In this document: positions 1-64,000 of the stretch, in pieces
How positions within the stretch are numbered: position 1 is the first letter of the stretch
Layout of the letters: each line of letters starts with the position of its first letter
Assembly (NCBI GenBank): GCA_965219415.1
Contig: OZ244742.1
Span: forward strand, 864,001-928,000
From: Candidatus Marinacidobacterales bacterium
GTDB lineage: Bacteria; Acidobacteriota; Vicinamibacteria; Marinacidobacterales; DATDRI01
Length of the DNA stretch: 64,000 bases
Reading direction: 5' to 3'
The notes under the pieces: model-generated
What the model was told of the DNA's origin: nothing
Databases searched by the model: none
The model's input: the letters and a program-made list of their open reading frames with translations, nothing else
Made by a program: the position numbers and the translations under genes

Positions 1-443
1 TCGCACAAGCCATTTCTCTTCTGTTTCCAGGGCTCCAGGCAAAGCCACGAAACTTCGATTTGGTCTTTCGAGAGATGAAGGCGGGAGAAACCGATCGGTG
101 GGGCAACCTGGAGGTGAAGGCGTTCCCGGTGCGCCATTTCCCGCAGGGCATGGCGTTCGGCTACCGACTAAGCCTGAACGGACGCACCTTGGTCTATTCC
201 GGAGATACCGAGTGGACGGATGAGCTTGCCCATCAAACACAGGGCGCAGACCTGTTCATTTGCGAGTGCTCGTCCTATGAGGAAAAAATCGAATACCACA
301 TGTCCTATAAGGAGCTGGAAGAACACCACAGTGAGATCCGTGCAAAGCGGACACTCTTATTACATGCGGGGGACGACGTCCTCAGCCGGCGCTCCCAGCT
401 TCGCTTCGACCTAGCGGACGACGGCCAGGAGGTAAATTTATGA
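1..443 (+). CDS. MBL-fold metallo-hydrolase (RNase Z/BN-like), 5' part outside window
   Basis: C-terminal MBL motifs H...GYR, YSGDT, DLFICEC, YHMS, LLHAG. Confidence 0.8.
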   Translation, partial: AQAISLLFPGLQAKPRNFDLVFREMKAGETDRWGNLEVKAFPVRHFPQGMAFGYRLSLNGRTLVYSGDTEWTDELAHQTQGADLFICECSSYEEKIEYHMSYKELEEHHSEIRAKRTLLLHAGDDVLSRRSQLRFDLADDGQEVNL

Positions 444-961
444 CGATGTCGACGGTGCTCTTGAGCCTGCTGCTCGTGCAGTCGTCCACTGTTCCCGCGG
501 AAGGGAATTCACAGGCTGCAGAGGCTTCCGAAATTCTCATCGACCTCGACATGAAAGACGCAGACGTGTTGGACATTCTGCGGCTCATCGCCAAGTTAGG
601 CGACTTCAATTTGATCGCGGATCCGGAAGTGCGGTGTCAATTCACGCTGGCGTTGAAGGCCGTTACCTGGCGTCGAGTGATGGAACTCACGCTTCGAAAC
701 TGCCGGCTGGGCGAAGACAGGATGGGCGAGAACCTGATCCGCGTGGCAACTCTGGCGCAGTTGACCCGAGAGCGGGAGGAGCGGAGAAAGTACGAAGAGG
801 AAAAGCGTCTGTCCGGTCCGCTCCAAACCAGTTATCGTCGCCTATCTTACGCGCGGGCGCGCGACCTCGCCCCAGTCCTTCAAAAGACCCTATCTCCCCG
901 CGGGGAGGTCGCCTTCGACGAACGCACCAATACTCTGATCATTAGAGATGTTGCGCAGTAA
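440..961 (+). CDS. Secreted protein made only of secretin N-terminal (STN/N-domain, PilQ-like) modules
   Basis: Signal peptide; IDLDMKDADVLDILRLIA...NLIADPEV, LSYARA and FDERTNTLII motifs typical of PilQ N-domains; no C-terminal secretin barrel. Confidence 0.75.
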   Translation: MTMSTVLLSLLLVQSSTVPAEGNSQAAEASEILIDLDMKDADVLDILRLIAKLGDFNLIADPEVRCQFTLALKAVTWRRVMELTLRNCRLGEDRMGENLIRVATLAQLTREREERRKYEEEKRLSGPLQTSYRRLSYARARDLAPVLQKTLSPRGEVAFDERTNTLIIRDVAQ

Positions 962-1002
962 CGGAGGCGACTCGAGCGAATGGAGACTCTACGCGGGGAC
1001 GG

Positions 1003-1203
1003 TTAGTCTTCCTTTTCGTTCGAGTCCTCAGGAGGTAGCTCCTCGCTATCTCCCTTGATGGATTTCTTGAAGTTCTTAATCCCCTCCCCCAAACCAGCAC
1101 CTAGTTGGGGAAGCTTGTTCGCACCGAAGATCAGAAAGACGATGAAGAGGATGATTAGGAGCTCGGGTATGCCTAGCGGTCCAAACACCAATGGTAAGAG
1201 CAT
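1003..1203 (-). CDS. tatA: Twin-arginine translocase TatA/E subunit
   Basis: [35 protein letters not shown]; start taken at ATG 1203. Confidence 0.93.
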
Positions 1204-1267
1204 CTTAGTCTCCGTGAAGCAGTCAGTCCTACTCGGGCGCCGATCGGGAACACCCAGGCGGATCCTA

Positions 1268-1882
1268 TCACGAGCGCCCACGCGCGTAAATCAACGGTAA
1301 GCTCAACACCGTCACCCCCATCTTGATAATGTAGTTGCCGATGACGAGAGGCAGTAACGGAAAACGACCATAGAAGGCGAGCGTGATGAAAAGTACGCTA
1401 TCCAAAAGCGTCCCTACCGCATTGCTGCCCAGAACCGGGAGCCAGCGATGACCATGGATTCTCCTTTTGAGCCATGCATAGACCTCGGTATCGACCAGCG
1501 ATGCCAGCAAGAACGCAGTGAGGCTGGCGGCCACAATGCGTGGAGTCGCCCCGAGCACTTGCCGATAGCTCTCCTGGCCTTGGTAGAAGGACGGATACGG
1601 GAGCTGTACCGTAACATGTATATACGCGGCGAGAAGCAAGTTGCCAGCAAAGGCGGCGATCACCAGCTTCTGTGCTCCCCTTTTTCCCTGCCTCTCGTGA
1701 AACAGGTCGAGCAAAGTGAAGGTGAGAGCATAGATAAGCGTGCCGCCGTCGACGGTGAGTCCCCACAAAAGGACCGGCTTGGCCTCCGACACGTTGGCCG
1801 CCAGCTCTGCCCCAATGTAGAGGCCCATAAGAACTGTGTCGCCCAGCGTAAGGGGCACCACTAGTGAATTCTTGCTCGTCAA
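1268..1882 (-). CDS. Queuosine precursor transporter (VUT/YhhQ family)
   Basis: Multi-TM protein with [13 protein letters not shown] and [16 protein letters not shown] motifs; TTG start preceded by GGAGG. Confidence 0.85.
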
Positions 1883-1902
1883 CGCGCCTCCCCTATATTG
1901 AC

Positions 1903-1951
1903 TCCCTCGGGGCCTCACTCTTCGCCTGGCGCGGGGCCCCACCCCCACGCC
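1903..1951 (-). repeat. GC-rich dispersed repeat copy 1 (GGTGGGGCCCCGCGCCA...GAGTGAGGCCCCGAGG)
   Basis: Matches copies at 4806, 30670 and 31098. Confidence 0.7.
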
Positions 1952-2072
1952 TCATGGGCTCAAGGCCGCGTTCGGCCCCTGGCCTGCTCGACCAGCGGCG
2001 TCTGCGGCCGGCAGACGGCTTCGCGCTGGCTCAAAGCTGCTCCGTCCATAACATATCAACTGGAGTGAAACA

Positions 2073-2471
2073 GTGTCTCTGTCGGACGAGATTCTTGCGC
2101 GCCCTGGAGCCATCGCACCGATTCGCGATCTGCTCGCCGACCTGGTGTCGCAGCTCGGTGCACGCTCGGCCTTCCTAGTAGACGAGGCGGGCACTCCCTT
2201 CGGCGCTTTCGGGAACGTTGACTTTCCGCTCCCGCATCCCCTTTCGTCTCTAACGCCGCTACTGGGGGCACTCGTTGGTGAGGGAAAAGAAGACCCCTAC
2301 CCGACCGTGTTGGTGCACCGGGTAAGCTCGCGGGCGCTGCTGACGGTCGTGCTCGCCGAAGCGCTGACTGACAAACCTCGCCAAAAGGCCATCGAGCAAG
2401 TCGAACAGGCTACGGCCCGACTCCTACCACTGTTAAGTACCTCGTTGAATTCCGACAGCCCCCAGACATAG
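2073..2471 (+). CDS. Hypothetical protein, roadblock/MglB-like N-terminus
   Basis: IRDLLADLVSQLGARSAFLVDEAG resembles the roadblock/LC7 start; co-oriented with downstream genes. Confidence 0.5.
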   Translation: MSLSDEILARPGAIAPIRDLLADLVSQLGARSAFLVDEAGTPFGAFGNVDFPLPHPLSSLTPLLGALVGEGKEDPYPTVLVHRVSSRALLTVVLAEALTDKPRQKAIEQVEQATARLLPLLSTSLNSDSPQT

Positions 2472-2483
2472 GATAGGGCACCC

Positions 2484-2963
2484 ATGGGGAATGAAAGGAG
2501 CTTCCACATCGAGCGCAGCACCAAGATCGCACGGCCAATCGGCGAGGTCTTCGCGTTCTACGACACTCCGGAAAACCTTCGGCTCATCACCTCCAGCACA
2601 TCGGGCGTCGAGCTGGAACGGCTCCCGAAAGATCTTCGACCCGGGGCAATCTTCGGATACCGTCTTCGCGGTTGGCCACTGGAGTTCCGCTGGGAAGCAC
2701 TGGTGTCGGAATACCAACCACCCGCGCGCTTCGTCAACGTTCAGCGCCGTGGTCGATTCACACAATGGAGCCATGAGCATCATTTCAAGCCGGAAGGGAC
2801 GTCGACGTGGGTCCGCGAGCTGTTGAAGTATCAGATGCCTCATGGACTTCTCAGTTCGCTCGCCCACAAACTCTATGTACGAGAGAAACTTGAAGAGCTA
2901 GTCAGCACCGGACTGGAAAACGTGAGGGTAGCACTGGAACGAGGGAAGACCGACCAGCCATGA
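2484..2963 (+). CDS. SRPBCC family protein
   Basis: VFAFYDTPENLRLIT, FVNVQRRGRFTQWSHEHHF. Confidence 0.85.
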   Translation: MGNERSFHIERSTKIARPIGEVFAFYDTPENLRLITSSTSGVELERLPKDLRPGAIFGYRLRGWPLEFRWEALVSEYQPPARFVNVQRRGRFTQWSHEHHFKPEGTSTWVRELLKYQMPHGLLSSLAHKLYVREKLEELVSTGLENVRVALERGKTDQP

Positions 2964-3424
2964 GTCGAGTCGAGCGAACTACCCTAATCGATAGCCGGAC
3001 AGAGCTGGTCTTTCAATTCCACGACGATCCACGTAACCTCCTAAAGATCCTTCCTGCTTATCTTCGAGTCGACATCGTCGAGGTGCCCAAGAGCCTGAAG
3101 CGAGGGTCCGTCTTGAAGTACGCGATGTACGTCGGTCCCTTACGGTTCGACTGGACCGGTGAGATCGTCGAGTACGCAGCCCCTTCACAGTTCGTGGACG
3201 TTCAGGCAGCCGGGCCTTTTCAGAGCTACCGCCACACTCACGTGTTCGCCCCCGAAGGGCCCGGAACGCGCATGACCGACATCATCGAGTATGAGCTCCC
3301 GCTCGGGCCGCTAGCGGAGCTGGCCAACCGCATCCACTTTCAAAGTCGTCTGGAGGAAGTGCTCGAGCATGGGCAGCAAATCACGCGCACCTTGCTGGAA
3401 GAAACTCCCAAGTCAAAAGGGTAG
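2960..3424 (+). CDS. SRPBCC family protein (tandem paralog)
   Basis: VFQFHDDPRNLLKILP, FVDVQAAGPFQSYRHTHVF; ATGA overlap with previous gene. Confidence 0.85.
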   Translation: MSRVERTTLIDSRTELVFQFHDDPRNLLKILPAYLRVDIVEVPKSLKRGSVLKYAMYVGPLRFDWTGEIVEYAAPSQFVDVQAAGPFQSYRHTHVFAPEGPGTRMTDIIEYELPLGPLAELANRIHFQSRLEEVLEHGQQITRTLLEETPKSKG

Positions 3425-4363
3425 TGCTTGGCCTAGTCCACGCTCGCGTCCTAACTCAAGAACCCAGCGCGCGACCGCGACGTCCTCGATCGCGATTCCT
3501 TGCGATTCGAAAAGCGTAATGTCTTCCTCCGTCCGGCGACCCGACGCTTTCCCACACACCAGCTGACCGAGCTCCGAGACGTCGTCCCACGCGAGCTCAC
3601 CCTCTGATATCGGAGCAATTAGATCGCCGCACTCTAGGAGTGCCTGCTCCTCGGAGTCGACGACGATGCACGACGAGCGGCGCACCACCTCGACGTCCAC
3701 TTCCCTCTTGTACGCGACGTTCGCGCCGATGGCATTGATGTGTTGCCCAGGGCGCAACCAATCCCCGTGCAAGACCGGCTCTCGCGACGTCGTTGCGACT
3801 ATGAGAATGTCGGCCCCCACAGGAACCTCCTCCGGTGCGCCCGCCGGTTGCACGTCAATGCCCAAGGACTCACTCATTTCTTCGCAAAACCGGCGCCGGC
3901 GTTCTCCGTCGCGGCCAAAGACACGGGCCCGGCTCAGCGGTCGGACTGCCGCCACCGCCTCCAGCTGCGTGCGAGCCTGCCCGCCGGTCCCGTACATGCC
4001 AACCGTCGCAGCGTCGTCTCGAGCCATGAATCGTGTCGCGACTCCGCTCGCGGCACCCGTCCGCATCTGTCCCAAGCGGTCGGCCTCTATCACCGCCTGG
4101 AGCTGCCCGCTCGTATCATATAGGTGGAATAGGAACCAGGCGCCGGTGCTCTTTGCAATGTAGGCTTTGAGCCCCAGCAAGCCCCACTCCGCGCTTCCCG
4201 CGGGCATCACGTGAAGCATCGTCCCGGGAAGACCAACCCGCGCCCGCGGACAATTGACCGCGCTTCCTTCGCCAAGCTGCCGAAACGCATCTTCAACCGC
4301 CGACACCGCGTCGGTCATGGTAAGGAGACTTTCTACATCTTCTTCGGTGAAGAACAGAGCCAT
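3413..4363 (-). CDS. Ornithine cyclodeaminase/mu-crystallin family protein
   Basis: RTGAASGVA, GTGGQA, HINAIG, FESQGIAIEDVA. Confidence 0.92.
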   Translation of the reverse strand: MALFFTEEDVESLLTMTDAVSAVEDAFRQLGEGSAVNCPRARVGLPGTMLHVMPAGSAEWGLLGLKAYIAKSTGAWFLFHLYDTSGQLQAVIEADRLGQMRTGAASGVATRFMARDDAATVGMYGTGGQARTQLEAVAAVRPLSRARVFGRDGERRRRFCEEMSESLGIDVQPAGAPEEVPVGADILIVATTSREPVLHGDWLRPGQHINAIGANVAYKREVDVEVVRRSSCIVVDSEEQALLECGDLIAPISEGELAWDDVSELGQLVCGKASGRRTEEDITLFESQGIAIEDVAVARWVLELGRERGLGQALPF

Positions 4364-4492
4364 TGGTGTTCATCCTTTCTCGACCTAAAAGAAGGCGCCG
4401 GTTCGTTGACACTGGCGGAACGGCAGTGATACATTCGCCGCTTCATCGTCGGTGAGTCAAATCGTTTCTTCCAATTTTCAAAGGGACGATCC

Positions 4493-4745
4493 TTGGCGGA
4501 CGAAGAGTACAAGTTTTGTCCTCGTTGTGGCGGGCGACTGGAATCAAGGCTCCTCAATGGTATTGGTCTTCGCGGCGGACGTCATCGGCGGCAAGCTCAT
4601 GGCAGCCGACGAATGCCTGGAAGTGCGCGGCTACGAGCCCGGGAGCATCCCTTGGGACGAGCTCGCGTTCACGAGTACAAGGGATGCCGTCCGTGATTAT
4701 ATTCGTCGTTTCATGCCCGGCGCACCGGGCATGGTTCGGCCTTGA
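4493..4745 (+). pseudogene. Zn-ribbon NUDIX hydrolase with internal deletion and frameshift
   Basis: N-terminal YKFCPRCGGRL joined near 4557, in another frame, to C-terminal ADECLEV...IPWDELAFTSTRDAVRDY; Nudix box missing. Confidence 0.7.
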
Positions 4746-4805
4746 CACTGGCGAGGCACCTGTCGGCCGCCAAAATACGTGGTTGCTTCGACCGGGGCTA
4801 GCCAA

Positions 4806-4866
4806 GCGGCGGGGTGGGGCCCCGCGCCATTGATTGAAGAGCGAGGGCCGTGAGCGAGCCGAGGAG
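4806..4866 (+). repeat. GC-rich dispersed repeat copy 2
   Basis: GGGGTGGGGCCCCGCGCCA...GAAGAGCGAGGGCCG. Confidence 0.7.
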
Positions 4867-4884
4867 GCGAGCGAGCATTAATTC

Positions 4885-5661
4885 ATGAAAAGATTCATAG
4901 GAAAAGTGGCACTCATCACTGGCGCCAGCCGCGGCATCGGTCGCGCGGTCGCCGAGGCCTTCGCCGCCGAGGGAGCCCAGGTGGCCCTGGCGGCACGGAA
5001 CGTAGAACAGATCGAAGAGTTGGCGGAGTCCCTCAATGGAGAGGAACGGCGCGCCATCGCGCTTCGTTGTGACGTTCGAGTCAAGTCAGAGGTCGAAGAG
5101 GCGGTAGCCGACATCGGCCGCACATGGGGAAAGCTTCATGTGGTCGTGAACAACGCCGGCGTGTCCGGCCGCACTCCGATCGACGATCCCACCGATGAGC
5201 GTTGGCATCAAATATTGGACACCAATCTGACCGGAGCCTATCTCATCACCAAGGCATCGCTCGAGCTTATGAGCTCGGGATGGGGCCGTATCATCAATGT
5301 CTCTTCAGTCCTGGGACGGTTTGGAGTGCCTGGTTTCGCTGCCTATTGCGCCTCCAAGCACGGCCTGCTTGGTTTTACTCGCGCCTTGGCGCTGGAGCTC
5401 GCCGCTCGGCAGATCACGGTCAACGCGATTTGTCCCGGCTGGGTCGCAACCGACATGGCGGAGCAGGGCATCCAGGAAACGGCGACTGCTCTGGGGATCT
5501 CGGCGGAGGCTTTTCGCGAGGAGGCGATCGCGGGAGTCCCTCTGAAGCGGTTCATCGAGCCGGACGAAGTGGCCAAGTTGGCGCTCTACTTAGCCTCCGA
5601 TGACGCCTCGATGATCACCGGCCAGACGTATAACCTCTGCGGCGGCCAAATTATGGACTAA
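4885..5661 (+). CDS. SDR family NAD(P)-dependent oxidoreductase
   Basis: TGASRGIG, NNAG, YCASK, NAICPG. Confidence 0.95.
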   Translation: MKRFIGKVALITGASRGIGRAVAEAFAAEGAQVALAARNVEQIEELAESLNGEERRAIALRCDVRVKSEVEEAVADIGRTWGKLHVVVNNAGVSGRTPIDDPTDERWHQILDTNLTGAYLITKASLELMSSGWGRIINVSSVLGRFGVPGFAAYCASKHGLLGFTRALALELAARQITVNAICPGWVATDMAEQGIQETATALGISAEAFREEAIAGVPLKRFIEPDEVAKLALYLASDDASMITGQTYNLCGGQIMD

Positions 5662-5670
5662 GAGCACTGG

Positions 5671-5718
5671 AAGTAATCAGTCAGCAGTGACCAATATGTA
5701 CTGATGACTGGTGACTTT
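5671..5718. repeat. Inverted heptamer-unit repeat, possible terminator hairpin
   Basis: AAGTAATCAGTCAGCAGT ... ACTGATGACTGGTGACTT, 15/18 complementary, just after the SDR stop. Confidence 0.5.
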
Positions 5719-5737
5719 TCATTGACTCTTCACTGCT

Positions 5738-5746
5738 TGATACAAT
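5738..5746 (+). promoter_or_regulatory. Extended -10 promoter (TGaTACAAT), probably giving a leaderless mRNA
   Basis: TGATACAAT ends 6 nt before ATG 5753; no SD sequence. Confidence 0.45.
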
Positions 5747-5752
5747 GAAGCC

Positions 5753-5977
5753 ATGGAAAACGGAGTTATCATCTTCGGCAAGGCCGGCTGACCCTACACC
5801 ACGGCAGCCCGTGAGGATTTCGCCAAGAAGAACACCCCAGTCGACTACGTCGACGTCAAGAGGGATCCCGAAGGAATGAAGCGCATGCTCGAGCTCTCAG
5901 ACGGGAGGCGGAGCGTTCCGGTGATCGTCGAAGACGAAAATGTAACCATCGGCTGGGGTGGAACCTGAGCCGTCTAA
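5753..5977 (+). CDS. Glutaredoxin-like (UXX-star type) selenoprotein with two Sec residues
   Basis: MENGVIIFGKAG-U-PYTTAAREDF...GRRSVPVIVEDENVTIGWGGT-U-AV*; TGA at 5789-5791 (Grx CPY position) and 5966-5968; SECIS-like hairpins follow both. Confidence 0.85.
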
Positions 5978-6106
5978 GCCCCCTCCGGTCGCAGGGTCCC
6001 TTAACCACTCTCCAGAGTTTCCTTCCCTCACAAAAACCACCTAAGCTGACTCGCAGCTGGAGCCATGGGGTGTGATAGGATAGCGCCCTTAGGAACTCAA
6101 TCGAGG

Positions 6107-7672
6107 ATGGTTACAGAGCCCGCCCAGCAAGTCGCCAAGCAATCGCCTCGGATTCGACTCCTCTCTTTCTTCAGCGATCCCTTCGACCTTTCGATAGCCG
6201 CCGCTCGTACGTGTTATATGCCGCGAGTCGTGGAGAGCTCGGAGATCACCGACCGCCAGCGGGATTCCATCAGTAGGTCCACCTATGGCGGCGGGCATCA
6301 TACCGTTTACCAGCACGCGCATTTCGTGTTCGGAATGGAGAATATCTCTCGCCAGTTCGTTTGGAGCTTCCTGCACAGCTACCCATTCTACAACTCCGAA
6401 CAGTCGAGCCAACGCTTCGTCCGGCTGGACGAAGTGCAGGCCTTCATTCCTCCCATGAATGCGGACGCCGCGGCAGTTTACGAGTCGGCCATCGTGAAAG
6501 CCTGGGAAAACTACCGACGACTCACAGAGATCCTAAAAATCGACACCTGGAAGATCATGGCCGATCTACGCAACTTCAACGAGACCGGGTCAACGAAGAA
6601 CGAAAAGCGGCGGAAGCGAATTGCGAGGGAAGCAGAAAAAAAGGCCATTGAGACGGCGCGCTACGTCATCCCGATCGCTGCTTTTACCTCCATGATTCAC
6701 ACCATCTCCGGGATCACCCTTCACCGGCTTCGACGCATGCAGCGGGCCAACGACGTTCCTTACGAAGCAGGCCTGGTGATCGACGCCATGGTCAGTGCGG
6801 TCCGGGAAATCGACCCCCTGTTCTTCGAAAAGATTGGCGAGCCCCCGCTCGGCAAGGACGAGCTTCCGGAGTTCGGTTTCCCACACCTGCAGCAGGACGC
6901 CGACTCTTTCTGCGAGGAGTTCGATCGCAAGCTCGATGGACGCACCGCGAAACTCATCGACCATTCCGATGAAGCGGAAACGGTCGTCGCCGATGCGTTG
7001 CGTGCGGTCCTGGGCCGGTCGAGTGAACAGCTCACGACCGAGGAGGCAATCGCTCGCATATTGGATCCGCATCTCAATCCTCTCCGAACCGACACGATGA
7101 ACGTCGCGGTGCACTCACCCATCATGCGCGCGCTCTACCATGCGAGCTACGCCTTCTCGAAGAAGATCAGCCATACGGCGGATTCTCAGGATCAGCGCCA
7201 CCGCATGGTCCCCGGCTCACGACCGCTTATGACCCTGACCGACACCGCACGGCCCGACTACATCGTCCCCATGTTGATCGAGGCCAACTCCGCTGCCCTA
7301 TCTCTCTATCGCGAGGCGATGGACGAGGCTTGGGGCACGAAGAATCGGCTTTTGGAACTGGGGGTCCCGCTCGAATGGGCGCTCTATGTGTTGCCCAATG
7401 CGAAGTCGGTTCGCTTCATAGAGTCCGGTTCGCTGATCTACCTCATGCATAAATGGACGATGCGGACGTGTTTCAACGCCCAGGAGGAGATCTATCGATC
7501 CTCCATGGACGAGCTCGAGCAGTTACGACAGGTGCACCCTCGCATCGCACGCTACATGGGACCGCCGTGCGTTATACGGAACGGCGTCGCCTCACCGCGA
7601 TGCACCGAAGGCGATCGGTTTTGCGGAGTACCGGTGTGGCAGAATTTCCCGGAAGTGGAACGACGAATATAG
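6107..7672 (+). CDS. thyX: FAD-dependent thymidylate synthase, tandem (double-domain) ThyX type
   Basis: GHHTVYQHA, SQRFV, ARYVIP in first half; QDQRHR, YVLPNA, RTCFNAQEEI in second half (ORF open from 6065). Confidence 0.8.
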   Translation: MVTEPAQQVAKQSPRIRLLSFFSDPFDLSIAAARTCYMPRVVESSEITDRQRDSISRSTYGGGHHTVYQHAHFVFGMENISRQFVWSFLHSYPFYNSEQSSQRFVRLDEVQAFIPPMNADAAAVYESAIVKAWENYRRLTEILKIDTWKIMADLRNFNETGSTKNEKRRKRIAREAEKKAIETARYVIPIAAFTSMIHTISGITLHRLRRMQRANDVPYEAGLVIDAMVSAVREIDPLFFEKIGEPPLGKDELPEFGFPHLQQDADSFCEEFDRKLDGRTAKLIDHSDEAETVVADALRAVLGRSSEQLTTEEAIARILDPHLNPLRTDTMNVAVHSPIMRALYHASYAFSKKISHTADSQDQRHRMVPGSRPLMTLTDTARPDYIVPMLIEANSAALSLYREAMDEAWGTKNRLLELGVPLEWALYVLPNAKSVRFIESGSLIYLMHKWTMRTCFNAQEEIYRSSMDELEQLRQVHPRIARYMGPPCVIRNGVASPRCTEGDRFCGVPVWQNFPEVERRI

Positions 7673-7679
7673 TTGCCGA

Positions 7680-8546
7680 CTAGTTGCTACTTACCTTTTC
7701 CCGATACGCCCTCAGAAGCTCCAGCGTCACCGAGCCCGGCCGTCCATCACCGATTTGCTTGTCATCGACCGCTACCACGGGCAGGATCTCCTTGGTGCTG
7801 CTGGTAAGGAAGATCTCGTCAGCCTGAAGAAGCTCGTCGGGAGATATGATGTCCTCCCTTGTCCCGATCCCCGATTCTTTGGCCAAGCTTAGAACCAACT
7901 CTCGGGTGATTCCGGCCAGGATCCCGGCACGCACCGACGGGGTGCGGGCGGTCCGTTCCCGAACGAGAAAAATGTTGGTCTGAGATCCCTCTGCGACCTC
8001 CCCGCGATAGTTCAACATGACGGCTTCCTCGGCACCTCGAGAATGTGCTTCCCGCATCGCAAACATATTGTTGAGGAGGCTCGAAGACTTGATGCGCGGG
8101 CTCACGCTCTTCGGATGGTTTCTAACCACACTCACGAGAGCTACTCGGACCCCTTCCTCGTAGAGCCGGGGCGGCACCTCGGGGAGGGGCTTTACGAGAA
8201 TCACAACCGTCGGGGGAGGCACGTCGCCTTCGCTTTGCCGATAGTCGAGCGCGCCCACGCCCGCCGACACAATGATGCGAACGTAGGATTCGGGGTTCGA
8301 CGCGGCGGCCAAAGTCTCTTCCACCCGTTCAGTGAGCTCTCCTACGTTCGCATCGAGATGAATGTGAACGCTATTCGCGGACTCTCGAAGACGCTTCAGG
8401 TGCCTCCCCAAAAGGAACGGGCGACCGTTATAGGTACGAATGGTCTCGTAGACGCTGGCCCCAAATACGAAACCCAGATCCAACGGCGACAGCATCAAAT
8501 CGGTCTCGTTACCCAACTTCCCGTTCACATTGATCCGAATGGCCAT
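7680..8546 (-). CDS. Class IV PLP aminotransferase (IlvE/D-amino-acid aminotransferase/PabC family)
   Basis: VYETIR, HLKRL, IKS, EGSQTNIF, ILAGITR. Confidence 0.92.
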   Translation of the reverse strand: MAIRINVNGKLGNETDLMLSPLDLGFVFGASVYETIRTYNGRPFLLGRHLKRLRESANSVHIHLDANVGELTERVEETLAAASNPESYVRIIVSAGVGALDYRQSEGDVPPPTVVILVKPLPEVPPRLYEEGVRVALVSVVRNHPKSVSPRIKSSSLLNNMFAMREAHSRGAEEAVMLNYRGEVAEGSQTNIFLVRERTARTPSVRAGILAGITRELVLSLAKESGIGTREDIISPDELLQADEIFLTSSTKEILPVVAVDDKQIGDGRPGSVTLELLRAYREKVSSN

Positions 8547-8646
8547 GGGACTCTCTCCGATATCTCTCAGAAGTGCTCAAGCCTAGACTGCACCGCAGGG
8601 TGCGTCAAGACGCTGTGACCACCAACTAAACGACGAGATATAATAT

Positions 8647-10030
8647 GGGTTTACGCGGATTCGTGTGGGTAAGTTCTGACGGAAAAACAGTGTAACTCAT
8701 TGTGTGGAAAAGGTATCGAGTACTTCATCAGGTGCTGAAAAGTGGTCCATTTTTAGGATAGGCTAGCCGAGTGAAAAATTCCCAGTCGATCCGCTCGCTG
8801 TTTGCGCTGCCAGGTTTCGTGGTTGGTGCCGGATTGAAGGGTCTATTCGGTGACCGATACGCCCGCGTCATCCAGCTCAAGAGGCGAAAAAAACAGCTGT
8901 GTGCTCTTACTGTGGGCAACGGTGCCGGGGGCGCTATGACAAGCAAGTGTGCCGGGTCCGCGACCTGTCGTTGGCAGGCTGGCGGATCTATCTGGAATAC
9001 GAGCGTTGGCGCGTCAACTGTTCTGGGTGCGGCGGTGTGCATGTAGAACACCTAGACTGGCTGGCGAACAACTCGCGCTACACCCAGCGTTTTGCGACGC
9101 ATGTGGGCAAGCTGTGCCGGGATATGCCGAACAAGGCGGTGGCCGAGATGGAACGTCTGCACCACGGTACGGTGAAGGCTCTGGATACGCTCTACATGCA
9201 AGAGCAGGTCGACCGGGCGGGGCTACCGGCGCCTCGGGCCATCGGTGTCGATGAGATCTCCATCCGCAAGGGACATAACTATCGCGTCATTGTCAGCGAC
9301 CTGGAGCGGGCGCGTCCCATCTGGGTGGGCGGTGAGGGTCGCAAAGAAACCGACATCGATTTGTTCTTCAAGGCGCCGGGCGGAAAGAAAAGCGCCCGTA
9401 TCAAGCTGGCCGCCATGGATACGTGGAAGCCCTTCCGGAACTCGGTGATTCACAACGCGCCTAATGCGCGGATCATCTTCGACAAGTTTCATATCATGCG
9501 TCATCTGTCAAAGGCCTTCGATGAGGTCCGGCGCGGTGAGTACAAACGCCTCAGCGGCAAGGACCGGTCGTACATCAAGGGGCAGCGTTACACTTTGCTT
9601 TCCCGGCGGGAGAACCTGAGCCTAGACGGTCGCCGCGCACTCAAAAAGTTGCTCCAGGCCAACCGGCGCCTGAACACCGCCTATATTTTGAAGGAGGTCT
9701 TCGGGCAACTCTGGGATTACCGCACCGAACGCGGCGCTCGCGCCTTTTTCACTCGTTGGAAAGACAGCCTCAAATGGCAACGCCTGCATCCGTACCAGAA
9801 GTTCGCCGGTATGATTGAGTCCCATTGGGATGGTATCGCCTCCTACTGTCATCCGGAGAACAAAGTCAGTCTCGGCCTAGTTGAAGGGGTCAACAACAAA
9901 ATCCGTGTTCTGCAACGACGCGCCTACGGCTATCGCGACGAGGAATATCTCAAGCTGAAGATCGTGGCGACTTTCCTTCCGCCATTACCCAGAAATGCAG
10001 TTTTCAACCCACACGAATCCGCGTAGACCC
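8647..10030 (+). mobile_element. ISL3-family insertion sequence, copy 1 (1384 bp)
   Basis: Terminal IRs GGGTTTACGCGGATTCGTGTGGGT / ACCCACACGAATCCGCGTAGACCC; 8-bp TSD TATAATAT at 8639-8646 and 10031-10038. Confidence 0.96.
8771..10026 (+). CDS. ISL3 transposase, probable -1 programmed frameshift at the A7 run (8887-8893)
   Basis: CxxC...CxxC, IGVDE, AAMD, FDKFH, VEGVNNKIR..RRAYGYRD; short upstream ORF joins the main ORF via AAAAAAAC. Confidence 0.92.
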
Positions 10031-10044
10031 TATAATATTAGATC

Positions 10045-11592
10045 ATGCATGTGCTGACAGCTTCCGAAATGCGTGAGGCGGATCGCCGCACCATCGAAGA
10101 GATCGGCATACCCGGCCGCGCTCTCATGGAGAGTGCCGGGCAGGCGGTGGTAAGGACGCTCGAGCGAACGCTGCCCGATCTTCGCTCGCGAAGAGTCGCG
10201 GTGCTATGCGGAAAAGGCAACAACGGAGGCGACGGGCTAGTGGTTTTGAGATATTTGGCGACCCACGGCATCGCCGCCCGCGCTTGGGTCCTCTGCAGAT
10301 TCGAGGAGTTGAAAGGCGATGCGAAAGCCAATCTTGAAGCCGCTCAGAAACTCGGTCTCTCCGTCGAGGCCGTTCCCAACGAGTCGAAATGGCACGCCGT
10401 CCTCCCCCAGGTCGCTCACTCCGAACTCGTCGTCGACGCTTTGTTGGGAACCGGTTTGGCCAGTGCTGCACGCGGCCTGCTCCAAACAGCGATCCATGAC
10501 CTCAACGGGATTCCCGCCTTCACGGTATCGGTGGATGTGCCTTCCGGCCTCTCTTCGGATACAGGAGAGGTGCCCGGCGAGACGATCGGAGCCGACCTCA
10601 CCGTAGCCCTGGCGGCCCCGAAGGTCTGCCACATACTTCCTCCCGCTTGTACACGCGCGGGTCGGCTCGAGGTGGTGGACATCGGAATCCCGGAACCCGT
10701 TCTGGAAAGCGTCGGCAGTCGTCTTCAAACCATCGAGGCCGAGTCTTTGACACCCTTCCTGCCCAAACGAAGGCCCGATGCGCACAAAGGTGACTTCGGC
10801 CACCTCTTGATTGTCGGTGGATCGGTAGGCAAACCTGGAGCTCCAACCATGGCGGCGAATGCCGCACTCCGTTCAGGGGTAGGCCTGGTGACCGTGGCGT
10901 CGGCGCGCGGAGCGCTGCCCCTGATGGCGCCCGCTCTACCGGAATCCATGTGGGAGCCTCTCGCGGAAACCAGCGACGGTGCCATCTCCCAAGCTGCCTA
11001 CCCGCGGCTGCAAGAATTGTTGGAGGGTAAGACCGCACTGGCGATCGGTCCCGGGCTCGGTCGCCATCCAGAAACCATCGCCTTGGTGAAGAAGTTGGTG
11101 CAAGAAACGAAGCTCCCCATGGTGATCGACGCGGATGGCCTCAACGCTTTCGAAGGAGAGGTAGCCTCTATTCCACCGAACAGACCTGTCGGTCTCACTC
11201 CGCATCTCGGCGAAGCCGCCCGGTTACTCGGATGCGCAGCGAGCGACATTCAAACGAACCGGCTCGAGTCAGCGCGCAAGCTCTCATCGCTGACGAAGGC
11301 ATTCGTCGTGCTCAAGGGTCATCGCAGTCTCATTTCGGACCCCGCCGGCCAGGTTCACATCAATCTGACCGGGAACCCCGGGATGGCAACTGGGGGCACC
11401 GGAGATGTACTGACCGGTATCGTGGGAGCACTTCTCTCGAGACTACCGACCGGCGAGGCCCTGCGCCTCGGTGTCTTCCTGCACGGCCTTGCCGGCGATC
11501 TCGCGGCTGGAGAAACAGGGGAAACGTCTCTCATCGCAACCGATTTGATTCGCAAGCTGCCGAACGCCATTCGCAGCTTGGAGGACGATTGA
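10045..11592 (+). CDS. nnr: Bifunctional NAD(P)HX epimerase/dehydratase
   Basis: GKGNNGGDG, DALLGTG, VDVPSG, HKGDFG, IDADGL, GGTGDVLTG. Confidence 0.95.
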   Translation: MHVLTASEMREADRRTIEEIGIPGRALMESAGQAVVRTLERTLPDLRSRRVAVLCGKGNNGGDGLVVLRYLATHGIAARAWVLCRFEELKGDAKANLEAAQKLGLSVEAVPNESKWHAVLPQVAHSELVVDALLGTGLASAARGLLQTAIHDLNGIPAFTVSVDVPSGLSSDTGEVPGETIGADLTVALAAPKVCHILPPACTRAGRLEVVDIGIPEPVLESVGSRLQTIEAESLTPFLPKRRPDAHKGDFGHLLIVGGSVGKPGAPTMAANAALRSGVGLVTVASARGALPLMAPALPESMWEPLAETSDGAISQAAYPRLQELLEGKTALAIGPGLGRHPETIALVKKLVQETKLPMVIDADGLNAFEGEVASIPPNRPVGLTPHLGEAARLLGCAASDIQTNRLESARKLSSLTKAFVVLKGHRSLISDPAGQVHINLTGNPGMATGGTGDVLTGIVGALLSRLPTGEALRLGVFLHGLAGDLAAGETGETSLIATDLIRKLPNAIRSLEDD

Positions 11593-12071
11593 AGGCTTCA
11601 TCCGCCTCGAAGGAGACTGTCCATTGCAGCGGGTCGCCCGAGGCGACCATCGCTCTCGGGAAGTCGCTCGCAGAACTTCATCCCGACGGAGCTTGTTTTT
11701 ATCTCGACGGGGATCTCGGCGCCGGGAAAACACTGCTCGCCAAGGGAATCGCGGCCGGCTACGGAGTGGAGCCCGACCGCGTGGTCAGCCCGACATTCGC
11801 CTTGGTAAACCGGTACAGCGGCGGAAGTCGCGTCGTATATCACGTCGACCTCTACCGTATTGAAAACGAACGTGAGCTCGAAGAGCTGGGACTCGAAGAG
11901 CTGGAAGAGGAAGTAGAAGGACGGGGTGCGGCGATGGTGGTAGAGTGGCCCGGCAAACTCGACGAGCTGGGGCGCGGTTCTAGCACTGCCGCGGTGCGGA
12001 TCCACTTGCAAGTGTTGGACGAACAAACACGCGAGATTAGGGTCTCCGAAGCCAAAGCGAGAGGAGCGTGA
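11589..12071 (+). CDS. tsaE: tRNA t6A biosynthesis ATPase TsaE
   Basis: GDLGAGKT, SPTFALV, HVDLYR, VVEW; TTG start overlaps nnr stop. Confidence 0.93.
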   Translation: MKASSASKETVHCSGSPEATIALGKSLAELHPDGACFYLDGDLGAGKTLLAKGIAAGYGVEPDRVVSPTFALVNRYSGGSRVVYHVDLYRIENERELEELGLEELEEEVEGRGAAMVVEWPGKLDELGRGSSTAAVRIHLQVLDEQTREIRVSEAKARGA

Positions 12072-12072
12072 A

Positions 12073-12975
12073 GTGAAAGAGTTGAGAGGCATCATCGCAC
12101 CTATCCCGACCGCTTTCGATGACGACGAAGCTTTGGCGCTCGATCGCATGGCCGACAACATCAAGCGCTGGAGCGAGACCAGGCTCGCCGGTTTCGCGGT
12201 GCTCGGCTCGACCGGTGAGTTCGTTTACCTAACCGAAGAAGAGAAAAAGAGGGTGCTGGGACGAGCCCGACAAGAAATCGGGAGCAACAAGATCATGTTG
12301 GCGGGGACAGGCTGCGAGTCGACGCGCCAAACCGTTGCGCTTACACGTTGGGCGGGAGAGACGGGGGTAGACCTCGCAATGGTCATCACGCCCGCCTACT
12401 ACAAACGTGCGATGACCTCAGACGCGTTGCGAGCCCACTATTTGGAGGTCGCGGAACAGAGTCCGATACCGGTCGTGCTCTACAACGTGCCCATCTTTAC
12501 GATGCTTAACATGGGTGCCGAATTGGCGGTGGAGCTCGCCTCCCACCCGAACATCGTGGGGATGAAAGACAGCGCGGGAGACATGCTCCAACTACAGGAG
12601 ATCTGTCGCCTCGCCCCACCAGAGTTTTCGGTCTTGACCGGTTCGGGTAGCCTTCTGCTGGCCGCGTTGACCGTGGGCGCACGGGGCGCGATCCTCGCGG
12701 TGGCCAACATCGCCTACGATCTCGCGATCGATCTCATGGAGTCTTTCGAACGCGGAGACTTAGAGCGTGCGCGCAAGCTCCAGCACGCGCTAGTGCCAGT
12801 CCACCAGGCCTTGGCGATCGATTTCGGCATTGCGGGCCTCAAATTCCTCCTCGATCAAATCGGCTTTTACGGGGGCCCTCCGCGAACACCACTTCGCCGC
12901 CCGAAGCAGGACGCCCAACAGAAACTCGTCGAGATCCATTCGAGGGCGGCGAAGGTGGAAGTGAGCCGTTCATGA
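12073..12975 (+). CDS. Dihydrodipicolinate synthase family aldolase
   Basis: GSTGE, LYNVP, GMKDS. Confidence 0.9.
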   Translation: MKELRGIIAPIPTAFDDDEALALDRMADNIKRWSETRLAGFAVLGSTGEFVYLTEEEKKRVLGRARQEIGSNKIMLAGTGCESTRQTVALTRWAGETGVDLAMVITPAYYKRAMTSDALRAHYLEVAEQSPIPVVLYNVPIFTMLNMGAELAVELASHPNIVGMKDSAGDMLQLQEICRLAPPEFSVLTGSGSLLLAALTVGARGAILAVANIAYDLAIDLMESFERGDLERARKLQHALVPVHQALAIDFGIAGLKFLLDQIGFYGGPPRTPLRRPKQDAQQKLVEIHSRAAKVEVSRS

Positions 12976-14420
12976 GATGTTGGGGGGCGACCCTCTTGGT
13001 CGCTCAACTTCTCGCTCTAGCCGGCTGTCGGAGTGAGCCTGACGATGTCGAGCCGGTAGCGACCAACGCCGGCGTCAACGTATTGCTCCTCACCATTGAT
13101 ACGCTTCGCGCCGATCACCTGAGCTCCTACGGTTACCCTCGGCAGACGAGCCCGGCGATCGACGGCTTGGCGGCCCGTGGCGTCCTCTTCGACAACGCAT
13201 TTACCTACTGGCCGAAGACGCGTGGCAGCTTTGCGGCGATGTTCACATCACTCTATGCCGCGCAGAACGGTCTCACCGTACGCGACCGCGATTTGCCGGA
13301 TTACAACCAAACCCTAGCCGAGGTGTTGAAAGACGCCGGGTACTCGACGGCCGCCGCCGTGGACAATGGCAACCTAGACCGCGCACTAGGCTTTGCTCAA
13401 GGATTCGACCGCTACCAACAGGTCTGGCTCACCGGGGGGGCCGAGGTGGAAAAAACCGAGGAGCTCACGAGCTTCGCAGTCGACTTCTTTGCGAGCTACG
13501 AAGAGACGAAACCGTTTTTCCTCTGGATCCATTTTGTGAACCCCCACACTCCTTACGACCCACCGGAGGATTTCCTGAACGCCTTCCGGGACGATGAGGT
13601 CGTCCCCCGCGGACCGGAACTAGAACCGGTGGTTGGCTACCACGGAGGCGTCAACCGCCGTCTCTTCGTTCCCGGTGAGACACGCTGGGGCGATTACGTC
13701 GACCGTTACGACGCCGAGATCGCCTTCGCCGATCGTCATGTCGGGCGCGTCCTGGATGCTCTCGAGGAGAGTAGCCAACACAACTCCACGCTCGTCGTCT
13801 TCACTTCGGATCACGGTGAGAGTCTTGGCGAGCACGATTACTTCTTCGATCACGGCCACGATCTCTTCGATCCGTCGCTGCGCGTTCCTCTGATCCTCTC
13901 CTTCCCGGGGATTCTTCCTCAAGGCGAGATTGTTCAAGCCGCCGTCTCGACCTTGGACATCTTTCCCAGCGTATTGGATCTCGCGCAAGTAACTTTTCCG
14001 CCTGGTTTGCAGGGCCGATCACTCCTAACGTTGGTGCGGCGCAGCCAGGATCGCTTGCACGACCGACTCTTCCTTCAGAACGATAGGCACCAGGTGGGAA
14101 TTTCCAACGGCCGCCTGAAACTGATCCTCTACCCAGAAACGCCGGAGACAAAGAGTCGCTACGAGCTCTTCGATACGTGGCGCGATCCGGACGAGCTGAT
14201 AAACCGCTACGTTGACTCAGAGGATGCGGTCGCTCCACTTCAGGCAGAGCTCGGGAGTTTTCAGATTCGAACGGTAGCCTGGCAACAGGAGACCGATCGC
14301 AATCGCGGTGGTGCTCCTGCGCGACAAGATGAGGAGCTGTCACAAGAAACACGTCGGAACCTAGAGGCGCTCGGCTATTTGGGAACGAGCAGCAAGAAAA
14401 AGGGGACGGAAGAAAACTAG
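12972..14420 (+). CDS. Sulfatase-like lipoprotein
   Basis: Lipobox LAGC; IDTLRADHL, PHTPY, TSDHGE, LEALGY; T instead of C/S at the formylglycine position (PKTRGSF). Confidence 0.88.
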   Translation: MRCWGATLLVAQLLALAGCRSEPDDVEPVATNAGVNVLLLTIDTLRADHLSSYGYPRQTSPAIDGLAARGVLFDNAFTYWPKTRGSFAAMFTSLYAAQNGLTVRDRDLPDYNQTLAEVLKDAGYSTAAAVDNGNLDRALGFAQGFDRYQQVWLTGGAEVEKTEELTSFAVDFFASYEETKPFFLWIHFVNPHTPYDPPEDFLNAFRDDEVVPRGPELEPVVGYHGGVNRRLFVPGETRWGDYVDRYDAEIAFADRHVGRVLDALEESSQHNSTLVVFTSDHGESLGEHDYFFDHGHDLFDPSLRVPLILSFPGILPQGEIVQAAVSTLDIFPSVLDLAQVTFPPGLQGRSLLTLVRRSQDRLHDRLFLQNDRHQVGISNGRLKLILYPETPETKSRYELFDTWRDPDELINRYVDSEDAVAPLQAELGSFQIRTVAWQQETDRNRGGAPARQDEELSQETRRNLEALGYLGTSSKKKGTEEN

Positions 14421-14600
14421 GCTCGGCCTAGCCCCTACACAAAGACCCGAATAAGCTTCGAGATTCGCCGGCCGTCCCACAAGATGGGGAACCTGGAAAC
14501 TGTGTACCGGTAGCGGTAACGATACTCACCTTGAACAAGAGCTCGGGGAGACCTGGCGCGAGCGCGTCTGGCACGACGTGAAGCCGGTGGCCGCGTCTCA

Positions 14601-14682
14601 ACTCCGTCCGGAAAGAGTAGAAACGACGGCTTCGGTTCACGGACCCGGGTTCAGGGGCTAAACTACTCTTTCCGGACGGAGT
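14601..14682. repeat. Perfect 20-bp inverted repeat
   Basis: ACTCCGTCCGGAAAGAGTAG at 14601-14620 and its reverse complement at 14663-14682. Confidence 0.85.
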
Positions 14683-15097
14683 ACTTTCGGCGCCTGACAT
14701 ACGGTGTTCACTTGCCGGCGTCTGTCGCGACCTCGGAAGCTTCCGGATGGAGGGCGCGACATCCGGCTTCGGCGCAATCTCCGCCACCAGCACCAGAAGC
14801 TCGCGCTTGGTCTTGTGGGTTGCTCGAGCCAAGAGCTCCTCGCAATTGGCGTCGGTAAGATGCGGCGCCAGCGCCGCGATGCCGCTCAAGTGAAGACGCC
14901 CATCGTCGAGCATCGTCAGCAGCACCGGATGTCGGCGCGACGCCCGTGCGGCGGCTATCCGTAGGTAGGCTTCTGCCTCGGATAAGTGCAACACGTCAGT
15001 GGCGTATTTAAACATCGATGACGAAGCTTCTCGGGCATACAGTCGCCGCCCGTCCACTTTGGCAATATGTGCGACCAACTCTGACTCGACACGCCAT
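14660..15097 (-). pseudogene. Remnant of DUF222-like/HNH endonuclease-associated protein
   Basis: ELVAHIAKVDGRRLY...SSMFKYATDVLHLSEAEAYLRIAAAR...GRLHLS...KTKRE typical of this family; native start and C-terminal HNH domain absent. Confidence 0.7.
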
Positions 15098-15291
15098 GAC
15101 GCCACAATCCCTATCCCGAAGCCCTCGGCCCCCGGTGGCGATCTTCGTTGTGCACGACCGCCTCGGAGTTGACGCATGGGAGCACGGTTGGTGAAGGCGT
15201 CCAGGCGCTGGGCCGCTGAGGAGGATACTCGGGGACAGGCCGAAGCGAGAAAAAAGGGGAAGCCGAAAACTAGGCCGGGGGCAACAAACGC

Positions 15292-16884
15292 CTACACCGA
15301 GATCTGAACTAGCTTCGGAGCCTCGACACCTTTACATACTCGGCAGGTCTCGTTCTCGAGTACGTCGTTCCACATCTGTTCTCGCATGTGACGCCATCCG
15401 GGACCGTTCCAAATCTCCTCGATGGTTTGCTTCTTGATGTCCCCTACCGACAACCGGCCCTCGTAGTCGGTGCAGCATACCGTGACCCGACCGTCCCATA
15501 AGATGACGAACTGCTCGTTCGGTGCGGGGCAATAGCCATCCACTGTCTTTCGGACTTCCTCCGGTTGGATGATATTGCCCCAGGTATGGAGGCGCTTCCA
15601 GATGAGGTCCACTCCCGGCAACAAGGTGTACCGGCCAGTGTCCTCGTCATGGTCGAGGAAACGGAAGCCCCCCTGAACGGAGTCCATGTTGTGCGATGTG
15701 GGCGGCAAGCCGTACTTTCTCTCGAGCGAACGGGCAAACGCTATCCACTCGAGTAGAACGCGGCTGGCGCGGGTCTCCTCGTTGACGATTTGGATCTCGG
15801 AGGAGCCGGCGGTGTTCATGACATCGATCTCGAGATAGGTGGACGCGGAGAGCGCCACCTTGCGCTCCACTGCCATCCGAACCTTTTCCATGTAAATATC
15901 GAACGTCAGATTCTTATTGATTACCTTCCGTGTCTTGAAGGACTCTTCATCCGGTGTCTGGTAGCTCAGAATGAAATTCGTCAGACCGGCCTGGTAGAGT
16001 CCGTCCACTAGTTCCGAGGTCAGCAAGCTGCAATTAGTATTGAGCTCGATGGGAATACCTTGCGACTCCGCATAGGCAACGATCTCGACCAGCTTCGGAT
16101 GAAGCGTCGGCTCGCCCATTTGGTGTAGTTTGACTGGATAGAGTGGCCCGATTCTTTGCTTCTCCTTCGCGATCATGTCGAAGATGCGACGCGCTTCCTC
16201 GAAATCCATCATTCCGCGTTTGCGGTCCATGATTTCGTCTGGGCAGAACGTGCAGTGGAAGTTGCAAACGTTGGTGAGCTCCACGAAGAGCCACCAGATG
16301 GGGTAGACCCGATGGGGCGACTTGCGTAGCGAAGGAAGCGGCGCCTGAACGGAGAACACCGTGGCGTCTTCGGGCAGCTCGGGTGACACCGCAACCCTCG
16401 ACACGTGGAAGTCTTGCCTTAGCTCAAGCCGGAAGCTCGCGTCCAGGTTCTGAGGACGGTCCGCGTCAAAATCTTCAACGACGAAAAGGCACTTCCTCCA
16501 TGTCGGCTCAGCCGTTTCCTCACCTGTCCAAAACTGCTCGGCTTCTTTGTATAGCCCGTCGTACGGTGCGGACCGATCCGTCGAGCTGTACTGCAGCCTA
16601 AACGTTCCGGATGACTTCCCGTAGTATTCGATCTCTATGACCAGACGTTCTGCCAGCTTGTCCCTCAACTTCGGCGCCAACTGGAGGTACAAGTACTGAG
16701 AATGCCGCTCCGGAGTGGCACCTAAGCGGTCGGAGAGCTTGACCAGCTCGTATCTGCCGTCGCCCTCGTTGGCAAGCCCAAGCGAGCCGTCGGCGCTCTT
16801 GGGGCCCGCCTCGACAGACACAACCGTTCGGGCATCGGACTTCCGCCCTAGCAGCGCGCCAACTCGTTCAAATACAGTAGCCAT
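15292..16884 (-). CDS. Radical SAM/SPASM protein with extra N-terminal beta-rich domain
   Basis: CNFHCTFC, MGEPTLHP, SPASM-like C...DGRVTVCC..D...CRVC. Confidence 0.9.
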   Translation of the reverse strand: MATVFERVGALLGRKSDARTVVSVEAGPKSADGSLGLANEGDGRYELVKLSDRLGATPERHSQYLYLQLAPKLRDKLAERLVIEIEYYGKSSGTFRLQYSSTDRSAPYDGLYKEAEQFWTGEETAEPTWRKCLFVVEDFDADRPQNLDASFRLELRQDFHVSRVAVSPELPEDATVFSVQAPLPSLRKSPHRVYPIWWLFVELTNVCNFHCTFCPDEIMDRKRGMMDFEEARRIFDMIAKEKQRIGPLYPVKLHQMGEPTLHPKLVEIVAYAESQGIPIELNTNCSLLTSELVDGLYQAGLTNFILSYQTPDEESFKTRKVINKNLTFDIYMEKVRMAVERKVALSASTYLEIDVMNTAGSSEIQIVNEETRASRVLLEWIAFARSLERKYGLPPTSHNMDSVQGGFRFLDHDEDTGRYTLLPGVDLIWKRLHTWGNIIQPEEVRKTVDGYCPAPNEQFVILWDGRVTVCCTDYEGRLSVGDIKKQTIEEIWNGPGWRHMREQMWNDVLENETCRVCKGVEAPKLVQISV

Positions 16885-16922
16885 ACGGTTGATAGCGAGT
16901 ATATATCACCCCGTCGATCGCC

Positions 16923-17951
16923 TCAACGAGCCTCACCCATCTCTAAACCAGGCGGAAACGATTTGGCGATTTCCTCGATCCAGGGCTCGATCTGAGTGTA
17001 AACGACGTTTTGAACGATAAACTTGTAGACAAAGCTCTTGTCGTCACGCACGAAGTAGAAGGTCCTTTCCAAGTAGCTGGCGAGTTGAGTCTCGGTACCG
17101 TAGAGATTGGAAATACCTTTTCCGCCCGCCACCTGCTCGTGACGAACCAAACGGTAGTTGTCCCCCAAGGTGTCGGTCCGTTCCGTGTAAAAAGCCTCCA
17201 AAGTGGTTCCCGGGGAAAGAGTGTTCACGCTGACTTCGAGCGTCGCGTGGATGCCTCTAGCCAAAGCCGGGCTGCGGAAACCAACGTAAAAGGATTTGCC
17301 AGGATCCCCTAGAGATTTCGTCCTATGCCAGGAACGAGGATGGCGAAACTGCAACGATAGCTCCGGCCGCGAGTAGACTCCGAAAAACGGTTCCCGCTCA
17401 ACCGAAAATTGATTCCACATCGCGTCCAGAACCGAACTGTAGGACGCAACTGTCCCCGCTTCGCCGTGGGCGTAGATGCCGTACAGTATTCCCTCGATCG
17501 GGGTCAACATGAGACGTGACTGCTCGGCACCATCCTGAGACGAGAAGTACCAACTCTTACCGGCGAAACCGTGCAAAGAATAGCCGCGCGCGAGGGACAC
17601 CTCTTGTCCTTCCACGTACCGTTCCGCGATCTCTTCCACAGTTCGCCCGCTCGGTATTGGGCCGGTCATGACCTGCACGCGGATTCCCGGCCGCTCGGGC
17701 ACATCGACTGAGGGCCCGGTGAAGATCTGCATCTTGAATCCAGCCTGGGAACCGACCTCCGTGCTCCAACCGGCGGGGATAGGTATGGATATCGACAACA
17801 GAGGACTGTAGACGGTGACGAGTGTTTGGGAAACACCGGCGCACGTCGAAAGCGAGGCGGTCGCCACCACCGCGATAACAAACCAAGAACGGAACGACGC
17901 AACCACTTGGGGGTTTCTCAGGATAATTTCTCTAAGGTGAGGAGTTCTCAC
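16923..17951 (-). CDS. Exported hypothetical protein with two PsbP/Mog1-like repeats
   Basis: Hydrophobic signal region; ISIPIPAGW and LQFRHPRSW repeat starts. Confidence 0.6.
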   Translation of the reverse strand: MRTPHLREIILRNPQVVASFRSWFVIAVVATASLSTCAGVSQTLVTVYSPLLSISIPIPAGWSTEVGSQAGFKMQIFTGPSVDVPERPGIRVQVMTGPIPSGRTVEEIAERYVEGQEVSLARGYSLHGFAGKSWYFSSQDGAEQSRLMLTPIEGILYGIYAHGEAGTVASYSSVLDAMWNQFSVEREPFFGVYSRPELSLQFRHPRSWHRTKSLGDPGKSFYVGFRSPALARGIHATLEVSVNTLSPGTTLEAFYTERTDTLGDNYRLVRHEQVAGGKGISNLYGTETQLASYLERTFYFVRDDKSFVYKFIVQNVVYTQIEPWIEEIAKSFPPGLEMGEAR

Positions 17952-17966
17952 CGTGAGGCTCTTGTC

Positions 17967-19427
17967 TTAGTCGCGCTGGTAGTTGGGGGCTTCCTTAGTG
18001 ATGATGACATCATGGACGTGGCCTTCCCGGTGCCCTGCCTGAGTGACACGCACGAACTTGGCGCGCGTTTTCAACTCTTTGATGTTTCTGCAACCACAAT
18101 AGCCCATGCCCGCCTGCAGCCCACCGACTAGCTGGGTTACGACGCCGGACAAACTCCCCTTGGATGGAACCCGCCCCTCGATCCCCTCCGGAACCAACTT
18201 CGAGGCATCCACCTCTTGCTGGAAATATCGGTCCCGAGTGACATCGCTCATGGCTCCTAGAGAACCCATTCCCCGATAGGTCTTGAACGTGCGGCCCTGG
18301 TACAGGATCGTCTCTCCGGGACTCTCATCGGTGCCGGCAAACAGACCGCCGAGCATGACCGCGTCGGCCCCCGCGGCGATGGCCTTGGTGATATCACCGC
18401 TGAACTTGATTCCCCCGTCCGCGATCAGGGGAACGTCGGACTGGCTCGCAGCACCGGCACAATCGATCACCGCGGTGATCTGAGGTACGCCGGCGCCCGA
18501 GATCACTCGCGTTGTACAGATCGAGCCCGGCCCCATGCCGATCTTCACCGCGTCGGCTCCCGCTTGAACCAAATCACGGGTCGCTTCGCCAGTGCCAACG
18601 TTTCCCGCCACCACCTCAACGTCGGCATGCTTGCTCTTGAGCTTCTCGACGGTCTCCAGGACTTTCTTGCTGTGACCGTGCGCGGTGTCCACCACCAGGG
18701 CATCCACCTGAGCATCTACCAATACGTTGGCTCTCTCTATAGCCTCCTCCCCCACACCGATGGCTGCTGCGCATCGGAGGCGGCCCAACTCATCTTTGCA
18801 GGCAAGAGGGTACTTTATGGCCTTTTGAATATCCTTGACGGTGATCAATCCTTTCAGGTTGTACTCCTCGTCCACCACCAGCAGTTTTTCAACTTTGTGC
18901 TGGTGCAGAATCTCCTTGGCTTCGGCGAGATTCGTTCCAACCGGAACGGTGATCAGATTGTCCTTCGTCATGACGTCGGAGATTAGAAGATCCATTCGGG
19001 TCTCGAATCTGAGGTCGCGGTTGGTGAGAATGCCGACGAGCTTTCCGTCCACCACCACCGGGACACCCGAGAACCGATACTTAGCCATGACCGCCTGCGC
19101 TTCGGCAATGGACCGATCGGGGGTCATGGTAATCGGGTCGACGATCATCCCGCTCTCCGAGCGCTTTACTTTGTCGACCTCGTCCGCTTGTTGCTCCCGA
19201 GTCATGTTGCGGTGAATGACGCCCAGTCCGCCAAGCTGGGCAATAGCGATGGCCAAGCGCGATTCGGTCACGGTGTCCATCCCCGAGCTCACGATGGGGA
19301 TGTTGAGTTGAATGCGACGGCTGAACTTGGTCTTGGTATCGACTTGGGAGGGCAGGACGTCAGACTTCTGGGGGACCAAGAGGACGTCTTCAAAAGTGAG
19401 AGCGATTGGAAACTTGTCGTCGTTCAA
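17967..19427 (-). CDS. guaB: IMP dehydrogenase
   Basis: MDTVTE, CBS pair, [21 protein letters not shown]. Confidence 0.98.
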
Positions 19428-19458
19428 GGCTCACGCTCCCTGCTGATAATGCCGCGGA

Positions 19459-22197
19459 CTAGGCGCCGCAGCACTTTTTGAACTTCTTTCCGCTTCCACA
19501 AGGGCAAAGTTGATTCCTACCGACTTTGGCCGCTGATCTTTTGACGGTCTTCACCGCGGCGTTGGCACCGCCTTGTGACTCACGTCTAGCAAACACAGAC
19601 GGCGACGCCCCCGGATCGTTGAACTCCAGTCGCGAAGGGCGTCGGGTCGGTGCGGGCTCGCTGACCCGTTCACGAACTGGCTGCAGAAGGAACAGGTAAC
19701 GAACGATCTCTTCTTCGATGCGATCCCAGGTCGCCTCGAACATCTGGAAACTTTCCTTCTTGTACTCGATGAGGGGATCGCGCTGTGCGTAGCCCCGAAG
19801 CCCGATCCCTTCCTTCAAGTGGTCCATCGCGTAGAGATGGTCCTTCCACTGCGAGTCCACGATCTGGAGCATCACGATGCGCTCGTGAGTACGCATCAGG
19901 TCGGCACCAATAAGAGTTTCCTTCTCTTCGTACTTTTCCTTGAGTTTGGTGCGAAGGGCTTCACGAGTTTCGTCGCGATTGAGCCCGTCCCAATCCAGGC
20001 TCTGCAGCTGCTGGCTATCGAAACCATACTGCCGCCCTAGCTCCCTTTTGAACCCATCCAGCTCCCACTCGCTGGGGTCTGCGTCCTCCAGCAAGAAGCG
20101 GTCGACGTTGAAGTCGAGCAACGCATCGGCTAGCTCCAACACGTACTCTCGCTCGTCCTTCCCTTCCAAGATTTCGCGTCGCAGTCGGTATACAGCCACC
20201 CGCTGCTTGTTCATCACGTCGTCATATTCGAGCAGATGCTTCCGGATGGAGAAGTTCTGGCCTTCCACCTGTTTTTGAGCGCGTTCGATGGCTCGGGTCA
20301 CCATGTTATGCTCGATGGGCGCTCCCTCCTCCATGCCCAGTCTCTGCATCAATCCGCTGATGCGATCGCTTCCGAAGATACGCATCAAATCATCTTCCAG
20401 CGAAAGAAAGAACCTGGAGCTGCCTGGATCGCCCTGCCGACCGGCCCGACCGCGGAGCTGGTTGTCGATGCGACGCGCCTCGTGTCGCTCGGTAGCCAAA
20501 ATGTGGAGCCCTCCTACCGCCACGACCCTATCGTGCGCTTCTGAGACTTGCTTCGTGGCCTTCTTGAACTCTTCCTCCCAAACTCCTTCTTCTGCCTCGC
20601 GGTAGTCCACTCCCTTGTCCTTGAGCGCGGTTCGCGCCATGTACTCCGGGTTGCCTCCCAAGAGAATGTCCGTACCGCGGCCCGCCATGTTGGTGGCGAT
20701 GGTAACCGCGCCACTCCGCCCCGCTTGCGCCACGATTTCGGCCTCCATCTCGTGGTACTTCGCATTCAGCACGACATGCTTCACACCGGAGCGCTTGAGA
20801 AGTTGGGACAGCTTTTCGCTCTTGCCGATGGACGTGGTACCGACCAAAATGGGTCGGCCCGCCCCGCTGAGTTCCTTGATCTCGTCGACCACGGCATTGA
20901 GCTTCTCTCGTTCAGTACGGTAGACGAGATCGGCGTATTCATCACGAATCAGATCTCGGTTCGTTGGCGCCACCACGACTTCCAAGTCGTAAATCTTCTC
21001 GAACTCGGGAGCTTCCGTTTCTGCGGTTCCCGTCATGCCTGCCAACTTCTCGTACATTCGAAAATAATTTTGGAAAGTGATGGTGGCGAGTGTCTGGTTC
21101 TCTCTTTCGATCTTGACGTGCTCTTTCGCTTCGATCGCTTGATGGAGCCCATCGGACCAACGTCGCCCGGGCATCAATCGACCCGTGAACTCGTCGACGA
21201 TGACGACCTGCCCGTCTTTCACCATGTAGTCGACGTCCCGCTTGTACAACGAGTGCGCACGGAGGGCTTGGTAGACGTGATGGAGGATGTGCATCTGAGA
21301 AGGCTCGTAGAGGTTCTCGACTTCCAACAACGATTCACAGTGAGGCACACCGTCCTCGGTCAAGGTGACGGTGCGTGATTTTTCGTCAACGGTGAAATCG
21401 AAGTCTCTTCGGAGTTTGGGAATGATGCGGTCGATCTGGTAGTACAGGTCGGTCGACTCCTCCGCCGGTCCGCTGATGATCAGCGGGGTGCGGGCCTCGT
21501 CGATGAGAATCGAATCCACCTCGTCCACGATAGCGAAGTTGAAGAGTTTTTCGACCTCTTTGCCGTCTCTGTCCTTGGTAGTGCGAGGAAAAATTCGATG
21601 CACGAAGAGCGAAGGGTCGAACTTCATGTTGTCGCGTAGGTAGTCGAACCCGAACTCGTTGTTGGTGCCGTAGGTCACGTCCGCCCGGTAGGCGCGTTGC
21701 CGATCGGCATCCGTGAAGTCGTGCTGGATGGTATCCACCGTAAGGCCGAGAAACTTATAGAGCGTACCCATCCACTCCGCGTCCCGACGAGCGAGGTAGT
21801 CGTTCACGGTTACGACGTGCACGCCCTTGCCAGCAAGAGAGTTGAGGTAAACCGGGAGCGTGGCGACAAGGGTCTTACCCTCCCCGGTCTTCATCTCGGC
21901 GACCTTCCCCTGATGGAGCACCATCCCGCCGATGAGTTGGACGTCGAAGTGACGCATGTGGAGCACGCGACGACCGACTTCCCGGCAAGCCGCGAAGGCC
22001 TCGGGCAAGAGGTCATCGAGAGATTCGCCACGAGTTACCCTCTCCCGGAACTGGGGAGTCCTTGCCGCCAACTCCGAATCGGAGAGGGCTTGCATCTGCG
22101 GTTCGAGCTCGTTGATAACAGTGACCCGCGGTCGGAGCCGCTTGAGCTCGCGCTCGTTCTTGCTCCCGATTATTTTGGTGAGAATACTGTTATACAT
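19459..22197 (-). CDS. secA: Preprotein translocase ATPase SecA
   Basis: [48 protein letters not shown]. Confidence 0.99.
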
Positions 22198-22307
22198 AAG
22201 AAGTAATTGGCCTTTTGCTCCGATTGATAGTCCGCCAGTCTAGCAAATGGCCGGAGGCTAATCAACATCTCCCGGCCTGGCGGACGAACGGCCTGGTGAT
22301 AGTAAAA

Positions 22308-22360
22308 CAGTGAGCAGTAATCAGTACTGTACTGATTGCCGATAACTGATAACTGGTTAC
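22308..22360. repeat. Inverted array of 7-bp units (CAGTAAT / ATAACTG type)
   Basis: CAGTGAG CAGTAAT CAGTAC tGTACTG ATTGCCG ATAACTG ATAACTG. Confidence 0.6.
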
Positions 22361-22373
22361 TTTCGTGGGGGAA

Positions 22374-23144
22374 CTAAAAGTCGATGTCTTTCACGACCTC
22401 GAACCAGGTCTCGGCGATGAGCTTGTAGCCGTTGTCGTTAGGGTGAAGCCCGTCGCTCCCCAGAAGCGAGGCTGCGTCGTTGCGGAAAGCGATCTCGTGT
22501 CCGGCAACCGGAACCCGCTCCGCGTTCGCTTCTTGACGAATGATGGTATTGAGGCGTGCCACATTCTCCGGGGCAAGGGCGCGGAACCCTTCAGGATCCA
22601 TGGGAGGATAGGTTCCGATCACGACCGCAGCTCCATCGCGCTGAATCATTCGCATCATCGCGACGAGGTTCTCGCGTAGCCGAGTGAACCGAGCCTTATC
22701 GTTCGTGTTGATATCGACGACGCCCAGCCATAACAGAACCAAGTCGGGGTTGTGAATGCGGAGTTCGTTTGGAAGCCGCGTCAGCCCCTCGTTGCTATCC
22801 CCTCCCCCACGGCTGGAATTGACCATTGTCAGCTTTCCATCCAGCTCGTCCTCCAAAAGGCGCTGCAGCTTGGGAACGTAGCCTTCAATCTGGGATAGGG
22901 TCGCGAATCCGGGCGCCGCCCGGCTCGTCGTACCGAAAGTCAAACTATCGCCCAAACATAGGATCGTCCTCTTGGCACCTTCCCGCGTAGGTATGGCGGA
23001 GACTTGGCCGAGCGAGCCTGAGCTGGACGCGTCGGGCCCCACTGCAGACGGAGCCAAGGGCGCGGCACTAGGGCCGCATCCCACCGCCGCGAAAGCAGAG
23101 ATGGTAGCGAGCCCGAGGATCGTGGGAACAGCGGGAAGCTTCAA
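22374..23144 (-). CDS. SGNH/GDSL hydrolase lipoprotein
   Basis: GDSLT, DGLHPN; lipobox AVGC; TTG start with AGGAGA. Confidence 0.88.
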   Translation of the reverse strand: MKLPAVPTILGLATISAFAAVGCGPSAAPLAPSAVGPDASSSGSLGQVSAIPTREGAKRTILCLGDSLTFGTTSRAAPGFATLSQIEGYVPKLQRLLEDELDGKLTMVNSSRGGGDSNEGLTRLPNELRIHNPDLVLLWLGVVDINTNDKARFTRLRENLVAMMRMIQRDGAAVVIGTYPPMDPEGFRALAPENVARLNTIIRQEANAERVPVAGHEIAFRNDAASLLGSDGLHPNDNGYKLIAETWFEVVKDIDF

Positions 23145-23220
23145 TGAAGTGTCTCCTGGGTGCACTGAACGGCGAAGCAACGTACGGAAAGACGAAGGCA
23201 GCGTAGTGGGTCCGCTCGAG

Positions 23221-24162
23221 TTATGGTCCCCCGGCCGATCTGGTACCGCGGCCTGAAACCGAGAAGTTCTTACTATACTCGAGAATGTAGTTGAGCGGGT
23301 GCGTCGGGCGATCGGACACCCAAATCTCGTAGTGGAGGTGCGGCCCGTTGCTCCTCCCGGTGCTGCCAACGTAACCGACGACATCCCCCCTCTTCACCCT
23401 TTTCCCTGGGCGCACGTTGAAGCGAGAGAGATGCGCGTAACGGGTCATCATCCCAAACTTGTGGTCGATAACGATGACGTTGCCGTAGCTTCCACGCTTC
23501 CCCGCGTAGAGCACAACCCCGTCGGCCGGGGCCACTACCGACCGTCCAATGGGAGTCGAGACATCGATTCCATGATGAAACTCGCGCTCACCAGTGAACG
23601 GATCGCGGCGACGACCGTACGACGATGATAAGTAACCGCGCACCGGCCATATTGACGGCGTCGAGGCAAGCATGAGGGAATGCTCTTCGTAGAATCTCTC
23701 CAAGACGCGGCCTTTTTCGTCGAGAGCGGTCAAGTCGCTGGCCATTTGATGAAGACTGCCCTTGACTTGCTCGTAGGCGCTCGCTGGCGAGGCGCCGTCC
23801 TCGTCCCGAAATCCACCCATTCCGGCGCCCGATTCGGCCGTCAACTCCGTGCCTAGCCCCGCCATCACCGAAAGCTTCTTGACGAAATCCTGGAGGGAAG
23901 TGACTCGATTGTTCAGATGCTCGACTGAGACTTCGTAGTCCAGGTTTTGTCGTCGCAGCTCGGCATTGATCATTCTCAATCGCCGGAGCTCCCGCATGTC
24001 CCCGTAGAACTCCACGTAGTGAAAAGTCAACGCTCCAGCAACGATGGCGACCAGACCAAGGAAAGAACCTAGAAGAATAGCGGTACGCTTAGATAGATGA
24101 ATCTTGCGGAACTTCGCCTCCGCATGCGGCACTAAGATGAACGTATAAAATCGTTTAGCCAT
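23221..24162 (-). CDS. M23 family peptidoglycan endopeptidase
   Basis: N-terminal TM plus coiled coil; HHGID, YAHL, GPHLHYE. Confidence 0.93.
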   Translation of the reverse strand: MAKRFYTFILVPHAEAKFRKIHLSKRTAILLGSFLGLVAIVAGALTFHYVEFYGDMRELRRLRMINAELRRQNLDYEVSVEHLNNRVTSLQDFVKKLSVMAGLGTELTAESGAGMGGFRDEDGASPASAYEQVKGSLHQMASDLTALDEKGRVLERFYEEHSLMLASTPSIWPVRGYLSSSYGRRRDPFTGEREFHHGIDVSTPIGRSVVAPADGVVLYAGKRGSYGNVIVIDHKFGMMTRYAHLSRFNVRPGKRVKRGDVVGYVGSTGRSNGPHLHYEIWVSDRPTHPLNYILEYSKNFSVSGRGTRSAGGP

Positions 24163-24339
24163 ACCACCGACCTCTCGCGGTTGGCTCCTTCAAGAGAACA
24201 ATTGGCCCACAATGCACAAAAAAACGCCCTTTTTCCTACTACAGCCGTGAGACAGCTGTCAAGCCAAAAAGAAGAACCCCAATTCTTCAGAGGTTCCGAC
24301 CAGGTTCTTCCTTAGATGCTCCGCAAGGCGCGTGCCCCC

Positions 24340-25731
24340 TCAAGACACGTAGCCCAGGGTCTTCAGTTCTTTCAAAATGTCCTCGTCGACGGGGCTTCGG
24401 CGGGGCTTCCCTCCACGCATGCCGGTGTCGTGAGTCGGGGTCCACTCCACGGGCCTCTCCGCAAGTAGCTCAGGGGCTAGGACTTCGACTAGGACCCTGC
24501 CGTCCATATCCTCCCCGACGGGCAGTCCCAGGAGATAGAGAGCGGTTGGCGAAACATCGAACACCGTCGCGTTGGTGAGCCGGGCACCGCCTCGGATCGG
24601 CGGACCCCATAGGAAAATCACCCCAGGAGGGGCCAGAGTCTCCACACTTCCCGGTGACCTCACTCCCGCCTGACCCAGAGCGTAGTGATAAAAGCCGTAG
24701 TTGCGGAACTGAAACCCGTGATCGGAAACCACGATTACGACGGTGTCTGGCCCGGCCGTGGCCATCATCCGCCCCAGCCGGCGGTCTTCGTGGACGTAAA
24801 CCGCCTCCAAGACAGCGGCGTAGGCTTCGTTCATCGCCCGCTCGACTTCCGGAGTGAGCGGTAGCTTTTCCTCCCTGAGGTGCTGGTACACCTGGGTGGC
24901 CAATCGCACATCGATGAATCGCCACAGGAAGTGTGAAAAAATATCCGCATTCCGGAAGATCACACCAAAGAGATCCCTTTGTCCCCGGGTCTCCATGAGG
25001 TGGTTGGCAACTCTCTCGACGAGCATATCCTCGGCGAAGAGTCCGACCGAAGCCTGAAATCGCCCCCTGAAAACCTCGGAAGGACGAAAGACGCTCGACG
25101 CGAGCTCATCCGAATACACTGGGATTCCCGCCGCCCTCATCTCCTGGTGAAGCCGGTCGTCGCCGAGTCCGACGAGCGGTTCCAGCTCGTCATAAAGAGT
25201 TGCTGGGTACGTCGATTTATCGATGCGAGTCTTACCTGCCTTCGTGAAATGATTTGAGACCATCTCACCATTCACGTGTTCCGCTGGCCAGGTCGCCCAC
25301 CAGTTGATCAGTTGTACGCTCCTGCCAGCCGCGGTGGCAATATTCCAAAGCGCCTCAGTGCGCCTCTGGTTTCCCGTTGTCAGAAGCCTCTCGTGGCCAT
25401 CGTCGGACAGCACCATCCAATCGATGATGCCGTGCTTTTCCATGCGCTTGCCGGTGGCGATGGAAGTCCAAATCACATTCGACTTCGTAGGCTTGAAGGT
25501 ACGGCAGGGGCCATAGGCTCCTTCCCGATGGAGCCGCCCGAAGTTCGGGAGCTTGCCCTGCGACATCAGGGAGTGGAGAAACTCGGGATCCATTCCATCG
25601 AAGCCGAGAATGATGACTCGATAAGGCGACGCCGCCCTCGGTTCGATTCGATCGGCTCGCTGAACGGCGACGTCGAGATATAGAAATAGGCCGGAAAGGA
25701 GAACGACGACTACAGCGTACGCCTTCTTCAT
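24340..25731 (-). CDS. Alkaline phosphatase superfamily (phosphodiesterase/nucleotide pyrophosphatase-like) protein
   Basis: GFDGMD, WTSIATG..HGI, VSDHGF, LKTLGY. Confidence 0.88.
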   Translation of the reverse strand: MKKAYAVVVVLLSGLFLYLDVAVQRADRIEPRAASPYRVIILGFDGMDPEFLHSLMSQGKLPNFGRLHREGAYGPCRTFKPTKSNVIWTSIATGKRMEKHGIIDWMVLSDDGHERLLTTGNQRRTEALWNIATAAGRSVQLINWWATWPAEHVNGEMVSNHFTKAGKTRIDKSTYPATLYDELEPLVGLGDDRLHQEMRAAGIPVYSDELASSVFRPSEVFRGRFQASVGLFAEDMLVERVANHLMETRGQRDLFGVIFRNADIFSHFLWRFIDVRLATQVYQHLREEKLPLTPEVERAMNEAYAAVLEAVYVHEDRRLGRMMATAGPDTVVIVVSDHGFQFRNYGFYHYALGQAGVRSPGSVETLAPPGVIFLWGPPIRGGARLTNATVFDVSPTALYLLGLPVGEDMDGRVLVEVLAPELLAERPVEWTPTHDTGMRGGKPRRSPVDEDILKELKTLGYVS

Positions 25732-25786
25732 TGGTGTCTCATTGGTCTTGAGTCTTGGCCCGGCGACGAACCGGGGGGATACGATC

Positions 25787-26152
25787 CTACACCAACCGGC
25801 GGTAATTCATCCTAGGAACGTCCTCCGCTGTCCACTCCGGAGAGGCGTGGTTCTCGAGCTTCTCGAGACATCGCGCGGCGGCGATGATGAGGCTCTCCAC
25901 ATCGAGTCCTTCCCAATGCGGGCGAAACGGCTGGAGGGCGCGCACTCCCTGATCGAGCTGGCTCACTGCTCCTTTCCGGTTGCCCGCCGCAACGTGGTAC
26001 ATGCCGACTGCGATGTGTATCAACGCTTGCAGGAAATCGCGTTCCTGCCCACGGGCTCCCGTCCAGGCATCCTCGAGGATGTCATGGCACTCGAAATACA
26101 GCTTTCGATTGAAGAGAGCGACTGCCTCGGCGAGGACATTTTCGTCGAGCAT
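25787..26152 (-). CDS. DUF309 domain protein
   Basis: LFN..YFECHDILEDAW...LQALI..AVG.YH. Confidence 0.88.
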   Translation of the reverse strand: MLDENVLAEAVALFNRKLYFECHDILEDAWTGARGQERDFLQALIHIAVGMYHVAAGNRKGAVSQLDQGVRALQPFRPHWEGLDVESLIIAAARCLEKLENHASPEWTAEDVPRMNYRRLV

Positions 26153-26171
26153 TGGCAGATGCTAACACCTG

Positions 26172-26475
26172 CTACGCTTGCCGACTCTCCAGGATACGGT
26201 ACTGGATGGCCTCGTGAAGATGCGATTCCTTAATACTCCCACCCCCTTCTAAATCGGCCATCGTTCGCGCCACCTTGAGTATCCGGTCGAACGCACGAGC
26301 CGACAGGCCCAAGCTGTCCACCGCTCGGCGTATCGAGATCTTTCCGGTGCGGCTCAACTCGCAGAACCGCGTCACTTCCGGTGGCGACATCCAAGCGTTG
26401 AGACGATGATCGGAGCCTGCGAAGCGTTCCATCTGCAATTCCCTGGCGCTCATCACTCGGTCCCGGACAACCGAG
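26172..26475 (-). pseudogene. comM: ComM/YifB Mg-chelatase-like ATPase, C-terminal fragment
   Basis: SVVRDRVMSARELQ...LSARAFDRILKVARTMADL...EAIQYR. Confidence 0.88.
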
Positions 26476-27545
26476 GAGTCAAGCCCATTCTTAGTTGAAA
26501 CTCTCCACGGCTCACGTTTAAGCGACCTTCTTCTTCGATACGGTTGATGTCTTCGCCTCGATCTTCAGTTCCCGCTTGAGAGCTTCGCGAAGCTTGGGAA
26601 GATGGCGGTAGCCCACCACCTTCCTCAAGCGCGGTTCGATGTCTACGAGCGCCGTTGCCAACCAGCGCTGGCGTTGGCTCGAGTTCTTCCAGTGGTCGAC
26701 CTTCGCGCAGCGTTCCTCGACGAGAGCATTGACGGACTCAAGGCAGTTCGTCGTCTTGAACGAACGGCCCAGCACCGCGTGCACGCCGAGTCGATGCAAC
26801 GTCAGCGTCTCCTCGAGGCCTTCCTCCAGGCTGCCAGCTGCGGATTGGTTCCGCTCTTCTAACTCACCGTGGAGTTGCTCGAGCGCAGTGAGGGCCTCTT
26901 CGTACTCCGGCCTGTTGTAGGCCCACTGGAGCCGCTTGCGCCATGACGCCTACTCGCCCTTGGACAGGTAGCTCACTACGTTTTCACGTTTGTGCCACTG
27001 GCAGCGTTGTATCAGGGCCCGCTTACGGAATGCCTTCTTGACTGCCGCTTGGAGACCCTTGCCGCCGTCGATGATCACCAGCAGACCCTGGGAGATATCG
27101 AGTCCCCGCTCGAGCAGTGAACGCAGGAACGGCGTCAACACCTGCGCGTTCTCCGTGTCCGTCTCCACGAAGCCCAAGAAGCGTTTTTCCCCGCAAAGCG
27201 TGATGCCCAGAGCCACGACCATCGTTGCCTCGGCGAATGTCTTCCCATCCAGAAACAGCGCCACCACATCCTCGCCGGTCAGATCCCGTTCCTGCATCTC
27301 CCGCAGCTTCGCAGCGCTCGCTTGCACGAACCCTCGGGACACCGTTGAGCTCGACAGCCCGATGGCGCCCGGAATCGCTTCCGCTGCCGCCTCGTAGTTG
27401 CGACAAGAGATTCCGTAGAGAACTCGTTTCAGCAGAAGATCATTCACCTCACCGCCGTGGCTCACCGCCTCGTAGCAGCGAAGCGGAATCTCTCCTCCCT
27501 CGATGCTCCGAACCCGTGGCACACGGATCGGTACCCGGCGACCAA
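26476..27545 (-). mobile_element. Truncated IS256-family element; transposase has a nonsense codon at 26950-26952
   Basis: VPRVR, FLDGK, IIDGGKGL, QRCQWHK, TTNCLESVN; right end GAGTCAAGCCCATTCTTAGTTGAAA at 26476; left end and start missing. Confidence 0.88.
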
Positions 27546-28163
27546 CTCGAGAGCCCGTTTTGCTTGGTACTGGGCCTTTACGTCCGCGAGATCGCGCAAC
27601 GGTTTCCGCCTCGACCAATACGTCCCGTTTGTTGGCCGGGGCGCTGGAAGGTTCTCCGCGGACAGGAGGTCCACCACCTCGCGGAGAGAACCCACCGAGT
27701 ACACCGCCAGACCATCCACCATGGCCGCCTCGACTCCGTTCGCGTGCGGCACCACCGCCATCCGAACTCCTTCCGATCGAGCCTCGACCGCCACCGGAAG
27801 TACCCCTCTCACCGGACGAAGCGTCCCATCGAGGGCCAGCTCGCCCATCAAGAGCGTGCCGCTAAGTCGGCTGGTGGGCACGTGATCCCTCGCCGCCAAA
27901 AGCCCGATAGCGACCGCGAGGTCGAAACCGGCACCTTGTTTTGGAACCTCCGCCGGCGCGAGGCTAAGCGTGATCCGCCCTCCCGGATATTCGAAGCCAC
28001 TCGTTCGGAGCGCGGCGCGCACCCTTTCGCGGGCCTCCCGGACCGATGTGTCCGGCAGGCCCACGGTGCGGAAGGACGGCACCCCGTCACTCAGGTAGAC
28101 TTCCACCCGCACCAAGAGTCCTTCAATGCCTCGGGTCGCCCCGGTTGCCGTACGTGCGAACAC
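27546..28163 (-). pseudogene. comM: ComM/YifB, N-terminal fragment
   Basis: VGLPDTSVREARERVRAAL, LAPA, FDLAVA, GELALDG, DLADVKAQYQAKRALE; breaks off before Walker A. Confidence 0.9.
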
Positions 28164-28259
28164 ATTCGAGGAGACGAGAAAAACGGTCAGAAACCTCCCT
28201 CGAAGAACGCGCCGGCCCGATTTCCGGAGCTCGATTAAGAATGGAAAATAGGAAAGGAG

Positions 28260-28649
28260 CTAAGTGGCAGTCTCGATATCTAGCGTGGCTACGACTGGAT
28301 AGCCGTTCCGGCACTGGAACACTTCGCGAAAGATGCGGTTTGCCAGGTCGGCACCTAAGTTGGTATCGGTGCCCACTTGAAGCAGGTAGGAAGTCTCGGT
28401 CTTGGTAACCGCCTCCATTCCTTCGAGGTCGGTGAGCTTTTGCTGCTCCTCGCCAGACATGCTCACCCGTGGCAGATCGAAGGTAAGTCCTTCCCCCATA
28501 TTGTAGGTGAGTTGGAGAAATTTGCCGCCGTCAGTCTCGAAAATCACGAACCCCTCTTCCGCACCGACCGCACCGGCCTTGATCAATTCGTCCATGGCGG
28601 ACTTCAGATGTTTCTCGTGCTCGGTTTTGAACTCTTTTGCCGCTTCCAT
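28260..28649 (-). CDS. Hypothetical protein
   Basis: Clean ORF with GAGG RBS and upstream promoter. Confidence 0.7.
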   Translation of the reverse strand: MEAAKEFKTEHEKHLKSAMDELIKAGAVGAEEGFVIFETDGGKFLQLTYNMGEGLTFDLPRVSMSGEEQQKLTDLEGMEAVTKTETSYLLQVGTDTNLGADLANRIFREVFQCRNGYPVVATLDIETAT

Positions 28650-28757
28650 GCCTCACCAACTCTTCATTCCTTCGGAGAGTGAAGGCACAAGGCGTTACCT
28701 TGAGCATTAAGGGGTTCGTACTCTTCCGGTCGAGGACCTTCACGCGAAGCTGCCACG

Positions 28758-28786
28758 AACCTACCACCGGACCAGGGGCGTGTCAA
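28758..28786 (-). promoter_or_regulatory. Sigma70-type promoter TTGACA-17-TAGGTT
   Basis: Consensus -35 and 17-bp spacer. Confidence 0.55.
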
Positions 28787-28837
28787 GACCGGCCTCCTCC
28801 CCCCCGAGTGTGAGTCATCTGTCCCACGCAATGTCGC

Positions 28838-30628
28838 CTAGACGCGGACGAAAACGCCCTTTTCGTTGCCGAGCTCACGAGCCGAGGGCGTCACGATCGT
28901 GTCCGGTCCGACAGGAAGCTTCCGCTCATCGCCGAGTGCCTGGCGGACGTCTTCCTCGGAAACGAATTCCAAAGCCGCGGTCGGGGCGGCGGGCGATGAG
29001 GACGTCGGGTTCGGGTTTCGTGTGGCCTGAGATGAGTTAGCCGGATTGCCAACCGGCCCGGCAGCAGAGGCGGAGCCACTCGTCAAGTTTGAGGGGTTTG
29101 TCGCGCCTGCCCTGCTTAGCAGGCCGCGACTCGTCAAGTAACCCGCGACTTGCTCCTCAACCGATTCGCCAGATGGAGGGTCCGCCGTGGCCGCTCTCGT
29201 CCTCGGTGCGCCCGCCGAACGACCCCCACTTTCAAACCCATACTCCTTCAACGCCGCCTGCAAATCGACCGGCCGTATCTCGAACGCCAGCCGTTTGATG
29301 TTAATGAGATGCAACGGAGTGATGTTGTCGGAGGTGATGTTGCCACCGTATGCGCCGCAGCCGAGGGTCATCGCCGGCGCCAGCCCAGTGCTGAACCCCA
29401 CCGCCCCGTGCGTTGCGGGAGAGTTGACGATGATGCGGAAGGCGGGTTTCTGAAGACCGAACTCCATGATGATGTCCCGGTTTTGGGAGTGAATGGATAA
29501 CGTGTGTCCCATTCCACCGTAGCGCAGTATTTCCTTCGCCCGCTCGCACCCACCGCGCCAATCTTTGACGACGTAAAACGCCAAGATCGGTGAGAGCTTC
29601 TCGATCGAAAGCGGGTAGTCTCGGCCCACACCTTCGAGCTCCGCCACCAAAACCCTTGTTCCCTGCGGGACCTGGATCTCCGCCTTCTCGGCAATGAACG
29701 TCGCGCTCTTGCCGACAATTTGAGGGTTGGCGAGGCGACTTGGCAGGATTGCGACTCTCTCCACCGCACGCATCTGCTCCGCGGTCAAGAACGCGCCGCC
29801 CTCCGCTACCACCCGTTCCCTAACTTGCTGAGAGATCGCCTCGTCGCAGAGAAGCGCCTGCTCGGAACAACAAAGAGTCCCGTTGTCATAGCTCTTCCCG
29901 TTAATGACGTCCCTCACCGCTTTCACCACGTCCGCCGAGGACTCTATGTACGCGGGCACGTTTCCTGGACCTACTCCGAAGGCGGGCTTTCCCGAGCTGT
30001 AAGCGGCGCGCACCAACCCCATTCCGCCCGTGGCCAGAATGACCGACGTTGCTCGGTTCCTCATGAGCTCCTGGGTGCCCTCGATCGAAACGTGCTCCAT
30101 ACACTCGATGGAGCCTTCGGGCGCGCCGGCAGCGAGCGCCGCCTTACCCATGATTTCGGCAGTGGCACAAATGCAACGCTTGGCCGCCGGGTGAGGTGAC
30201 AGCACGATCGTGTTCCGTGCTTTGAGGCTGATCAGGATCTTGTAGATCGCCGTCGAAGTTGGATTGGTCGAGGGAATGACCGCCGCCACCACGCCGACCG
30301 GCTCCGCAATCTCGTAGAGTTTCTTCTCGGGAACCTCGCGGATCACACCCACGGTCTTCATGTCTTTGATGAAATCGTAAACGTCAACCGCGGCGAACTT
30401 ATTCTTAACGAACTTGTGCTCGATGACACCATATCCGGTCTCTTCCACCGCCAGTTCGGCCAGCTCCAAGGAAGCGTTCGAAGCCGCCTCCGCTGCGGCT
30501 GCAACGATGCGATCGATTCTCTCTTGGGAAAAATGAGCGAGCGTATTCCAGGCCGCTCGCGCCCGGCGCAATAGGGTCCGAGCCTCCTGTAAGGAGAGGA
30601 GGTCTTGGTCTTTCACACTCGTCACCAC
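28838..30628 (-). CDS. Acylating aldehyde dehydrogenase (EutE/PduP/AdhE-N type), BMC-associated, with C-terminal extension
   Basis: [42 protein letters not shown]; adjacent to BMC-H gene. Confidence 0.92.
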
Positions 30629-30669
30629 TTGACAGCCTCCCGAAGGATAGTCACTTCAGTCTCTCGATT

Positions 30670-30720
30670 GCCTCGGGGCTCGCTCCGACATCAGTGCGGC
30701 GGGGCCCCACCACCACCGCC
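30670..30720 (-). repeat. GC-rich dispersed repeat copy 3
   Basis: GGTGGGGCCCCGCCGCA...GGAGCGAGCCCCGAGG. Confidence 0.65.
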
Positions 30721-30771
30721 GTCCAGCCGATGGCCCCTCGCGCAGGGTGCACTGAATCCCTCACCACTCTG

Positions 30772-31062
30772 CTACACCGGCGGCCGCGGGAGGATCCGTT
30801 CCACTTCACCGGCCGGGGCTGGAATAATGTGGACCGAGACGAGCTCGCCGACTCGTCGCGCCGCTCCAGCTCCAGCGTCCACGGCGGCCTTGACGGCTCC
30901 CACATCTCCGCGCACGAAGACGGTGACTAGCCCCTGCTCGATGTATTCCCGGCCGACAAGTGTGACATTGGCGGTCTTGACCATGGCATCTGCCGCTTCG
31001 ATGGAGCCAACGAGCCCCTTGGTTTCGACCATGCCCAACGCTGCACCAGTTATTTCCATCAT
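30772..31062 (-). CDS. Bacterial microcompartment hexameric shell protein (EutM/PduA-like)
   Basis: [26 protein letters not shown]...[11 protein letters not shown]...VHIIPAP. Confidence 0.96.
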
Positions 31063-31165
31063 CTCTCCCTATTGTCGGACGAGCACCCGGCAAGGTCCCT
31101 CGTGGCACTCCACGTTTGGGCCCCCACCCATACCCGAGGCGTCGACCGCGGCAGAGTCCTTGGGC

Positions 31166-31195
31166 TTTATAGCATCGCCCGGAAGAGCCCGTCAA
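31166..31195 (-). promoter_or_regulatory. Promoter for BMC genes, TTGACG-18-TATAAA with extended TG
   Basis: Near-consensus boxes upstream of BMC-H. Confidence 0.5.
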
Positions 31196-31241
31196 GGCAT
31201 GACTTAGCCGCGCCCACCGACCCGGGGAATACGCCGAGGAA

Positions 31242-31270
31242 TTGACTCGGAGCCCCGCCTGTGACATAGT
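31242..31270 (+). promoter_or_regulatory. Divergent promoter TTGACT-17-CATAGT
   Basis: Near-consensus boxes upstream of 31357. Confidence 0.4.
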
Positions 31271-31356
31271 CGTGCGCTTGCTTAGCCCCACGGAGCACCT
31301 CCGGGGCCGCCGAAGCACAGAACTCAAACTATTCGTATCAAAGAGGTGAACGCAAG

Positions 31357-32262
31357 ATGAAGGTATTTCAGCATCGGGTTACTCAAATCGTTCTCGCGGG
31401 GGTGGCTACCCTGGCCGCCGCTACCATTCAAGGTTGTCAGGGCAACGGAGGGACCGAAGTCACACCAGTGACTCCGGGGGTCGAGCTCAACAAGCCGCGA
31501 GCGCCGATCGGCAGTCCAATCGAAGTGACGTATCGCTTCGAAGTGGGCTCGGACTTCGAATCCTACCCGCGGGACTACATGGCTTTCGTGCACTTTCTCG
31601 ACTCTCATGATGAGCTTCTATTTACCGACGATCACCAACCTGCGGAGCCAACCAGTTCGTGGAAGGCAGGATCGACCGTCCAATACTCCAGAACCGTTTT
31701 CGTTCCGCTCTACCCCTACCTGGGAACAGCTACTATCGAGATGGGACTCTACGATCCCGAGACCGGCGAACGCGTGGGGCTGAGCGGAACCGATACCGGT
31801 CAATCGGCCTATCAGGTTGGAGAGCTCACTCTTCTCGACCAGAAGGAGAACATCTTCTTGGTCTACAAGGAGGGTTGGCATCCCCTGGAATCCTCACCGG
31901 AAAATCCCGCCATCGAATGGCAATGGACGAAGCAAGAGGCGGTATGCTCTTTCAAGAACCCGAAAGTGGACGCTCTCCTCTACCTGAAGGCGGACACCAA
32001 CATCGAGGCGTTCCCGGAGCCTCTCCAAGTCCAAGTTTTCGTGGGAGACACGGAGCTCACTCAGATCGACGTGGAGGATCGGTATCCCTTTCTAGTCAAG
32101 ATTCCGATCGCCGCCGCAGCACTCGGCGCCGAGGATTGGGTCGACCTTAGAATCGTGAACGGCCAGTCGTTTGTTCCTTCGGAAATTGGAATGGGCGGAG
32201 ATCCGCGGCAGCTCGGCCTACGGGTTTACCACCTCTATATCGATCCGCAGCCCGGAACTTAG
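31357..32262 (+). CDS. Hypothetical lipoprotein, two beta-sandwich domains
   Basis: Lipobox IQGC; FVHFLD..DDHQP...W and GWHPLE...WQWT...DPRQLG motifs. Confidence 0.75.
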   Translation: MKVFQHRVTQIVLAGVATLAAATIQGCQGNGGTEVTPVTPGVELNKPRAPIGSPIEVTYRFEVGSDFESYPRDYMAFVHFLDSHDELLFTDDHQPAEPTSSWKAGSTVQYSRTVFVPLYPYLGTATIEMGLYDPETGERVGLSGTDTGQSAYQVGELTLLDQKENIFLVYKEGWHPLESSPENPAIEWQWTKQEAVCSFKNPKVDALLYLKADTNIEAFPEPLQVQVFVGDTELTQIDVEDRYPFLVKIPIAAAALGAEDWVDLRIVNGQSFVPSEIGMGGDPRQLGLRVYHLYIDPQPGT

Positions 32263-32311
32263 GCCCCAAGGCGCCGTCTGGCCGTCCCTCCTCTCCTCGT
32301 GGCGCTGAGCG

Positions 32312-32490
32312 GTTCGACCGTCAATCACGGGGATCTTGTCTAGCAACTTGCCCAGACACCGGCAAGCCGTCAGCCGACGTCGATCTTTCTTAGCTACCTA
32401 TTCTGTTCGATTTCGGCCGTCAATCAACGGGGATCGTATCTAGCGGCTTGGCCAGACGGCCCTCGTCAGGCAAGCAGCCGTCAGACGGCG
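32312..32490. repeat. Two imperfect direct repeats (~99-bp period) with conserved hairpins
   Basis: CCGTCAATC(A)ACGGGGATC..TCTAGC..CTTG.CCAGAC...GGCAAGC..CGTCAG at ~32318 and ~32417. Confidence 0.7.
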
Positions 32491-32911
32491 GTCACCCTTC
32501 CCAAATTGTCTCGTATTACCCCCATACCATCGTGGTGTTTCCACTACACGAGTGGCAGAGAGTGCTAGCACTGCACGTCACTCAGTTGGATTCCTGAGCA
32601 CGCCAACAGATCGTTTGCCCGCTGGCGATCGATAAATCGTCTTAGCTTAGGAACACGATCTGAGCTACCGCTTCAACTGCTCGGTCATCTTTTCTCTGGC
32701 ACCGTTTTTGCGGCTCATACTAGCGAGGCGACACCTAGTAAGAACCCACCCGGGTTCGGCGATCCGAAATAATCACGCCCGCACCCAACGGTTAGAAGCC
32801 TTCGTCTTCTTTCTAAGGTTTTCCTTAAAAACACAGGGGAACTCGGGAGGATCCGAAGGTCTCCCGCGATTTCCAGAATGTGGACCCTTCGGTCAAGGGA
32901 GGAGTCTCGCC

Positions 32912-33469
32912 ATGAAGACGAGAATCGGACATTACGGCGCGGCGGGTTTGTTGCTCATGTTGATGGTACTCGTCTCTCATGGCCCGGTGAAAGCCGAGCA
33001 GGGCAAGTTGTTGAATCGCAGCATGTATATACCCGTTTTCCTTCGGGTGTGTGAACACCTTACCGAGGCGACCCTGTACATCGGCGATCAGCGGGTGGGG
33101 GCTCTCCCCATCGAGCGGATCTTCCTTTTCACCTACTATCCGAACCTCAAGCAAATCCTACCGAAAGCCACTGAGCTGCGAGTGGAGGGAGTTCGAACCG
33201 ATGACAACAGCCCGTTCATCGGCCGTCTCGCCGTCAATCCCATGGGCATCTTCACCGCAGAAAAGTACATCGAACTGGATTTCGAGCGGGCAAAGAAACA
33301 GCTCACCTACCGGATCGATAGCAGGTACGAGAAGGTTAGCCTTGTCATGCGCTGTGACACCGAGTGTGGACGAGGCAACACGGCCACCACCACCGCTTCG
33401 TTGGATGCCGCGCGATCCCCAGCGGACGAAAAACCGGAAGTGGCTATGCTAAAGGAGGGAAGAAACTGA
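32912..33469 (+). CDS. Secreted hypothetical protein
   Basis: GGAGG RBS; signal peptide ending VKA. Confidence 0.7.
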   Translation: MKTRIGHYGAAGLLLMLMVLVSHGPVKAEQGKLLNRSMYIPVFLRVCEHLTEATLYIGDQRVGALPIERIFLFTYYPNLKQILPKATELRVEGVRTDDNSPFIGRLAVNPMGIFTAEKYIELDFERAKKQLTYRIDSRYEKVSLVMRCDTECGRGNTATTTASLDAARSPADEKPEVAMLKEGRN

Positions 33470-33481
33470 GGCGGGCTCGGT

Positions 33482-34538
33482 TCAAGGATCCTCTTCCTCG
33501 ATATCGAGTGTAATCCGGAGACGTTTTTTCTTTCCTGCCGGGCGCCCTGATAAATCAACTTGGAGCGACTCGCCAACGACATCGCTGGCTCCCGCCAAAC
33601 TCAAGTCCAGAGAGAGTTGCGTGGCGTGCTCCAGGGCAGTTTTCGGCAGTGTCACCTTCAACTCGCGGCTCTCCCCTTCCTCCCTTCGGACAGCGGGAAC
33701 TCGCTTCTTCTTCTTCGCCACTCCTAGAGAGTTTCCCAAAGCCACGTGGCGCAGCTTCTCGAGCTCCCGTTCCACGTCGAGCGGAGATTTGGTCGCAACC
33801 CTCCGCACTGAGCTCGCCGAACCAGCCTGACCGGCCGGAATGGGCGCCGGGGTCGCGTCGAGGCTCGCCGCGAATTCTACCCGCACCTCGTCGGTTCCGC
33901 TCTTGAGCGCCGTGCTGGTCGAGTAAGACGACGTTTGCATGACGGGCTTCGAGGCGGGCTCCCTCGACAAGCCAAAAGCCCCGCCGGTTGGCACCGCGAT
34001 CTGCGGTTTCTCCGCAGGTACATCGCCAGAAATCCTTCGGTGCACGGCGGCGAGTGTCTTCCTTGAGATTGCTTTCAGAGTCTCGAAGACACCAATGCCG
34101 TGCAATGCAGCGGCACCGAAAACCTCGTATCCGTTCGTGTTCAGGCACCGGTTCAACGTTTCGACGGAGTGAATATTACGGATGTCACGCTTATTGAACT
34201 GGAATATAAAAGGAATGTTGTCGAGAGGCTGGTTTAACTCTTCGAGATTTTGCTTGAGGTTCTCGAAACTCTCCAAGTTAGCATCGAGCGCTGGCACCTG
34301 AGAATCAGCGACGAATACGATGCCATCGACTCCTTTGAGCACCAACTTGCGAGTCGTGTTGTAGAAGACCTGCCCGGGTACCGTATAGAGCTGCACGCGT
34401 ACGCGCATGCCGCCGATCGTCCCCACTTCGAGCGGCAACAGATCGAAGAAGAGCGTTCGATCGGCTTCCGTCTCCAAGCTGGCCGTAATAGACGATCTTC
34501 GCCGAGACCTGCATCGTGGTGTAGTTGAAGAAGACCAC
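33482..34538 (-). pseudogene. MglA-like small GTPase with C-terminal extension; P-loop deleted, frameshifted at ~34480
   Basis: AKIVYYG joined directly to SLETEADRTLFFDLLP; then TVPGQVFY, GVDGIVFVADS, NKRD. Confidence 0.85.
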
Positions 34539-34714
34539 CGAGTGTTACTCCTTACCCCTTAGATTTCAAATAGACAAAGCCATCTTACCCGCTCCGGCAA
34601 CTCCGCGTCAAGCGGCTGGTTCGGCGGTTTCCCGCGTGGCAGCAGCGTGCCGGGCGTCCAATCCACGCCGTGCCAGTAACCGGAAGTGGCAAGACGCCAT
34701 TACAGAGGCGCGGC

Positions 34715-35263
34715 CTAGAAACGCAGCGTTAGCCCGGTGTAGAATCGCTTCTGGCCCTCTTGGAGGGGATCTCCTTGGAGTTGAATAGTCCGGTAGTCGA
34801 AGCGGAGATTGGTCGGCCCGGTGAGGTGCAAATACACTCCAAACCCCTGTGAGGTAGCCAGCGAGCTTTCCTGAACCTGCAAGAAGGATTGGCGATACAT
34901 GCCGAGCCCCATGACCAGATAAGGACGCAAGCGCAGGACCGATATCGGAGAAACGAACAACAAATTGCCACTCCAAGTGGTCAAGGACGGTGAACGGTCT
35001 TCCTCGCTTGCTCGCGAGTATTCTCCTTCCACGGAGATGATCTCCGTGAAGATCGGCAGAGATAAACCGAAGCCGATCCCCGGGCGACCGTTGGGTGAAG
35101 CTCGTTGTATGAAACCGGTTACGCCACCGGCCTCCACCGCTGGAACGGCTAAGATTGTGACGAACATACTTAGAAGGCCGAGAAGGCAGTGGAGTGCGAT
35201 TCTCCTGCCACGTCGAGTCGGTGGAGAACGGAGTACCGATGGCGAATGATCCATGGTCTTCAT
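34715..35263 (-). CDS. Small outer-membrane beta-barrel protein
   Basis: Signal peptide, alternating beta strands, RPY, terminal GLTLRF. Confidence 0.75.
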   Translation of the reverse strand: MKTMDHSPSVLRSPPTRRGRRIALHCLLGLLSMFVTILAVPAVEAGGVTGFIQRASPNGRPGIGFGLSLPIFTEIISVEGEYSRASEEDRSPSLTTWSGNLLFVSPISVLRLRPYLVMGLGMYRQSFLQVQESSLATSQGFGVYLHLTGPTNLRFDYRTIQLQGDPLQEGQKRFYTGLTLRF

Positions 35264-35267
35264 ACTG

Positions 35268-35645
35268 TCAGACCCGGCTGAGCAAGACGGTCGCGATGGC
35301 CAAGTCCCCGGAGACCGCTACAGAGACCGCGTAGCACTCCGCTCCCTTCCGCCTCGCCACCGCGAGGGCTCGACCAGAAAGAAGCGCTTCGACCGGTCCT
35401 TCCGTCGCCCCATCGGTTCGAATCTCCTTCCATCCGACACCGCGCATCCCTGTCCCGAGCGCCTTCATGACCGCCTCCTTAATCGCGAAAACCTCTGAGA
35501 GCTTGATGACCGGCTGCGCGCTTCGGAGCACCGCTTCCGACTCCGCCGCCACGCAAACTCGGCGTACCAACCTTTCGCCGCGCCGAGTATACACACCTGA
35601 CATGCGTGACGTTTCCACCAGATCGACGCCCACCCCACAGATCAA
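35268..35645 (-). CDS. acpS: Holo-ACP synthase
   Basis: GVGVDLVE, FAIKEAVMKALGTG. Confidence 0.88.
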   Translation of the reverse strand: MICGVGVDLVETSRMSGVYTRRGERLVRRVCVAAESEAVLRSAQPVIKLSEVFAIKEAVMKALGTGMRGVGWKEIRTDGATEGPVEALLSGRALAVARRKGAECYAVSVAVSGDLAIATVLLSRV

Positions 35646-35775
35646 CGACGGTTACCTCCGCGTGTAGGGGCCACATTGTACCTTGAGGCGCCCCCAGAGT
35701 TGATGGGTAAGCGGGCTCATGCAAGGACAATCGCTTCGAGGTAGAATGGGGAATCGAACCGAGAGGTAGAGACGA

Positions 35776-36513
35776 ATGGAAAATGTAAGCTTGGTCACTG
35801 CTTTCCTGGCGGGCATCATTTCATTCATCTCCCCTTGTGTTCTCCCCATCGTACCCGGCTACATCTCGTTCGTGTCCGGCGTCTCACTTCAAGAGCTCAA
35901 GGACAACGTTGATCTCGGCGAAGAAGAAAGACGGCGCCTCCTTCGGCAGGTCGGCCTCAACAGCGTGTTCTTCGTTCTTGGCTTCTCGGTCGTCTTCATC
36001 GTTATGGGAGCATCGGCAACCTATATCGGGAACTGGTTCGCCGCAAACCGCACGGTGCTGGCTCGGGTGGCGGGCGCGGTGATCATTATCTTCGGCCTCC
36101 ACACCATGGGGCTCACTCCGATCAAATGGCTCAACTACGAGAAGCGCTTTCAGGCGCAAAACAAGCCGGTGGGGTTCGCGGGCTCCTTTCTGATCGGACT
36201 AGCATTCGCCTTCGGCTGGTCGCCGTGTATCGGCCCTATTTTGGCGGGCGTCCTCGCGCTGGCAGCTACGCAAGATACTGTTGGGCAAGGAGTGGGGCTG
36301 CTGGCCGCCTACTCGCTCGGCCTCGGGGTGCCCTTCATCGCTACCGGCCTCGCCACGAACCGTTTCCTCGATCTCTTCGGCCGCGTCAAGAAACACATGC
36401 GTTTCGTCGAAATTACGGCGGGAGTGCTATTGGTCGTCGTCGGGGTCCTCGTGGCCACGGATAAGCTTCAAGCCCTGTCACGCTACTTCACTTTCCTCCC
36501 TGTGCTCGGTTAG
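35776..36513 (+). CDS. ccdA: Cytochrome c biogenesis protein CcdA
   Basis: SFISPCVLP, FGWSPCIGP, YSLGLGVPF. Confidence 0.93.
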   Translation: MENVSLVTAFLAGIISFISPCVLPIVPGYISFVSGVSLQELKDNVDLGEEERRRLLRQVGLNSVFFVLGFSVVFIVMGASATYIGNWFAANRTVLARVAGAVIIIFGLHTMGLTPIKWLNYEKRFQAQNKPVGFAGSFLIGLAFAFGWSPCIGPILAGVLALAATQDTVGQGVGLLAAYSLGLGVPFIATGLATNRFLDLFGRVKKHMRFVEITAGVLLVVVGVLVATDKLQALSRYFTFLPVLG

Positions 36514-36620
36514 ACAGGGCGGGCTCCTCCCCGTGCCCCCATGCTATGATCCAGTCTCCCGACGACACTTTCGCACGGGTTAGATCCGTTCGGTTTTCTC
36601 GCCGGGAGAAAGGCACTTAC

Positions 36621-37040
36621 ATGCGCGTCGCTCTCTCCATTCCCCTGATCGCGCTAGCAAGCGTTGGAACATTCGCCCATACGAGCGAACAGGAGCGAGG
36701 TGATTCCGGCAGCAAGTGGGAAGCACCGGAGGAAGCCAAAGCCGAGCCGAACCCGTTGCCGTCTACCGCGGAAATCCTGGGCGAGGGCTCGACCCTCTAC
36801 AAGAAGAACTGCGAGATGTGCCATGGCCCTACCGGCAAAGGCGATGGGCCCGCGACGCAATTCATCAAGCCGGCGCCGCACGACATCAGTACACCGGAAG
36901 TGCAATCAGAAATGGCGGACGGGGGTATTTTTTGGAAGTTGACCATCGGGAAAAAACCGATGCCTCCATTCGGCAAGAAACTCTCCGACCATGAACGGTG
37001 GGCGCTCGTGCACTACGTGAGAAGTCTGAAGGTCGATTGA
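36621..37040 (+). CDS. Monoheme c-type cytochrome
   Basis: Signal peptide; CEMCHG; distal MPPF. Confidence 0.9.
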   Translation: MRVALSIPLIALASVGTFAHTSEQERGDSGSKWEAPEEAKAEPNPLPSTAEILGEGSTLYKKNCEMCHGPTGKGDGPATQFIKPAPHDISTPEVQSEMADGGIFWKLTIGKKPMPPFGKKLSDHERWALVHYVRSLKVD

Positions 37041-37058
37041 ATGTCGGTACGATGCTTC

Positions 37059-37730
37059 TCAGCCGATGACTTTGCCGGTGCGGCCCCACCGCGTATCTCG
37101 GAAGAAGCGCGTGAACATGCCACCCAGGTGATCGGTGAAGCCGATGGCGGAAGGCTCCCCCCTTGCCACGTCGATCGACCACCATACGAAGAGTGGCTTG
37201 CCAACGATCTTATCTCGCGCGAGGAATCCCCAGAAGCGACTGTCATAACTTCGATCCCGATTATCTCCGAGAACAAAAAAATGACTCGCAGGTACGGTGG
37301 CCGCCCGGTAGTTGTCGCGCGGACTCAAATCTCTTCTGGCCGGCTCTTTGAAAACCGCATAAGGCTCATCGAGTGGCGCCCCATCGATGAAAACTTGTTT
37401 CTCCAGGATCTCGACGGTTTCACCGGGCAGAGCCACGACCCGTTTGACGTAGTAGGCGGGTTCGGAAGCGGCTTCCCAGTGCTTGAACACGACGACATCC
37501 CTCCGGGCGACTTCGGCGAAGGGAAGGTACCTAACGGGCTCTTGGCCTCCATACCACCGAAACGCGAACTTATTGATGAGGAGGTGATCGCCCGGCAACA
37601 AGGTGTCCTCCATGCTTCCGGTCGGGATCTGCACCGCCTCCCCCAAGAAGGCTCTAATGAAAAGAACGACCACTACCGAGAGAAGAAGCGACTCGAGGTA
37701 CTGGCGGAATGTCGACTTGCGGCGCATCAA
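37059..37730 (-). CDS. lepB: Signal peptidase I
   Basis: PTGSMEDTL, YVKRV, GDNRDRSYDSRFWG. Confidence 0.93.
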   Translation of the reverse strand: MMRRKSTFRQYLESLLLSVVVVLFIRAFLGEAVQIPTGSMEDTLLPGDHLLINKFAFRWYGGQEPVRYLPFAEVARRDVVVFKHWEAASEPAYYVKRVVALPGETVEILEKQVFIDGAPLDEPYAVFKEPARRDLSPRDNYRAATVPASHFFVLGDNRDRSYDSRFWGFLARDKIVGKPLFVWWSIDVARGEPSAIGFTDHLGGMFTRFFRDTRWGRTGKVIG

Positions 37731-37821
37731 TCTGCGGAGAGCCTAGCCGTTCGCCCTTGGAAAATCAACGCCCCGCGAACACGGGCGAACGCCTCACCCG
37801 ACACTCGAGAGGAGCACAATT

Positions 37822-38343
37822 ATGCGAGCCGCTAATTGGCTGGCCGCGGTTGGACTCGCCGCGGTAGCCTGTCAGTCCTGTCAAGCCCCCCCGGTCGATG
37901 AGAAACCCCGGCCCGCCCCCGATGTCGTCTTGGAGAGGCTCAACGACACCGGAACTCTGTCGTTGGCAGATCATAAGGGCGCGGTGGTGTTAGTAGACCT
38001 CTGGGCCACATGGTGTGCTCCCTGTCTGGCCGAGCTGCCCCATCTTCAAGAGCTCGCCGATTCGTTCGATCCGACCGAGTTCCTCATGCTGGGGATTGTG
38101 CTGGAATCAGGAGACAAGGACGACATCGAGGAGTTTCTCAGAGAGCAGGGCGTTACTTACCCCAACCTACTCGGAGAGGACGGTACGAAGGAGGCCTTCG
38201 GAACCTTTCTCGGCTATCCCACCAAGTATTTGATCGGAAGAGATGGTTACATCGTCAAGAAATACTTTGGGCTCGTGGGCGATCGAGTCAGAGAGGACGT
38301 GGAGCGTTTCGTGCGTACCGGCTCGTTGGAGTCGAGCAATTAA
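37822..38343 (+). CDS. TlpA/ResA-type thiol-disulfide oxidoreductase lipoprotein
   Basis: WATWCAPC, GYPT. Confidence 0.92.
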   Translation: MRAANWLAAVGLAAVACQSCQAPPVDEKPRPAPDVVLERLNDTGTLSLADHKGAVVLVDLWATWCAPCLAELPHLQELADSFDPTEFLMLGIVLESGDKDDIEEFLREQGVTYPNLLGEDGTKEAFGTFLGYPTKYLIGRDGYIVKKYFGLVGDRVREDVERFVRTGSLESSN

Positions 38344-38409
38344 GTCTGCTCACAAAGTCACCCGCCCATGGTGCGATCGCCACGCCGAGACGCCATCCGC
38401 TTGCACGAA

Positions 38410-38438
38410 TTGACACGTTTTCGAGGGCAAGGTATCAT
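38410..38438 (+). promoter_or_regulatory. Sigma70-type promoter TTGACA-17-TATCAT
   Basis: Near-perfect consensus. Confidence 0.65.
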
Positions 38439-38540
38439 TTTTTGTCATAGCGCTCGCAAAGCGCGCAATGATATCAATAGGGTTCTTGGTCCCGTCTCTC
38501 GTGCAGGGATTCTGTCGACCAACCCTTCCGGAGTGTACCC

Positions 38541-38876
38541 GTGGACGGCGGTAAAGGAACCCTTCTCGACCGGAACGCCCGCTTCGAAGGCAAGCTCGAG
38601 GGCGGCAACATCACGCTCCGCGGACGATTCAAAGGGGATCTCCGGGCCTCGGGTGTGCTACGTATCGTGGACGGATCCGACATCGAAGCCAACATCAAGG
38701 CCAACCGGGTGGAAATCGATGGCCGATTCCAGGGAGAGGTGCAGGCCGATTCGCTCCAACTCTTGGAGCAGGGACGTGCTTCCGGTACTTTTCGCGCCAA
38801 GAAGCTCACCGTCAAAGAAGGAGCGACCCTGGACGGTGAGGTGGAGGTTGGTGAGTCGGGCAAGAAGGAAAGCTAA
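38541..38876 (+). CDS. Bactofilin (polymer-forming cytoskeletal protein)
   Basis: Beta-helix repeats FEGKL...GRFKGDL...IDGRFQGEV...EGATLDGEV. Confidence 0.85.
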   Translation: MDGGKGTLLDRNARFEGKLEGGNITLRGRFKGDLRASGVLRIVDGSDIEANIKANRVEIDGRFQGEVQADSLQLLEQGRASGTFRAKKLTVKEGATLDGEVEVGESGKKES

Positions 38877-38947
38877 GGGCGGGTCCTTAAAGCAACCGGG
38901 AATTCTCACGTTCGCGTCCCCCCCTGGCTTCGTGACGGGGGTTGGAT

Positions 38948-39160
38948 ATGAGCCTCAGCGACGAAGCTCACGACGATGAGCTCGAAAACCCATCGTCCGG
39001 CGTTGAGACAATCCGAACCGGGATGCTTATTCTTTGTTGCCCTGGTTGCAGACGCTCGGTCAAGGTTTTCGGGAGAGTCCGTCGTGTCCTCTGTGCTTGC
39101 GGTCAAGTGCTTCTTGAGGTTCCGGCTACGCACCGAGGCGTAGCGCAGGAGCGCCAATAG
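38948..39160 (+). CDS. Small putative Zn-ribbon protein
   Basis: CPGC...CACG; co-oriented with neighbours. Confidence 0.5.
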   Translation: MSLSDEAHDDELENPSSGVETIRTGMLILCCPGCRRSVKVFGRVRRVLCACGQVLLEVPATHRGVAQERQ

Positions 39161-39175
39161 CGAGAAAGGTGAATC

Positions 39176-39598
39176 GTGGCGAGGAAAACGAAGAAAGCGA
39201 CCCGTAGCAAAGCTAGCCGTAAGAGCAAACCTGCAGCCCCGCCGAACCGCGCCAAGTCCGTAGAGATTGTGTTTTCCTACGGAGAGGTCGATTTTCTCCG
39301 GAAGATTACGAAGCGGGAATTCGAGCCAGCCTCAGCCAAGGAACGGGCCGCGCGGCTCTCGCTCCGAGATAAATTGTTGGACATCGACTTCAGCCGTCCC
39401 ACCGCAGGCGGCGGTGGCCTTATCGTCCTCGAGGTGGAGCAACCGGAGGTTGCGCTGCTTCAGCACGTAACCAAGGAAGTCTACAGTTTCATCACCGGCG
39501 AGGAGCGACGCGCCCGCTTGATCCTTCGAGAAAAGATTTTGATCGCCGCCGAAAAAGCGGGCAGCGGGAAAAAAGGGCGCCGCGAGAAAACTTCCTAA
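39176..39598 (+). CDS. Hypothetical basic protein with internal duplication
   Basis: Lys/Arg-rich termini; two ~40-aa repeats. Confidence 0.65.
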   Translation: MARKTKKATRSKASRKSKPAAPPNRAKSVEIVFSYGEVDFLRKITKREFEPASAKERAARLSLRDKLLDIDFSRPTAGGGGLIVLEVEQPEVALLQHVTKEVYSFITGEERRARLILREKILIAAEKAGSGKKGRREKTS

Positions 39599-39605
39599 CC
39601 GACGA

Positions 39606-40501
39606 TCAGTTCAGCTGCAGCACGAGATCTTCATCCAACCGCACATTGATTTCCGAACCCACCGGAATTCGGATCTCCTCGCCCTTGGTGGTCAAGACCA
39701 CGCCCGTCCCACCCGCGCCACCGATGCCGGCTCCTATGGCGGCACCTTTCTTCCCGCCCAGGATTCCGCCGATGAGGGCACCGACACCCGCCGCTCCGCC
39801 GATAATCCCAGCGTCCTTTTTCTTTCGGGACGCCGCCTCCTTCTCGACAAACGTCGTCCGAATCTCCTTGACCCCAGTTTGCGTACTCAGACGATCGAAG
39901 GTGAAGCCGATGCTCGCCTTTCCTTTTACTTTGCCCGAAGCCTTGACTGCGGTGACTCTCCCCTCGACATAACTTCCTTCGGCTAGCACCGGCTCGCCCT
40001 TTACGTAAATAGGAGAAATTGTGCGCGCCTGGATCTCGTCCCCCACCTGGTTGACCGAAGTGTCGAGCGAGGTCAGAAGCTCGAGCTCCAAGATCGATCC
40101 CGCCGGAACGTTCACTTCAATGATTTTGGGTTCCTCCGGAGCTGCCGGCGGCTCGGGAGTCGGCGCGACTTCTTCCAGCTTTGACTCTGCAGCACGAACC
40201 CCTGGCTTGGAAGGAACCGGCGTCAGCTTCGGTTCCGGCACTGTCGGGGATGACGATGCCGCGGGCCGACTCAGCGTCGATGCTCGCGATCGATCTTCTT
40301 CTCGAACTTCGTCCTGAACAGGGTCGATCGGCTGCACCGGGTGGTCCCTTGGCTCTTCGTTCTGAGCAGATCCTGCGCCTATGGTCGGCGCCCGGAGTCC
40401 ATGGGTTCGGGTTCGTTGTTGCCTCGTTTGCAGGCACTCACACTTAGCGCGAGAACCAGCAAGATTCCTAGTACGTCAAACGAGCGGCTTCCTGATGACA
40501 T
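39606..40501 (-). CDS. Lipoprotein with TrbI/VirB10-like domain and glycine zipper (1-bp frameshift at ~40392)
   Basis: LALSVSAC lipobox from ATG 40501; VPAGS.LELEL..., GRVTAV, GGAAGVGALIGGILGGKKGAAIG. Confidence 0.75.
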
Positions 40502-40598
40502 CGTGCATCCCCCATTGTCGTTGATTGTGATTGATTAAACGGCGCTTCGAGCCCTCCAACGCATTCTCCGCCGCTCTCCGCCGACGATCAAATCAATT

Positions 40599-41982
40599 GG
40601 GTCTACGCGGATTCGTGTGGGTTGAAAACTGCATTTCTGGGTAATGGCGGAAGGAAAGTCGCCACGATCTTCAGCTTGAGATATTCCTCGTCGCGATAGC
40701 CGTAGGCGCGTCGTTGCAGAACACGGATTTTGTTGTTGACCCCTTCAACTAGGCCGAGACTGACTTTGTTCTCCGGATGACAGTAGGAGGCGATACCATC
40801 CCAATGGGACTCAATCATACCGGCGAACTTCTGGTACGGATGCAGGCGTTGCCATTTGAGGCTGTCTTTCCAACGAGTGAAAAAGGCGCGAGCGCCGCGT
40901 TCGGTGCGGTAATCCCAGAGTTGCCCGAAGACCTCCTTCAAAATATAGGCGGTGTTCAGGCGCCGGTTGGCCTGGAGCAACTTTTTGAGTGCGCGGCGAC
41001 CGTCTAGGCTCAGGTTCTCCCGCCGGGAAAGCAAAGTGTAACGCTGCCCCTTGATGTACGACCGGTCCTTGCCGCTGAGGCGTTTGTACTCACCGCGCCG
41101 GACCTCATCGAAGGCCTTTGACAGATGACGCATGATATGAAACTTGTCGAAGATGATCCGCGCATTAGGCGCGTTGTGAATCACCGAGTTCCGGAAGGGC
41201 TTCCACGTATCCATGGCGGCCAGCTTGATACGGGCGCTTTTCTTTCCGCCCGGCGCCTTGAAGAACAAATCGATGTCGGTTTCTTTGCGACCCTCACCGC
41301 CCACCCAGATGGGACGCGCCCGCTCCAGGTCGCTGACAATGACGCGATAGTTATGTCCCTTGCGGATGGAGATCTCATCGACACCGATGGCCCGAGGCGC
41401 CGGTAGCCCCGCCCGGTCGACCTGCTCTTGCATGTAGAGCGTATCCAGAGCCTTCACCGTACCGTGGTGCAGACGTTCCATCTCGGCCACCGCCTTGTTC
41501 GGCATATCCCGGCACAGCTTGCCCACATGCGTCGCAAAACGCTGGGTGTAGCGCGAGTTGTTCGCCAGCCAGTCTAGGTGTTCTACATGCACACCGCCGC
41601 ACCCAGAACAGTTGACGCGCCAACGCTCGTATTCCAGATAGATCCGCCAGCCTGCCAACGACAGGTCGCGGACCCGGCACACTTGCTTGTCATAGCGCCC
41701 CCGGCACCGTTGCCCACAGTAAGAGCACACAGCTGTTTTTTTCGCCTCTTGAGCTGGATGACGCGGGCGTATCGGTCACCGAATAGACCCTTCAATCCGG
41801 CACCAACCACGAAACCTGGCAGCGCAAACAGCGAGCGGATCGACTGGGAATTTTTCACTCGGCTAGCCTATCCTAAAAATGGACCACTTTTCAGCACCTG
41901 ATGAAGTACTCGATACCTTTTCCACACAATGAGTTACACTGTTTTTCCGTCAGAACTTACCCACACGAATCCGCGTAAACCC
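40599..41982 (-). mobile_element. ISL3-family insertion sequence, copy 2 (1384 bp)
   Basis: Same IRs and identical translated ORFs as copy 1; 8-bp TSD AATCAATT at 40591-40598 and 41983-41990. Confidence 0.96.
40603..41858 (-). CDS. ISL3 transposase (probable -1 frameshift)
   Basis: Identical to 8771-10026. Confidence 0.92.
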
Positions 41983-42095
41983 AATCAATTTAGTCGTTGT
42001 GTGATCCAGATCAAACCTACGGACTGTCGGGACTTGGCGCGCGCCGATCGGTCGTTATGCTAAACTGAGGCCCCGTTCCTACCGGGCTTGGAGCG

Positions 42096-42608
42096 GTGGT
42101 GAACAAAAGCCGTGGAGTCGCCGCCTTGGAAATCCAAAACGTCAAGCTAGAGTTTCCTTCCGACACCAACATCATCCTCGGACAATCGCACTTCATCAAA
42201 ACCGTGGAAGATCTCTACGAGATCATGGTGACAACGGTGCCGGGCGCACCGTTCGGAGTCGCTTTTAGCGAAGCCTCCGGCCCCCGCCTGGTAAGAGCCG
42301 AAGGGAACGATGAAGAACTCAAGCAACTCGCGAGCAAGAACGTGATGGCGATCGCTGCTGGGCATTGCTTTCTTGTGATCATGAGGGAGGCCTACCCCAT
42401 CAATGTCCTCCCACGCATTCGTGATTGTCCAGAAGTGTGCGGAATCTTCTGCGCGACGGCCAACCCGGTTACGGTGCTCGTAGCACTCGCCGACGAGGGG
42501 CGGGCCATCCTCGGTGTGGTTGATGGAGGAGCCCCCCTGGGGATCGAGGCGGGTGCGGACATCGCGAAGAGGAAGGAATTCCTCCGCAACATCGGCTACA
42601 AACGCTAG
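42096..42608 (+). CDS. Adenosine-specific kinase family (DUF355) protein
   Basis: NIILGQSHFIKTVEDL, AFSEASG, CATANP, GVVDG; true start may be TTG 42126. Confidence 0.9.
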   Translation: MVNKSRGVAALEIQNVKLEFPSDTNIILGQSHFIKTVEDLYEIMVTTVPGAPFGVAFSEASGPRLVRAEGNDEELKQLASKNVMAIAAGHCFLVIMREAYPINVLPRIRDCPEVCGIFCATANPVTVLVALADEGRAILGVVDGGAPLGIEAGADIAKRKEFLRNIGYKR

Positions 42609-42869
42609 CCGCCGGGCCAGCTGCTCACGCTTCGGGGCGTTCCTTGCAGGCAGATACTGAGACAGGCGTATCTTTCGACGAGGAATGCAGAGCCGAGGGA
42701 CAAAGTTCACATGGCGGCTCCGACGCGCAACATTTCTCGATCGGTCGCGCCAGCAGCCGTCTTATCGCCACCCAATCGGGCTCCCGGTGCGAGATCTTGC
42801 CGGAATTCATCGGATGAACGGTTTTCATCGATAAACCTCGAGGAAACGCCGGGGTAGAATCAGATTAGC

Positions 42870-43075
42870 AGGGAACATCGTGCGACAACAATTGGCAGCT
42901 GGAGTGGGGCGACATGACCGAGAGCAACCTTGGTGAGAAGCACTTTCTGGGACCGGGCGATTTCATTGAGGTGCCGGCGGGAACCCTGCAATCCGCCGAG
43001 GTGATCGGGAACGAACCAGTCGAAAGTTTCGACGCGACCCAATCCGCTCACTCTCCTCGAATAGGCGGCCCATGA
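42870..43075 (+). pseudogene. Cupin-domain remnant with internal deletion
   Basis: WGDMTESNL joined to GEKHFLGPGDFIEVPAGTLQSAEVIGNEPVESFDA (cupin motif 2); motif 1 (HxH) missing. Confidence 0.55.
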
Positions 43076-43076
43076 A

Positions 43077-44147
43077 GTGAAGCCGCCGCCGCCCCGCCCA
43101 CTCATCGCCGCCGCCCGACCGGTCGAAATCCCAGACCACAATCGGATAGGCAAGCTGCGCTTGGATATGAACGAGAACCAATGGGGCCCCTCACCTCGGG
43201 TTCTCACCGCCCTTTCGTCTTTATTGGACGATGGCGGCCGGGCGTTGTCGCTTTATGGGTTCCATCAACAGTTGCTCGGCCTTCTCTCCGAGCGATTGCG
43301 CGTTCCTTCCGGCGAAATTCTGATCACGGCCGGGGCAGACGAAGGAATTTCCCTACTGTTCGAGGCGTTCAGGTCCCCCCACGATACGGTGGTGCTTCCC
43401 GATCCAACCTTTGTGACGTTTCTAACCGAGGCCGAAACGACAGGTGACACTATCCAGCGCGTTCCGTACCGCGAAGACCTGCAGTTCCCCAGGCAAGAGT
43501 TCTTGGAAGCGATGGCCGCACGACCGCGAATGGCGATCATCGTGAACCCGAACAACCCCACCGGTACGGCGGTGGAGATCGATTGGATCGAGGCGCTTTG
43601 CAGCAAAGCTCCCGACACTCTCGTCGTTTGCGACGAAGCCTACGTGGAGTACCACGGCGAGACGACCCTCTCTATTCGCCCTCGCCCGGCAAACCTGGCG
43701 GTCGTGCGCACCTTCTCCAAAGCATATGGCCTGGCGGGTTTGCGAGTGGCCTTCGTGGTCGCGCACGCGGAGGTCGTCGCCTCGCTGCAAAAGGTTAGAA
43801 CGCCGTTTTCGGTGAGCACCGCGGCCTTGGTGGCGGCGTGTGCTGCGCTCGAGGACTCAGACTTCCTTGATGCACACGTAGAAATGGTGCGGAAGGAGAT
43901 GTCCTCTCTCGTCGAGTCCCTGCGGGGTTTGGGGTTCGATGCGGTGCCCACACGTACCAATTTCGTTTTGCTGCACGCCGGGGATGATGCGCCCAGGCTA
44001 GTCTCGAAGCTTGCGACAAAGGGGATCGTTGTCAGCAACCGAAGTCACGACCAAGGGTTGGAGGGTGTGCTTCGAATCGCGGTTGGCCGGCCTGACCAAA
44101 GCAAACGCTTGGTGGATGCACTCGGCCAGCTCCGGGCTCGGAGTTAG
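43077..44147 (+). CDS. hisC: Histidinol-phosphate aminotransferase family
   Basis: LDMNEN, GADE, NPNNPTG, DEAY, RTFSKAYGLAGLR. Confidence 0.85.
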   Translation: MKPPPPRPLIAAARPVEIPDHNRIGKLRLDMNENQWGPSPRVLTALSSLLDDGGRALSLYGFHQQLLGLLSERLRVPSGEILITAGADEGISLLFEAFRSPHDTVVLPDPTFVTFLTEAETTGDTIQRVPYREDLQFPRQEFLEAMAARPRMAIIVNPNNPTGTAVEIDWIEALCSKAPDTLVVCDEAYVEYHGETTLSIRPRPANLAVVRTFSKAYGLAGLRVAFVVAHAEVVASLQKVRTPFSVSTAALVAACAALEDSDFLDAHVEMVRKEMSSLVESLRGLGFDAVPTRTNFVLLHAGDDAPRLVSKLATKGIVVSNRSHDQGLEGVLRIAVGRPDQSKRLVDALGQLRARS

Positions 44148-44155
44148 CAACCGAG

Positions 44156-45581
44156 TTACTTAGACCGGTCGATAAACCGATGAATACTGGACAGGTATTC
44201 GAACGACAAGAGCTGCGGCTCACTTTCATTGGCGGCGAGTAGCTCGAGTGCCACCATCCCGCTCTTGCCATCGCGCAGCACCCCGGCGAAGTCGATGGAA
44301 AGATCGGCCAAGGGCTCGGTCCCCTCGGCCCCTGCGATCACCACGACATCCATCGATTCGCTGAGATCCTTTAGACCCTTGGCGCAAGAAGCAATTGTGT
44401 CGCCGTTCTGGCCTAGATACTCGATACCATCCACGAACAGTGCGCAGATAGCGCCCCCGCTCGAGTCCAAAAGCTGCCGGCACATCTTGCGGATGAGCCC
44501 GATGTTCGTCTCCTTGCCCGCCTCCACCACAAAGACCCGTTTCATCCAGGAAGAAGCCTGCTTGCCGCATTTCTCGATTTTCTTCCACTCCTGCGAGTCC
44601 TTTTTGAGACGACCCTTCTCGATGTCCCGAGAAGAAACGCCGGACAAACGGGACAAAGTGCGAACTCTCAACGCGTCCTTGGAAAGTCGGAAAGACAGAT
44701 AGAGGCAAGGCACGCGAGCACCTTCGGCAATCTGATCGGTGAGCTGCTTGAGAAAACCAGAAAGCCGCTCGGGCTCGTCGTCCACTACCAGCACGACGCC
44801 GGGCCCCAACCCCTCGGTGGCCTCGTCCAGAGAAGCAAAACCACTCTCGAGTGTCTTTCCCTGTTTCGACCCTAGCTCTTCCAGATAGCTGCCGAGCTCG
44901 GTGCCTTCGGAAGCCAAAACGAGAGGACTGCTTTTCGCCAAGGGGGGTTTGCTCTTGGGCTTGCCAAACGCCGGATCGCTCTTGGCCAGAGCGGGTGCGT
45001 TTCTCTTGGCGCTCTTCACTTCAGGCCCCGGTGTGCTTCGCGCGCTCTTCGCGGAAATATTGACCTGGGTCAGGCTAGGATCGGACTTGGGATCCTGTGG
45101 CGGCTTCGCCGTGACCGACCGCGGTTTAGCGGGACGTTTCTCCGCGGCCGTGAACCGCGGATTCGTCTCCGCCTCCGGTTCCACTTCCGCGTCATCGGGC
45201 CGCGGTGGGAGCCCCAAGGAGGAACGCTCCTTTATCTTCGCGACCTGCTGCTCCAATTCCGGCATCGGGGGAAGATCGCCGTTGAAGAAGATCCTCCAGG
45301 TAGAATCCTTCGGGGTAGTCGACCGATCGCTGCTTGAGCTCCTCGTCCAAATTGCTGTGGACGATGTAGTCTCCCTTGCGATGCATGTCCTCCAGGGCTT
45401 CGAAGATCGCCCCGTTCACGGGGAAGTAGAAATCGTGGCTGGTAAGGACGTCCGGGATCTTGTACTTCGGCTCGGAGCCAGCTGTGTTGACGGTTAGACA
45501 CAGAGTCTGGAGGATCGATGTCTCGAGTTCTAGCAGCTTGCCCAGCCCAACTTCGGCAAAGGCTTTTGCGTTGGTAGCCAT
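44156..45581 (-). CDS. DnaB-like protein with degenerate ATPase domain (1-bp frameshift at ~45288)
   Basis: DnaB-N like LE..IL...DFY...IFEAL; C-domain SGFASLDEATEGL, YLSFRLS..L..R.LS..SGV, FVDGI, AKGLKDLSESMDVVV. Confidence 0.65.
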
Positions 45582-45682
45582 TTCCTCCCTCCGATGGCGC
45601 AAAAACCCGCCACCCGACGATTGAGACCCTGGTATCGAATCAAGGGCAGGTCGTATTCCGCACGGCTGTACCCATCGAAGAT

Positions 45683-48029
45683 TTGAAACCTTTTTTTGCC
45701 CATAGCCAAGAAATCGTGCGGCGAGTCGAGGTTCAACACTCGACGATTATCGGAGAGATCCAGGAAAGAGGGCTCGAACCCACGCCCCAGCAACGCGTGG
45801 CTCAGCCGTCGGGCGATCCTAAGCCGGAGGTGCCCGGCTTGGGAAAGAGGCTACAGAGAGCACTCGCCTACTTGGGTAAGAAGGATTTCGCTTTGGCGGA
45901 GCGCGAGCTTCGCGAGATCCTCGACAGAGACTCCAATTTTATCGAGGCGCGAGAGCTTCTAGAGATCGTACAAGCCTCTGGCACGGAGAAGGCTCCTCCA
46001 GCCGCCAGCACGTCCGATCGCTTGCGGGCTGGTGCTGAAGCGTTGACGCGAGGATGGAGGAGCTCAGCCATCCAGAACTGGGCGCGGGGACTATCTGCCG
46101 ATCCATCGAACCGTATCTTCCAGCTACTGGTGCTCCTGACGACCACGCCGTCGGCAGAGAGAAGAACCAACTACCTCCAAGAACTCTTGTCCATGGGTCA
46201 AAAATTGCTTGCTGACAACCGCTCGGAAGAGGCGCACGCCTTGCTCCTCGCTCTCCAGGCTATTGAAGACCCGGAAGGGATCTCTCCTCAGCTCTCCGGA
46301 GCGTCGATCGGCCCGACCCTTTCTTCCGATCCGTCGGCTCCACCGAATTTGAAACCGACCGATACGCAACCCACTCTCGTGAATCCCCCGGCTTCCTTGT
46401 CAACGCTGATAGAGAGTGGGCCCTCGTCTCCACCGGCATCGCCCGTCTCTGGTCCCCTCGTCGACCAGTCACACGACGAACACCCAGAGCGCGAGGCCGC
46501 GCTCGTCGAGGCCAGCGAGGCAGAAGTGGAGGCCCGCAAACAACCACTACCGCGCCACAGCTCGTCGCGACGTCACTTTGCGGGGGGTGCGTTCTGGGAA
46601 CTGCTCGGGCTCCATCCCGCGCTCGTTCTCGGGGGAGCAGGTGCGCTGGTTCTTGCCACGGTGGGCTTGATCTTTTTCCTAGGCCGGAGCGAGGAGCCCG
46701 GGAACGAGCAGCTGCAAAAGGCGGCCAGCCTAGTAGCCACCGGTCAATTCGATCGCGCCATCGCGGCCTACGATCAGATCCTTAGGTCCGGCCAGTTCGA
46801 AGTGCTCGCCTACCTGGGTCGGGGTCGCGCGCGACTCGCGGCTGGGCGGGAGGAAGGCCTAGACGATCTAACGCGCGCCGCAGAGCTCGCACCCGATTCT
46901 CCCGCAATACTCGAGGAGATGGCGGACGGATTCTACACACGAGGTCGCTTCGTCGAGGCGGCAACCGTCTATGGCAAATCGATATCGCTCGGCAAAGACA
47001 ACGCCAACGCCCGGTACCGCCTGGCCACGAGCCTGGTCCAACTCGACCGCCACCATGAAGCGCTCCCGCACCTCAAGGCAGCGCTCAGCATCGACGCATC
47101 GCACGGAGAAGCGCGCTACCTCTACGGAACGTTGCTCAACTCCACGGGCCAGTTCACAGAGGCCGAGAACGAGCTCCGAGGAGCGCGAACGCGTTTCGAT
47201 CCGGGTGCCGATTACTTCGTCGAGCTCGGACTCGCTCTCCTAGGCCAAGGGAAGCTGGACGGAGCGGAAGAGATCGCGAGGGACTTCGAGCGGTACGATC
47301 CTGGCGACGCTCGAGCACACACGCTGCTGGGAGAAGTCTACTTGGAACGACGGCGTTTCGAAGCAGCTCGTCACGAGCTCATCACCGCCCTGCAGACGAA
47401 TGCCGATCAACCCCGCGCCCAATTGGCCCTCGGTCGAGTCTGGTTGGCGATCGGCCGGTCCAAGGGGGATCGGGGAGACCTCGCCAAGGCAAAGACAGGT
47501 ATTGCAGGACGCTCGTGGAGTTCCGAAGGGCGAGCGCCTGTTGACTCTCGGTCAGATCTCGTTGGCGGAGGGAGACTCGTTCAACGCAATCAACTCCTTC
47601 GAGAACTCGATTGCCCAAGGTGGAAATCGCCTTCCGGCTCGGCTCGGTCTTGCCGAAGCTCGCTTCGCTGCGCAAGACTTCGCGGGAGCGGCCAAGGAGT
47701 TGGAGTCCGCCGAAATCCTTGCCCCCGCTGACCCAGCTATCGCGTTATCGTTGGGGCTGATTCACTCGCAAATGAAGAACTTTCCGAAAGCAGCTCAGGA
47801 ATACCTAAAAGCCATTCACCGAGTCGGGTTGACGAAACCGGCGGAAGAGAAAAGCGGGCCGGTGGTCCTACCCACGCCTTACGTCGACGTTCCCGCCTCG
47901 TTCGACGTCAACCGAGTGATTCGCGATGCTTATCGAAGAGCGCTCGCCACGGACAGAGAGAACAAAGTGGCGAGCGCGCTCAAGGAAATCGCGCAGTCCA
48001 CTTCATTCGTCATTTCGGGACCGGCCTGA
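45683..48029 (+). CDS. Membrane-anchored TPR-repeat protein (1-bp frameshift at ~47492)
   Basis: Multiple TPRs on both sides of a single TM; repeats continue in ORF 47400-48029. Confidence 0.8.
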
Positions 48030-48368
48030 CGAAAGTGTCCCCTCGGCACGACGGCTTTCGGAATCGGCGAAATGAACCTCACCACCACCTATATAGAAGC
48101 GGGTCCCCTTCTTCAGCTGTAGACAATGCTCGATTTCGGGGTCGGTTTTCCCGGCCCCGAGAACGTGGGCACGCAGGAGCACCCACCAGCACGCCAGCGT
48201 GTCACGCGCTCGTCGGATAACCGAGGAACGCGGTCCGGCCTGCTCTGCCGATTCGGCCTGCTCGGGCTGTCGAGACGCACCAACCAATTCCATGCTAGAG
48301 ATGCTAGCCTCTGCGAACTGCTCTGCCTGTGAGGCAGCCAACAAAGTCGCGGAGTTTCTAGTAATGGC

Positions 48369-49151
48369 TCAACGACGCTTGCGTCGATCTCCGCAGACTC
48401 CCCGCTTGCTAGCCTGGATGAACTCCGCGAGTCGCTTGCTGGGCTCGGCACCCAGACTCTGAATGCGGCGAAGGGCTTCCTCCCTTGGAAGATTCGACCG
48501 ATATAAGAGGCGGTACGCTTCTTTGAGAGCGCGGACGTCATCGGAGCTGAACCCGGCTCTTCGCAAACCTACCAAGTTGAGCCCCACCGCGCGACCGGGC
48601 ACACCGTCGACGGTAAAAAAAGGAGGCACGTCCAAGTTGATCTTCGATCCTCCGCCGACCATCGCGAGCTCTCCGATTCGAGAAAACTGATGCACGACCA
48701 CGCCGCCCGAGATGAACGCCTTCGCTCCTACGTGAATGTGTCCCGCCAACGCGACGTAACTTGCAACGATGGCTCCATCACCAATGTCACAATCATGGGC
48801 GATGTGGCCATAAGCCATGAGGAAACAATTCCGGCCGAGTCTGGTAACGCCGCCTTCCCGTCCACTGCGGTGCACCGTGGCGTACTCGCGAATTACGGTC
48901 TGATCGCCGACGTCCGCGAAACTCTCGACCGGTCGATACTTCAGATCCTGGGGCTCACCACCGAGGACCGCTCCCTCGAAGATCCTTACATCCTTCCCGA
49001 GACGGAGGCCTCGTTTGAGCACCGAGCGAGCAGCGATCTGACATCCGTCGCCCACTACCACTCCGGGCTCGATGATGACTTGTGGGCCGATCTCGATTTT
49101 GGAGCCGAGCTCGCTATCGGAACTCACGATCGCAGTGGAATGGACGGACAT
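48369..49151 (-). CDS. lpxA: Acyl-ACP--UDP-N-acetylglucosamine O-acyltransferase
   Basis: VHSTAIV, PQDLKY, IREYATVHR, HIAHDC, VHQF, GLNLVGLRR. Confidence 0.92.
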   Translation of the reverse strand: MSVHSTAIVSSDSELGSKIEIGPQVIIEPGVVVGDGCQIAARSVLKRGLRLGKDVRIFEGAVLGGEPQDLKYRPVESFADVGDQTVIREYATVHRSGREGGVTRLGRNCFLMAYGHIAHDCDIGDGAIVASYVALAGHIHVGAKAFISGGVVVHQFSRIGELAMVGGGSKINLDVPPFFTVDGVPGRAVGLNLVGLRRAGFSSDDVRALKEAYRLLYRSNLPREEALRRIQSLGAEPSKRLAEFIQASKRGVCGDRRKRR

Positions 49152-49188
49152 GGGATGCTCCGTGGGGTGGGTCTTGGCTGGGTTTGGC

Positions 49189-50424
49189 TCAGTCGAGATA
49201 TTCCTGGACGACGGCCTCGACTTCCGAGTCCTCGAGCACTCGCTCGGATTTCTTCGCTGCTTGAAAGATAGCCTCGACCAGTTCGTCCTTGACCGGAAGA
49301 CCCCGTGAGGCCAGCCAGAATTGCACGTTCGACAAACCACACATCGGGCCAACCTCGATCTTTTGCTCTAGACCGAACTCGCCCGCCGGCACTCCCGAGT
49401 ACACCCGGTCGGCCAACCAGGCATCCTTTTTCTTGAAAGCCTTGATGACTGAAGCGGCGTGAACGCCCGTGCCGGTGCGAAATGCGTCGGAACCGACGAC
49501 AGGATAACCGGCAGGAATAGGAACGCCGGTCGCCTCGGAAACGGTCCGGCAGTAGTCGGGCAGCCGCGTAAGATCGTTATCGATGACACCCATCAGCTTG
49601 AGGTTCACTAAAAGGAGATCCATCGAAGTGTTGCCGCATCGTTCACCGATTCCCAGGGCGCAGCCGTGCACGCGATCGACGCCCGCCTCGATGGCGGCCA
49701 AGCTGTTCGGAATGTCCAGCCCGCGGTCCCGGTGGCCGTGCCAGTCGATCTTCACCGGCTCGCCGGTATCAGCAACGACGCCCTTGATGAAGTCGACAAG
49801 TTTGCGCACGCCTTCCGGGGTAGCGTGCCCGACGGTATCGCAGAGACAGATGCGCCGGGCGCCACATTCGATGGCAGTGGTATAAAGCCTGCGCAGCGTC
49901 TCCGGGCGGGCACGAGTCGTATCCTCGGTGACGTACATGTTGGAGAGGCCGTTTTCAACAACGTACGTCACGGCCTCCTCAGTGTGCTTGAGTAGCCGAT
50001 CGAGCTCCCAGTCCTCTGCGTATTGGCGAATCGGGCTCGAACCGATGAACGTTCCACACTCGATTGGCAACCCAACCTTTTGAGAGATTTCGACGATCGG
50101 CTCGATATCCGACCTTAGAGTACGGGCGGCGCAGTTCGGTGCGACCGAGAGCTTTTGATCGGCGATCTCTTTCGCCAGTCGCAGGACCTGCTCTTGAACA
50201 AGGGGACCGGCCCCTGGAAGGCCTATGTCTGCAGAGTGGATCCCGAGGTCGTTGATGAGATGGAGGATCTCCAGCTTCTTTTCGATGGGGGGCGAGATGA
50301 CCGAAGGGCTCTGGAGTCCATCCCTAAGTGTTTCATCATCGAACTCGATCGTTTTCGCCAACTCGGGGGGCGCAGTCCCCTCACGGTTCCAGTCATAGAT
50401 GAGATCTCTCTCCCGCCCCTCCAT
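49189..50424 (-). CDS. LeuA-family DRE-TIM synthase (short form, no regulatory domain)
   Basis: DETLRDGLQ, DTVG, HGHRDRG, GIGERCGN. Confidence 0.88.
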   Translation of the reverse strand: MEGRERDLIYDWNREGTAPPELAKTIEFDDETLRDGLQSPSVISPPIEKKLEILHLINDLGIHSADIGLPGAGPLVQEQVLRLAKEIADQKLSVAPNCAARTLRSDIEPIVEISQKVGLPIECGTFIGSSPIRQYAEDWELDRLLKHTEEAVTYVVENGLSNMYVTEDTTRARPETLRRLYTTAIECGARRICLCDTVGHATPEGVRKLVDFIKGVVADTGEPVKIDWHGHRDRGLDIPNSLAAIEAGVDRVHGCALGIGERCGNTSMDLLLVNLKLMGVIDNDLTRLPDYCRTVSEATGVPIPAGYPVVGSDAFRTGTGVHAASVIKAFKKKDAWLADRVYSGVPAGEFGLEQKIEVGPMCGLSNVQFWLASRGLPVKDELVEAIFQAAKKSERVLEDSEVEAVVQEYLD

Positions 50425-50487
50425 TAATGTCTCCTCGACCCATTGTAGATCGATCTTCTCGCGAGAAACGAATTGGCTGAGGGACTC

Positions 50488-51593
50488 TCAGGAATCCTTG
50501 TATACAATCCGGTAGATGACACCGGCTTCGTCATCAGAAACGAGAAGCGCCCCATCCGGCATGACCAGGATATCGACTGGCCGGCCCCAGGCCTCCTCGC
50601 CCTGCAGCCAACCTTCGGCGAAGGTCTCGTAGCTTACCGGATCATCTCCGTCCAGCTCCACGCGCATCACGCGATAACCGATCTTCTTGCTTCGATTCCA
50701 CGAGCCGTGTTCGGCGAAGAAGATCTGGCCTCGATAGGACTCGGGAAACATGGAACCGGTGTAGAAGCGCAACCCGAGCGCCGCGACGTGGGGACCGAGC
50801 GCTTTCGCAGGCGGCACGAACTCATCGCAGGTTCGATCGCCTCCGAACTTTGGGTCGGGAAATTTGCCGCCGTGACAATAGGGAAAGCCAAAATGTAGTC
50901 CTGGACCAGGAGCGTGGTTGAACTCGTCGGGAGGAATATCATCTCCCAACTGGTCTCGGCCATTGTCAGTGAACCACAGCTCTTTGGTCTCGGGGTGCCA
51001 CGAGAATCCGACGCTGTTGCGCACTCCCCGCGCGTAGACTTGCAGGTCCGTCCCGTCAGGATTCATCTGGAGAATCGAGGCATAGCGTTCATCGTCTCGC
51101 TCGCAGATATTGCAGGGCGCGCCTACCGGCACATAGAGTTTGCCGTCCGGCCCAAAAGCGATGAACTTCCAACCATGGGACTCGTCTTGTGGCAAATCGT
51201 CGCGAATCACAACCGGAGTGGGAAGGTCTCCCAGATTCGACTCGATGTCGTCGAAACGGCAACCCGATTCACTGCCGCCACATACAGCGCCCCCTCCCGA
51301 ATCGCCACCCCGTTGGGCATGTTCCAACCTTCGATGAGGGTGATGATTTTGTCGGCGCGATCGTCTTGATCTTGGTCGAGAACTGCATAGACATTGCCTT
51401 CGTCCATCGTCCCTACGAATAGGGTCCCGTTGGGGCCAAGAGCCATCGAGCGGGCATTGGGAACCCCCGTCGCGTAGAGATGAATCTCGAATCCGGGCGG
51501 AAGCTTGATTCGGTCGAGAGAGAGTTCTTCCGCGGCGGTACATCCGACGGAGAGAAGGACTGCGACGAGCGCAGTGAATCGCGTCAATCTCAT
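50488..51593 (-). CDS. PQQ-dependent sugar/sorbosone dehydrogenase family (frameshift at ~51260)
   Basis: LPPGFEI..ARSMA, HGWKFIAFGPDGKLY, GVRNSVG, HGSWNRS, GRPVD. Confidence 0.88.
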
Positions 51594-52595
51594 CAGGGTT
51601 CCCCAACCGATTCCGTGACCCACTTGTCCGGAATCGAAATCACATTAAGCTGATCGGAGCCCTCACAAGAGACGTAAAGTTTCCGGCCGGTCGGGTGTAC
51701 CGCCATCACGATCGGCTGGTCCCCGACTTGGATTTGAGAGAGAACGGAAAGTTTGTCGGTATCCAAGACCGACACCGTCGCCGAAGCGACGTTGTTGACG
51801 AAGCCAAGACTGCCGTTCGGCGACAAGACCATCGAGAACGGCTCCTTGCCGAGGCCGCTTCCGACCGTCGAGTCGATTTCATGGGTGTGGATATTCAGGA
51901 AATCGATGCGATCGGAGCCGCGGTTGACGACCGCTACATGCTTGTCGTCCGGCAGCATGGTGCTTCCCGACGGGTTCTTGCCAACTCGAACGGTGTCGTC
52001 GACCGTCCGAAGTAGAAGGTCGATGACCGTGACCTCACCGTTAGCGTAGCTCGGAACGAACAACCAGCGCCCATCCCGACTGAGCGCGGGAGGAAACGGG
52101 CGCTCGCCGGTCTCGAAGGAGCCCACGACTTCGAACGGGTCGAGTGAAACCTCGTACACCCGATTGTCCTGCTCGCAGGAGACAAAAGCCCCACGACCGT
52201 CCTTCGATAGAGTGAAGAGAGTCGGGTGAGACCCGACCTTTCGAGTTTCGACGATGTCACCGGTGAGAAGATTGATCAGAGAGAGCCGATCCGCCCCGAA
52301 ATGGCTCACCACTCCATGTCGACCATCGGGAGTCACTGCAATGCCAATGGGTTGGTCGCTGAGCTTAAAGCTTCTCTGGTAGGCATCGGTGTCGTAGTCG
52401 AAGACGGTGAGGGTTTGGCCTTCCGTCGACACCAGGTAGACTTCTCGACCATCTTGGGAGAAGGCGATCCCGTGCGGGTTCTCGGGTACCCGGGAGCGTC
52501 TTGATGACCCGGAACGCTTGCTGCTCGCCGAAACCAAGTGAGGACCAGGCCAGGATCGTTCCGAAAAACGCCCCTCCGATTCGGTGCTTCATCAA
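51593..52595 (-). CDS. YncE/YVTN-type beta-propeller protein (frameshift at ~52490)
   Basis: Repeats P.GIA.SPDG...V.N; signal peptide in upstream frame. Confidence 0.82.
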
Positions 52596-53893
52596 CCGCC
52601 CGTGCGAGAAGCGACGGCGCCGTCGACCTCTTCGAGGAGCGCCTCCGACGGCCCGCGATCCCGCTGGAGCCGCTCGGCAACGGCTTCTGCATCGCGCATC
52701 ACCCTGAGGAGGTTAAGCCCGAGCAACTTCATGACGTCTTGATCCGTGTAGCCACGCTCCAAAAGCTCGGCGGTCAACGCCGGAAAAGTCGATACATCGT
52801 CGAGCCCTTGGGGCACGTACGTCGTGCCGTCGTAGTCGGAACCTAGCCCGACGTGATCGATACCCGCCATCTCCCGTACATGGTCGATATGATCTGCCAC
52901 CAGGGAAACCGTCCCTCGCGGAGCAGGGTTGGCCTCGGCCCATTGCTCCATCGCCTCGCGTACCGAGTCTTCGGTGCTTCCCGGCAAGTCTCGTAGCCGC
53001 TCGCGCTCAGCATCACCAGCGCGACGATGCTCGAGGGCGCTGGTAGAAACGAAGCTCGATACGAAGGTGACCATGACAACGCCACCATTGTCCGGGAGCC
53101 GACGCAGAACATCGTCCGGGACGTTACGCGAATGGTCGGTTATCGCGCGCGCCGAAGAATGGCTATAGATGATGGGAGCCTCCGAGACGTCGAGCGCATC
53201 GTGCATGGTGGCGGGCGAGACGTGGGACAGGTCGACCAGCATTCCCAGCCAGTTCATCTCGCTAACAACAACTTTCCCGAAGGCCGACAGTCCTTCGCCG
53301 CGAGCCTCGTCGCTCGAGGACTCGGCCCAAGCAGTGCTCTTGCTATGCGAGAGCGTCATGTACCGCGCCCCCAGCTTGTAGAACATGCGTAGCGCGGCCA
53401 GTGAGTTGTCGATCGAGTGACCACCTTCCATTCCGATCATCGAGGCGATCTTGCCCTCTCGGAATGCCGCTTCTACCTCATTAGCGGTCAGCGCCAGCTC
53501 GAACGTGTCTGGGTAGCGACGGATCATCTGGTAAACGACATCGATTTGTTCGAGCGTGGCGAGCACCGCGGCTCCCCCGTCGAGGCTCGTGGGTACGTAG
53601 ACGGACCAGAACTGCGCACCCACGCCACCTTCTCGAAGCCGTGGAATGTCTGTCATGAGATCGGGTTGCGGCTGAGCGATATCGAGCCGGGACACCGCTC
53701 GCTGGAAGTGCTGTCGGTATTGCCACGGTAAATCGTTGTGCCCATCGATGAGAGGCAACCGATCGTGTAACGCTCGAGCCCGCTCGAGCGGGGTTGAAGG
53801 CGAGGGAGAGTCGCCTCCTGCACAGGCTCCGTAACCAATGAGTCCAAAAACACAGGCGACCAGTAGGCAGTTCTTCTCGAGTGTTGGCATCAT
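52592..53893 (-). CDS. Membrane dipeptidase (M19)
   Basis: DGHNDLP, QFWSVY, EGGH, VDLSH, SHS, GSDYDG. Confidence 0.94.
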   Translation of the reverse strand: MMPTLEKNCLLVACVFGLIGYGACAGGDSPSPSTPLERARALHDRLPLIDGHNDLPWQYRQHFQRAVSRLDIAQPQPDLMTDIPRLREGGVGAQFWSVYVPTSLDGGAAVLATLEQIDVVYQMIRRYPDTFELALTANEVEAAFREGKIASMIGMEGGHSIDNSLAALRMFYKLGARYMTLSHSKSTAWAESSSDEARGEGLSAFGKVVVSEMNWLGMLVDLSHVSPATMHDALDVSEAPIIYSHSSARAITDHSRNVPDDVLRRLPDNGGVVMVTFVSSFVSTSALEHRRAGDAERERLRDLPGSTEDSVREAMEQWAEANPAPRGTVSLVADHIDHVREMAGIDHVGLGSDYDGTTYVPQGLDDVSTFPALTAELLERGYTDQDVMKLLGLNLLRVMRDAEAVAERLQRDRGPSEALLEEVDGAVASRTGG

Positions 53894-53927
53894 TGCTCCC
53901 CTAAAGAATCAAGGCGCATCGAGCCCA

Positions 53928-54725
53928 TCAGGACTCTGAGGGCCCGAGGTCGGTCATTCCCATGATATGAAACCCGCTATCCACGTACAGCACGTCGCCG
54001 GTGACGCCGCGCGATAGCTCCGACACCAAGAAGACGGCGGCGTCCCCCACTTCTCCCTGCTCGGTGTTCTTCCGCAGCGGAGCATGACTTCGATGGTACT
54101 CGAGCATTTTGGAAATACCGTGCACTCCCGAGGCGGCGATCGTCTTGACCGGTCCCGCGGAAATAGCGTTCACGCGAACACCGCGAGGCCCCAAGTCGGC
54201 AGCCAGATAACGCACCGATGCCTCGAGCGCCGCCTTCGCCACACCCATGACGTTGTAATGGGGAACAACGCGCGGCCCTCCCAAATAGGTCAGGGTTACG
54301 ATGCTCCCCGCTCGGCCTTCCATCAGGGGTGCCATGCGACGCACGAGAGCAACGAGAGAGTAGGCAGAGACATCTTGTGCGACGCGGTAGCCTTCCCGCG
54401 ACGTGTCGAGGTACTCCCCGTCCAACTCCTCCCGCAACGCGAACGCCACCGCGTGGATGACGAAGTCCAAGCCACCCCATTGGCTCCTGAGACTCTCCGC
54501 CAGCGAGTCCATCTCCTCATCCCGGGTCACGTCGCAAGGGAGGATGACCGGCTCATTCAGCTCGTCCGCTAACTTGCGAACATTTTTTTCCAATCTCTCG
54601 CCTTGGTAAGTGACCGCTAAGCGGGCCCCTTCTCGCGAGGCCGACTGGGCAATGCCCCACGCGAGAGACCGTTTGTTCGCTATCCCTACTATCAGACCTT
54701 TCTTGCCCTCAAGGAGCATCAGCAC
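53928..54725 (-). CDS. fabI: Enoyl-ACP reductase
   Basis: GIANKRSLAWGIA, YNVMGVAKAALE, NAISAGP. Confidence 0.95.
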   Translation of the reverse strand: MLMLLEGKKGLIVGIANKRSLAWGIAQSASREGARLAVTYQGERLEKNVRKLADELNEPVILPCDVTRDEEMDSLAESLRSQWGGLDFVIHAVAFALREELDGEYLDTSREGYRVAQDVSAYSLVALVRRMAPLMEGRAGSIVTLTYLGGPRVVPHYNVMGVAKAALEASVRYLAADLGPRGVRVNAISAGPVKTIAASGVHGISKMLEYHRSHAPLRKNTEQGEVGDAAVFLVSELSRGVTGDVLYVDSGFHIMGMTDLGPSES

Positions 54726-54783
54726 CTCCGGCCGGGAAGTTTATCACCGCCGCACGGGCTTCGTCTTCTCGATGAGCCACGTC

Positions 54784-56190
54784 TTAGGTCGAGGTTGGAT
54801 GCCTATCCACCCATGGATGCGACGTCTCATAGGCGTAAGCGATTTGTAGCAATCGCTTCTCGTGAAAGGGGCGGGCCGCCAACTGGAGGCCTACCGGAAG
54901 TCCCTCCGTCGTGAAGCCGCAAGGCACAGAAATGGCGGGAAAACCGGTCGTGTTGAAAGGAGTTGGCAGCCGTAGAAGCCCCGGGCGCAGCTTCTCGCCG
55001 TTCACCAGCAACTCTTCGCCTATCCGGGGCGCCGGGACGGGAACCGTCGGGGAGACGAGGACATCGAACCCCCGAAACGCCTCGCCGAACGCTTCGACGA
55101 TTCGCCGGCGCGCACGTTGCGCGGTCAGATACTCGGTGGCCCGCACCAGCAAACCGAGCTCTAGCAACTCTCTCGTAGCCGACCCGTAGTCCTCGGGCCT
55201 CTCTCGAAGCGACGGCTCATGATAGGAAGCTGCCTCTGCAAAAGTAATAACGTTTCGACAAGTGCCCTGATGCTCGATTTCCGGAATCGAAGCTTCTACG
55301 CGCTCGAGCCCCAACTTCTCGAGATCCTCGATCGCGGCTTCGACCAGCTTCCGCACTTGAGGATCCAGGTCTTCGAAGAAGTAACCAGGGTGTACGGCCA
55401 TCAGAAGTCCAGACGGAATTTCATCGAGATCGCTACTTACCGGGGCGAGCTCTTGCTTTCGCGATGTGGGGTCCTTGGGATCGTGGCCAGCGAGAACGTC
55501 GAGAAGGATGGCAACGTCCTTCACGGTACGCGCCATCGGTCCGACATGGTCCAGACTCCACGCGAGCGGCGTGACACCGTGACGACTCACCAACCCATAG
55601 GTAGGCTTCAGTCCAACCGTCCCGCAAAGCGACGAGGGTATGCGAATCGAACCCCCGGTGTCGGTACCTACCGATCCGAGGCCGATCCCAGCCGCGAGAC
55701 TGGCCGCCGAACCGCCGCTCGAGCCTCCGCTGATGCGATCCTCGTCCCATGGATTGTGCGCTGGACCGTAATGAGGATTGACGTTCGAGATGCCGTAGGC
55801 GAATTCGTGCATGTTGGTCTTACCTAAGAATACGGCCCCCGCTTCGCGCAGCCTCGCTACCACCGTTGCGTCCACGCTGGGAACGAAATCACCGCAAACC
55901 CTGGAGCCCGAAGTGGTGCGGACACCACGGGTCCAAAGAAGGTCCTTGAGAGTCATCGGGACTCCGTCTAGAGCCCCCCGCGTTTCACCGTGTGCCAGTC
56001 TTTGGTCCGCGTTCTCGGCAGCGCCTCGGGCTTCTTCCTCGGTCACGGTGATGAATGAGTTCAAGCTCGGCTCGAGAGACTTCAGGCGTGTCAGCTGTTG
56101 GTCCACCAACTCCTGAGCCGAGATTTCTCGACGACGAAGGAGTCCGGCTATTTCAGAGAGTGAATGAAACGATAGCTCATCGGCCGCCAT
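54784..56190 (-). CDS. Amidase signature family protein (GatA/AtzE-like)
   Basis: KD, GGSSGGSA, GTDTGGSIRIP. Confidence 0.93.
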   Translation of the reverse strand: MAADELSFHSLSEIAGLLRRREISAQELVDQQLTRLKSLEPSLNSFITVTEEEARGAAENADQRLAHGETRGALDGVPMTLKDLLWTRGVRTTSGSRVCGDFVPSVDATVVARLREAGAVFLGKTNMHEFAYGISNVNPHYGPAHNPWDEDRISGGSSGGSAASLAAGIGLGSVGTDTGGSIRIPSSLCGTVGLKPTYGLVSRHGVTPLAWSLDHVGPMARTVKDVAILLDVLAGHDPKDPTSRKQELAPVSSDLDEIPSGLLMAVHPGYFFEDLDPQVRKLVEAAIEDLEKLGLERVEASIPEIEHQGTCRNVITFAEAASYHEPSLRERPEDYGSATRELLELGLLVRATEYLTAQRARRRIVEAFGEAFRGFDVLVSPTVPVPAPRIGEELLVNGEKLRPGLLRLPTPFNTTGFPAISVPCGFTTEGLPVGLQLAARPFHEKRLLQIAYAYETSHPWVDRHPTST

Positions 56191-56193
56191 TCG

Positions 56194-56379
56194 CTATTCC
56201 TCCTCTGGCAACCTCACCGCCGGAAACGGCTCGATGGAAGGCTCTACCATCTCTTCGAGTGCTCCGAGCGCCTCCGTCAAAGAATTCATGCGTTGGAATA
56301 GGATCTCCAACTCCTCGGAGTCGAGCGTAAGTCCGAGCTCTCGTGTGACGCGGTCAAGACTTTCACGAGTGAGTTTCAT
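56194..56379 (-). CDS. Small GatC/AtzG-like amidase partner subunit
   Basis: 61 aa MKLTRESLDRVTRELGLTLDSEELE...IEP, 3 nt upstream of the amidase. Confidence 0.6.
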   Translation of the reverse strand: MKLTRESLDRVTRELGLTLDSEELEILFQRMNSLTEALGALEEMVEPSIEPFPAVRLPEEE

Positions 56380-56392
56380 AGAGGTTTCGTTA

Positions 56393-56425
56393 CCCTCACC
56401 CAGGCCCTCTCCCGGAGGGAGAGGG
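56393..56425. repeat. REP-like palindrome CCCTCACCC..CCCTCTCCC-GGA-GGGAGAGGG
   Basis: Perfect 9-bp stem preceded by CCCTCACCC. Confidence 0.7.
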
Positions 56426-56663
56426 ATTGAAGGATAGAAGCCAGTCATTACGCATCGACGCGCGTGATACCGGCATCTGGCCACTTTGAGAGTAGCGTCG
56501 AGCTATTTTGATACCAGATCGTTGGCACAGTGTATTTTGACGGCCAAACAACAGCTAGGCCTGTTTTGGTGTCCATCATAGGCGCGCCATCATCCCTCCT
56601 CCAAGTGGCCCCCAGGTCGCGCGGCAGATGATAGGATTGGCCAACGAACTGGAGGTCTAAGAT

Positions 56664-58293
56664 ATGCGCACCGCGACCACCTTGGTCTGCCTTTCGTTCG
56701 GCGTCATCGCCATCGCTTGCCAAGAATCACCCCAAGAGCCACATCCCGATACGATCAACGCCGAGTCCCTTTTGGAGCGGATTAAGCGCCTCTCATCGGA
56801 TGCGTTTGAAGGGTGGGCTCCCGGCTCGGCGGGCGAGGAAAAAACCGTCGAATATCTCGTCGATAGCTTTGGCTCGTTCGGCCTTGCTCCCGGCAATCCC
56901 GATGGCACCTTCATCCAACAAGTCCCGCTGGTGCGCTTGACTCCGGCTGCGTTGAACCCCGTGGTGGTGAAGAAAGGAGCCGTGACCACCGAGCTCGAAC
57001 CGAAGGTGGACATTGCGGCTAGTACTCGCCGCGTGGACGAGCGCGTCGATGTGGAGGGCGAGCTGGCGTTCGTCGGTTACGGGGCCTTGGCTCCCGAGTA
57101 CGAGTGGGATGACTTCAAGAATTTGGACGTGCGCGACAAGATCCTCCTCGTGTTGGTCAACGATCCGCCTGGCGAGGACATCTTCGGTGGTAAAGCAATG
57201 ACCTATTACGGTCGTTGGACCTACAAGTTCGAGATCGCCGCCGAGCTCGGCGCCGCGGGAGCTTTCGTGATCCACGAAACCGACACGGCGGGCTATCCCT
57301 GGGAGGTGATTTCCGACTCGGGTTCCGAGAAGTTCGTGCTGGCAACGTCGGGCGACGACGGAAACCTTCTAGGTGCAGAAGGCTGGATCCACATCGATGC
57401 GACACGCCGGGTCTTCGAGATGGCAGGGATGGACTTCGACGAGATGAAGCAGGCGGCGACGGACCGTTCCTTCGAGCCCGTCGCTCTGGGCGTGACCATG
57501 GCGGTCGCGCTACAGAACTCCATCCAAGAGATCGAAGTCTGCCAACGTCGTGGCGAAGCTTCAGGGCCGGCAATCGCCCGACGAATGGATCATCTACGTC
57601 GCCCACTGGGATCACATGGGTATCGACCCTGAGCTCAACGGTGACAACATCTTTAACGGTGCCCACGATAACGCCAGCGGAACCGCGGGTCTCCTGGAGA
57701 TCGCCGAGGCGTTCGGACGACTCGACGAAGCCCCGGCTCGGAGTGTCCTCTTTCTTGCGGTGACCGCGGAAGAGCGTGGCCTCCTCGGTTCCCTCTACTA
57801 CGGTCGCAACCCGCTCTATCCGATCAAGGATACGGTGGCGGCCATCAACATGGATGGTCTCAATCTACTGGGACCCACTCGGGATGTAACCGTGGTTGGC
57901 ATGGGGCAATCGACGCTGGACGACCTCGCGACACAGATCGCTTCACAACAAGGCCGCACATTGCGACCAGACCCGGAGCCAGAAAAAAGTCACTACTATC
58001 GATCCGATCACTTCGAGTTCGCGAACGTGGGAATCCCCGCATTTTACCCTGATAAAGGCATCGAGTTCATCAACAAGCCGGAAGGCTGGGGGATCGAGAT
58101 GCGAAAGAAGTACGACAACGAGGACTATCACAAGCCCTCGGACGAGGTGAAGGACTATTGGGATCTTTCCGGGGCTGTCGAAGACCTGGAGCTCTTCTAC
58201 CTCATGGGACACCAGCTGGCCACCGGCACGGAGTGGCCAGAGTGGAGCGAGAAGAGCGAGTTCCGAGCGACGAGGGAAAACAGTAAACAGTAA
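56664..58293 (+). CDS. M28 family peptidase lipoprotein with PA domain (frameshift at ~57535)
   Basis: Lipobox AIAC; YYGRWTYK, AHWDH, NGAHDNASG, AEERGLLGS, RSDH, YH. Confidence 0.9.
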
Positions 58294-58306
58294 TCGGTGA
58301 AAGACT

Positions 58307-60605
<2,299 letters not shown>

Positions 60606-60606
60606 C

Positions 60607-61083
60607 CTATTCTCCCGATCGAGGTTTGTCAGTCAAGACTCGTCGCGCCTTCTCCACGACCTTGCGCTCGTTGGCAAAAGCCACTTTTTTGATGGCCTCC
60701 GAAATCGGGAACCAGCGGGCCTCGTCGACTTCTTCATCGTGCTGCGACGTGTCGCCGCCCGTGTGGCACATCAAGAAAAAGTGTACCAACTTGTGATGGC
60801 GAACGGAACGCCCATCCTCTTCTTTCCAGACAAACCAGTAGTCGATCTTGTCGAGCTCGCCTTCGACTTCACCTTCCAGACCCGTTTCCTCTCGAACCTC
60901 TCGCGCCGCCGCGGCGGCTACCTGCTCTCCCTTTTCCACCAGGCCTTTCGGTAGCTGCCAACGAGTACCACCGCGGGTGGCGACTAGGCACACCTGTAGC
61001 GCCGAGGCCTCTTCCCGGTAGATAACTCCCCCCGCCGAGACTTCGAACTTGATCTTGCCTGCTGAAGACTTGGAGCGTGCCAT
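60607..61083 (-). CDS. NUDIX hydrolase
   Basis: SAGG, LPKGLVEKGE...AREVREETG. Confidence 0.93.
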   Translation of the reverse strand: MARSKSSAGKIKFEVSAGGVIYREEASALQVCLVATRGGTRWQLPKGLVEKGEQVAAAAAREVREETGLEGEVEGELDKIDYWFVWKEEDGRSVRHHKLVHFFLMCHTGGDTSQHDEEVDEARWFPISEAIKKVAFANERKVVEKARRVLTDKPRSGE

Positions 61084-61092
61084 CCGGATGGC

Positions 61093-61365
61093 TTAGTAGC
61101 CCTGGGGCTTGGGCTCTGCCCAAACCATCAGGTTACGAGCGACCGCCGCGCCCGCCAGAGCGGCGACGCCGGCGAGGGGGCCGAAGCGATGCAGGAGAAC
61201 GCCGAGCACCAGCGCGAACACCGAGAGGCGCAATACCAATGCGACGAGGCTTCGCCGCGCGAGCGGTGTCTTCTGGGAATGCACATGCCCGGTGGCGTGA
61301 CGCACCCAGGCGAAGTATAAGTAGCCCAAGACCATCCCGAAACCGGCAAATGCCACCATGCGCAT
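61093..61365 (-). CDS. Small membrane protein, AtpI/AtpR-like
   Basis: G.VLG.LYF, LR and terminal AR pattern over three hydrophobic segments. Confidence 0.5.
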   Translation of the reverse strand: MRMVAFAGFGMVLGYLYFAWVRHATGHVHSQKTPLARRSLVALVLRLSVFALVLGVLLHRFGPLAGVAALAGAAVARNLMVWAEPKPQGY

Positions 61366-61472
61366 TGCTCATCATATCCGCCAGTGGCGGGTCACGCGAG
61401 CCACGGAATTTCGGGGATAGGTGCTTAATTCAGGCCTGATGGGAGTGGAACTAAATAGCCTGTCGCCGAAAT

Positions 61473-62486
61473 TCAAGCCTGGCCGCGAAACCTCGGTAAG
61501 GTCGAATCGATCATGGTTCTCAGACCTGGCCGCAAACCCACGACGCTACGAGCCATGCTAAGCAACATCCCAACCGTGGCTTCGTCTCCGGCGACGCCGC
61601 CTTCGAACAGGATGTCGAGCGAAGGAGTGCCGCGAATCGAGATCTTGTCGAATGGCTTCTTCGCACCGACAAACATCTGCAGGTCGAGCTTGAGAACCTC
61701 CTTGCCGTTCCGCAGTCCACGGCAAACATGATGAATTCCTGCTACCTGTCCGGCCTTGGCGGTCAGGTACGGGGTTCGCACAGATTTTTTGGCAAGCACC
61801 GGCGTGAGTTTCTCAGTCACGCGCTCCAGATCCCAGCCAAGCCCCTGCGCTACGAGGTGCAAGGACTCTAACAGGCCGACGTGTCCCAACTGACCCATCC
61901 TGGTGCCGCGCCGGAACTCCGCCGGGGTCATACCGGCACCGACCTTTTTTTGAAGCGGCTGGCGCCGCGTAGCCGCGTCGACCACTCTCTCCACTAGAAT
62001 CGAACGGACTTCCAGGCAGGGGGAGGTCGAAACAAGCGCCATTGTATCCATCACGAAGCCCGGGTTCACACCCGTTCCCAAAACGACCGCCTGCTTGGAG
62101 CGCGCTAAGGCGTCAAGCTCCCTCGCCAATCTCGGGTGTCGCACCGAGGGCAAGAGAAGCTCCTCACATGTGCTCACCACACTAGCCTTGGCCTCCAGGC
62201 AGATCCGCAACTGAGGAAGCACCTCGTCGAGTCGGGACTGTGTGGAGTGCAGCACGACATCAGGCTGCCTAACACCAAGCACTTCCTTGGGTCGATCGGA
62301 CACTCGGACGCCACTTGGCTGCGTGAGTCCGGCGAGATCGGCCACATCGCGCTGCTGCTTGTCGGGATCGATATCGATAGCTCCGACCAGTTCCAGGTCG
62401 GGGCGGGCAATAATCGCGCGGATAGCCGCGAGGCCGATGGGTCCGACCCCGTATTGTACGACCCGGAGCTTCTCCGGAGAGGCCAT
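61473..62486 (-). CDS. NAD(P)H-dependent amine dehydrogenase / 2,4-diaminopentanoate dehydrogenase-like
   Basis: QYGVGPIG, STCEEL, GTGVNPGFVMD, GDEAT. Confidence 0.85.
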   Translation of the reverse strand: MASPEKLRVVQYGVGPIGLAAIRAIIARPDLELVGAIDIDPDKQQRDVADLAGLTQPSGVRVSDRPKEVLGVRQPDVVLHSTQSRLDEVLPQLRICLEAKASVVSTCEELLLPSVRHPRLARELDALARSKQAVVLGTGVNPGFVMDTMALVSTSPCLEVRSILVERVVDAATRRQPLQKKVGAGMTPAEFRRGTRMGQLGHVGLLESLHLVAQGLGWDLERVTEKLTPVLAKKSVRTPYLTAKAGQVAGIHHVCRGLRNGKEVLKLDLQMFVGAKKPFDKISIRGTPSLDILFEGGVAGDEATVGMLLSMARSVVGLRPGLRTMIDSTLPRFRGQA

Positions 62487-62732
62487 ATGAACGAACCTCC
62501 TCGGGTTATTGCGCCACCAAAGCGGGCGCAAACAGTTTGCGGAAGCAAAATGTTATCCCAGCTGCGAAGCCCGAACAACTCTTTTTTTTGCGTGGCGCGT
62601 GTTGCACAAAGAGACCAACCACGAACTCGAACATCGTTAGGTTTTCCGACCGATTCCGGATACGATCGCGTCCCGGTTACCGGGCAGTAGAATCGCCGTG
62701 CTCATGCCGGCCGGGCCGTTGGCGCACATGAG

Positions 62733-63959
62733 ATGAAACCGAAAATACCGACTCCTGGCTGGGCGCTCCTTCTGTTCTTGGCCGTCCTGGTCCTGAACAC
62801 CGTCATCAATGGCATTCTGCTGGTCACCGTACCGAATCTAGGAATTCTCCTAGGCGAGCTCTTGGCGATTCTGATCCCAACCGTCCTGGCAGTCCGTGTA
62901 CTTGGAGCGGACGTGAGGGCAACTCTTCGGCTACGACTCCCCTCCACGACGGATCTTCTTCTCGCCCTCCCGCTCGCCGTGTCCCTCGCCGTACTCAACG
63001 ATCAGGTCTCCAACCTAACCAGCCAGGTCTTCCCCATTCCTGAGGAGTTGCGGGAAGGCATCGTCCGCCTCCTCCGCGCACAGACCGCGTATGAATGGAT
63101 CGTCAGAATCTTGGGATTGGCGGTTGGGGCGGCGGTAGCAGAGGAGGTCCTTTTCCGCGGTTTCATTCAAAAGAGTCTCGAGGGAAGCTCTCTGGGCCGG
63201 CCGGGAGCTATTCTAATCACCGCTTTTCTGTTCGCGGTAATGCACTTCATACCCCAGGGGCTGGCCAGCTACACCCTGGCGGGATTGGTTTTGGGTATCA
63301 CCGCCATCGCGACGGACAGCATCTTGATACCTATTCTCATCCACGGGGTAAACAACGCATCGGCGATCTTGCTTCTCAACGTGGCGGGACTGGAGAGTCT
63401 CGGCGAGCCGGTTTGGATCCCTCCCGGGATTTTGATCCCCGCCGCCCTCATCTTCACTCTCACTCTGGCTCACTATATGAGGCGCGCCACGGAAACAGAC
63501 GCGTCCAGGATGCCGGAGACGCCGCCCGACCTGCCACGTCCATCGCCAGAGCCGCTGGTGTCGGTTCCGCCTCAGCAAGAGACGCCCATCGAACACCGCG
63601 GCCTCGGATGGCTCACCGTGGGTTGCGCTGTCGTGGGCGGAGCGATCGTCGTGCTCGGCCTGTTTTCCTTTTCTCTCCTCTACGCCCCACAGGTCAGACA
63701 CCAACCGATACTCGAAATGAAGGAGACACTACTGGAGGCGGCAGGGCCAGGCGCTTTGGGCGCACGAATCACGGAGAAGTTCGACGCCTTGGTCGAATTC
63801 AATGAGGAAGGCGAACTGAGCGTCTCGGCATTCTCGAAGTTGATTTGGCTCTACAGCAAGGCTCAGTCCGACGGCGTGGTTACAGACCAAGAGATCGAAA
63901 CTATTTTGGCAGAGGTCGGGCTCATCCTCAACGAAAACGCCCCGGTGAGACAGCTCTAG
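62733..63959 (+). CDS. CPBP (CAAX/Abi) family intramembrane protease with C-terminal extension
   Basis: EEVLFRG, FAVMH, HGVNN. Confidence 0.88.
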   Translation: MKPKIPTPGWALLLFLAVLVLNTVINGILLVTVPNLGILLGELLAILIPTVLAVRVLGADVRATLRLRLPSTTDLLLALPLAVSLAVLNDQVSNLTSQVFPIPEELREGIVRLLRAQTAYEWIVRILGLAVGAAVAEEVLFRGFIQKSLEGSSLGRPGAILITAFLFAVMHFIPQGLASYTLAGLVLGITAIATDSILIPILIHGVNNASAILLLNVAGLESLGEPVWIPPGILIPAALIFTLTLAHYMRRATETDASRMPETPPDLPRPSPEPLVSVPPQQETPIEHRGLGWLTVGCAVVGGAIVVLGLFSFSLLYAPQVRHQPILEMKETLLEAAGPGALGARITEKFDALVEFNEEGELSVSAFSKLIWLYSKAQSDGVVTDQEIETILAEVGLILNENAPVRQL

Positions 63960-64000
63960 CTCCCTCACCGCCGTCTGACCGACGCCTGGCTAGCTTGATA

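Follow-up and report, generated by a model that had tools for sequence, protein, structure and literature searches.

A predicted two-selenocysteine, glutaredoxin-like gene of UXX-star family 1 hidden from open reading frame calling in an acidobacterial genome

The forward strand of the window, by which we mean the whole 64-kb stretch of DNA analysed here, holds at positions 5753–5977 (TAA included) a gene that, judging from its codons and those of its homologues, almost certainly encodes a selenoprotein of 74 residues with two selenocysteines (Sec). Its reading frame, profile matches, AlphaFold2 model and fold matches point to a UXX-star glutaredoxin-like protein, and sequence comparison makes it very probable that the locus is a working selenoprotein gene belonging to the curated family NF041114. 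The gene is a member of a catalogued family and is not a discovery. Because the family is both curated and in print, the result is the correct recognition of a known family and not the finding of a new one.

Read from the ATG at 5753, the frame runs MENGVIIFGKAG-TGA-PYTTAAR...TIGWGGT-TGA-AV-TAA. The two TGAs are codons 13 (5789–5791) and 72 (5966–5968), and Ala-Val (GCC GTC) separates the second of them from the TAA stop at 5975–5977, two codons past Sec72. A first-pass annotation of this DNA had read the frame in just this way and had proposed a two-Sec UXX-star protein of 74 residues missed by ORF calling. Under translation table 11 the frame indeed yields only a 30-residue piece (5876–5968), so that plain ORF calling misses the gene. 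When TGA is read as Cys, the translated frame matches the NCBIfam model NF041114, "UXX-star selenoprotein family 1", with 118.6 bits against a cut-off of 72 and over the entire profile (positions 1–70 of 70), which bears out the proposed family. The parent model NF041212 gives 99.1 bits (cut-off 66) and the Pfam Glutaredoxin model PF00462 gives 44.6 bits (cut-off 22.9). UXX-star family 2, family 3 and the HUGP fusion all stay below their cut-offs, with 61.9 against 100, 57.6 against 97 and 59.6 against 325 bits, respectively. Besides the full-length match, the gene shares with the family the U13-P-Y-T active site, the C-terminal U-x-x-stop (here U72-A-V-TAA) and the presence of two Sec. It differs in nothing essential; the stop of the window copy is TAA, whereas TGA is used by 66 of 100 homologues, and its 3′ hairpin contains a C-C mismatch.

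In the literature, a table of the 2026 review PMC13188914 equates "Distant Grx-like protein 1" with UXX-star family 1 and carries the entry 2, which we take as the number of Sec. The same source cites Zhang & Gladyshev 2008 and credits Haft & Tolstoy 2025 (mSystems) with UXX-star family 2 and with the HUGP fusion. The name "distant Grx-like protein 1" is absent from the main-text passages of Zhang & Gladyshev 2008 that were searched, and PMC13188914 was the only match to "UXX-star" among the full texts searched.

The AlphaFold2 model, built from 96 sequences with Cys in place of Sec, has a mean pLDDT of 95.6 and a pTM of 0.87. Strands are predicted at residues 5–9, 30–34, 57–60 and 63–66 and helices at 14–25 and 39–48; strand 63–66 is followed by a five-residue coil and a two-residue bridge, without a helix, and residues 71–74 have a mean pLDDT of 98. 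As modelled, this is a truncated glutaredoxin fold, beta-alpha-beta-alpha-beta-beta, without the C-terminal helix. The best solved folds returned by Foldseek are glutaredoxins, NrdH-redoxin and the thioredoxin-like BC3987 (TM 0.72–0.80, 19–27% identity). The best solved relative by sequence (E = 5e-4) places codon 13 on the first Cys of CPYC and Ser-Val-Pro on the cis-Pro motif. Classical glutaredoxins are recognised by a CPYC- or CGFS-type active site and by a C-terminal helix after the GG motif. Both are absent here, the active site being UPYT and the model ending without a helix, and on the strength of the model the protein is glutaredoxin-like in fold without being a classical glutaredoxin. 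It shares with classical glutaredoxins and NrdH-redoxin (PF00462; 3ic4, 7c10, 3zit, 1h75) the fold (TM 0.72–0.80), a nucleophile that starts helix 1, the cis-Pro loop (SVP in the window protein) and the GG motif after the last strand. It differs from them in having Sec for Cys, Thr16 for the second Cys of CxxC, no C-terminal helix and a second Sec in a short tail, and is only 19–27% identical to them in sequence, with E of 5e-4 or worse to solved chains. Across the 96 aligned sequences, the invariant columns are G9, K10, U13, T16, A19, R20, V55, P56, G67 and U72.

The two TGA codons are conserved among homologues. Among 61 related genomes, a sample that includes one unpublished genome (G007) on which alone no claim rests, 30 have a match over the family cut-off, and 29 of these 30 carry both in-frame TGAs. 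From a scan of one genome per species the best 80 of 176 relatives were kept, and removal of 4 duplicates left 106 distinct genes. The best 80 of the 176 come from Acidobacteriota, Methylomirabilota, Deltaproteobacteria and Thermodesulfobacteriota, Latescibacterota, Krumholzibacteriia, Armatimonadota and Planctomycetes, and the nearest among them carry the labels Candidatus Marinacidobacterales and Vicinamibacteria. At codon 13, 97 of the 106 distinct homologues have TGA and the other 9 have Cys (TGC or TGT), the classical Sec/Cys pair. Alignment to solved glutaredoxins puts this codon at the nucleophile position (U-P-Y-T). Codon 72 is TGA in 100 of the 102 genes aligned to their end, Ser in one and Gly in one, and in none is it Cys, TAA or TAG. 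The first-pass annotation had proposed looking for Cys in homologues at both positions; this was borne out at codon 13 (9 of 106) and not at codon 72 (0 of 102). The four genes that do not align to the end are L055, L075, L103 and L133. L055 has an altered C-terminus and L133 runs into a contig end; L075 reads U-A-A-TGA, which by eye fits the UXX-star pattern, and L103 is without a stop within 10 codons after its U.

Two in-frame stops within 74 codons could also mean a decayed glutaredoxin pseudogene or an organism that reads TGA as an ordinary amino acid, and some metagenome pipelines have translated homologues with TGA as W (P0011–P0014). Yet about 100 homologues, spread over several phyla, retain both of these TGAs, and TGA serves as an ordinary stop in this organism, where it ends 15 of the 33 open frames of at least 300 codons in the 64-kb window. 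Strain variants never fall on the TGAs either. Contigs from four studies span 5700–6050, two of them with no differences and two with 4 each, and in the latter both TGAs, the TAA and the 3′ hairpin are untouched, although one of the runs may be the source of the assembly itself. The selA and selB genes are free of internal stops and belong to a complete Sec machinery. We regard decay or general recoding as a practically negligible explanation.

The Sec machinery was found in the same genome, an assembly of 8.05 Mb in 3 contigs with an estimated completeness of 96.3% and contamination of 8.45%. Profile search recovered selA (569.7 bits), selB (375.8), selD (328.3) and tRNA-Sec (69.7), all over their cut-offs, and ARAGORN predicted a tRNA-Sec with anticodon tca; selD itself contains one in-frame TGA. 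The first-pass annotation had named these genes as the ones to look for and had staked its reading on a genome with Sec machinery and on conservation past the first TGA. The full set is present, and the frame is kept past both TGAs. Contigs C2 and C3 carry the Sec genes and C1 the window, a separation to be read with the estimated contamination of 8.45%; in a same-genus genome of one contig (G001), the UXX-star gene and selA share that contig. Co-occurrence with selA is uninformative, as selA is found in 58 of the 61 relatives, including all 28 genomes of family f3 that are without this gene.

Whether the second TGA is read as Sec deserves separate consideration. It could be that only the first TGA is recoded, the second being a real stop that ends a 71-residue protein in GGT, with the hairpin behind it serving as a transcript-end or stability structure. 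Public gene calls end at codon 72, and 13 of 17 database proteins end in ...GGT, ...GGG or ...GKT. The codons at and after this position argue otherwise. In 100 of 100 homologues UGA-72 is followed by two sense codons and then a stop. Codon 73 begins with G in 96 of the 100, and codon 74 is GTN in 99, with C in the third position in 47, G in 27, T in 18 and A in 7; Val74 is at least 90% conserved in the homologue alignment. This coding-like pattern, together with the constant stop, is the signature of translated codons past UGA-72. The terminal stops themselves are TGA in 66, TAA in 17 and TAG in 17 of the 100 homologues. Genuine stops are thus TAA or TAG in 34% of cases and codon 72 never is, which argues that codon 72 is not a plain stop, in a comparison that ignores relatedness. 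The hairpin, moreover, has a G-G/U loop at the distance expected of a SECIS, and neither a T-run nor a terminator-like site was found behind the gene in a consensus scan of 5500–6200. What does favour a stop at codon 72 in this particular genome is that the window's hairpin is weak and fails a SECIS-like test; if the SECIS is inefficient, part of translation would probably end at UGA-72. As an account of the gene, we find a single recoded TGA very unlikely, and keep to the reading with two Sec.

The candidate second recoding signal, SECIS-2, lies in the 3′ untranslated region at 5981–5996, with a stem CCCT(C)C/G(C)AGGG that includes a C-C mismatch and with the loop GGTC at 5987–5990. Together with an outer stem TAAG/CTTA, it is part of the minimum-energy fold of the window sequence, where the first-pass annotation had seen it. 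Taken singly, the fold is unremarkable (z = +0.13; 103 of 200 dinucleotide shuffles fold as well), as is that of the hairpin seen after the first TGA (z = –1.11; 34 of 200 shuffles). Neither single-sequence fold does better than shuffles; the evidence beyond chance is comparative. When homologues are folded singly, a hairpin appears just 3′ of the stop, with its loop centre 21.5–25.5 nt from the U of the UGA in 82 of 100. The loops are mostly GGUC, GUC, GGU, GUU or AGUUC, and the stems, of 4–12 pairs, are very different in sequence.

We applied a SECIS-like test modelled on the bacterial SECIS criteria in section 5 of PMC13188914, which are given there as a loop of 3–9 nt, an upper stem of 4–16 bp, a G in the first two loop positions, a spacing of 16–37 nt and an energy of –7.5 kcal/mol or lower. 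At UGA-72 the test is passed by 88 of 100 homologues; of the TGA triplets found elsewhere in these loci and taken as background, 215 of 1271 pass. Consensus folding of the 3′ region (RNAalifold, MAFFT alignments) returned no pairs; the loops of 3–5 nt shift the 3′ arms out of register, and for this reason each sequence was folded alone and pairs were counted on a same-register subset. Nineteen of the 100 sequences have their loop centre in common, and among them 7 of 7 stem pairs show changes on both sides. The share of paired cells in this subset is 89.7%; shuffles give 58.6%, with 0 of 500 as high as the observed value, and sliding the partner gives 26–50%. Choosing the subset by predicted hairpin position inflates the share of paired cells, and the two-sided changes are less affected. 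The window hairpin is thus best seen as the local copy of an element that covaries in homologues. An Rfam scan of 5000–7000 at E up to 10 found no SECIS family; all its matches were to microRNAs and snoRNAs, at chance level.

The loop GGUC of the window copy occupies positions 22–25 from the UGA with a spacing of 18 nt, both within the ranges above. Its stem is made of 4 bp, the C-C mismatch and 1 bp, and same-genus relatives have G-C at the mismatch. The energy is –5.6 kcal/mol on 45 nt, at which it fails the test; on 50 nt, which take in the outer TAAG/CTTA stem, it is –8.8 kcal/mol. The window's SECIS-2 is the weakest of its kind, so that codon 72 may be an inefficient site of Sec insertion in this genome. 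Like the fdhF-type SECIS of E. coli, both UGAs of the window are followed by G-U at positions 23–24. The loop GGUC of the second element is what we take to be the fdhF loop sequence as well. Unlike the fdhF type, the second element lies wholly behind the stop on a short and mismatched stem, and no equivalent of the bulged U17 was identified.

The signal after codon 13 appears to be of another sort than was first thought. The hairpin CACGG-CAGC-CCGTG that had been proposed there is present at 5800–5813, in the minimum-energy fold of the window sequence with an outer stem CCT/AGG, and in this the first-pass annotation was right; as a SECIS it does not hold up, and it is not the conserved element. 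Its loop begins 13 nt after the UGA, against the 16–37 required, the loop CAGC lacks a G in its first two positions, and among 29 distinct relatives 73.8% of cells pair with no two-sided changes.

What is conserved instead is a nucleotide core at 5807–5816, GCCCGTGAGG in the window, in which G23 and U24 (counted from the U of the UGA) fall at 5811–5812. The core GCCCG(U/G)GAGG, G19-CCCGUGAGG-28, has an exact match in 86 of the 97 Sec forms and in 1 of the 9 Cys forms, and all 97 Sec forms contain GCCCG(T/G)G. C21 and T24, which are synonymous sites, are both retained in 89 of the 97 Sec forms and in 2 of the 9 Cys forms (Fisher p = 8e-6 for the contrast between Sec and Cys forms, uncorrected for relatedness), and the 8 Sec forms in which T24 is changed all have G24. 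Nearby third positions (6, 12, 15, 18 and 36) vary freely among the homologues. Comparison of the Sec and Cys forms ties this core to the presence of the UGA. In the E. coli SECIS, as described in the review PMC8659212, the upper stem-loop spans nt 15–31 and has U17 and, as conserved loop bases, G23 and U24.

The secondary structure around the core is less sharply drawn. A candidate stem GGCC/GGCC (18–21 with 27–30) pairs in 87.9% of cells among relatives and loses G19-C29 where codon 10 after the UGA is Asp (74 of 97). The lower pair 15–36 is GC in 35, CG in 25 and TA in 5 of the 97, a count that 0 of 2000 shuffles match. A fixed-register stem search over the 97 Sec forms for this first SECIS gave only 3-bp stacks. 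At UGA-13 the SECIS-like test is passed by 31 of 97 homologues and failed by the window copy, whose fold with G23-U24 in the loop has –4.3 kcal/mol, against –6.6 for the hairpin at 5800–5813.

An idea that the first-pass annotation had offered, translation from a leaderless mRNA, gains comparative support. An extended –10-like box, TGATACAAT, lies at 5738–5746 on the forward strand and ends 6 nt before the ATG, so placed as a putative leaderless promoter. With 8 of the 106 genes dropped for want of an in-frame ATG by the rule used, TGnTAnnnT ending 4–10 nt before the ATG is found in 23 of 29 relatives of the window's class, in none of the 69 wider homologues and at 7 of 1960 ATGs taken at random. 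For a Shine-Dalgarno motif the counts are 6 of 29, 51 of 69 and 309 of 1960, respectively, and none lies between the –10-like box and ATG 5753. A consensus promoter scan of 5500–6200 returned no –35/–10 pair. For the window's lineage, these motif counts support a leaderless mRNA, which would probably start at or next to the A of the ATG and be driven by the extended –10 box.

The genes on either side are, by domain match, a short-chain dehydrogenase resembling FabG and 3-hydroxybutyrate dehydrogenase (4885–5661, forward strand) and a 535-residue protein with two Thy1 (ThyX) domains (6065–7672, forward strand). The former is a conserved neighbour within the class; the latter follows the selenoprotein gene after 88 nt and may be co-transcribed with it. 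The dehydrogenase precedes the selenoprotein gene, on its strand, in 22 of 106 loci, of which nearly all belong to the window's class. ThyX of the window's own type adjoins in at least 7 of 106 and a second tandem-Thy1 type in at least 13, with one locus having both; these are undercounts because the relatives' loci span only 1.5 kb per side. Neighbours in other lineages include a racemase, YjeF_N, an OPT transporter, NDK, HhH-GPD and NUDIX, and no universal neighbour was found across the 106 loci.

We propose that SelB with Sec-tRNA would be recruited first by the in-frame element, through G23-U24 within the core GCCCGUGAGG, and a second time by the short 3′ untranslated hairpin, with its GGUC loop 22–25 from UGA-72, before termination at the TAA two codons past Sec72. 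In the folded protein, Sec13 would stand at the N-terminus of helix 1, in the place of the CPYC nucleophile, with Thr16 at the resolving position. DSSP of the model assigns strand or bridge to residues 54–55 and 72–73, and the Sec72 tail would form a beta-bridge, probably against Ser54-Val55 just before the cis-Pro, a pairing read from the DSSP string and not from the model coordinates. The tail would then rest on the cis-Pro loop, the substrate-holding site of thioredoxin-fold proteins, and Sec72 would come to lie beside Sec13. The translated frame of the window contains no cysteine, and Sec13 and Sec72 are thus its only redox-active residues. From the model we infer, as our preferred mechanism, a reversible Sec13-Sec72 diselenide in which the tail acts as a built-in resolving or shuttle arm; the 9 Cys forms would make a Cys13-Sec72 selenenylsulfide.

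There is an analogy of mechanism in mammalian thioredoxin reductase, where a flexible tail with a C-terminal Gly-Cys-Sec-Gly carries redox equivalents to and from a buried centre. In both, Sec would sit near the C-terminus on a tail. The window protein differs from the reductase in its unrelated fold and size and in having no flavin, and the partner of its tail Sec would be the Sec (or Cys) of a glutaredoxin active site and not a neighbouring Cys.

The two Sec might instead serve as metal or metalloid ligands, or attack an external substrate, without ever joining in an intramolecular diselenide. PMC13188914 suggests that the Sec residues of the UXX-star family may bind metal or act on other substrates. 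Two close selenolates would form a soft-metal site, and titles of structure entries indicate that some glutaredoxins bind metals. The genomic setting speaks against this, as no metal-resistance or metal-transport gene adjoins in the window, where the neighbours are the short-chain dehydrogenase and the tandem ThyX, and those that recur elsewhere are nucleotide-related or unrelated (ThyX, NDK, NUDIX, HhH-GPD, racemase, OPT transporter). A cis-Pro and a Sec in the nucleophile position of a glutaredoxin scaffold are, furthermore, typical of thiol-disulfide exchange. We think such a role unlikely, though it merits real weight beside the diselenide that we prefer.

A more far-reaching joint reading can be built on the diselenide. 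The tail would be a substrate arm docking on the cis-Pro loop, and the Sec13-Sec72 diselenide would make the protein the smallest self-contained two-selenium redox shuttle, expressed from a leaderless mRNA in Vicinamibacteria-like Acidobacteriota. It would serve the adjoining dehydrogenase and tandem-ThyX flavoprotein, and the efficiency of its weak SECIS-2 would determine, according to selenium supply, how much is made of a 71-residue one-Sec form relative to the 74-residue two-Sec form. Taken as one statement, we consider this improbable.

The finding bears directly on annotation, as plain ORF callers miss this gene or record it in pieces. Of the 17 database relatives found, 2 are fragments from the stretch between the two TGAs, 11 have Cys13 and break off at codon 72, and in 4 TGA was translated as Trp. 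Being fragmentary, cut or misread, these entries leave the two-Sec form under-recorded outside NCBI's curated pipeline. For the family, the C-terminal Sec is never replaced by Cys in the genes examined, and 66 of 100 genes hold a Sec-UGA and a stop-UGA only 9 nt apart before one hairpin, which makes them a natural test of SECIS spacing; neither is new in kind. What this analysis adds to a known family is a SECIS-1 core linked to the UGA, a covarying candidate SECIS behind the stop, of which this organism has a weakened copy, and a putative leaderless promoter pattern specific to its lineage.

Directly downstream of the selenoprotein gene, the window encodes a protein of 535 residues in which the Thy1 (ThyX) domain occurs twice in tandem (6065-7672); this protein scores 83.4 bits against TIGR02170, slightly below the cut-off of 87.9. 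Of the 106 distinct homologous loci (from the related genomes and the best 80 of 176 wider relatives), about 19 have a tandem-Thy1 protein next to the selenoprotein gene, an undercount given that the loci span 1.5 kb on each side of the gene. About 3 kb 3' of the selenoprotein gene is an ISL3-family transposase (8899-10026), which scores 294.1 bits against a cut-off of 180.

Elsewhere in the organism's own genome, outside the window, selD (locus L011, G000:C3:3889655-3890587) itself contains one in-frame TGA, and the selenophosphate synthetase is therefore probably a selenoprotein as well. A second glutaredoxin-like match, to the parent model NF041212, was found at G000:C3:2415714-2415875 (locus L025). 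At 48.4 bits it falls under the cut-off and is weaker than the selenoprotein gene; it has no internal stop and is probably an ordinary Cys glutaredoxin.

Damaged or altered copies of the gene were seen in two relatives. The frame of L055 (G008:C2:3024175-3024366) leaves the family pattern at the expected position of the second TGA, reading GGT-W-S-G-L, and the match at G010:C20:130659-130863 consists of two separate pieces with one TGA apiece. Three wider homologues are exceptions at the C-terminus: the Sec72 position is Ser in L078 and Gly in L131, and L103 has no stop in the 10 codons beyond U-x-x. These may be sequencing errors or true variants. Four database homologues, P0011-P0014, were predicted with TGA read as Trp: the two Sec positions and the TGA stop all appear as W, and the sequences extend 10-20 residues past that stop. 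They are mistranslations within public protein sets.

Among the 100 homologous loci with TGA at codon 72, the terminal stop is likewise TGA in 66 (for example L026, L027, and L031). It lies 9 nt past the Sec-TGA and 2-6 nt 5' of the hairpin that is the candidate second SECIS element, and one codon is therefore given two readings within three codons. The window gene has TAA as its terminal stop, and so avoids this double reading of TGA.
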